This document shows, piece after piece, positions 1-64,000 of a stretch of DNA of 64,000 bases. The stretch spans positions 62,001-126,000 of the forward strand of contig NC_134032.1 of the NCBI RefSeq assembly GCF_964204645.1, given 5' to 3'. A model generated the notes under the pieces. The model was not told the DNA's origin and did no database searches. It saw nothing but the letters and a program-made list of their open reading frames with translations. Position 1 is the first letter of the stretch; every line of letters starts with the position of its first letter. The position numbers and the translations under genes are program-made. This stretch comes from Tubulanus polymorphus (Eukaryota > Animalia > Nemertea).

Positions 1-538
1 ACTGTGAGAATCAGCTACAACAAATATAAACATTCACTCATACTAGTACTGAACTAACTTAAATGACGTCATAGGGGGATTTATATAGCAGCCACACCAG
101 ACAACGTGGCTTTATCAGTTAATCCCCCTATGACATCATCAAATTATCTTTCTATTTCTGGCAAGTCTATATAAAACGTAGAAAAGTTGGCCACCTCCAA
201 TAAATCCCCCTATGACATCATCAAATTATCCCTTCAGAATCCTAGAAAGACAGCTGATTCCGGACCCTGCGCTATATGAAAAGTATGGTTTAAGTACTTA
301 CAGGCGTAAGGCCCCGATGGGCCACTTCCTTCGTTCTCTTCGAACTCAAATCGAACTCTGCCCGGAGTCAGTCGTCGATATGCCGCAACCACCGCTGCGA
401 CACAGCGATATCGGTACCACGCCGTAAACATACGGCTAAACTAGCGACAACTGGCGCTACGATAACAGACGCAGTTACACCACCGGCTATTACCATATTC
501 CTCTTGTGCTGTGGTAGGTGACCGTAACGTGTATGTAA
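1..538 (-). pseudogene. RNF19: RNF19A/B-like fragment copy 1: second TM exon 302-538 (29-nt internal deletion) and the start of the next exon (<1-14)
   Basis: Same exon as 4814-5079 ([21 protein letters not shown]...[15 protein letters not shown]) but 237 instead of 266 nt; runs off the window edge. Confidence 0.85.
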
Positions 539-784
539 CTGAAACACAAGATAAACACATGAGAAATAGCATTTTTCATAGTAAAATTTGCGATAAAAAT
601 CTAGCGCGTGGTGGATTTAGGTTCCAATTTCTGTTTCTGACTAGCGCCATCAAGCGAGTAATTTCAGAACTAGAATTTGTCGATATCCTGTATTTCACCC
701 GATAAGCCTTATCATATGTCCTTGTCATTACGGTTAAATCACAGTAACCACTTGATCTGGTTTATGCGCAGTGTTTAGAACTAG

Positions 785-2330
785 GTCAATTTCAGGTGTA
801 GACGTGTCGCAGGTTTCAGTTATTGAGATCCTCCTCCATTAGACTGAAAATAAATCAAACAACATTCATTATAACATCATTAGAGCAATTCACAAAAATC
901 ATATCAAATATTCGATATAAATAAGAGTAACTAAACGAACCTGATCTAAACATCACCTTCTTTTGAGTAGAATAAACAAAACTCTAGCGTTACGCCTACA
1001 TCTGAAATAATACAAAACACTGAAAATCATTATTTCTTCATCAGATAAACAATGAAAACAGATTCAAAATGCATTTAGTGCCAACAATTTTCAGGCTTAA
1101 AATTTTTTTTCTCATACAAGACATAACGGTAAATTGGTTCAGACTTAGAGCAGGGAACACTATATGAATTTATTCCCACACCGTCTGAAATTACAGATTT
1201 CACAATGAAATTTGCAGCGTGTTCGTTGCTCAGCAGCAGGTGAATCGCAACATTCAAACATGTTTGATATTTCCACAGTAAATTGAGCCGCAATCTTTGA
1301 CAAGCTTTCAAATCATGATGGCATCAATGATTTGAGAACGGCACTGAAAACCTGCTTGGATTTTGGTTAACTCGGTTTTAAAACACCACTGAAACTGGTT
1401 TGTAGAGGTCTGTGATTAGGGCCTAAGATATATCTACCTGAATTGAGGGATCACTTGTTCACTTCATCGCCAAACAGTTATTCCTTGAACTTCCTGATGA
1501 CTGCAGTTATTCAGTTGAGCATCACCCTGAAATAAACATAGAAACCTGTCAGAGAAAGCACTCTAAAATCCATGGTATCAGAGGGTCAAATGCTCCATCT
1601 GTATTGATAGTAATAGTTTAGGCCTCGATCCACTCTTTATGTTATTGATACTTTTTACTGCGGTGAGGGCTAGTGGTTAGAGCGTTCAGCTCTGGGAAGC
1701 CAGGTCGTGGGTTCGATCCCCGTTGTGTCCTCGGGCAAGACTCTTATCCTCACTGCCTCTCTCCACCCAGGAGTAAATGGGTACCTGGCCTGATAGATGA
1801 CTCCTGAGCGCTTGTTAGCAGCTCGGTGTTACTTCTCAAAAGGGAGAGATGACTGATACATGTTAGAGTATTAAAACTGGCCGGGGTAATAATACCGAAA
1901 AATTTAAAGCGCTCTGAGCAGCCTGGCTGGATTTAGCACTATATAAGACACATATTAATATTATTATTATTACTGAATGATGATGGTTTTACAGCACGCA
2001 TCAGTGAATAGAGATTGCTGCTGCTGCTCGTGGGGTTAAACCGGAGTGTTTTATGTCGCTCTCCATCTCGAATCACCTTCATACATCACAAGTATTCGAT
2101 TCATAAGTAAATTTACTTACTGTATTTCAATGTTGAAATGGTTTGAACACATTCTGTCGCTTCTGCGTTGAAAGAGAAGCTTCTAAATATTTCAAGTGTA
2201 AATAGCGATTTATTCGTCCGCCATGCTGGTTCTGCAGACCGCGCAGCTCGAGGTCGACTCGGACTCAGGCTTTGCGCTCCGAGCACCAACTAAAGAGTTC
2301 ACGGTTCTAGCCGCGGATGGCTTTAGATAC
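785..2330 (-). ncRNA. Representative copy of a putative spliced non-coding module: first exon ~2230-2121 (donor ACA|GTAAGT), exons 1526-1438 and 1001-941, acceptor at 843
   Basis: Conserved YnTTTCAG acceptors and CAG|GT donors on the minus strand in the copies, a GC-richer upstream region with an ATGGCGG (YY1-like) motif, and no conserved ORF. First-exon copies at ~2121, 7660, 11884, 14100, 19740 (partial), 22571, 25071, 29967, 30609. Transcription is inferred only. Confidence 0.45.
1661..1975 (+). mobile_element. tRNA-derived CORE-like SINE
   Basis: A-box GGCTAGTGG and B-box GGTTCGATCCC; central TGTGTCCTCGGGCAAGAC...CCACCCAGGAGTAAATGGG; (ATT)n tail; TTACTG target-site duplication. Empty sites at ~11740, ~13955 and ~22425. 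Confidence 0.85.
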
Positions 2331-4369
2331 CGCTCCGGATTACTAGCGGGTAATGAATTCCACGGAATTAGCAATACGTAGCAATTCTAGTGAACTTCCG
2401 AGCTATTGTTCGAATAAAACATTCTAAAATTATTCCCAATTAATGAAACAATCAAATGATCTTATAAGTTGAATTGGTGACTCACAACACGTATTTAACC
2501 TAATAGTTTTTTTCAGCGGGGCACGGCTGAGAGTATCGACAAGTTTTGTATTTCTTTAACAAATATCTGTGAAATTTTTTGCTAAAAATTCATTCTGTTA
2601 TTATATCGATGAAAATAAGTGTAGTTATTCATTTCAGTATGAAATTTGGCTCTGTTTTAAGGAATTACTATTTTTCCAGACATCGGATCCAGAATATCAC
2701 CTTGCCATCACCATGACAACGCACCAGTCAAAACTAAACAACAATCATTCAGAAATGAAGCCCTGTAGATTCTTAAATTTGGTTTAAAGTTTCCCTATTT
2801 TGGTTGAGTAGATTCTGAATGATGCAAAGTTTACTAGAGACATTGGTTTTATCAAAATCATCTCTGGAAGACAGTGCCAATCCTGGAAGGGTTTTAACAG
2901 TCACTCAGATATTGTGTTCCACTGCATTCAGATCAAACCAACAGTTCACACTCAATTTGAGAACTATTTTGTGTTTATCTAAAATAAATTTCACGTTTAT
3001 TTTGACACTCAAGATATAAATTTCTAAATTTCCAATAGATGGCGTCTGTGATATACAGTTTAATCCAATACGAATACGTATTCGTATTAATCCAATAATT
3101 TGGTGGTTCAGCAGATATCCAATAGGTGGCGATCATGTCGTAGTAACTATTCATCAGTATATATCAGACACCCTGGTCTATCATCTGATCAGAATCACTT
3201 GGTTTGAACCTGGGATATCCCTCCAAATCCTCTAAACAGCATGAAACATCACAGTCATTTAGAATCAATAATTCATTCATTTGACGTGCAGTCAATTTCA
3301 GGTGTAGACGTGTCGCAGGTTTCAGTTATTGAGATCCTCCTCCATTAGACTGAATATAAATCAAACAACATTCATTATAACATCATTAGAGCAATTCACA
3401 AAAATCATATCAAATATTCGATATAAATAAGAGTAACTAAAACAAACCTGATCTAAACATCACCTTCTTTTGAGTAGAATAAACAAAACTCTAGCGTTAC
3501 GCCTACATCTGAAATAATACAAAACACTGAAAATCATTATTTCTTCATCAGATAAAAAATGAAAACAGATTCAACAAGATTCAAAATGCTTCTAGTTCCA
3601 AGAATTTTCAGTGGTACAATTTTTTTGTCATACAAGACTTAACGGTAAATTGGTTCAGACTTAGAGCGGGGAACACTATATGAATTTATTCCCACACCGT
3701 CTGAAATTACAAATTTCACAATGAAATTTGCAGCGTGTTCGTTGCTCAGCTGCAGGTGAATCGCAACATTCAAACATGTTTGATATTTCCACAGTAAATT
3801 GAGCCGCAATCTTTGACAAGCTTTCAAATCATGACGGCATCAATGATTTGAGAACGGTGCTGAAAACCTGCTTGGATTTTGGTTAACTCGGTTTTAAAAC
3901 ACCACAGTTTTTAACTTCGAAACTGTTTCTACAAATCTACTGTGGGTTTTTTATTCGTCGACTAAAAGTGGTGCAACGCCGTGCATATCACAGCAGTTTG
4001 TGTCAGTTGCGATCGAAAGCAACTGTTGGCCTACCGTAGACCGGAGTAGAACACGGGCAACTAGCCGGATACGGCTTGCGACGAGTCGGTAGGCGTCGGG
4101 TTGCCGTCGCAAGCCGGCATATGTCGAACAGATAGAGCAGAAACTGGCGGCCTCTCATAGGCCGTTAATCGGCGATAAACCCAGTTGTGTCGGTAGGCAT
4201 CGCGTTGCTTGTCGACATAAGTCAGCCTTAATCCTGCTTTCTCAGAGAACTGCTCTTCCTTCTCTTTGAGATTTTCCTAAATCTGCACCCGTACCTTCGC
4301 CGTGCCCTTCTCCAATTTTCTCAGGGGATCCACGTGATTCGTGAGATTGTAGTCGGGAAAATCTCTTAC

Positions 4370-6071
4370 CTGTTTTGGAATCTGCTCGGTCCGGCAACGG
4401 CGCTTCCCGATAAACTACCGTTCAAACTGGAGCCAGCAATCGCTCTGTTACTGGCCGATTAGCGATCGCTCTCATCGCGGATTATCCCGACTCGGTCGAT
4501 GTGGCTTCCGCTAGCGCTAAGACTGCCAGTCATAGCCATAGACATCTCACCGATACTAGGTCCGATACTGGGGTTCGCTACCCGGTCACTGGTCATTTCT
4601 ATACTGTGAGAATCAGCTACAACAAATATAAACATTCACTCATACTAGTACTGAACTAACTTAAATGACGTCATAGGGGGATTTATATAGCAGCCACACC
4701 AGACAACATGGCTTTATCAGTTAATGACATCATCAAATTATCCCTTCAGAATCCTAGAAAGACAGCTGATTCCGGACCCTGCGCTATATGAAAAGTATGG
4801 TTTAAGTACTTACGGGCGTAAGGCCCCGATGGGCCACTTCCTTCGTTCTGTTCGAACTCAAATCGAACTCCGCCCGGAGTCAGTCGTCCATACGCCGCAA
4901 CCACCGCTGCGACACAGCGATATCGGTACCACGCCGTAAACATACGCCAATAATATCGGTACACCGATACCAACGGCTAAACTAGCGACAACTGGCGCTA
5001 CGATAACAGACGCAGTTACACCACCGGCTATAACCATATTCCTCTTGTGCTGTGGTAGGTGACCGTAACGTGTATGTAACTGAAACACAAGATAAACACA
5101 TGAGAAATAGCATTTTTCATAGTAAAATTTGCGATAAAAATCTAGCGCGTGGTGGATTTAGGTTCCAATTTCCGTTTCTGACTAGCGCCATCAAGCGAGT
5201 AATTTCAGAACTTGAATTTGTCGATATCCTGTATTTCACCCGATAAGCCTTATCATATGTCCTTGTCATTACGGTTAAATGACAGTAACCACTTGATACA
5301 GTTTATGCGCAGTGTTTAGAATTAGGATTTTGACAAATAAAATCAATAAGGATTTATTACTTCTAAGTGTTGGTTATTCAAGGTCACTCTGTGAATTCAA
5401 TTCGAATACAGTCTATATTCAATCCCAGTTTTTGGCTATATTAAATTATTGAAAAACTGGGATTGGGATTGACTGGAATTGACTTTGTATTGAGTTTAAC
5501 AGTTGTGTGGGTTTAATTTCAACATGAAAGGACATTTCAAAGGACATAATAATATCTGTAATGAGGCATTCAATAAATGAACACTTTGAATCCCAGTTCA
5601 TCTGTTTGGGTTAAATTCCTTTAGTTCAACAATTTCCTCAAATTGAAAAACTGTAGTCAGAAAGCTGACCTACCACACATATTCAGCTATCATTTTATGT
5701 CTCACGTGGTCACCCTGTGTGATAGGCTTCACGTATATAAGACTTCCAGTTATGTATCCATGCGTATATGTTCTCGGCATTCAGACCAAAAACTACCTTT
5801 TTGGGCACGAGGCCCTTGTGACTCGTGTGGAAATATAATAATGATCACTAAATTGAGATTCTCACAGACAGACGGCAGATGGATTCCTAATATTAGTCGA
5901 TAATTTACCTTGCGTCCGACCCAGACGGGAATCCCTATGATCATCGCGGGAACTGCGATTCCAGCAACGAGTCCGATACCGACCGGAGCGCCAACTAACG
6001 TGACAAGTTGCCACAATATCTTCTTCTTTCGGCTCCATGGCTTTTTATCCCAGAAAGTGCAGCCAGACGGA
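4370..6071 (-). pseudogene. RNF19: RNF19A/B (RBR E3 ligase) fragment copy 2: exons 6071-5909, 5079-4814, 4616-4370; probable decayed terminal-exon sequence down to ~3905
   Basis: Exons translate to [52 protein letters not shown] / [59 protein letters not shown] / NPSIG..MTGSLSASGSHIDRVG..SLSGSAVAG..NR. These match the recalled TM and C-terminal region of RNF19A/B. GT-AG boundaries are canonical. There is a frameshift before GVRFEF and an in-frame TAA in the third exon. Confidence 0.9.
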
Positions 6072-6250
6072 CTGAAAATCAACATAATCGACTAAATTAT
6101 TACTCAATTTCTAAGGACTTATAAACCTTTATCATCGATTAAAGGCTAAGCTCGGGTTTACAAGGAAGGACCATAAATATCAATGGATTTATTCTATCAC
6201 TTGCAACCATTTGATTCAGAGCTCTGACAACTAGAGAATCGCCATGTGTG

Positions 6251-6357
6251 CAGGGGCCAGTTGCATAGTCATGGCTTAGACTTAAGACTAGTCCAAGACC
6301 AACTTAGTTCTATAGCTAATCTAACAACTTAAGACCAGTCCCAAGATTTAAGACCAC
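6251..6357. mobile_element. Truncated MITE-like element at a module junction (second copy 19138-19243)
   Basis: Starts GGGGCCAGTTGCATAGTC (TIR-like) with internal CTTAAGAC subrepeats, then cuts abruptly into the core module. Confidence 0.5.
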
Positions 6358-7199
6358 CATTATAACATCATTAGAGCAATTCACAAAAATCATATCAAAT
6401 ATTCGATATAAATAAGAGTAACTAAACGAACCTGATCTAAACATCACCTTCTTTTGAGTAGAATAAACAAAACTCTAGCGTTACGCCTACATCTGAAATA
6501 ATACAAAACACTGAAAATCATTATTTCTTCATCAGATAAAAAATGAAAACAGATTCAACAAGATTCAAAATGCTTTTAGTGCCAAGAATTTGTTACAATT
6601 TTTTTTCATACAAGACTTAACGGTAAATTGGTTCAGACTTAGAGCAGGGAACACTATATGAATTTATTCCCACACCGTCTGAAATTACAGATTTCACAAT
6701 GAAATTTGCAGCGTGTTCGTTGCTCAGCAGCAGGTGAATCGCAACATTCAAACATGTTTGATATTTCCACAGTTAATTTTGTCGCAGCAAATATTTTTGC
6801 TAAGTCCCAAACACAGTAAATTGAGCCGCAATCTTTGACAAGCTTTCAAATGACGATGGCATCAATGATTTGAGAACGGCGCTGAAAACCTGCTTAGATT
6901 TTGGTAAACTCGGTTTTAAAACACCACTGAAACTGGTTTCTAGAGGTCTGTGATTAGGGCCTGAGATATATCTACCTGAATTGAGCGATCACTTGTTCAC
7001 TTCATCGCCAAACAGTTATTCCTTGAACTTCCTGATGACTGCAGTTTATTAGTAGAGCATCACCCTGAAATAAACATAGAAACCTGTCAGAGAAATCACT
7101 CTAAAATCCAGGGTATCAGCAGGGTCAAATGCTCCATCTGTATTGATAGTAATAGTTTAGGCCTCGATCCACTCTTTATGTTATTGATACTTTTTACTG

Positions 7200-7514
7200 C
7201 GGTGAGGGCTAGTGGTTAGAGCGTTCAGCTCTGGGAAGCCAGGTCATGGGTTCGATCCCCGTTGTGTCCTCGGGCAAGACTCTTATCCTCACTGCCTCTC
7301 TCCACCCAGTAGTAAATGGGTACCTGGTCTGATAGATGACTCCTGAGCGCTTGTTAGCAGCTCGGTGTTACTTCTACCCAGGGAGAGATGACTGATACAT
7401 GTTAGAGTATTAAAACTGGCCGGGGTAATAATACCGAAAAATGTAAAGCGCTCTGAGCAGCTTGGCTGGATTTAGCACTATATAAGACACATATTAATAT
7501 TAATATTATTACTG
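7200..7514 (+). mobile_element. Same SINE insertion, duplicated with its module
   Basis: Near-identical sequence and identical flanks to 1661-1975. Confidence 0.85.
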
Positions 7515-9730
7515 AATGATGATGGTTTTACAGCACGCATCAGTGAATAGTGATTGCTGCTGCTGCTCGTGGGGTTAAACCGGAGTGTTTTATGTCGCTC
7601 TCCATCTCGAATCACCTTCATACATCACAAGTATTCGATTCATGAGTAAATTTACTTACTGTATTTCAATGTTGAAATGGTTTGGATACAATCTGACGCA
7701 TCTAGGTTGAGAGAGAAGCTTCTAAATATTTCAAGTGAAAATAGCGATTTATTCGTCCGCCATGCTAGTTCTGCAGACCGCGCAGCTCGAGGTTGACAAG
7801 GACTAAGGCTTTGCGCTCCGAGCACCAACTAAAGAGTTCACGGTTCTAGCCGCGGATGGCTTTAGATACCGCTCCGGATTACTAGCAGGGTAATGAATTC
7901 CATGGAATTAGCAATACGTAGCAATTCTACTGAACTTCCGAGCTATTGTTCGAATAAAACATTCTAAAATTATTACAAATTAATAAAACAATCAAATAAT
8001 CTTTTACGTTGAATTGGTGACTCACAACACGTATTTAACCGAATAGTTTTTTCAGCGGGGCACGGACGAGAGTATCGACAAGTTTTGTATTTCTGTAACA
8101 AATATCTGTGAAATTTTTTGCTCAAATAAACTCATTCTGTAATCATATCGATGAAAATAAGTGAAGTTATTCATTTCAGTATGAAATTTGGCTCTGTTTT
8201 CAGGAATTACTATTTTTCCAAAAATCGGATCCAGAATATCACCTTGCCGTCACCATGACAACGCACCAGTCAAAACAAACAACAATCATTCAGAAATGAA
8301 GCCCTGTAGATTATTGAAATTGGTTTCAAGTTTCTTTATTTTGGTTGAGTAGATTCTGAATGATGCAAAGTTTACTAGAGACACTGGTTTTATCAAAATC
8401 ATCTCTGGAAGACAGTGCCAATCCTGGAAGGGTTTTAACAGTCACTCAGATATTGTGTTCCACTGCATTCAGATCAAACCAACAGTTCAGACTCAATTTG
8501 AGAACTATTTTGTGTTTATCTAAAATAAATTTCACGTTTATTTTGACTCGAGATATAAATTTCTAAATTTCCAATAGATGGCACCTGTGATATACAGTAT
8601 ATTCGTATTAATCTAATAATTTGGTGGTTCAGCAGTTATCCAATAGGCGGCGATCATGTCGTAGTAACTATTCATCAGTATATATCAGACACCCTGGTTT
8701 ATCATCTGATCAAAATCACTGGGTTTGAACTTGGGACATTTCTTACAAATCCTCTAAACAGCATGAAACATCACAGTCATTTAGAATCAATAATTCATTC
8801 ATTTGACGCGCAGTCAATTTCAGGTGTAGACGTGTCGCAGGTTTCAGTTATTGAGATCCTCCTCCATTAGACTGAAAATAAATCAAACAACATTCATTAT
8901 AACATCATTAGAGCAATTCACAAAAATCATATCAAATATTCGATATAAATAAGAGTAACTAAACGAACCTGATCTAAACATCACCTTCTTTTGAGTAGAA
9001 TAAACAAAACTCTAGCGTTACGCCTACATCTGAAATAATACAAAACACTGAAAATCATTATTTCTTCATCAGATAAAAAATGAAAACAGATTCAACAAGA
9101 TTCAAAATGCTTTTAGTGCCAAGAATTTGTTACAATTTTTTTTCATACAAGACTTAACGGTAAATTAGTTCAGACTTAGAGCGGGGAACACTATATGAAT
9201 TTATTCCCACAGCGTCTGAAATTACAGATTTCACACCAGAATTTTCAGCCTGTTCGTTGCTCAGCCGCAGGTGAATCGCACCATTCAAACATGTTTGATA
9301 TTTCCACAGTTAATTTCATTGCAGCAAAATTTTTGTTTAGTCCCAAACACAGTAAATTGAGCCGCAATCTTTGACAAGCTTTCAAATCATGACGGCATCA
9401 ATGATTTGAGAACGGTGCTGAAAACCTGCTTGGATTTTGGTTAACTCGGTTTTAAAACACCACAGTTTTTAACTTCGAAACTGTTTCTACAAATCTACTG
9501 TGGGTTTTTATTCATCGACTAGAAGTGGTGCAACGCCGTGCATATCACAGCAGTTTGTGTCAGTTGCGATCGAAAGCAACTGTTGGCCTACCGTAGGCCG
9601 GAGTAGAACACGGGCAACTAGCCGGATACGGCTTGCGACGAGTCGGTAGGGGTCAGGTTGCCGTCGCAAGCCGGCTTATGTCGAACAGATAGAGCAGCAA
9701 CTGGAGATTGTAGTCGGGAAAATCTCTTAC

Positions 9731-10612
9731 CTGTTTTGGAATCCGCTCGGTCCGGCAACGGCGCTTCCCGATAAACTACCATTCAAACTGGAGCCAGCAA
9801 TCGCTCTGTTACTGGCCGATTAGCGATCGCTCTCATCGCGGATTATCCCGACTCGGTCGATGTGGCTTCCGCTAGCGCTAAGACTGCCAGTCATAGCCAT
9901 GGACATCTCACCGATACTAGGTCCGATACTGGGGTTCGCTACCCGGTCACTGGTCGTTTCTATACTGTGAGAATCAGCTACAACAAATATAAACATTCAC
10001 TCATACTAGTACTGAACTAACTTAAATGACGTCATAGGGGGATTTATATAGCAGCCACACCAGACAACATGGCTTTATCAGTTAATCCCCTTATGACATC
10101 ATCAAATTATCTTTCTCTTTATGGCTAGTCTATACAAAATGTAGAAAAGTTGGCCACCTCCAATAAATCCCCCTATGACATCATCAAATTATCTTTCTCT
10201 TTATGGCTAGTCTATACAAAATGTAGAAAAGTTGGCCACCGCCAATAAATCCCCCTATGACATCATCAAATTATCCCTTATGAATCCTAGAAAGACAGCT
10301 GATTCCGGACCCTGCACTATATGAAAAGTATGGTTTAAGTACTTACGGGCGTAAGGCCCCGATGGGCCACTTCCTTCGTTCTGTTCGAACTCAAATCGAA
10401 CTCCGCCCGGAGTCAGTCGTCGATACGCCGCAACCACCGCTGCGACACAGCGATATCGGTACCACGCCGTAAACATACGCCAATAATATCGGTACACCGA
10501 TACCAACGGCTAAACTAGCGACAACTGGCGCTACGATAACAGACGCAGTTACACCACCGGCTATAACCATATTCCTCTTGTGCTGTGGTAGGTGACCGTA
10601 ACGTGTGTGTAA
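9731..10612 (-). pseudogene. RNF19: RNF19A/B fragment copy 3: exons 10612-10347 and 9977-9731
   Basis: Near-identical to copy 2 with the same frameshift and TAA; lacks the PSGCTFW exon. Confidence 0.88.
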
Positions 10613-13600
10613 CTGAAACACAAGATAAACACATGAGAAATAGCATTTTTCATAGTAAAATTTGCGATAAAAATCTAGCGCGTGGTGGATTTAGGTTCCA
10701 ATTTCTGTTTCTGACTAGCGCCATCAAGCGAGTAATTTCAGAACTTGAATTTGTCGATATCCTGTATTTCACCCGATAAGCCTTATCATATGTCCTTGTC
10801 ATTACGGTTAAATGACAGTAACCACTTGATCTGGTTTATGCGCAGTGTTTAGAACTAGGTCAATTTCAGGTGTAGACGTGTCGCAGGTTTCAGTTATTGA
10901 GATCCTCCTCCATTAGACTGAAAATAAATCAAACAACATTCATTATAACATCATTAGAGCAATTCACAAAAATCGTATCAAATATTCGATATAAATAAGA
11001 GTAACTAAACAAACCTGATCTAAACATCACCTTCTTTTGAGTAGAATAAACAAAACTCTAGCGTTACGCCTACATCTGAAATAATACAAAACACTGAAAA
11101 TCATTATTTCTTCATCAGATAAAAAATGAAAACAGATTCAACAAGATTCAAAATGCTTTTAGTGCCAAGAATTTTCAGGCTTAGAATTTTTTTTCTCATA
11201 CAAGACTTAACGGTAAATTGGTTCAGACTTAGAGCGGGGAACACTATATGAATTTATTCCCACACCGTCTGAAATTACAGATTTCACAATTAAATTTGCA
11301 GCGTGTTCGTTGCTCAGCAGCAGGTGAATCACACCATTCAAACATGTTTGATATTTCCACAGTAAATTGAGCCGCAATCTTTAACAAACTTTCAAATCAT
11401 GATGGCATCAATGATTTGAGAACGGCACTGAAAACCTGCTTGGATTTTGGTTAACTCGGTTTTAAAACACCACTGAAACTGGTTTGTAGAGGTCTGTGAT
11501 TAGGGCCTAAGATATATCTACCTGAATTGAGGGATCACTTGTTCACTTCATCGCCAAACAGTTATTCCTTGAACTTCCTGATGACTGCAGTTATTCAGTA
11601 GAGCATCACCCTGAAATAAACAGAAACCTGTGAGAGAAAGTTCTCTAAAATCCAGGGTATCCGCTGGGTCAAATGCTACATCTGTATTGATAGTAATAGT
11701 TTAGGCCTCGATCCACTCTTTATGTTATTGATACTTTTTACTGAATGATGGTTTTACAGCACGCATCAATGAATAGAGATTGCTGCTGCTCGTGGGGTTA
11801 AACCGGAGTGTTTTATGTCGCTCTCCATCTCGAATCACCTTCATACATCACAAGTATTCGATTCATAAGTAAATTTACTTACTGTATTTCAATGTTGAAA
11901 TGGTTTGAAGACATTCTGTCGCTTCTGTGTTGAAAGAGAAACTTATAAATATTTCAAGTGTAAATAGCGATTTATTCGTCCGCCATGCTAGTTCTGCAGA
12001 CCGCGCAGCTCGAGGTCGACTCGGCCGAGCACCAACTAAAGAGTTCACGGTTCTAGCCGCGGATGGCTTTAGATACCGCTCCGGATTACTAGCGGGGTAA
12101 TGAATTCCACGGAATTAGCAATACGTAGCAATTCTAGTGAACTTCCGAGCTATTGTTCGAATAAAACATTCTAAAATTATTCCCAATTAATGAAAAAATC
12201 AAATAATCTTTTAAGTTGAATTGGTGACTCACAACACGTATTTAACCTAATAGTTTTTTCATCGGGGCACGGCTGAGAGTATCGACAAGTTCTGTATTTC
12301 TGTAACAAATATCTGTGAAATTTTTTGCTCAAATAAATTCATTCTGTTATTATATCGATGAAAACAACTGTAGTTATTCATTTCAGTATGAAATTTGGCT
12401 CTGTTTTGAGGAATTACTATTTTTCGAGACATCGAATCCAGAATATCACCTTGCCATCACCATGGCAACGCACCAGTCAAAACAAACAACATCATCAGTA
12501 ATGAAGCCCTATAGATTCTTAAATTTCGTTTCAAGTTTCTTTATTTTGGTTGAGTAGATTCTGAACGATGCAAAGTTAACTAGAGACACTGGTTTTATCA
12601 AAATCATCTCTGGAAGACAGTGCTAATCCTGGAAGGGTTTTAACAGTCACTCAGATATTGTGTTCCACTGCATTCAGATCAAACCAACAGTTCAAACTCA
12701 ATTTGAGAACTATCTTGTGTTTATCTAAAATGCATTTCACGTTTATTTTGACTCAAGATATAAATTTCTAAATTTCCAATAGATGGCGTCTGTGATATAC
12801 AGTTTAATCCAATACGAATACGTATTCCTATTAATCCAATAATTTGGTGGTTCAGCAGATATCCAATAGGTGGCGATCATGTCGTAGTAACTATTCATCA
12901 GTATATATCAGACACCCTGGTTTATCATCTGATCAGAATCACTGGGTTTGAACTTGGGACATCCCTCCAAATCCTCTAAACAGCATGAAACATCAGTCAT
13001 TTAGAATCAATAATTCATTCATTTGACGCGCAGTCAATTTCAGGTGTAGACGTGTCGCAGGTTTCAGTTATTGAGATCCTCCTCCATTAGACTGAATATA
13101 AATCAAACAACATTCATTATAACATCATTAGAGCAATTCACAAAAATCATATCAAATATTCGATATAAATAAGAGTAACTAAACGAACCTGATCTAAACA
13201 TCACCTTCTTTTGAGTAGAATAAACAAAACTCTAGCGTTACGCCTACATCTGAAATAATACAAAACACTGAAAATCATTATTTCTTCATCAGATAAAAAA
13301 TGAAAACAGATTCAACAAGATTCAAAATGCTTTTAGTGCCAAGAATTTGTTACAATTTTTTTTCATACAAGACTTTACAGTAAATTGGTTCAGACTTAGA
13401 GCAGGGAAAACTATATGAATTTATTCCCACACCGTCTGAAATTACAGATTTCACAATGAAATTTGCAGCGTGTTCGTTGCTCAGCAGCAGGTGAATCGCA
13501 ACATTCAAACATGTTTGATATTTTCACAGTAAATTTCATCGCAGCAAAATTTTTGTTTAGTCCCAAACACAGTATATTGAGCTGAAATCTTTGACAAGCT

Positions 13601-15120
13601 TTCAAATCATGACGGCATCAATGATTTGAGAACGGCACTGAAAACCTGCTTGGATTTTGGTTAACTCGGTTTTAAAACACAACTGAAACTGGTTTGTAGA
13701 GGTCTGTGATTAGGGCCTTAGATATATCTACCTGAATCGAGGGATCACTTGTTCACTTCATCGCCAAACAGTTATTCCTTGAACTTCCTGATGTCTGCAG
13801 TTAATTAGTAGAGCATCACCCTGAAATAAACATAGAAACCTGTCAGAGAAAGCACTATAAAATCCAGGGTATCCGCTGGGTCAAATGCTACATCTGTATT
13901 GATAGTAATGGTTTATACTAGGCCTAGATTCACTCTTCATGTTATTGATACTTTTAACTGAATGATGGTTTTACAGCACGCATCAGTGAATAGAGATTGC
14001 TGCTGCTCGTGGGGTTAAACCGGAGTGTTTTATGTCGCTCTCCATCTCGAATCAGCTTCATACATCACAAGTATTCGATTCATAAGTAAATTTACTTACT
14101 GTATTTCAATGTTGAAATGGTTTGGAGACATTCTGACGCATCTTGGTTGAAAGAGAAGCTTCTAAATATTTCTAGTGTAAATTGCGATTGATTCGTTCGC
14201 CATCATTCTTAAATGGGACATACTCCACTTGGGAGGGCTAGTTCTGTAGACCGCGCAGATCGAGGTCGACTAGGACTCAGCGGCAAGAGCGCTCCGGACA
14301 CCAACTAAAGAGTTCACGGTAGTGCCCGCGGTAGACTTTACACACCGCTCCGAATTGATAGTTGCGGGAAATAATACCACGAAATAAGGAATTTGTAGCG
14401 ATTTCCGTGCAATAGTTCACAGAAAAATTATGTAAAAAATATTCCAAATTAAATACCAGTATTTCAAGCAAAGAAACTTTATAACTTGGTGACTCACAAT
14501 AGATATTTCACCTAGTTTATCATCGGGGCGCGGCCGACAATATCGACTTAAGATTGAGCTACAATTTCGTTTCAAAAAAGTCCTGTAGAAAATTCCATCA
14601 ACTAGATCACTTAAAAGCCAGACACTGTTTTTTAAGTGACTCATTTCTGGTCTAAAAAGCCAAATGAATCAGTGATATTTTTTATATTCGTTTGATACGT
14701 GTTTGATAATCGTGTCGAATTTCCTACTAAAATCCTGCAACAAACTGGTATCAATCTGAACGGGATAAATACGTTCAGACACAAACAACGTCCGATTGAC
14801 TGGGAGTAAAACGGGACTTCCCGGTTGGAGTAAACATCTAACAGGTGGTGCTCCGGTAGATTTTGTGAAACAGCTGATGACATTTTCATGATCTTTAGAC
14901 GAGTTTGATCGCCGTTATACCGTCGCTGAATGGCACCTATTGTGAAAACTGATTAGGTGTGAAGTGATGCAATGACATTCAGTTGAAAGTCAAACGACGA
15001 GAAGGGCTCCGAGACTGATGTAAACTTTACGAGAGGAATAAACTATTTTTTAGAAGGTATCAAGATGGATCTGGCACAGAGCCAAAGCCGGCAAACTGAC
15101 TAATGAATTTTATTTCTGTG

Positions 15121-15192
15121 TTGTTGATAATCTCGCGAGACAAGCGCTAATATTGTATAAATCTAGTTTCGTTCTCGCGAGATTATCAACAA
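15121..15192. repeat. Perfect 20-bp inverted repeat/hairpin (second copy 20462-20533)
   Basis: TTGTTGATAATCTCGCGAGA ... TCTCGCGAGATTATCAACAA with a 32-nt spacer. Confidence 0.9.
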
Positions 15193-17262
15193 TCCGGAAA
15201 TAAAGTGCAACCTGATTTAGAAGGCCTGCCCGGCCCGGGGGCGCAAACCCTATTGATATTGATGAAAGCAAAATACTTGACTGTTTTTAGAGTAAATATA
15301 CAGATATCTTTTCTTAATCTATTTATAGACTTATTCTGAAGAAGAGGAGAACACAAATAACAGTTATCATCATCATCATCATCATCTGTGCGGTCTGAAG
15401 TATCTAGAGGTCACCAAGACTCAACATTACCCCTTTCATATCATTCGAGGTCGAATTTTATATTTATGTGACAAATATCTATGAAATATTTTGCTCAAAT
15501 AAACTCATTCTGTAATCATATCGATGATTATAAGTGTAGTTATTCATTTCAGTTTGAAATTCGGCTCTGTTTTGAGAAATTACTATTTTTCCTGACATCA
15601 GATCCAGAATATCACCATGCCATCACCATGACAATGCACAAGTCAAAACAAACAACAATCATTCAGAAATGAAGCCCTGTAGATTCTTAAATTTGGTTTG
15701 AAGTTTCCCTATTTTGGTTGAGTAGATTCTGAATGATGCAAAGTTTACTAGAGACATTCATCTCTGGAAGACAGTGCCAATCCTGGAAGGGTTTTAACAG
15801 TCACTCAGATATTGTGTTCCACTGCATTCAGATCAAACCAACAGTTCACACTCAACTTGAGAACTATTTTGTGTTTATCTAAAATGCATTTCACGTTTAT
15901 TTTGACTCGAGATATAAATTTCTAAATTTCCAATAGATGGCGTCTGTGATATACAGTTTAATCCAATACGAATACGTATTCCTATTAATCCAATAATTTG
16001 GTGGTTCAGCAGATATCCAATAGGTGGCGATCATGTCGTAGTAACTATTCATCAGTATATATCAGACACCCTGGTTTATCATCTGATCAGAATCACTGGG
16101 TTTGAACTTGGGACATCCCTCCAAATCCTCTAAACAGCATGAAACATCAGTCATTTAGAATCAATAATTCATTCATTTGACGCGCAGTCAATTTCAGGTG
16201 TAGACGTGTCGCAGGTTTCAGTTATTGAGATCCTCCTCCATTAGACTAAAAATAAATCAAACAACGTTCATTATAACATCATTAGAGCAATTCACAAAAA
16301 TCATAGTAAATATTCGATATAAATAAGAGTAACTAAACAAACCTGATCTAAACATCACCTTCTTTTGAGTAGAATAAACAAAACTCTAGCGTTACGCCTA
16401 CATCTGAAATAATACAAAACACTGAAAATCATTATTTCTTCATCAGATAAAAAATGAAAACAGATTCAACATGATTCAAAATGCTTTTAGTGCCAAGATT
16501 TTTCAGTGTTACAATTTCTTTTTATACAAGACTTAACGGTAAATTGGTTCAGACTTAAAGCAGGGAACACTATATATATTTATTCCCACACAGTCTGAAA
16601 TTACAGATTTCACAATGAAATTTGCAGCGTGTTCGTTGCTCAGCAGCAGGTGAATCGCACCATTCAAACATGTTTGATATTTCCACAGTAAATTGAGCCG
16701 CAATATTTGACAAGCTTTCAAATCATGACGGCATCAATGATTTGAGAACAACGCTGAAAACCTGCTTGGATTTTGGTTAACTCGGTTTTAAAACACCACA
16801 GTTTTTAACTTCGAAACTGTTTCTACAAATCTACTGTGGGTTTTTTATTCGTCGACTAAAAGTGGTGCAACGCCGTGCATATCACAGCAGTTTGTGTCAG
16901 TTGCGATCGAAAGCAAGTGTTGGCCTACCGTAGGCCGGAGTAGAACACGGGCAACTAGACGGATACGGCTTGCGACGAGTCGGTAGGCGTCGGGTTGCCG
17001 TCGCAAGCCGGCTTACGTTGAACAGATAGAGCAGCAACTGGCGGCCTCTCGTAGGCCGTTAATCGGCGATAAACCCAGTTGTGTCGGTAGGCATCGCGTT
17101 GCTTGTCGACATAAGTCAGTCTTAATCCTGCTTTCTCAGAGAACTGCTCTTCCTTCTCTATGAGATTTTCCTAAATCTGCACCCGTACGTTCGCCGTGCC
17201 CTTCTCCAATTTTCCAGGGGATCCTCGTGATTTGTGAGATTGTAGTCGGGAAAATCTCTTAC

Positions 17263-18957
17263 CTGTTTTGGAATCCGCTCGGTCCGGCAACGGCGCTTCC
17301 CGATAAACTACCGTTCAAACTGGAGCCAGCAATCGCTCTGTTACTGGCCGATTAGCGATCGCTCTCATCGCGGATTATCCCGACTCGGTCGATGTGGCTT
17401 CCGCTAGCGCTAAGACTGCCAGTCATAGCCATGGACATCTCACCGATACTAGGTCCGATACTGGGGTTTGCTACCCGGTCACTGGTCGTTTCTATACTGT
17501 GAGAATCAGCTACAACAAATATAAACATTCACTCATACTAGTACTGAACTAACTTAAATGACGTCATAGGGGGATTTATATAGCAGCCACACCAGACAAC
17601 GTGGCTTTATCAGTTAATCCCCCTATGACATCATCAAATTATCCCATATGAATCCTAGAAAGACAGCTGATTCCGGACCCTGCACCATATGAAAAGTATG
17701 GTTCAAGTACTTACGGGCGTAAGGCCCCGATGGGCCACTTCCTTCGTTCTGTTCGAACTCAAATCGAACTCCGCCCGGAGTCAGTCGTCGATACGCCGCA
17801 AACCGCTGCGACACAGCGATATCGGTACCACGCCGTAAACATACGCCAATAATATCGGTACACCGATACCAACGGCTAAACTAGCGACAACTGGCGCTAC
17901 GATAACAGACGCAGTTACACCACCGGCTATTACCATATTCCTCTTGTGCTGTGGTAGGTGACCGTAACGTGTATGTAACTGAAACACAAGATAAACACAT
18001 GAGAAATAGCATTTTTCATAGTAAAAATCTCGCGCAGGGTGGATTTAGGTTCCAATTTCTGTTTCTGACTAGCGCCATCAAGCGAGTAATTTCAGAACTT
18101 GAATTTGTCGATCTCCTGTATTTCACCGATAAGCCTTATCATATGTCCTTGTCATTAACGTTAAATGACAGTAACCACTTGATACAGTTTATGCGCAGTG
18201 TTTAGAACTAGGATTTTGACAAATAAAATCAATAAGGATTTATTACTTCTAAGTGTTGGTTATTCAACGTCACTCTGTGAATTCAATTCGAATACAGTCT
18301 ATATTCAATCCCAGTTTTTGGCTATATTCAATTATTGAAAAACTGGGATTGGGATTGACTGGAATTGACTTTGTATTGAGTTTAACAGTTGTGTGGGTTT
18401 AATTTCAAAATGAAAGGACATTTCAAAGGACATAATAATATCTGTAATGAGGCATTCAATGAATGAACACTTTGAATCCCAGTTCATCTGTTTGGGTTAA
18501 ATTCCTTTAGTTCAACAATTTCATCAAATTGAAAAACTGTAGTCAGAAAGCTGACCTACCACACATATTAAACTATCATTTTATGTCTCACGTGGTCACC
18601 CTGTGTGATAGGCTTCACGTATAAAAGACTTTCAGTTATGTATCCATGCGTATATGTTCTCGGCATTCAGATCAAAAACTACCTTTTTGGGCACGAGGCC
18701 CTTGTGACTCGTGTGGAAATATAATAATGATCACTAAATTGAGATTCTCACAGACAGACGGCAGATGGATTCCTAATATTAGTCGATAATTTACCTCGCG
18801 TCCGACCCAGACAGGAATCCCTATGATCATCGCGGGAACTGCGATTCCAGCAACGAGTCCGATACCGACCGGAGCGCCAACTAACGTGACAAGTTGCCAC
18901 AATATCTTCTTCTTTCGGCTCCATGGCTTTTTACCCCAGAAAGTGCAGCCAGACGGA
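17263..18957 (-). pseudogene. RNF19: RNF19A/B fragment copy 4: exons 18957-18795, 17978-17715, 17509-17263
   Basis: [22 protein letters not shown] exon is intact; the middle exon has an additional 2-nt deletion; the third exon has the shared TAA. Confidence 0.9.
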
Positions 18958-20706
18958 CTGAAAATCAACATAATCGACTAAATTATTACTCAATTTCTAA
19001 GGACTTATAAACCTTTATCATCGATTAAAGGCCGAGCTCGGGTTTACAAGGAAGGACCATAAATATCAATGGATTTATTCTATCACTTGCAACCATTTGA
19101 TTCAGAGCTCTGACAACTAGAGAATTGCCATGTGTGCAGGGGCCAGTTGCATAGTCATGGCTTAGACTTAAGACTAGTCCAAGACCAACTTAGTTCTATA
19201 GCTAATCTAACAACTTAAGACCAGTCCCAAGATTTAAGACCACCATTATAACATCATTAGAGCAATTCACAAAAATCATATCAAATATTCGATATAAATA
19301 AGAGTAACTAAACAAACCTGATCTAAACATCATCTTCTTTTGAGTAGAATAAACAAAACTCTAGCGTTACGCCTACATCTGAAATAATACAAAACACAGA
19401 AAATCATTATTTCTTCATCAGATAAAAAATGAAAACAGATTCAACAAGATTCAAAATGCTTTTAGTGTCAACAATTTTCAGTTACAATTTTTTTTTATTA
19501 GTTCAGACTTAGAGCAGGGAACACTATATGAATTTATTCCCACACCGTCTGAAATTACAGATTTCACAATGAAATTTGCAGCGTGTTCGTTGCTCAGCAG
19601 CAGGTGAATCGCAACATTCAAACATGTTTGATATTTCCACAGTAAATTGAGCCGCAATCTTTGACAAGCTTTCAAATCATGATAGCATCAATGATTTGAG
19701 AACGGCGCTGAAAACCTACTTGGATTTAGGACTTATGTTGAAATGGTTTGAAGACATTCTGTCGCTTCTGCGTTGAAAGAGAAGCTTCTAAATATTTCAA
19801 GTGAAAATAGCGATTGATTCGTCCGCCATCATTCTTAAATGGGACATACTCTACTTGGGAGGGCTAGTTCTGTAGTCCGCGCAGATCGAGGTCAACTAGG
19901 ACTCAGCGGCAAGAGCGCTCCGGGCACCAACTAAAGAGTTCACGGTAGTGCCCGCGGTAGACTTAACATGCCGCTCCGAATTGATAGTTGCGGGAAATAA
20001 TACCACGAAATTAGAAATTTGTAGCGATTTCCGTGCAATAGTTGAACAGATGAATTTCCTACTAAAATCCTGCAACAAATTGGTATCAATCTGAACGGGA
20101 TAAATACGTCCAGACACAAACAACGTCCGATTGACTGGGTATTAAGCGGGACTCGACCCTTCCCGGTTGGAGTAAATATCTAACAGGTGGTGCTCCGGTA
20201 GATTTTGTGAAACAGCTGATGACATTTTCATGATCTTTAGACGAGTTTGATCGCCGTTATACCGTCGTGGAATGGCACCTATTGTGAAAACTGATTAGGT
20301 GTGAAGTGATGCAATGATATTCAGTTGAAGTCAAACGACGAGAAGGGCTCCGAGACTGATGTGGACTTTACGAGAGGAATAAACTATTTTTTAGAAGGTA
20401 TCAAGATGGATCTGGCACAGAGCCAAAGCCGGCAAACTGACTTATGAATTTTATTTCTGTGTTGTTGATAATCTCGCGAGACTAGCGCTAATATTGTATA
20501 AATCTAGTTTCGTTCTCGCGAGATTATCAACAATCCGGAAATAAAGTGCAACCTGATTTAGAAGGCCTGCCCGGCCCGGGGGCGCAAACCCTATTGATAT
20601 TGATGAAAGCAAAATACTTGACTGTTTTTAGAGTAAAAATACAGATATCTTTTCTCAATCTATTTATAGACTGATTCTGAAGAAGAGGAGAACACAAATA
20701 ACAGTT

Positions 20707-20707
<1 letters not shown>

Positions 20708-20744
<37 letters not shown>
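20708..20744. repeat. (CAT)n microsatellite; shorter in the paralogous site ~15367-15385
   Basis: Direct reading. Confidence 0.9.
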
Positions 20745-20745
<1 letters not shown>

Positions 20746-23700
20746 TGTGCGGTCTGAAGTATCTAGAGGTCACCAAGACTCAACATTACCCCTTTCATAT
20801 CATTCGAGGTCGAATTTTATATTTATGTGACAAATATCTATGAAATATTTTGCTCAAATAAATTGATTCTGTTATCATATCGATGAACATAAGTTATTCA
20901 TTTCAGTTTGAAATTTGGGTCTATTTTCAGGAATTACTATTTTTACGACATCGGATCCAGAATATCGCCTTGCCATGACAACGTACCAGTCAAAACAAAC
21001 AACAATCATTCAGAAATGAAGCCCTGTAGATTCTTAAATTTGGTTTCATGTTTCTTTACTTTGGTTGAGTAGATTCTGGATGATGCAAAGTTAACTAGAT
21101 ACACTGGTTTTATCAAAATCATCTTTAGGGGACAGTGCCAATTCTGGAAGGGTTTTAACAGTCACTCAGATATTGTGTTCCACTGCATTCAGATCAAACC
21201 AACAGTTCACACTCAATTTGAGAACTATTTTGTGTTTATCTAAAATAAATTTCACGTTTATTTTGACACTCAAGATATAAATTTCTAAATTTCCAATAGA
21301 TGGCATATGTGATAACAGTTAAATCCAATAATTTAGTAGTTCAGCAGAAATCCAATAGGTGGCGATCATGTCGTAGTAACTATTCATCGGTATATATCAG
21401 ACACCCTGGTTTATCATCTGATCAGAATCACTGGGTTTGGAGCATCCTAAAAATCCTCTAAACAGCATGAAACATCACAGTCATTTAGAATCAACAATTC
21501 ATTCATTAGACGCGCAGTCAATTTCAGGTGTAGACGTGTCGCAGGTTTCAGTTATTGAGATCCTCCTCCATTAGACTGAAAATAAATCAAACAACATTCA
21601 TTATAACATCATTAGAGCAATTCACAAAAATCATATCAAATATTCGATATAAATAAGAGTAACTAAAACAAACCTGATCTAAACATCACCTTCTTTTGAG
21701 TAGAATAAACAAAACTCTAGCGTTACGCCTACATCTGAACTAATACAAAACACTGAATATCATTATTTCTTCATCAGATAAAAAATGAAAACAGAGTCAA
21801 CAAGATTCAAAATGCTTTTAGTGTCAACAATTTTCAGTTACAATTTTTTTTATTAGTTCAGACTTAGAGCAGGGAACACTATATGAATTTATTCCCACAC
21901 CGTCTGAAATTACAGATTTCACATTGAAATTTTCAGCGTGTTCGTTGCTCAGCAGCAGGTGAATCGCACCATTCAAAAATGTTTGATATTTCCACAGTAA
22001 ATTTCATCGCAGCAAAATTTTTGTTCAGTCCCAAACACAGTAAATTGAGCCGAAATCTTTGACAAGCTTTCAAATCATGACGGCATCAATGATTTGAGAA
22101 CGGCGCTGAAAACCTGCTTGGATTTTGGTTAACTCGGTTTTAAAACACCACTGAAACTGGTTTCTAGAGGTCTGTGATTAGGGCCTAAGATATATCTACC
22201 TGAATTGAGGGATCATTTGTTCACTTCATCGCCAAACAGTTATTCCTTGAACTTCCTGATGACTGCAGTTAATTAGTAGAGCATCACCCTGAAATAAACA
22301 TAGAAACCTGTCAGAGAAAGCACTATAAAATCCAGGGTATCCGCGGGGTCAAATGCTACATCTGTATTGATAGTAATGGTTTATACTAGGCCTAGATTCA
22401 CTCTTCATGTTATTGATACTTTTAACTGAATGATGGTTTTACAGCACGCATCAGTGAATAGAGATTGCTGCTGCTGCTCGTGGGGTTAAACCGGAGTGTT
22501 TTATGTCGCTCTCCATCTCGAATCACCTTCATACATCACAAGTATTCGATTCATAAGTAAATTTACTTACTGTATTTCAATGTTGAAATGGTTTGAACAC
22601 ATTCTGTCGCTTCTGCGTTGAAAGAGAAGCTTCTAAATATTTCAAGTGTAAATAGCGATTTATTCGTCCGCCATGCTAGTTCTGCAGACCGCGCATCTCG
22701 AGGTCGACTCGGACTCAGGCTTTGCGCTCCGAGCACTTACTAAAGAGTTCACGGTTCTAGCCGCGGATGGCTTTAGGTACCGCTCCGGATTACGAGTGGG
22801 GTAATGAATTCCACAGAATTAGCAATACGTAGCAATTCTAGTGAACTTCCGAGCTATTGTTCGAATAAAACATTCTAAAATTATTCCCAATTAATAAACA
22901 ATCAAATAATCTTATAAGTTGAATTGGTGAGTCACAACACGTATTTAACCTAATAGTTTTTTCAGCGGGGCACGGCTGAGAGTATCGACAAGTTTTGTAC
23001 AAATATCTGTGAAATTTTTTGCTAAAAATTCATTCTGTTATTATATCGATGAAAATAAGTGTAGTTATTCATTTCAGTATGAAATTTGGCTCTGTTTTGA
23101 GGAATTACTATTTTTCCAAAAATCGGATCCAGAATATCACCTTGCCATCACCATGACAACGCACCAGTCAAAACAAACAACAATCATTCAGAAATGAAGC
23201 CCTGTAGATTCTTAAATTTCGTTTCAAGTTTCTTTATTTTGATTGAGTAGATTCTGGATGATGCAAAGTTAACTAGAGACACTGGTTTTATCAAAATCAT
23301 CTCTGGAAGACAGTGCCAATCCTGGAAGGGTTTTAACAGTCACTCAGATATTGTGTTCCACTGCATTCAGATCAAAAAAAAGCTCAGACTCAACTTGAGA
23401 ACTATTTTGTGTTTATCTAAAATGAATTTCACATTTATTTGACAATCAAGATATAAATTTCTAAATTTCCAATAGATGGCGTCTGTGATATACAGTTTAA
23501 TCCAATACGAATACGTATTCCTATTAATCCAATAATTTGGTGGTTCAGCAGAAATCCAATAGGTGGCGATCATGTCGTAGTAACTATTCATCAGTACATA
23601 TCAGACACCCTGGTTTATCATCTGATCAGAATCACTGGGTTTGAACTTGGGACATCCCTCCAAATCCTCTAATCAGCATGAAACATCACAGTCATTTAGA

Positions 23701-24613
23701 ATCAATAATTCATTCATTTGACGCGCAGTCAATTTCAGGTGTAGACGTGTCGCAGGTTTCAGTTATTGAGATCCTCCTCCATTAGACTGAAAATAAATCA
23801 AACAACATTCATTATAACATCATTAGAGCAATTCACAAAAATCATATCAAATATTCGATATAAATAAGAGTAACTAAACAAACCTGATCTAAACATCACC
23901 TTCTTTTGAGTAGAATAAACAAAACTCTAGCGTTACGCCTACATCTGAAATAATACAAAACACTGAAAATCATTATTTCTTCATCAGATAAAAAATGAAA
24001 ACAGATTCAACATGATTCAAAATGCTTTTAGTGCCAAGAATTTTCAGTGTTACAATTGTTTTTTCATACAAGACTTAACGGTAAATTGGTTCAGACTTAG
24101 AGCAGGGAACACTATATGAATTTATTCCCACACCGTCTGAAATTACAGATTTCACAATGAAATTTGCAGCGTGTTCGTTGCTCAGCAGCAGGTGAATCGC
24201 AACATTCAAACATGTTTGATATTTCCACAGTAAATTGAGCCGCAATCTTTGACAAGCTTTCAAATCATGATGGCATCAATGATTTGAGAACGGCGCTGAA
24301 AACCTGCTTGGATTTTGGTTAACTCGGTTTTAAAACACCACTGAAACTGGTTTCTAGAGGTCTGTGATTAGGGCCTAAGATATATCTACCTGAATTGAGG
24401 GATCACTTGTTCACTTCATCGCCAAACAGTTATTCCTTGAACTTCCTGATGACTGCAGTTATTCAGTTGAGCATCACCCTGAAATAAACATAGAAACCTG
24501 TCAGAGAAAGCACTCTAAAATCCAGGGTATCAGCAGGGTCAAATGCTCCATCTGTATTGATAGTAATAGTTTAGGCCTCGATCCACTCTTTATGTTATTG
24601 ATACTTTTTACTG

Positions 24614-24928
24614 CGGTGAGGGCTAGTGGTAAGAGCGTTCAGCTCTGGGAAGCCAGGTCATGGGTTCGATCCCCGTTGTGTGCTCGGGCAAGACACTTAT
24701 CCTCACTGCCTCTCTCCACCCAGGAGTAAATGGGTACCTGGCCAGATAGAAGACTCCTGAGCGCTTGTTAGCAGCTCGGTGTTACTTCTCAAAAGGGAGA
24801 GATGACTGATACATGTTAGAGTATTAAAACTGGCCGGGGTAATAATACCGAAAAATGTAAAGCGCTCTGAGCAGCTTGGCTGGATTTAGCACTATATAAG
24901 ACACATATTAATATTAATATTATTACTG
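24614..24928 (+). mobile_element. Same SINE insertion, duplicated with its module
   Basis: Near-identical sequence and identical flanks to 1661-1975. Confidence 0.85.
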
Positions 24929-27138
24929 AATGATGATGGTTTTACAGCACGCATCAGTGAATAGAGATCGCTGCTGCTCGTGGGGTTAAACCGGACTGTT
25001 TTATGTCGCTCTCCATCTCGAATCACCTTCATACATCACAAGTATTCGATTCATGAGTAAATTTACTTACTGTATTTCAATGTTGAAATGGTTTGGATAC
25101 AATCTGACGCATCTAGGTTGAGAGAGAAGCTTCTAAATATTTCAAGTGAAAATAATAGCGATTTATTCGTCCGCCATGCTAGTTCTGCAGACCGCGCAGC
25201 TCGAGGTCAACTCGGACTCAGGCTTTGCGCTCCGAGCACCAACTAAAGAGTTCACGGTTCTAGCCGCGGATGGCTTTAGATACCGCTCCGGATTACTAGC
25301 GGGGGTAATGAATTCCATGGAATTAGCAATACGAAGCAATTCTACTGAACTTCCGAGCTATTGTTCGAATAAAACATTCTAAAATTATTACAAATTAATA
25401 AAACAATCAAATAATCTTTTACGTTGAATTGGTGACTCACAACACGTATTTAACCGAATAGTTTTTTCAGCGGGGCACGGACGAGAGTATCGACAAGTTT
25501 TGTATTTCTGTAACAAATATCTGTGAAATTTTTTGCTCAAATAAACTCATTCTGTAATCATATCGATGAAAATAAGTGTAGTTATTCATTTCAGTATAAA
25601 ATTTGGCTCTGTTTTCAGGAATTACTATTTTTCCAAAAATCGGATCCAGAATATCACCTTGCCATCACCATGACAACGCACCAGTCAAAACAAACAACAA
25701 TCATTCAGAAATGAAGCCCTGTAGATTATTGAAATTGGTTTCAAGTTTCCCTATTTTGGTTGAGTAGATTCTGAATGATGCAAAGTTAACTAGAGACACT
25801 GGTTTTATCAAAATCATCTCTGGAAGACAGTGCCAATCCTGGAAGGGTTTTAACAGTCACTCAGATATTGTGTTCCACTGCATTCAGATCAAACCAACAG
25901 TTCAGACTCAATTTGAGAACTATTTTGTGTTTATCTAAAATAAATTTCACGTTTAATTTGACACTCGAGATATAAATTTCTAAATTTCCAATAGATGGCA
26001 TATGTGATAACAGTTAAATCCAATAATTTGGTAGTTCAGCAAAATTCTAATAGGCGGCGATCATGTCGTAGTAACTATTCATCAGTATATATCATACACC
26101 CTGGTTTATCATCTGATCAAAATCACTGGGTTTGAACTTGGGACATTTCTTACAAATCCTCTAAACAGCATGAAACATCACAGTCATTTAGAATCAATAA
26201 TTCATTCATTTGACTCGCACTCAATTTTAGGTGTAGACGTGTCGCAGGTTTCAGTTATTGAGATCCTCCTCCATTAGACTGAAAATAAATCAAACAACAT
26301 TCATTATAACATCATTAGAGCAATTCACAAAAATCATATCAAATATTCGATATAAATAAGAGTAACTAAACGAACCTGATCTAAACATCACCTTCTTTTG
26401 AGTAGAATAAACAAAACTCTAGCGTTACGCCTACATCTGAAATAATACAAAACACTGAAAATCATTATTTCTTCATCAGATAAAAAATGAAAACAGATTC
26501 AACAAGATTCAAAATGCTTTTAGTGCCAAGAATTTGTTACAATTTTTTTTCATACAAGACTTAACGGTAAATTGGTTCAGACTTAGAGCAGGGAACACTA
26601 TATGAATTTATTCCCACAGCGTCTGAAATTACAGATTTCACACCAGAATTTTCAGCCTGTTCTTTGCTCAGCCGCAGGTGAATCGCACCATTCAAACATG
26701 TTTGATATTTCCACAGTTAATTTCATTGCAGCAAAATTTTTGTTTAGTCCCAAACACAGTAAATTGAGCCGCAATCTTTGACAAGCTTTCAAATCATGAC
26801 GGCATCAATGATTTGAGAACGGTGCTGAAAACCTACTTGGATTTTGGTTAACTCGGTTTTATAACACCACAGTTTTTAACTTCGAAACTGTTTCTACAAA
26901 TCTACTGTGGGTTTTTTATTCGTCAACTAAAAGTGGTGCAACGCCGTGCATATCACAGCAGTTTGTGTCAGTTGCCATCGAAAGCAACTGTTGGCCTACC
27001 CTAGGCCGGAGTAGAACACGGGCAACTAGCCCGATACGGCTTGGGACGAGTCGGTAGGCGTCGGGTTGCCGTCGCAAGCCGGCTTATGTCGAACAGATAC
27101 AGCAGCAACTGGAGATTGTAGTCGGGAAAATCTCTTAC

Positions 27139-28920
27139 CTGTTTTGGAATCCGCTCGGTCCGGCAACGGCGCTCCCCGATAAACTACCGTTCAAACTGGA
27201 GCCAGCAATCGCTCTGTTACTGGCCGATTAGCGATCGCTCTCATCGCGGATTATCCCGACTCGGTCGATGTGGCTTCCGCTAGCGCTAAGACTGCCAGTC
27301 ATAGCCATAGACATCTCACCGATACTAGGTCCGATACTGGGGTTCGCTACCCGGTGACTGGTCGTTTCTATACTGTGAGAATCAGCTACAACAAATATAA
27401 ACATTCACTCATACTAGTACTGAACTAACTTAAATGACGTCATAGGGGGATTTATATAGCAGCCACACCAGACAACATGGCTTTATCAGTTAATCCCCCT
27501 ATGACATCATCAAATTATCTTTCTCTTTATGGCTAGTCTATACAAAATGTAGAAAAGTTGGCCACCTCCAATAAATCCCCCCTTTGACATCATCAAATTA
27601 TCCCTTCAGATTCCTAGAAAGACAGCTGATTCCGGACCCTGCGCTATATGAAAAGTATGGTTTAAGTACTTACGGGCGTAAGGCCCCGATGGGCCACTTC
27701 CTTCGTTCTCTTCGAACTCAAATCGAACTCCGCCCGGAGTCAGTCGTCGATACGCCGCAACCACCGCTGCGACACAGCGATATCGGTACCACGCCGTAAA
27801 CATACGCCAATAATATCGGTACACCGATACCAACGGCTAAACTAGCGACAACTGGCGCTACGATAACAGACGCAGTTACACCACCGGCTATTACCATATT
27901 CCTCTTGTGCTGTGGTAGGTGACCGTAACGTGTATGTAACTGAAACACAAGATAAACACATGAGAAATAGCATTTTTCATGGTAAAATTTGCGATAAAAA
28001 TCTCGCGTGTGGTGGATTTAGGTTCCAATTTCTGTTTCTGACTAGCGCCATCAAGCGAGTAATTTCAGAACTTGAATTTGTCGATATCCTGTATTTCACC
28101 CGATAAGCCTTATCATATGTCCTTGTCATTACGGTTAAATCACAGTAACCACTTGATCTGGTTTATGCGCAGTGTTTAGAACTAGGATTTTGACAAATCA
28201 AATCAATAAGGATTTATTACTTCTAAGTGTTGGTTATTCAACGTCACCCTGTGAATTCAATTCGAATACAGTCTATATTCAATCCCAGTTTTTGGCTATA
28301 TTCAATTATTGAAAAACTGGGATTGACTGGAATTGACTTTGTATTGAGTTTAACAGTTGTGTGGGTTTAATTTCAACATGAAGGACTTTTCAAAGGTCAT
28401 AATGATATCTGTAATGAGGCATTCAATTGAATGAACACTTTGAATCCCAGTTCATCTGTTTGGTTTAAATTCCTTTAGTTCAACAATTTCCTCAAATTGA
28501 CAAACTGTAGTCGGAAAGCTGACCTACCACACATATTAAGCTATCATTTTATGTCTCACGTGGTCACCCTGTGTGGTAGGCCTCACGTATAAAAGACTTT
28601 CAGTTATGTGTCCATGCGTATATGTTCTCGGAATTCAGACCAAAAATGACCTTTTGGGCACGAGGCCCTTGTGACTCGTGTGGAAATATAATAATGATCA
28701 CTAAATTGAGATTCTCACAGACAGACGGCAGATGGATTCCTAATATTAGTCGATAATTTACCTTGCGTCCGACCCAGACGGGAATCCCTATGATCATCGC
28801 GGGAACTGCGATTCCAGCAACGAGTCCGATACCGACCGGAGCGCCAACTAACGTGCCGAGTTGCCACAATATCTTCTTTCGGTTCCATGGCTTTTACCCC
28901 AGAAAGTGCAGCCAGACGGA
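27139..28920 (-). pseudogene. RNF19: RNF19A/B fragment copy 5: exons 28920-28762, 27939-27674, 27385-27139
   Basis: Retains [10 protein letters not shown], but the first exon is 4 nt shorter (frameshift); carries the shared frameshift and TAA. Confidence 0.9.
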
Positions 28921-31900
28921 CTAAAAATCAACATAATCGACTAAATTATTACTCAATTTCTAAGGACTTATAAACCTTTATCATCGATTAAACATCATTA
29001 GAACAATTCACAATCAAATCAAATTAAATCATATCAAATATTCGATATAAATAAGAGTAACTAAACGAACCTGATCTAAACATCACCTTCTTTTGAGTAG
29101 AATAAACAAAACTCTAGCGTTACGCCTACATCTGAAATAATACAAAACACTGAAAATCATTATTTCTTCATCAGATAAAAAATGAAAACAGATTCAACAA
29201 GATTCAAAATGCTTTTAGTGCCAAGAATTTTCAGTGGTACAATCTTTTTTTCATACAAGACTTAACGGTAAATTGGTTCAGACTTAGAGCAGGGAACACT
29301 ATATGAATTTATTCCCACACCGTCTGAAATTACAGATTTCAAATCGAAATTTGCAGCGTGTTCGTTGCTCAGCAGCAGGTGAATCGCAACATTCAAACAT
29401 GTTTGATATTTCCACAGTAAATTGAGCCGCAATCTTTGACAAGCTTTCAAATAATGATGGCATCAATGATTTGAGAACGGCGCTGAAAACCTGCTTGGAT
29501 TTTGGTTAACTCGGTTTTAAAACACCACTGAAACTGGTTTGTAGAGGTCTGTGATTAGGGCCTAAGATTTATCTACCTGAATTGAGGGATCACTTGTTCA
29601 CTTCATCGCCAAACAGTTATTCCTTGAACTTCCTGATGACTGCAGTTATTTAGTTGAGCATCACCCTGAAATAAACATAGAAACCTGTCAGAGAAAGCAC
29701 TTTTTACTGAATGATGATGGTTTTACAGCACGCATCAGTGAATAGAGATCGCTGTAGTCAGTAACCTGTCTGTGGTTTAGTTTCACGATCGGATATTTTC
29801 ACGTTGGTATAAGCCCATCCGATTATAAAAGCTTACCACCAACGATTAGGTAACTAACTAAGATTGCTGCTGCTCGTGGGGTTAAACCGGAGTGTTTTAT
29901 GTCGCTCTCCATCTCAAATCACCTTCATACATCACAAGTATTCGATTCATAAGTAAATTTACTTACTGTATTTCAATGTTGAAATGGTTTGGAGACATTC
30001 TGACGCATCTTGGTTGAAAGAGAAGCTTCTAAATATTTCAAGTGAAAATTGCGATTGATTCGTCCGCCATCATTCTTAAATGGGACATACTTCACTTGGG
30101 AGGGCTAGTTCTGTAGTCCGCGCAGATCGAGGTCGACTAGGACTCAGTGGCAAGAGCGCTCCGGGCACCAACTAAAGAGTTCACGGTAGTGCCCGCGGTA
30201 AACTTTACATGCCGCTCCGAATATATGGTTGCGGGAAATACCACGAAATTCGGAATTTGAATTCCTGATGAATGCAGTTTTTTGGTAGAGCATCACCCTG
30301 AAATAAACATAAAAATCCTAAATCCAGGGTCAAATACTCCATCAGTATCGATAGTAATTAGATCTCGATCCACACTTGATATGTATCACATTTAATTGTT
30401 TCTTGAATGACGAAGTCACAAATCCACTATCCACGTACGCCACCCTCACGCTACTGCTCTACTGAACTTAACGTTAGTTTGAATATGGTCCAGAACTTCA
30501 AGGTTAACTTCAAGCTCGTGGGGTTAAACCCGATTGTTTTATGTCGCTCTCCATCTCGAATCACCTTCATACATCACGAGTGTTCGATTCATAAGTAAAT
30601 TTACTTACTGTATTTCAATTTTGAAATGGTTTGAAGACATTCTGTCGCTTCTGCGTTGAAAGAGAAGTTTCTGAATATTTCAAGTGAAAATCCTCGATTG
30701 ATTCGTCCGCCATGTTGAATGGTACATACTCCACACTGAGGAGGGCTAGTTCTGTAGGACCCGCAGATCGAGGTCTGCCAATGAACGCTTACAATATAAA
30801 CTTAAAGGGCAGAGCGAGTTCATAGAAATCCGACCAAAAATCTGGAGTAACTTCTCCAGTAAACAATAAAATGCTGAAAAATACTAGAAATCAAAAGCTT
30901 TTTTGCCATTTTGTTGTTGCGCCTAATTCTGATCGCTAGAATACAATACGTCGAGTTCCACAAATCATGGTCGATGTTTACGTACAAACTGACGATCAAA
31001 ACCCGGCAAACTCGATACAATACAAAAACCTTCCACACTCTGGAGCTCGTTCAGTCTATTCTGGACGCCGTCCTAAACCGTCTCCGGGTGTAAAACTGCA
31101 GAGCTTCATCACCCGTAACAGAACCTGTCTTCTTTACATAAATATCATCATAATGATATAAACTATCAATAACGTGTTTTATTCCTGTCTGATATAGCTA
31201 TTTAAATCTGAAACTACATTTCAAATGTCAAATGTCCTTTAAAAGATCAAAATCAAGATGGCGGCTTTTTCAAGTAAAACCTCGAAATTAAAAAACAATT
31301 TCTACAGTAATAAACATCTGTATTGTCTATATGTGTGACGCGCGTTGTTGTACAAGGACAGCTGGTGACTGATAATAGTAACCGTTTTGTTGACAGACGA
31401 CTGTATTATCTGTAATTGACTTGAATTAATGACACTGATCAAATTTGAATTCCTCCATCTTCACTAGTTGTATACGGTATCGACTGTTTCACTGTTTGAT
31501 TCACCGTAGATGATGTTCGGGAATCCACGCTTTGAAAATACGAACATTTCCCCCTATCACGTAGTTATGTGATTCAATGTCAGTTAGAGCAAATTAAGAT
31601 TACGAAATTGACACTTATAGGGCCCAGGTTTTGGACTACATGTTTACCAGATTTAGTTAACCTTTTGAATATCAGACTGACTGTACATATAATCAGCCCA
31701 CGATAAACCAGGTACCACTATAATAAATACGTGTATTTTGAACATAAGATGTAGAACACCAGAAGATCTCAATCTCTCTAGTCAATCTGAAAATTATTTC
31801 ATTTCATCTTCCATTTCTCCTTTTCTATTAGTATTTTTTAAAGCATCGATTATCAAATATTCTAAAAAGTAAGTTCCGCCATTTATATTGAAAATTATAA

Positions 31901-32264
31901 ACCCAACAATCATTTTCTTTAATAATGTTTAATTGAACAACTTAATTGTAACGTACAAAATCAACTCGAGGATTTTTTGTAATAAATAAAACCTTAAGTG
32001 AATATTTCAATCGCTTTATGTTTACGTCATACGGTCTGCTTCTGTTTTCTGTTTTATCTGGTCTGTAATCTGTCGAAAAGCTATCATTTTCCTGATAACA
32101 ACAATTTCTAATCAAGGCCCCATTGCCGCCAATAATTAATTACCCCTTTTCCACCAAAATGGCATTTAGGAGACGACAGGAATCATGAAATAGCCCCAAA
32201 CAAAGGCAAAATAGTCGACAAAATAAGCCCAAATAATAGGCAACAACACTAGACCTGGCTCGCC

Positions 32265-32365
32265 AACCCTAACCTAGATCGGCCGTAACCCTAACCCTAG
32301 CGGGACTCGAACCTGCGACCAACAGCATGCCAGACGAGCATGTTAACCACTAGACCATACACCGG
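32265..32365 (-). mobile_element. tRNA-derived SINE-like head followed by TTAGGG-like repeats
   Basis: Minus strand TGGTCTAGTGG (A box) ... GGTTCGAGTCC (B box), then TAGGGTTAGGGTTA. Confidence 0.6.
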
Positions 32366-32413
32366 TAACGTAACGATAAACGCGGACTGTAAGTTTGTCT
32401 GGTCATTGTGTTA

Positions 32414-32512
32414 ACCAGTGACCAGTCAGGTGTGGTGACCAGTGACCAGTCAGGTGTGGTGACCAGTGACCAGTCAGGTTCGGTGACTGGTGACCAGTCA
32501 GGTGTGGTGACT
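32414..32512. repeat. 24-bp minisatellite (GACCAGTCAGGTGTGGTGACCAGT), about 4 units
   Basis: Direct reading; the paralog at 50930-51188 is longer. Confidence 0.85.
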
Positions 32513-33358
32513 CTTCACTGACTACCCGCTATTATTCTCTGATTACAACAGTTTCTAATCAGACCTGATCTAAATTGCCGCCGCCAGTAATGAATTAAAG
32601 CCTTTCTCTTCTATCAACGCTATCAAAATTTACCAGCTGAATTTGTTCTATTTTGACAATATTGATGTATTTAACTGATACAGAGACAGAATTAGGCTAA
32701 GGGTCACAATCGACTCGTAAGCCCACATCAGGTAGAGTAAGAAATATCAGAATCTTCGGTGTTAAAATCTCGCAGTATATCACGTGGTTTATTTCAGGAA
32801 TTCTAATATCGGGCGCAGTTTATATGATTTCAGCGATCAATATTTATTCCTACCTTACAGATTCTGCGACTCATGTGTGTGTATGTATGAATTCAGTGAG
32901 GATCCTTAAAGTCAATTTAAACCCTTCAGTTTCAGAAACGTTTTATATTAATCCTGAATGCGATTCCAATTCGAATGATTTCTGAAAAAAACAATTAGAA
33001 ATTGAAAAGATCAGACGCCAATATTATAGATAAAATACCTTTTTGAATTCATGTTAAATGAGCCCACCGAAGATTCATACAATTCAGATATATTAAAGAT
33101 TGATTTTTTTAAATATCAATTACACTATTTCTTTTAATAAAATACACTATATCTCTTAATTACTTTTCGTCAATGCTTTTCCTATTTTTTTGTTTTGGTT
33201 TTGTTTAGCACGAATACGGTTAATAAATCCTTTTTCCGCCGGAAGAGAAGTCATATAGGCTAAACGAATTGGTTTATTTCACTCGTCAAAAATTTGACCA
33301 TATGAGACACTTAAATACAACAATAAATGAGTTGAGAGCTATAAATGTTTATTTAAAA

Positions 33359-33505
33359 TATTAGAAATATTTCGGGTGGTTGCTACCACCCTTTCCCGGT
33401 CTAAACATTTTTTTCCAATGTTGGTTTTCCATAGACAAGTGGCTGTTTTTATCTACTATTTTTTTCCATTTTTAGACTTAGGAACCACCCGAAATATTTC
33501 TAATA
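33359..33505. mobile_element. Foldback/MITE-like inverted repeat
   Basis: TATTAGAAATATTTCGGGTGGTT ... AACCACCCGAAATATTTCTAATA (23-bp perfect inverted repeat). Confidence 0.6.
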
Positions 33506-36500
33506 ATTTTTAAAATCTTTTTAGCTATCAATTATTTTGGCCATAGCTGTGTTTGATCTAGGTTATTTTCTAAATCTCTCATACGTTTCTTATGACTTGT
33601 AGCTTATATATAGCATTGAAAATACAATTGTGACTTTTTGGGCTGGGCACCAATTTATATGTTATATGTTAATCTAATTATATGTGTATGCCACATTAAT
33701 AAATAAATAAATAATAGAACAATATTAAGAAAAAAAGATTCATTTATGTGGGTTTGATTTTACACTTATCGTTTTATCACGGATATTGTGAGCTACAACT
33801 GATTCATATCATTTCACAAATCTTAAGATCTCTGTTATATATGCCATAGCTCAATAAGGGGGTCGGTTTTTTTATTTTAAATTTTTTAGTCTGTGAGATG
33901 CAATTTAATCACATTTGGCATAAAAATCTATCCATCAACTATATATGGTATTTTGACTCGTTAAAGGAAATATCAGTCATCATCAAATATCATACCATGG
34001 TGGCTGATAATAAGGGCAATTAAAATATTTCTTCACAAAAAACTATTTCGTTTTGAAAAAAATAGATTTCCATCAAAATATATTCACAAGTGAAAATAAT
34101 TCCGCTATAAAAAATAAACCGCATTGAAAATATATTAGCACCTTAAAAAATCGTTATAAGAAATACTCGCCTTCATACAAAAGCGAAGAGAGGAGATTAT
34201 TTTTTAAGTCGTCAAACCTTGTGAGAGTAAAGTCTTAGTCGGGACAATCATCATGTGAAATCATAATGATGACTAAACCATTGAATTCTAATAAGCGATC
34301 AGTGTTGGAATAAGATTGGCAATGTTCATTTCATATGGAAATTGATATTGTGTAAGTAATAAAAAAACAAACTCAGTGCAAATATGAAAGTATAGATTAT
34401 ATATAGGCGTACATGTTAGGAAAGTGAATGAGGCTTATCTCCCTTTACAGGCCGCGTCAACGCTTTATAAGATTGTATGAATTCTTTTTTAACGACACAC
34501 ATTTGGAACGAGTTTTATCAAGTGAACATGAGAATTCATTGTGTATATTAACATTATCATGATACGTCAAATTTAAGAAGGTTTTACAATCGAATTGAAT
34601 GAATGCGCAGTTGCTAAATAATATATTATTAATGGAGAACATTATGAAAAGTTATTAAGTAAAAGCACTGTTACTTAAATAAATACGTCAAACTTAAGAG
34701 GATTTTACATACAAATTAATCAAATCAAAGTAGAGCCATTCTTTGTTAGATGTTAAAAATGTAATCAAAATGTATTACCAAGTTTGTTCTCTGGTGTTAT
34801 TTTGATGTGAAATTGACTAAATTAAAAAGTTAGTAATGATAGACCGGGACATGTTTTCCTACCTTACAAAAATGGGACATTTTTTTCCGGGACACCGATA
34901 AACAATGCTATAACGTACAGAAATAGGTCAATCATGTGACTGATATTGTTTGACCAATAGTAACAGCTTTTCTTCAAGAAATAAAGATATAAAAATGGTT
35001 ATAAATTGATGAAAGGAATTCATGGAAAATATCACGTACTGTGAAAACAACCGGTTCAAACTGGTGACTGGTGACCGTAATTAAATTCAATCGTCAAAAA
35101 GATATAAACGTAAAACGTCTTAAGGTCAGTGTAGAAAGTTATCAAAATCAGTTGTTTATGAGCTGAGATATCGCAGTTTAAACACAGATAAAAAAGCCGC
35201 TTGAACTGTGGTCGGTGTCAAAGTCACGCGAATTTGAGGTGTTTGGGCAGTTGGGTACACTAGGATGATCTCTGTGGAGACAACCACTGCCAGGGCTGGT
35301 TGAAGGCAGAAAGGTGACAATTTCTGATGGTGTTTATTTCAGCCCGTCTGTTGCAATGGCTTTGCACTAAAATAAAATGCTACCGGCGGAATTTCGCGGA
35401 ATTTCGCGGAATTTCGCAAAGCTGCTATTAAAACAGTTGAAAGAAGTTTAATTCATCTTTAGCTAGGCTTTAAATCTTCCGACAATAGTTTGGCCCTAAA
35501 TCGATAACATCGATTAATGAGACGCATTTTATACAATTCTTAAAATTAGCAAAAATATCAGTCTTTTCACTGCGAGTGGTTTTTATCATGTGACATGTAC
35601 ATGTCATATATGTTGACGCACCTGTCATCAATGAACACGTATCTAACCGAACCATCAGAATCAAACGTTGGTTAGGTTAAAATGGCCCAGGTTCCACATA
35701 AAAACTTATTGGTTTAAGTGAGACATGTTAGACTTAATACAACAAGAAAATCTAGGGCCTAAATTACGTGCAAACTATAACCGAGACATCAATAGTTGCT
35801 GCATCTGTACCGGGCAACAGAGGTCTCAACATTCGAATTCTCTTGGTCGTATGCGCATCATTTCAATATCATATATTTAACCGTCCTCGCAATCAAACCC
35901 TGGCAAGCGAGGATGATATTTAACACAATAAAAAGCAGTTATAATAGACCAGTATATACCAGCTGATTTAAAGACTCTTAAATCTGTTCAGCATGTTTAT
36001 GGATTGAAATCAAAATTCTAAAAATGTTAACTTAACCAAAAATGTGTATGTCTGAACCTACATCAGGCGCTAGGTCCTGTTTGAGTCCTGATTATGTATA
36101 GTACAGATGGTCATTAGCTGAATTTATTGTTTAACATATATATTCCTTAGAATGAGCGACAAAATTATATATGAAACCATTAAAAAGTACAATCAGGTCA
36201 ATTCAATTGTTTACTGAAATCTGTCGTTCAGCTCAATGAGTCAAATACTCTTATCAGAATGCATAGAACTTTATCATTTTTATGTCACAAGCAACGTCTC
36301 GATTTTAAAGAGGTGATATAAGCTTTGCATTGATCACAGATTGAACTTTAAAATTTAAAAAAACCTTTATACAAAGTTTATATCTAATCTGGACCGAATT
36401 CCACGGTTCTTAAAATTTATATGTGACTGTTTAGTGAAACAGTAATATCTCCATAGAATCTCAATCCTGACCAAGAACATGAGAACTTTTCAATAATATC

Positions 36501-37266
36501 AGTTTATTTATTTACAAGACCAACCGCGCAAACATCAAACACAGGTTCAAATCTCAACCAATGAAAATACTGCCTCAAATCACAAGGAGTTCGAATAAAC
36601 AGAAAACCCGTGATTTTATTCACTTTTAATTATTAGTATTTTATACAGCGCTATCTGAATCTAGCTACATTGATAACTTACGATATTATTTTAGGTTTAT
36701 TTGATCGGACATCTTCAAAGCTTTGTTTATCAAAGTCGATCTGGAGTCTGAGTGAAATGTGGTCACTTAAAATATACTCAAATAACACATGATGCCTTTG
36801 TCACAAGACTCTCAAACTATATACCCTGGGCCGTGACTTGAAATTGAACTCTTACTCGGAACAATTTCTTTGAGATTGTTGTTTTCAGGACCTAAAAATT
36901 GATTTCATTGGACGCTGAAATCTAGTTGATTACACAAATATTTCTTAATGTTACGACCAATCGTGTGGCCCGAAACGACAGCGGTTTTCTACGGGGTCTA
37001 AAAATAATCAGTGTCTTATTCTAATCGAACGACGTAATGTCAGGTAATGTACGGGGTTCACAGGACACGTGAAGATTATTACCTCATATCTAAAAATACG
37101 ATATATCACGTGACGGGAGTGCGGTGAAATATTGGTCGGTGAAATCTCAATTTGATCGCAGTTCAGTGTTTTACCCAATGCGCAGTAGTTTCTACGGACA
37201 TTTTTCATACAGTTTTGTCACAAACCAAGAGGTACGTTGTTTTAAATATTGTAGTCATTTTCGGGA

Positions 37267-37355
37267 ATTGTGTTTGAACAGAACGTGATTCTGATTAGGG
37301 GAAGGGAGTAGTTTTTATAAAAATACACACAGAATGAGACATCAGGGAGAATCAG
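37267..37355 (+). promoter_or_regulatory. Putative NLR promoter/first exon; ATG 37334 gives MRHQGES plus a phase-1 donor
   Basis: The block AATTGTGTTTGAACAGAACG.GATTCTGATTAGGGG...CACAGAATGAGAC...ATCAG|GT is conserved at 60480-60575 in the second locus copy. There is a TATA-like TTTATAAAA. The donor is phase 1 here, but ATG-to-donor is phase 2 in the paralog. Confidence 0.45.
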
Positions 37356-37378
37356 GTAAAAACAAAGACCTGCGTCTT

Positions 37379-39033
37379 GTTTGATATCCGCTATTTACCA
37401 CTAGAAATCGCGTGGTAGACACAACTAGAACACAACTAACGACAGTTTGATATCCGCTATTTACCACTAGAAATCGCGTGGTAGACACAACTAGAACACA
37501 ACTAACGACAGTTTGATATCCGCTATTTACCACTAGAAATCGCGTGTCAGACACAACTAGAACACAACTAACGACAGTTTGATATCCGCTATTTACCACT
37601 AGAAATCGCGTGGTAGACACAACTAGAACACAACTAACGACAGTTTGATATCCGCTATTTACCACTAGAAATCGCGTGTCAGACACAACTAGAACACAAT
37701 TAACGACAGTTTGATATCCGCTATTTACCACTAGAAATCGCGTGTCAGACACAACTAGAACACAACTAACGACAGTTTGATATCCGCTATTTACCACTAG
37801 AAATCGCGTGGTAGACACAACTAGAACACAACTAACGACAGTTTGATATCCGCTATTTACCACTAGAAATCGCGTGTCAGACACAACTAGAACACAACTA
37901 ACGACAGTTTGATATCCGCTATTTACCACTAGAAATCGCGTGTCAGACACAACTAGAACACAACTAACGACAGTTTGATATCCGCTATTTACCACTAGAA
38001 ATCGCGTGGTAGACACAACTAGAACACAACTAACGACAGTTTGATATCCGCTATTTACCACTAGAAATCGCGTGTCAGACACAACTAGAACACAACTAAC
38101 GACAGTTTGATATCCGCTATTTACCACTAGAAATCGCGTGGTAGACACAACTAGAACACAACTAACGACAGTTTGATATCCGCTATTTACCACTAGAAAT
38201 CGCGTGGTAGACACAACTAGAACACAACTAACGACAGTTTGATATCCGCTATTTACCACTAGAAATCGCGTGTCAGACACAACTAGAACACAACTAACGA
38301 CAGTTTGATATCCGCTATTTACCACTAGAAATCGCGTGGTAGACACAACTAGAACACAACTAACGACAGTTTGATATCCGCTATTTACCACTAGAAATCG
38401 CGTGTCAGACACAACTAGAACACAACTAACGACAGTTTGATATCCGCTATTTACCACTAGAAATCGCGTGTCAGACACAACTAGAACACAACTAACGACA
38501 GTTTGATATCCGCTATTTACCACTAGAAATCGCGTGGTAGACACAACTAGAACACAACTAACGACAGTTTGATATCCGCTATTTACCACTAGAAATCGCG
38601 TGGTAGACACAACTAGAACACAACTAACGACAGTTTGATATCCGCTATTTACCACTAGAAATCGCGTGTCAGACACAACTAGAACACAACTAACGACAGT
38701 TTGATATCCGCTATTTACCACTAGAAATCGCGTGTCAGACACAACTAGAACACAACTAACGACAGTTTGATATCCGCTATTTACCACTAGAAATCGCGTG
38801 GTAGACACAACTAGAACACAACTAACGACAGTTTGATATCCGCTATTTACCACTAGAAATCGCGTGGTAGACACAACTAGAACACAACTAACGACAGTTT
38901 GATATCCGCTATTTACCACTAGAAATCGCGTGGTAGACACAACTAGAACACAACTAACGACAGTTTGATATCCGCTATTTACCACTAGAAATCGCGTGTC
39001 AGACACAACTAGAACACAACTAACGACAGTTTG
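37379..39033. repeat. 66-bp minisatellite (VNTR), 25 units, two interspersed variants
   Basis: Unit GTTTGATATCCGCTATTTACCACTAGAAATCGCGTG[GT/TC]AGACACAACTAGAACACAACTAACGACA; 37379 + 25x66 = 39029. Confidence 0.97.
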
Positions 39034-39223
39034 GGCTGAAACTGATACAAAATTCACAATTACAGATTTCAGACTTTTATCGTTTTTGATGGAACTTTAT
39101 ATTGCTATACAAATTCATGTAACAAAAAACTCTAACTCTAAATCGATAACATCTAATTAGGTCAGAAAAAATGTGCTGCACTTGTTGAGATGAAATGACA
39201 GAATTCTAAATTTTGTTTTTCAG

Positions 39224-39319
39224 TAAACGTTACAATGGCGGAGAGTAATCCAGGAATAAATGCAGAAAATGTTCGCGATGACGAGGAGCAAACCGTCGAT
39301 AGACCTGCTGAGAATCTCG
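39224..39319 (+). CDS. NLR N-terminal cassette exon A (96 nt, phase 1-1): NVTMAESNPGINAENVRDDEEQTVDRPAENL; RHIM core absent
   Basis: Acceptor TTTTGTTTTTCAG, donor CTCG|GTAATT, open frame, Kozak-like ACAATGG; homologous to exons B-D. Confidence 0.7.
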
Positions 39320-40362
39320 GTAATTATAGATTTTAACCATCGGAGTTCAGTTCAGTACAGAATGATGTGACTTGAGTCTAAATGTGATCTCGTATATAAA
39401 TCCGGTGTAAAGTTTTGAGGCGAAAGTAATATATTGTCTTTAAAGATTCTGAGTACCAAAATGGACCCACCAACCCGATTGGTTTAAATCTTTGACTAAT
39501 ACTGTCAGGGTCTGGTTCTATAATCGGTATTTTGAATTATGGTCTCTTATCAGATCTGGTGACACAGTTTGTTTATCAGTCTCGAGTAGGAATAAAAATA
39601 GATTAACAGTATAAATACTGTTAACAGTAAAATAAGACCGCCGGGTGAAAGTTACCGTGATCAGATACTATCACGTTTCAATCCTAACCCTATAATTCAA
39701 AATGGGCCTGGGCCCAATTTGGCCCGACCAAAAACGTCGGACCAGGTGCGGGTCAACTGGTTCCGGTAGTGACTCACTTCGCTTTGTTTAGTATCAAGTT
39801 AGAGGTTTGCGTGTGAATGCAATCTCTAAGGCCAATTTGACTCGAACCTGATCCGTACCAATTTTGCCGCCCGGGTCAAATCGTCTCCCCGTGATCGCGG
39901 CTATAGTCGTTAGTATCGAGTTGCACAATATCAGATATAATTGATATTAGGTGGAGGATTGCTACATGTAGGAGTGAACTCATCATGGGTTAGTTGAGTT
40001 CAGACATAGGATTCAATGACTCTCCAATGTAGCAATCCTGTAATGAAATGAAATGTAAGTTAATCAAATTTCTGAACTCATTAATACCGATTTTAATTGT
40101 TTTAAGCCCGATGAAAAATATATGATGTCATTATTTTGAAGGCTTAATGTTTTATTAACATTGTCAGTAGTTCTCATAAATTTTCCTCGGCCATTTTTTT
40201 CCTACATTCCATTATCCTTTATCAGTAGCGGAAACAAAGAAAACTTCAGTCTGAATATGAGTAGAGGCTGATTGTGTAAATACTGGACACAACAATTAGG
40301 TCAGGAAAAATGTGCTGCACTTGTTGAGATAAAATGACTGAATTCTAAATCCTGTTTTTCAG

Positions 40363-40506
40363 TTCGTGGTACTATGGCACAGAGTAATCCAGGAATAAAT
40401 GCAGACAATTCTAAAATGCGTAAAAGCGGTGACAATAATACGATGACAGTGACTCAAATTATCCCTGCAGTTACTCAAGCCAGCAACAGACCTGCTGAGA
40501 ATCTCG
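40363..40506 (+). CDS. NLR cassette exon B (144 nt, phase 1-1): RGTMAQSNPGINADNSKMRKSGDNNTMTVTQIIPAVTQASNRPAENL; RHIM-like with a charged core
   Basis: Acceptor CCTGTTTTTCAG, donor CTCG|GTAATT, open frame. Confidence 0.7.
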
Positions 40507-40844
40507 GTAATTATAGATTTTAACCATCAAAGTTCAGTTCAGTACAGAATGAGTATATGGCTAGCGAGACTGGTAATATTTGTGGCTAGAATGTGTTTCA
40601 TGTAGTTTATGTCTTATTATTAACAGGCGAATACTGCTCACAAATTCATACATTTCATTATTGTTATTATTGAGATCTCTTGGGTTGCTACACTTGTATT
40701 ATAGTAAGCTTTTATCATTGTTATCTGGTCTTCTGCATGTGATATGTACTAATTTACAATTTGGCCAACCAGCATATTTCTTTCAGGAAAACTGTGCTGC
40801 ACTTGTTGAGATAAAATGACTGAATTCTAAATTCTGTTTTTCAG

Positions 40845-40982
40845 TAAACGTTACTATGGCGGCGAGTAATCCAGGAATAAATGCAGATAATTCTAATTTA
40901 AGTATAAGCGGTGACAATAATACAGTGAATCAAAATATCCACGTAGTTACTCAAGCCAGCAACAGACCTGCTGAGAATCTCG
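40845..40982 (+). CDS. NLR cassette exon C (138 nt, phase 1-1): NVTMAASNPGINADNSNLSISGDNNTVNQNIHVVTQASNRPAENL; RHIM-like
   Basis: Acceptor TTCTGTTTTTCAG, donor CTCG|GTAATT, N/Q-rich open frame. Confidence 0.72.
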
Positions 40983-41486
40983 GTAATTATAGATTTTAAC
41001 CATCAGAGTTCAGTTCAGTACAGAATGATGTGACTTGAGTCTAAATGTGATCTCGTATATAAATCCGGTGTAAAGTTTTGAGGCGAAAGTAATATATTGT
41101 CTTTAAAGATTCTGAGTACCAAAATGGACCCACCAACCTGATTGTTTTAAATCTTTGACTAATACTGTCAGGGTCTGGTTCTATAATCGGTATTTTGAAT
41201 TATGGTCTCTTATCACATCTGGTGACACAGTTTGTTTATCAGTCTCGAGTAGGAATAAAAACAGATTAACAGTATAAATACTGTTAACAGTAAAATAAGA
41301 CCGCCGGGTGAAAGTTACCGTGATCAGATACTATCACGTTTCAATCCTAACCCTATAATTCAAAATGGGCCTGGGCCCAATTTGGCCCGACCAAAAACGT
41401 CGGACCAGGTGCGGGTCAACTGGTTCCGGTAGTGAGTCACTTCGCTTTGTTTAGTATCAAGTGAGAGGTTTGCGTGTGAAGGCCAG

Positions 41487-41621
41487 TTTGTGGTGCTTTG
41501 GTACAGAGTAATGTAAATAAAGTGAATGTAAATGAATCAATGGTTCAAATGGGTGGCAATAATACGATGAATTTTTACCTTGGAGATACACAAACTATCG
41601 ACAGACCTGCTGAGAATCTCG
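41487..41621 (+). CDS. NLR cassette exon D (135 nt, phase 1-1): CGALVQSNVNKVNVNESMVQMGGNNTMNFYLGDTQTIDRPAENL; RHIM motif
   Basis: VQMGGNNTM fits the RHIM core (cf. RIPK3 VQVGDNNYL, RIPK1 IQIGAYNYM). Donor CTCG|GTAATT. The acceptor GAAGGCCAG lacks a pyrimidine tract because it is a deletion junction. Confidence 0.68.
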
Positions 41622-41770
41622 GTAATTATAGATTTCTACCATCAGAACTCGTGCTTGAGTCCAAATGTGATCCTAAATCATAAGACGGGTCCGAAGTCTT
41701 TGACCATGTCTCTAAAGATCGTTCTAAATCTTTAACTAAAATGATAGAAAATTATTTCAAGACATTCTAT

Positions 41771-41784
41771 CCACCAGGTGGCGT
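41771..41784 (+). promoter_or_regulatory. CTCF-like motif (others at 45027-45040, 48349-48363, 51361-51375 rc, 56350-56363, 58932-58945 rc, 63465-63478)
   Basis: CCACCAGGTGGCG, CCACTAGGGGGCG and CACTAGATGGCGCT match the CTCF core CCASYAGRKGGCR. Confidence 0.55.
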
Positions 41785-41989
41785 ACGATTGTTTAAGCCC
41801 AGTTGGGACTTTAGTCCCAGTTGGCTGTTGATTTCACTTTTTGCCCGTTCGTCCGTAGATGGAATCCAGTTATTTCGGATTGTCCCTGTTCACGATCAAG
41901 ATGGCTGACAGGCAGCCAGTTCATACATATTTATTGCTATTGGAAGAACTTGTGACTGACACCTACTCAAAATCTAGTAAACTTACGAT

Positions 41990-42440
41990 CAGTTTTTATA
42001 GCCACATTTCAGGCATGAATTCCTCGATTGTTAAACATTAAAAATTATATCTCAGCAACAAATTTAGTTTATGGACGACAAAATAAAATTGATAATATTA
42101 CTGTAATTAATCAAATATTATTAAATGAAACATATTTAATTACTGAACTAATAGATACTTTCCATAATGGCTCCAGAAATCCTAAAATATTCAATACAGT
42201 TTTAGATTATAAAGGTAATTTAGATGAAAAAATAATGAATATTCTTGAAACTCCTTTTAAAGAAAGAAATGATGATTTAATACTTTCTAAAGGTTACAAT
42301 GATTTGATTAACTTGAGAATTGAAAAACGAAAATAACATAATTTCAATCTTAATAATAAACAGATTACTTATAATGAAAATTCATCAAATATTGGAATTG
42401 GAATGACTTTAATCAATATCCTTTATCTTTTATAAGTATA
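41990..42440 (+). other. Very AT-rich coding-like fragment inside the NLR intron (ORF 42028-42336), possibly of viral or other foreign origin; copy at 63720-64000
   Basis: 102-aa N/I/K-rich ORF with A/T-ending codons, unlike the NLR codon usage; downstream in-register NENSSNIGIG. Confidence 0.3.
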
Positions 42441-45207
42441 TATATCTCCACAGCGCACATCAGCATAAGAAAAAGTTAAAATTTGGTCGATCGGACTCAA
42501 TATGGCCGTCCTGAGACCTTTTTGTACCTATTTTTGGTCTAAATTCCGAGACCTGTAGCTTCCTAATTGTTTGGTATTTTCTGTTGAAATTTGTGATGGG
42601 TATTTTTTTGGAAAGGGGATTTCCTGACACATCAGACAGGTTTTTTTCATCATTCAATTTTAACGTAATTTCTTGCACACATATGAAAAGAGGTGTTTTG
42701 GGGGAAAATGTCATTTTCACATAGTGGGTAAGTGATTTTAACTTAGTCTTGATATTTGGTCGTTATCAGCATTGTCATAGGACATGGAATTTCGGTCTTT
42801 TGTTCAAGCCACCAGGAGAATTAAATATTGAATTGAATAAAATTTTCCATTTATATTGGTAACTCTGCATATTTTGTAAACGCGATCAATGAATTGATTT
42901 AAAAGTTGATTTGCTTAAATCAACTCGTTGATATCAGGACCTATAAGTTTTTTTCAGTGAGCGCTCAAATAAAAGCTGTTTTCGAACAAGCTGGAACAAA
43001 TATTTTCTTTTAGCTAATTTTTCTCAATCGACCGGAAATTTTGAGACCAAATCAGCGAGCATAGAAATTTTAACGACGCCAGTCGCAGCAAGTCGCACAT
43101 GTTCTACTTACTGCGACGCGATCGTCGCAATAAACCTACGGCTACGCCCTCTCGTGACTGGGAGATGCGCGATTTTATCCAGTAATACTGGGATTCGAAC
43201 CCACAATAGTTGTGAGATGCGTTTTGAAATAATTTTTTTTGAAGGATTCGTAGAATTTCTTATCGAGAATTTAATCTCTTTCATTTGTTTTCAAGCTGCT
43301 TTGACCATAAAGACCAGTTATTTTAGCTCTAAGTCAATGACTATTACTAAATAGCTGTGTTGAAACCCAATTTTCCCTAATAGGCCAGAATTCGAAACTT
43401 TTTATCTTTGCGTGGTTTGGTTCCAATTTTAGTTACCACGTGACAATCGCAAGTACGATCCTATCTTTATATCAGGAAATTTCACAATTTTACCGGCCCC
43501 TGCTTTATTGAAATCAATAACTATGGAAATAAGGGTACTTAGCCATTTGAAAAAAATGGCAAATAAAGATATATAGGCAGTTCTAGTAAAACAAGGACAG
43601 ACTTCGGGGTTGGGAATCGGTAGTCCAGACCCTGCCTTCAAAATTGAACAATGAAAATGTAGATTAAGATTTGTAAGAATTATGAACTTTTGAATGAGAT
43701 GAGCAAAAATTCAAGTTGAATTATCGGGAAGAGGATATGAATGTTTATAACTTCACCAGCGCGCATTGTTGCTTTAAATTTATGAATGAGTGATATCATA
43801 GAAAAGTTAATTATCAGCTGAGTTCATCGATATTTTTACCTTATTTCTATCTTAATCCAATCCAGAGATATGAACGAAATAAGAAAATTAAACTGAGGAA
43901 AAAATTGGGACAAGAATTCAACAATGCGGACCCGGTGGGTACCCAAAAATGGCGCCTGGCAACTGTAAAAAGACTTATCGCGTCGCAACCGACTTACACC
44001 CGGCTTAAAATATCTCAAACTGATTTCATTTTTGTGGTCGGGTCGCGTAGCAACGCCGACCACGATGTTTTAGTGGTTCGACTTCATTTTCCCATTTTTT
44101 CTGTTATTTGACACAAGATACGTAGCTTTGTAATTAGTTCAGGGAAATTTGTTGCACTTTCCTGGGTTTATTGAAAGAACGAATGAATTTATTTCTAAAA
44201 GAAGAAATCGAAGGAATTCTGTAAAATAATAATTATTTTCCCGCCTGATGTCATATCGGGATATCCCTTGTCTTTTGCGCACCGATATGGCTGATCGACC
44301 TTTCTAAAAAAGTAATTCATACTCGTTGAAGTGTGCCGCTACTTATTGTATTGTATATCCCAGGCCTAGAAACAATTTCTTGATGAAATCTAAATTAACA
44401 AAGTATATTTGGTTTACCTGCGCAAGGACTTAAAACCAGCACTTCTTATGCGCGTAAGCAGCTAACATTTGTGTTTAGAAAACCATAGTTCATCGTGTAT
44501 CACGTGACTAATACAGTTTTCCGATCCTCATTTCAAAAGTTAAGAACTAAATGAAATGAATTGTTGTCATCTGATTAACTCAAACTGAAATTCTGAGAAA
44601 GATGAGAAAGATTAATAAACATCTTGTCCTGTGCTGAAAATTGCATGTTGATGCGCGGCGTAGTTTGCAGTATTTACTGCGGAGCTGTGATGATAGCGCC
44701 CTTGTTTTAGTAACACGTGAAGTTCACCAAAATCAATGAAGCCGTTTATCTTTAGATTAAGTATAATTTTAAAAAAAGGTGAAAAAGCCGACTTTTTTAA
44801 AGGTGACTTTTTGGAAATGTTTTCCTCGTGTAGATTGAAAATAAAGGATTTTTCCACTCGTGTAGATGGGACCTTGAATGTCTCTGATCGAACTTGTTGC
44901 TAATCCGACCCCACAGAAAGATTCTTTCTGGTGCATATTTTGTCACCGCAATCAATTGCAAAGTTTTAGCTCATGACATGATGTATGATTGTGGTGAGTT
45001 TCAGGTTCGTTGGTTTTTGTTTAAGGTCACTAGGGGGCGTTGAATAGCAGAATAACTCATTAGTTCCTTGGTACCTAGGCATATTTTGTAACTGCGGTCA
45101 ATTGTACAATTTAAGCTCATGACATTTTCTATGATTCTATGATTTTCAGGCAAAATCAGCCGCCATAGAAATTCTAAAAAAATCTCAAACTGGTTTTATT
45201 TTTACAG

Positions 45208-47963
45208 ATGTTGATCAAGTTCAGAAGAACCTGAAAGAAACGTATAAACGAATGATCGATGATGAAAATTACAAAGAGGTTTCGTGGAGCGATGAATTCG
45301 TCAATTTCAACGACTTCTTCGCCCAAGAACACGCGAAAATTCGAGCCCAAAAACGAAACCCGAAGAAAAATGAAGGAAGTGAGGAGCAGCCAGTTATTTT
45401 ACCCGATCATTTCGAGAAGCTTTTCACTTATAAAGAGAGTGATGTGAAACCCGTGTGCCTCGTAGGTGAACCCGGTATGGGTAAAACAACTCAGATTGTT
45501 AATCAAGTGTTGTCATGGGAGCGATCACCGTTTCTGAAAAGATTTCCTATGTTATTCTATATACCGTTAAATGAACTGCCCGCTGATAACGCGTGTATTT
45601 ATAAGTACATTTACAAAAATCTTTTGAGTCGAGAAATCAGAAAGGTTCTGCCGATTGATAGTTTTAAAGAATTCGTTGAGGAAAATGCAGAAAAATCGAT
45701 ATTTTTTCTAGACGGCTTCGACGAGTTGAAAAACGATAAAGCGAAAATAGACATCGTACACGTGACCAATAAATTACCGAAAGCGCATATCGTCATAACA
45801 ACACGTGAGTCCGGGGGCAGCATGATCGTCACTGATCCCAAATTCACCGTTGTATCGATATCCGGCTTCAAACAGGAAGAAGTCATCGATATTCTGGAGA
45901 GAAAATTCCCCGAGTGCAATCCATATCAGCTATTCTACAGGCTTAAAGCCGCAGCGCCACCTATATTTAAAAGTATCTACTACAACCCGCTGATACTACA
46001 TATGTTTTGTTTTCTGTATATGGACGAGGAAGAAATTACGATACCATCAAAACTCACCGATATCTACATCGATTTGACATGTTTTCTAATCAGTAAACGC
46101 GAGGGCCTCGAGTTGTCGAAGGAATGTTTTTTCCGCAATATCGGAAATTCTGAAGCGCTTAAAGAAATTTGTCAAGTCGCGTATGAGACGCTCATCGAGC
46201 ATCAAAACAGCTTCACCGAAAGTCGTCTTGAACTCGACGAATCGAAAAGGACGGCTTTGACGTGCAAAGAGATGTCGCCGCGACGGAAATCAGACCGCTC
46301 CGTCCAGCTACGGTTCATACACAAATCTGTGCACGAATTTCTGGCGGCGGTACACTCGGTCGTGCAATTCAACAACAGTAATGAAATACCCTGGAAAACA
46401 CCCTGGAATAAATGCGCGTTTGAACAACTACCGGACGAACTTGTGAAATATGGTGAATTATACCCGAGATTCATGGCAGGGCTGCTGTATCGTTACAAGT
46501 TTAACCGCGGCCTCGGTGAACTTTTCAAGACTTTAATAGATGAACATTTAAAAGCAGTCACAATAATGGATGAGTACGAGCCCTTGGTTACGGTTACTAG
46601 GGAATCGGCAGATATGCCGCTCATCCCCGATTACGAACGCTACATCGAACTCCGATCCGAAAGAACTGTTTTATCTCATCAGTTATCTGATCAGTTGTTA
46701 ATCTGCATGGATGAAGCCGACTGGCCGGACGACGCCATTAGTGAAATAGTTCCCTACATGCAGAAAATGTTGTCCGTATCTGCATATGGCAGATCGTGGA
46801 TAAACATGCTCGCAAAAATACTCGAACACAAACAATGTCAGATCGAGCTAGTTTACATACTGGGTATTCACGAACTGGAACCCGACGAATACCGCGTATT
46901 AGAAACAGCCATAGCGAGTAACACTAGTCTTCACGGTATGATAATAGATGCAGACTGGTCAGCAAAACCCGATCAGTACTTGACTATGTGTAAGAAGAGC
47001 AACAGTATAAATTGGTTTGTGCGGCTAGGGGGAATCCACACTGGTGAATGTTACAAGAAACTCAATAATGAATGGATTATTACAAGTCACGTGATTGAAT
47101 CTGAAGCTGACGCGCGGTTGATCAGTGGTGATACTAACACACACAATACAGTGGAGAGTCTGATTATTGATGTTAGTGCGGAAAGTTTAGGTAATATTTT
47201 AGTCAATATTCACAAATCGTATCCACCCATAAAACATCTATATCTCAGATCTCTGCTACGGCAGGAATATCAGCTCGATAGAAATACAATCAGAGGGCTG
47301 ATAAACATCATTCCGAGTTTGAAAACCTTATGTCTTGGTGGAGTAATATTCGATAAAGATTTGATCGGTTCGGAGGAATTGAATGATTTTAACAACACAT
47401 TAAAATCGTCAGACATCGAAACAATTCGGCTCGGACGGCAAGGACTGGACGAACTAACGACAGATGAATGTGCAGCAATGAGTGATAGTGTCGGTTCAAT
47501 GCAGAAACTAAAACGTCTTGGCATTTACGGATTTAATTTACCAATACACCGCGTTCTAGGTCACCTGCCGCGGCTGACTGTATTAGAAATAAAGTTGCAG
47601 TCAGAAGCTGATGTTGACGCACTTGTTCGGTATCTATCAACAGATGCGGTAAATCAGCTGATACAAGTCCGTATTGATAGCTGTCTCGATAGACCGGAAC
47701 AGAACAATCGTATCTTTAAACAACTAAAACACGTCTCATCAATTCGTTATTTAAAGTTCTACAGTTCACTCCGAGCGCGGATTAATACACAGCACGATAT
47801 CGATTTATTCGTCAAATCAATCGTCGAATTAATCAATAATCTTCCGCATCTTTCTGACCTGTGTATCGACTGCAGGAGCACCGACCGCGATACGACGAGA
47901 GATTACATCATATCAGAACTTAAAAAACTCAATAAAAGAGTGAGAGTAGGAATAGAGATATAG
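45208..47963 (+). CDS. NLR (NACHT NTPase + helical domains + LRR-like C-terminus), large terminal exon
   Basis: Walker A GEPGMGKTT, Walker B IFFLDGFDE, sensor-1 HIVITTR, NPLILHMFC, winged-helix FIHKSVHEFLAA, and C-terminal LxxLxL-like repeats (IKHLYLRS, LKTLCLGG, LKRLGIYG, LTVLEIK, LSDLCID). A phase-1 acceptor TTTTATTTTTACAG|AT at 45207/8 extends the frame by (D)VDQVQKNLKETYKR. AATAAA at 47966. Confidence 0.93.
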
Positions 47964-49156
47964 TAAATAAATCAAGAATTTATTCAATCAAGTTAAAAAA
48001 ACCCGAGGATTCGATCTCGCACAAGATATCGTCAAGTGTGAGATATGGACTAATTATTACTTCATGTATCTTTTCAATTTTTGTTCTCTTCTTACTGATT
48101 TTAATCGTTTCACCATTTTTATCTTGCTCGCTGTAGTCAATTGTTTATATAATTGTGTATTTCGTGTCTATTTTATTGTTAACCAATGTTTATTCACTGT
48201 ACGGGACAGAGAAGGTCTCAACCTAGCTATCCAAGACCAATCTTTGGGCATTTTTGGGTAGAGCTTGGCACCCGGGCTTAAATGAAAGGTGAGACTCCCC
48301 CCACCCCCTGAAACACCTGTCTGCCACTATGTGATTTTTCACTTTCGACCTATAGGGGGCGCTAAATACGAGGTATTCGTTAGGAAGGAAAATCGTCAAA
48401 TATATTGCAAATTAACCTTAAAAGGTTGTTAACCTTTTGCGCGTCAGCAGAGTATGGTTTCATATATATATATACGCTTATACATGTTTTGTCAAACCCA
48501 GGAATCCAACGTTTAAAATCATATATTGTTGGCTGCTGCCTAGCAACCTAATGTGGGCGCTGTTCACAGGGCTGAAAATTTCTGTTAATGCAAAGACACG
48601 GGAATTATATTAATCAGTTTTAGTTAACTAAATAATAACATAATTCATTTATTGCCCGTGTTTCACATGACGAATCATAATGACCATCATTGTTGAAACG
48701 TCGTTGCTATGACACCATAGATTTAGATTCAATTAATGGATAAATGGATAACCGACTTTCCTGTTGCTGTGGGACATCATCATCAAACAAACTCCGTTAC
48801 CATGGAAGCACATACTGTTAAAGGTTGTACTCCAACATTGTTGACTGTCTCCATGGTAACCAAGGCGGAAAATGCCTATGAAATTATTTTGGTTACAGTC
48901 CGATCTCGAGTTGTCGCAGAAAAGTGATACTGGTATCGATTGCTATGTTTTCCGGGTCGCTCTACCCGTTTTTGGGCAGAGAAAAAAGCTACAACTTAAA
49001 TAAAATGAAAATCTAGTAGTCCGACCACTAATAAATAGTTCTGGAATCATCATATCCCATATAAATCCATTGTATTTTGATGAAATGATCATGACTTCAT
49101 TTGCAGCTAATGATTCAAATTTAGGTTTGCTCAAAATATCCTTGGAAACGACAATA

Positions 49157-49372
49157 AGGCAAAAAAAAATTGATACCTTGTTTCTCCGCTCTGCTGAGCT
49201 TAAATGTTGACCCGGCCAGCCGCCTATCTACCCTATACATTACTTTTTTAAAATCGTGATCAATTTTACCATAACAGACCCGGCCGCTATAGAAATGAAC
49301 TGTTTATAAATTTTATATTTTAAAAAAATGACCCGGCCGCTATGGAGAAACAAGGCATCTTTTTGTTTAGCC
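49157..49372. mobile_element. MITE with terminal inverted repeats (Kolobok-like termini)
   Basis: AGGCAAAAAAAAATTGATACCTTGTTTCTCC ... GGAGAAACAAGGCATCTTTTTGTTTAGCCT. Confidence 0.6.
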
Positions 49373-49710
49373 TAATGGGTGTTGTTTTAAAATCATGTCT
49401 CAGATCTTTGCCATGGATGAAGCAATGCAGCTGAATGGAGTCAGTTAAGAGGAAAAGGGTGTTTGATGGTGAAGAGTGTTGTTTGTTTTGTGAAAAGAAG
49501 GGTACGGAAAAGTTGTTACTTGGAAAAGATGGTGCCCTTAAGCCCAATATATTCTGCTGAAAATAAAGACTGTGTCATCTAGTTTATACAGATTGTTGTG
49601 TGGTGTTTATTTGGAGCTGGGCATTTTTCATTGTGAGGAGATAGGACTGGGCCCGGTCTAATCTTACACAAGTTTCCATTTCTATATGGACTGGGCCCGG
49701 TCTAAGAGAC

Positions 49711-50028
49711 GGGTCGCGACTAAGAGACGACTCAACTGTGATCCGGGTCGCGACTAAGAGACGACACAACTGTGATCCGGGTCGCGACTGAGAGATGACA
49801 CAACTGTGATCCGGGTCGCGACAGAGACGACACAACTGTGATCCGGGTCGCGACTAAGATATGACACAACTGTGATCCGGGTCGCGACTAAGAGATGACA
49901 CAACTGTGATCCGGGTCGCGACTAAGAGACGACACAACTGTGATCCTGGTCGCGACTAAGAGACGACACAACTGTGATCCGGGTCGCGACTGAGAGATGA
50001 CACAACTGTGATCCGGGTCGCGACTAAG
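49711..50028. repeat. 34-bp minisatellite, about 9.5 units
   Basis: Unit GGGTCGCGACTAAGAGACGACACAACTGTGATCC. Confidence 0.93.
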
Positions 50029-50744
50029 CTGATCACAGTGAGTATTGATAGCCTTCTCCCAAAAACCGTAAACCAACTTTCGACGCATTTCAAAGAATTC
50101 ACAATTTTCATTTTGAAAAAACCAATTTCATTTTTCCTCGCAACGATAGAATTAAACACAGATTTTAAAATATTCGGGTAACTGCGATAAACTATTATTA
50201 GATATTCAATTTTTACTGATATTTACCGCTGCTATATTAGGTTATTGCCCTTAGTTTGCTCCTCATATTAGAATTCCACTTGGGCCGATCTCAATCCCTC
50301 TAATCGGTCAGAAAATTATATGTTATTATGTAATAAATATATCTAATTCCTCCTTTTCTATCGGTATTTTTTGAAGCATCGATTGCGTTATCAAATATTC
50401 TAAAAAGTAAGTCCCACCATTGATATTGAAAATTATAAAAACAAAACTACCATCATTTTTGAATACTAAGTTGTTTAATTGAACAAGTTAAATCTAGCAA
50501 ACAAAATCATCTCGAGGATTTTTTGCTAAATAAAAGTTAAGTGAATATTTCAATCGCTTGATGTTTACGTCATACGGTCTACTTCTGTTTTATAAAAGTC
50601 GAACAAGTTTATCTTGCTTGTGAAATATCAAAAAGTTATGATCTTTCTGATTTCAACAATTTCTAATCAGACCCGATCGCCCCCGGTAATAAATTACGCC
50701 TTTCCCACCAAAATGACATGCTGGGAAGAACAGAAATAACCCTT

Positions 50745-50900
50745 AATCTCCCTAACCCTAGCTCTGGTAACCCTAACCCTAGTTCGACCCTAAGCCCTAG
50801 CTCTGGTAACATTAATCCTAGTTCGATCCTAACCCTAGCAGGACTCGAACCTGCGATCCTCAGTATACCAGCCGAGCATGTTGACCACTGGACCATAGAT
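50745..50900 (-). mobile_element. tRNA-derived SINE-like head followed by TAGGG/TTAGGG-containing repeats (paralog of 32265-32365)
   Basis: Minus strand TGGTCCAGTGG ... GGTTCGAGTCC, then repeated CTAGGGTTAGG units. Confidence 0.6.
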
Positions 50901-50929
50901 CAGTAGTGACTAACCGAGTTTGTAAGTTG

Positions 50930-51188
50930 GTCTGGTCAGTGTGGTGACCGGCGATCAGTCAGGTGCGGTGACTGATGACCAGTCAGGTGTGGTGACTGAT
51001 GACCAGTCAGGTGTGGTGACCGGCGACCAGTCAGGTGTGGTGACCAGTGACCAGTCAGGTTCGGTGACCAGTGACCAGTCAGGTGTGGTGACCAGTGACC
51101 AGTCAGGTGCGGTGACCAGTGACCAGTCAGGTTCGGTGACCAGTAACCAGTCAGATGAGTGACCAGTGACCAGTCAGATGTGGTGACT
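50930..51188. repeat. 24-bp minisatellite, about 10 units
   Basis: GACCAGTCAGGTGTGGTGACCAGT-like units; source of the VTSDQSG repeat ORF. Confidence 0.9.
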
Positions 51189-52824
51189 CTTCACTGACTA
51201 CCCGCTATTATTCTCTGATTACAACAGTTTCTAATCAGACCTGATCTAAATTGCCGCCGCCAGAAATAAATTAAAGACTTTCTCTTCTATCGACGCTATC
51301 AAGAATTATCAGCTGAATATCTTCTATTTTGTCAACATTGTTGTACCGCGTCTTACCTACAGCGCCTCCTAGTGGAGGAGGAGAATATCCATCCTATAAC
51401 CTATAAACATCCGCCATCTTAGAGGAAGCAATGAGTAGCATGTGAACTCTTCACAGACACCAAAACCTGAAAGAAGTGAAATTAAATTTCATTTTGATAA
51501 GTCGTTACATTTACATCGGAGCCTTAGTTTCTTTCAGGCCTATTTCTAAGTGAAATGTTCGTTTGGTTGAGTTTATCGTCACAACTATAACGAATTCAAC
51601 AGTGAATTTTAAAACTTTGAAATTTAATTTTATCGACAACGAGAAGGTTGTGAAATTGGAGGAACAGACCTCGCAAAATTACAATACACAGAGACCTACC
51701 TAGAATCGGCGTGAGGAAAATAAAACAACACGAAATGACTTCAAAATGATGACTTAAAAAGTTCGTAGCCACATCCAACATTTATAATCTACATATAGAA
51801 TAATTGTAATAAATTGTTGAATCTAATTCTGTTTTATGTAATGGATTTCTATGTTTGCAATAAAACACTGATGTTCAATGGTACAAAAACAACCGCTTCT
51901 ATTACGAGATTAATTTGAGAGGAGACCTCAAAATAACAAGGTGTGAATGATTTAAATGTAATAATTATTCAATGATTTGAATCATCAATTAAAAAAACCG
52001 CGTCTCCTAAAAATATACGCGAGAAATATCGACATCAAAAACAGCGCGACCAAAATCAGTAAATTAATTCAACCAAATAAACCAGAAACCCAGGTACCAC
52101 AGGAATAGGACCCGACCGGGTGAGGGGGGGTGCTGTCTGAACCTGAAACCAGTTGTACGTAAGTAAATGTCATTTGTATTTTATAAGAAGTAGAGTTCAA
52201 CAGTTCAACTCTTCATCTTAATCAAATCACACTTAACTCACAAACTGTCAAACATTTTCAATCAAGTTCATTGTAAATAAATGCAACTTTTATTGTTAAA
52301 AAGTTCCACTTGAAATTACAACTGCATTTTATATCAACAGCTGAAATTATGTTCTAATTCACAGATTTATCAACTAACTATTCTAACCTAACCTATATAT
52401 TCGGCCCACCTATTCAGGCTCGGGTTTAGGGGTTAGGGAGGGGGATACTGAAATAGAGACATGTTATACAGTCACACCGGAATTCTTCAGTCACTCTGTC
52501 ATCATCATTCAACTTCAGATTCAATCTTCTGTGACTAGGGGGTCTTGTTCTTCACACTGAAATAGAACATACAGGCCGCACCTGAATCGGGCCACTCTGT
52601 TGTGTGCTGGGGGTGAAGACACGTACTCTGTGGCCTAGTCTTCTGGGGTCTTGTCTCAGCGATGACCCTGAAATTGTCATTTTTATTTCAACTAGACGTT
52701 TTTACATGAAAGTCGTTTTCTTATAAAACAAAAGATTAGAAAAAAACGGAAATTCTGAAATAAAAGGAAAACACCTGAAAATAGAGAGAAACCCTGGAAA
52801 TAGAAGCGTAAAATACAGGATCCT

Positions 52825-64000: not shown

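Follow-up and report, generated by a model that had tools for sequence, protein, structure and literature searches.

The LOC141909594 gene of the nemertean Tubulanus polymorphus seems best explained, with a probability that we put at about two in three, as an expressed NLR whose N-terminus is made of RHIM-derived modules carried on mini-exons, with isoforms that differ in their motif sets and would assemble in a RHIM-like manner. The case is built on what is observed: the structure of the gene, homology, paralogous cassettes that qualify as RHIM, and some of the splicing. Coordinates given below are positions in the window, the whole 64,000-nt stretch of T. polymorphus contig NC_134032.1 that was analysed, and all features lie on its forward strand.

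According to RefSeq, LOC141909594 carries four cassette exons, here called A to D, and a NACHT-LRR exon. Exon A (39224..39319, 96 nt) is the first coding exon of isoforms X1 and X2, with the annotated start codon inside it at 39235, and has an acidic RDDEE in place of the RHIM core, which is deleted. Exon B (40363..40506, 144 nt), included in both RefSeq isoforms, carries the type-II motif ...MRKSGDNNTMTVTQII... and is of a type that LOC141909594 alone possesses among the cassette copies listed in the genome census. Exon C (40845..40982, 138 nt, RefSeq X1 only) carries the type-II motif ...LSISGDNNTVNQNIHVV..., and exon D (41487..41621, 135 nt, RefSeq X2 only) the RHIM-like core VQMGGNNTMNF. 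The four exons are homologous to one another, phase 1-1 with phase 1 as the sole open frame in each, and share a 3' end that reads ...RPAENL plus G, then GTAATT; since all four have this phase, the frame is kept whichever of them are joined. This is the arrangement of the original prediction, whose coordinates, lengths and phases proved exact and whose quoted middle sequences agree with our re-reading; the Kozak-like ATG that it assigned to each of exons A, B and C was also found, in the context ACA/ACT-ATG-G. Across the window there are 7 occurrences of the donor pattern GAGAAYCTNGGTAATT (0.41 expected; 7 or more in 0 of 100 shuffles), which is therefore not a product of chance. Three of these seven occurrences belong to a second cassette array, that of the next paralogue, and, apart from the NLR arrays of the two genes, a cassette search found no cassettes in the window.

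The large single exon that follows (45208..47963, with its stop codon at 47961-47963) encodes a linker, a NACHT domain, helical domains and a predicted RI-type LRR region. It had been claimed to open with a phase-1 acceptor, and this is confirmed: the exon is preceded by ...ttttacag, starts at 45208 with a phase-1 join (G + AT = Asp) and is open to the stop. The NACHT domain matches Pfam PF05729 at 57.4 bits (2.1e-15, cut-off 26.7), with Walker A (GEPGMGKTT) and Walker B (FFLDGFDE) read in the translation. LRR_14 scores just 18.5 bits; the last 400 aa alternate between strand and helix in an AlphaFold2 model of pLDDT 81, for which Foldseek gave NAIP/NLRC4, ribonuclease inhibitor and NLRP3 as best matches (E ~1e-8), and as modelled this region is an RI-type LRR fold. 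The NACHT match and the LRR model with its NAIP/NLRC4 matches bear out the assignment to animal NLRs, and no death-fold domain was detected in the LOC141909594 product.

The RHIM core of RIPK1, RIPK3, ZBP1 and TRIF has the consensus (I/V)Q(I/V/L)G-x-x-N-x-(M/L). The core of exon D, V-Q-M-G-G-N-N-T-M, fits (I/V)-Q-(I/V/L)-G-x-x-N-x-(M/L/I) save for the Met at the third position, those of C and B read S-I-S-G-D-N-N-T-V and R-K-S-G-D-N-N-T-M, respectively, and A is without a core. B, which the original prediction suggested might yield signalling-dead isoforms, and C represent a conserved type-II motif (xGDNNTT.I...) that is also present on an NYN RNase. When the exons are scored one by one against Pfam RHIM (PF12721, gathering cut-off 20 bits), D reaches 8.1 bits (E 2.8) and A, B and C give no match, so that none of the exons of LOC141909594 attains the cut-off. 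Paralogous D-type cassettes with the core VQIGDNNTMN score 22.1 and 20.9 bits in hmmscan, above the cut-off, and one RHIM-passing paralogous cassette shares 71% identity with exon D (E 7e-20). A six-frame Pfam RHIM scan of the whole genome (268 Mb) returned five matches above the cut-off, three of them in cassettes of the NLR family, and none was found above it in 14 control genomes. These sequence comparisons support a RHIM-related cassette family. A profile of the cassette had no match at E <= 10 among all PDB sequences, so no solved RHIM structure was found, and the ESM Atlas contained no look-alikes of the N-terminus.

Exons A, B and C are embedded in near-identical intron sequence (~60 nt on the 5' side, ~45 nt on the 3' side). 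A conserved intronic element (..aaatgtgctgcacttgttgagat.aaatgac.gaattctaaat..tgtttttcag) lies 5' of the acceptor of exon A (39164..39223), with copies before B (40303-40362) and C (40785-40844) and none 5' of D, and cassettes on other chromosomes carry this flank as well. These ~60 conserved nucleotides, the good-context ATG of A, B and C, and the fact that some RefSeq paralogue models begin inside a cassette could point to alternative first exons with promoters of their own rather than internal cassette exons, but such an arrangement is very improbable, as the element ends in a strong acceptor and its upstream ATGs each meet a stop, and as the acceptor of B is used by the A->B splice. Further into the introns, the segment after A (39320..39820) is duplicated after C (40983-41483) with 98.4% identity; this copy of the first 501 nt of the intron after A leads directly to exon D and ends at the acceptor of D (..gaaggccag), which is weak and without a polypyrimidine tract. 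When donor-side and acceptor-side intron elements were tested as RNA duplexes for docking/selector pairing, z ranged from -3.3 to +0.4 with no clear pattern, and Rfam matches were absent across the window.

RefSeq gives two isoforms for LOC141909594, X1 (P0023) with A+B+C and X2 (P0001) with A+B+D; spliced N-termini were analysed via these and other database proteins or exon by exon. The array of the neighbouring LOC141909593 (61576..63315) comprises a chimeric A-type exon (61576-61671), C' (62539-62676) and D' (63181-63315), with the NACHT exon beyond the window end, and that gene has four RefSeq isoforms (A'+C'+D', A'+C', A'+D' and A' alone). Three isoforms are listed for LOC141914657, and the number of cassettes per RefSeq isoform in the family ranges from 1 to 7. 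Usage is not one exon per mRNA, since X1 and X2 both contain A+B together with C or D, and X1 of LOC141909593 contains both C' and D'. As several exon combinations are annotated, it appears that receptors with differing motif sets are made.

Part of this splicing is covered by the RNA-like run X4, which holds exact GT..AG joints from A to B (39319->40363) and from D to the NACHT exon (41621->45208, depth 168), as well as a 114-nt contig over 40385-40498 in exon B with 0 differences. Letters specific to LOC141909594 are found in this contig and in the A->B joint. The D->NACHT joint is common to near-identical paralogues, several of which have a NACHT exon identical over its first 29-38 nt, and can therefore not be assigned to one locus; of the exons that might join 45208, D is thus seen to do so, but not separably from these paralogues. 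Among the X4 joints shown, none leads into or out of exon C, whose expression cannot be assigned to LOC141909594 because contigs over it carry paralogue or allele letters. Loose-end sequence seen in X4 before 45208 matched neither the window nor the genome, with up to 3 mismatches allowed, and probably comes from a paralogue or an unassembled copy. In-frame splicing of the mini-exons to each other and to the NACHT exon, and variable exon usage, were both predicted; the RefSeq models agree with both, and the X4 contigs agree in part (A->B and D->NACHT). The isoforms might instead be an artefact of annotation, reads of near-identical paralogues having been mapped across copies of genes that each have one fixed N-terminus. 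Exons D and D' are indeed identical, the start of the NACHT exon is shared as described, several X4 joints contain extra letters from other copies, and paralogue letters occur in the contigs over exon C. The locus-specific A->B joint and exon B contig nevertheless make this improbable, as do the four isoforms of the neighbour and three of LOC141914657, all with canonical junctions, for which mis-mapping alone would hardly be enough.

The NLR family to which these genes belong has ~18 intact NACHT exons, includes several pseudogenes and looks lineage-specific; a profile search did not find the cassette outside Tubulanus. The genome census yielded 52 cassette matches, ~40 of them 0.3-9 kb upstream of family NACHT exons and ~12 apart from these. 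All 42 copies listed are open and stop-free, ending in NL followed by xGTAA (39 of the 42 having G, then GTAAT). Deeper paralogues (~60% NACHT identity) contain IVQIGDK / IAQIGATNTINY units, up to seven per protein, and the motif has been multiplied by two routes in the family, as cassette exons and as in-exon 63-nt repeats, its number ranging between 1 and at least 7. P0028 and P0029, which are short ENA members of an NLR cluster, are unrelated to the cassette NLR finding.

Recent copies are very young, their introns being 96-99% identical, and dN/dS among their cassettes is ~1 with very few changes, too few to read, so that constraint is not apparent at this depth. Chimeric exons occur commonly, as do A-type copies with the core deleted. 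These observations, along with the pseudogenes and the lack of a RHIM score in A, B and C, would be expected of a neutral by-product, in which a first coding exon was copied by unequal crossing-over in a fast-duplicating cluster, the copies encode disordered linker that neither forms amyloid nor recruits partners, and the isoforms reflect noisy splicing that is tolerated thanks to the uniform phase 1-1. We regard this as unlikely, as the motif and its frame are retained on other chromosomes and in paralogues of ~60% NACHT identity, canonical copies score above the RHIM cut-off, the listed copies are free of stops, and the cassette has been recruited to an unrelated NYN gene.

The product of that gene, P0034, is MARF1-like and, from the gene model only, has NYN (2.3e-17) and RRM_MARF1 (1.4e-6) domains. 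It is headed by two homologous phase-1 cassettes with the same phases, intron flanks and GTAATTATAGA donors as in the NLR, and three NLR-derived mini-proteins are also headed by a phase-1 cassette with the same intron flanks. The same motif is thus found on the NLR N-terminus and, in this gene model, on a separate effector-domain protein. The search for motif-bearing effectors proposed in the original prediction returned this NYN+RRM protein, cassette-only proteins and a few other RHIM-bearing ORFs. Receptor and candidate effector are not adjacent, the P0034 gene (C9, 4.83 Mb) adjoining no NLR of the family; on that contig, the closest NACHT exons of the family lie at 3.71 and 5.58 Mb. A predicted complex of exons B+C with the N-terminus of the NYN protein scored 0.02, which gives no answer either way. 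One RHIM-bearing ORF on C3 gave a by-eye impression of a TIR domain, a reading that was dropped because its N-terminal 260 aa had no Pfam, PDB or homologue match and their single-sequence AlphaFold2 model (pLDDT 36) was unusable. It may tentatively be suggested that the RHIM cassette, with its phase 1-1, acts as a mobile exon module through which the expanded NLR family of this nemertean is wired to effectors with matching motifs, the NYN RNase above all, and that splicing of type-I (canonical RHIM; D) versus type-II (GDNNTT; B, C) cassettes picks the partner an isoform templates. If true, fungal NLR/effector amyloid signalling would have a counterpart in animals.

Under the reading that we prefer, an expressed NLR with RHIM-derived N-terminal modules, the array would have arisen by repeated tandem duplication of one RHIM-type exon plus its intron flanks, followed by divergence. 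Exon D would have retained a RHIM-like core (V-Q-M-G-x-x-N-x-M), B and C would have kept G-D-N-N-T and a beta-strand-like tail and lost the I/V-Q-I/V part, and A would have lost the core and become acidic. The N-terminal signalling region would then be a string of short disordered modules, one per phase 1-1 mini-exon. Ligand would induce NACHT oligomerisation, which would bring the N-terminal motifs together, and the gathered motifs would nucleate a RHIM-like cross-beta assembly recruiting proteins with matching motifs, the candidates in the genome being the MARF1-like NYN RNase, the NLR-derived cassette-only proteins and the few other RHIM-bearing ORFs. Amyloid formation, partner choice and isoform switching are what we infer for LOC141909594.

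To our knowledge, what is known of amyloid (RHIM) signalling in animals comes mainly from the necroptosis proteins of vertebrates and from the IMD pathway of the fly, and signalling by amyloid-motif NLRs is experimentally established only in fungi and predicted in bacteria. If confirmed, an entire family of animal NLRs made from RHIM-derived modules would connect the world of animal RHIMs to that of fungal and bacterial NLR amyloids. Its features of note are the variable motif number, the two routes of multiplication, the annotated alternative inclusion and the presence of this module on an RNase as well. The family would also offer a tractable test of whether motif valency and type set signalling specificity, and of whether splicing re-wires an innate immune receptor.

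Fungal NLRs signal through amyloids in the NWD2/HET-S and PNT1/HELLP systems, the latter with the RHIM-like PP motif. As in those systems, a short N-terminal amyloid-type motif on an NLR recurs in Tubulanus on an effector-domain protein; unlike in them, the candidate effector is an NYN RNase-RRM protein with an N-terminal motif rather than a HeLo pore-former, its gene is not adjacent to the NLR, and the receptor has several motifs, of which annotated isoforms carry different sets. With ZBP1, which has several RHIMs, and RIPK1, RIPK3 and TRIF, the cassettes share the core pattern, the VQIGDNNTMN paralogous copies passing PF12721, and the possibility of several motifs per protein, whereas no kinase, Z-alpha or TIR domain is attached and the best copy in LOC141909594 (VQMGGNNTM) is below the cut-off. 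PGRP-LC, PGRP-LE and IMD of the Drosophila IMD pathway carry cRHIM motifs, likewise divergent protostome RHIM-like motifs of innate immunity, but the receptor class there is PGRP rather than NLR and the fly is without cassette-exon arrays. Dscam1 resembles LOC141909594 in its tandem homologous exons, conserved intron flanks and isoform diversity in an immune-type gene; unlike in Dscam1, usage is not mutually exclusive (C' + D' in LOC141909593 X1) and the docking/selector test gave no clear pattern. The idea of a RHIM at the N-terminus of an animal NLR is not new, as a RHIM-NACHT-repeat protein, BF82280, has already been described in the amphioxus Branchiostoma floridae (Kajava et al. 2014, PMC4262963), and tandem RHIMs joined by disordered linkers have been reported from invertebrates (PMC4262963). 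Like BF82280, the T. polymorphus NLR has a RHIM-type motif where a death-fold domain usually sits; unlike in that protein, the Tubulanus motifs are spread over individual phase 1-1 mini-exons, which are duplicates of one another and alternatively included according to the annotation, most copies depart from the RHIM consensus, and the host is a nemertean in which the family looks lineage-specific.

The four mini-exons upstream of the large NACHT exon of LOC141909594 match the original prediction in coordinates, length, phase and 3' end. Exons A (39224-39319, 96 nt), B (40363-40506, 144 nt), C (40845-40982, 138 nt) and D (41487-41621, 135 nt), all on the plus strand, each have a single open frame, the one demanded by phase-1 introns on both sides, and all finish with ...RPAENL and a single G, after which comes GTAATT. 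The phase-1 acceptor claimed for the NACHT exon was likewise recovered: its 5' end lies at 45208, preceded by ttttacag, with G + AT giving Asp, and 917 open codons run to a stop at 47961-47963. The cassette donor pattern occurs seven times in the window versus 0.41 expected, three of the seven copies making up the array of the neighbouring gene LOC141909593 (61576-63315). Near-identical intron sequence surrounds A, B and C (about 60 nt 5' and 45 nt 3'), and the unit at 39628-42306 is repeated at 60853-64000 with 95.6% identity. The intron 3' of C repeats, at 98.4% identity, the initial 501 nt of the one 3' of A and abuts D directly, which is why the D acceptor has an AG without a polypyrimidine tract. 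Directly 5' of exon A lies a 66-bp minisatellite (window 37247-39196, about 29 copies, 97-100% identity), of which a 571-aa minus-strand ORF at the same position is a by-product.

The animal NLR that had been proposed is a true NACHT-LRR protein, since the large exon carries a NACHT domain (57.4 bits) and the last 400 residues, modelled with 13 aligned paralogues as input, are confidently predicted (pLDDT 81) to form an alternating strand/helix solenoid whose top structural hits are NAIP/NLRC4, ribonuclease inhibitor and NLRP3. In RefSeq the protein is entered, at 100% identity, as 'uncharacterized protein LOC141909594' of this nemertean, Tubulanus polymorphus; the best NACHT matches in other species reach only 23-26% identity, and the 268 Mb genome holds about 18 intact family NACHT exons and several broken ones. 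Two family members (stored proteins P0007 and P0010, C6:22.26-22.31 Mb) are annotated with an Ig-like ectodomain, a transmembrane segment and NACHT-LRR, and the annotated N-terminus of another (P0008, C9:0.32 Mb) is a helical domain of about 300 aa of unknown family. Between the two NLR genes of the window, an open frame at 57754-58017 has a GIY-YIG-like motif (IYIGETGQTLRQRLNGH), which suggests a Penelope-type retroelement remnant. Twelve tandemly arranged units, each about 2.0-3.2 kb long (60-100% identity), lie in window positions 1-30000; neither long ORFs nor an Rfam match were found there.

Whether cassettes are used exclusively or in combination had been left as a question, and usage is combinatorial, not mutually exclusive. 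Among spliced forms, taken as stored database proteins, RefSeq isoform X1 of LOC141909594 (1040 aa) joins A+B+C to the large exon and X2 (1039 aa) joins A+B+D to it; for LOC141909593 RefSeq gives four (A'+C'+D', A'+C', A'+D' and A' alone), and the isoforms of LOC141914657 carry 3, 4 and 7 cassettes. Splicing across 39280-45279 was examined with contigs from four public runs. Three runs have even, DNA-like intron coverage; the fourth (run X4, not the isoform series), whose record gives no kind, is read as RNA by its coverage, because most intron bins are missing and it alone has GT..AG joints. One of these, 39319->40363, joins A to B, and a 114-nt contig is identical to exon B; as the cassette census finds B-type sequence in LOC141909594 only, both can be assigned to this gene, and a cross-mapping artefact is unlikely for A->B. 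That the cassettes are alternative first exons is highly improbable, since the acceptor of B is used. A second joint, 41621->45208 (depth 168), links D to the NACHT exon, but D is identical to D' and paralogues share the opening 29-38 nt of the NACHT exon, so that it proves a splice of the family and not of LOC141909594 alone. Contigs of exon C have paralogue or allele letters, and no joint to or from C is among those listed for the four runs in 39280-45279; for C and D, the isoform models are possibly cross-mapping artefacts. Variable module inclusion is seen in annotation and partly in RNA. An unspliced contig over 45208 has a depth of 4.9, and the rival phase-0 acceptor near 45150 has no support in contigs of the four runs over 39280-45279. 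In two RNA-like X4 contigs a different sequence precedes the start of the NACHT exon (window 45207); this sequence, absent from window and assembly at up to 3 mismatches, is probably an upstream exon of another paralogue or an unassembled copy.

This is an NLR without a death-fold domain, its modular N-terminus being derived from RHIM. The RHIM assignment fails for LOC141909594 alone and holds for the cassette family: Pfam RHIM (PF12721, cut-off 20 bits) gives exon D 8.1 bits (E 2.8) and does not match A, B or C, but paralogous cassettes pass. A six-frame scan found five matches above cut-off in the whole genome, 3/5 being cassettes before family NACHT exons, and none in 14 control genomes. 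Passing paralogous cassettes score 22.1 and 20.9 bits by hmmscan (core KMVQIGDNNTMN), and one of them aligns to exon D at 71% identity (E 7e-20), exon D having Ile->Met and Asp->Gly changes in the core. Aligned cassettes share MAESNPGIN(A/V)(E/D)N, a variable core and (Q)xxxRPAENL. The core is of type I (hydrophobic-Q-hydrophobic-G-x-x-N-T-M) in D, of type II (x-x-x-G-D-N-N-T-T-x-I-x) in B and C, and deleted and acidic in A. All 42 printed census copies are open and end in NL then xGTAA (39/42 as G|GTAAT). Distant paralogues (about 60% NACHT identity) begin with ...AEIVQIGDK units, up to 7 in RefSeq, followed by ...IAQIGATNTINY...; in LOC141910914 (C9:3605409-3606116, stretch L014), about ten such units of 63 nt in tandem and one full cassette form a single 258-aa open frame, these in-exon repeats being a second route to multi-motif NLRs.

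The same RHIM-derived module is found on an NLR and on an RNase. Searched against 1.84 billion representative proteins, the cassette profile matched five Tubulanus proteins, which besides NLRs are an RNase and cassette-only proteins; a sixth match, a weak coiled-coil (E 1e-7), was taken as spurious. The search for RHIM-bearing effectors that had been recommended yields a candidate: XP_074658355.1 (P0034; 'meiosis regulator and mRNA stability factor 1-like', 319 aa; G000:C9:4828010-4829300, L006:1011-2509), a MARF1-like protein whose two cassettes precede NYN (2.3e-17) and RRM_MARF1 (1.4e-6). In its gene model, taken without an RNA check, the cassettes are the first two coding exons, both of phase 1-1 and sharing their GTAATTATAGA donors and intron flank with NLR cassettes; the second motif resembles type-II NLR cassettes, and the NYN exon, which lacks its own start codon, opens with a phase-1 acceptor. 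It is rather improbable that the cassettes are neutral duplication debris: the young age of the copies and their dN/dS of about 1 speak for this reading, but the motif is kept in deep paralogues and the cassette has been recruited to another gene. Three further loci (C8:3589904-3596000, C8:2386154 and C8:3807174; L003-L005) encode cassette-only proteins of 119-122 aa with three cassettes each (P0032, P0037-P0039), which look like truncated NLR derivatives (either decoys or pseudogenes), since one isoform terminates in the first residues of NACHT-exon-like sequence. RHIMs also occur in a 434-aa minus-strand frame (G000:C3:26755420-26756721, L009:4420-5721; GVQLGNSNTMT, 21.7 bits), followed there by acidic KNDETERKTVD repeats and preceded by an N-terminal 260 aa of no detectable family, and in a 229-aa minus-strand ORF on C8 (L010:4371-5060) ending CVQLGNGNTM (19.4-22.2 bits); a weaker match lies on C7. 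The C8 stretch (G000:C8:4548000-4557999, L010), with about 50% GC versus a window average of about 38% and dense same-strand intronless ORFs of 180-280 aa without Pfam match, may be an integrated foreign, virus-like element with a RHIM.

RHIMs, and the fungal NWD2/HET-S and PNT1/HELLP systems, signal through amyloid-type assemblies. By analogy, oligomerisation of the NACHT ring would gather the N-terminal motifs, which could nucleate a cross-beta assembly templating matching motifs on partner proteins. X2 would carry one type-I and one type-II motif and X1 two type-II motifs, sets that could alter partner range or valency, and acidic A-type units might serve as spacers or solubilisers. Complex prediction of NLR cassettes with the N-terminus of the NYN protein gave no answer.

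In the literature searched, no description turned up of RHIM cassette-exon arrays, alternatively spliced RHIM-type motifs within an NLR, RHIM-cassette NLRs from nemerteans, or an NYN RNase bearing a RHIM-type module. An amphioxus RHIM-NACHT-repeat protein and tandem RHIMs in invertebrates are already known (Kajava et al. 2014, PMC4262963), the likeness to the former being a RHIM on a NACHT protein. Given this precedent, and with no such reports found, the Tubulanus system is therefore a variant of a known architecture.
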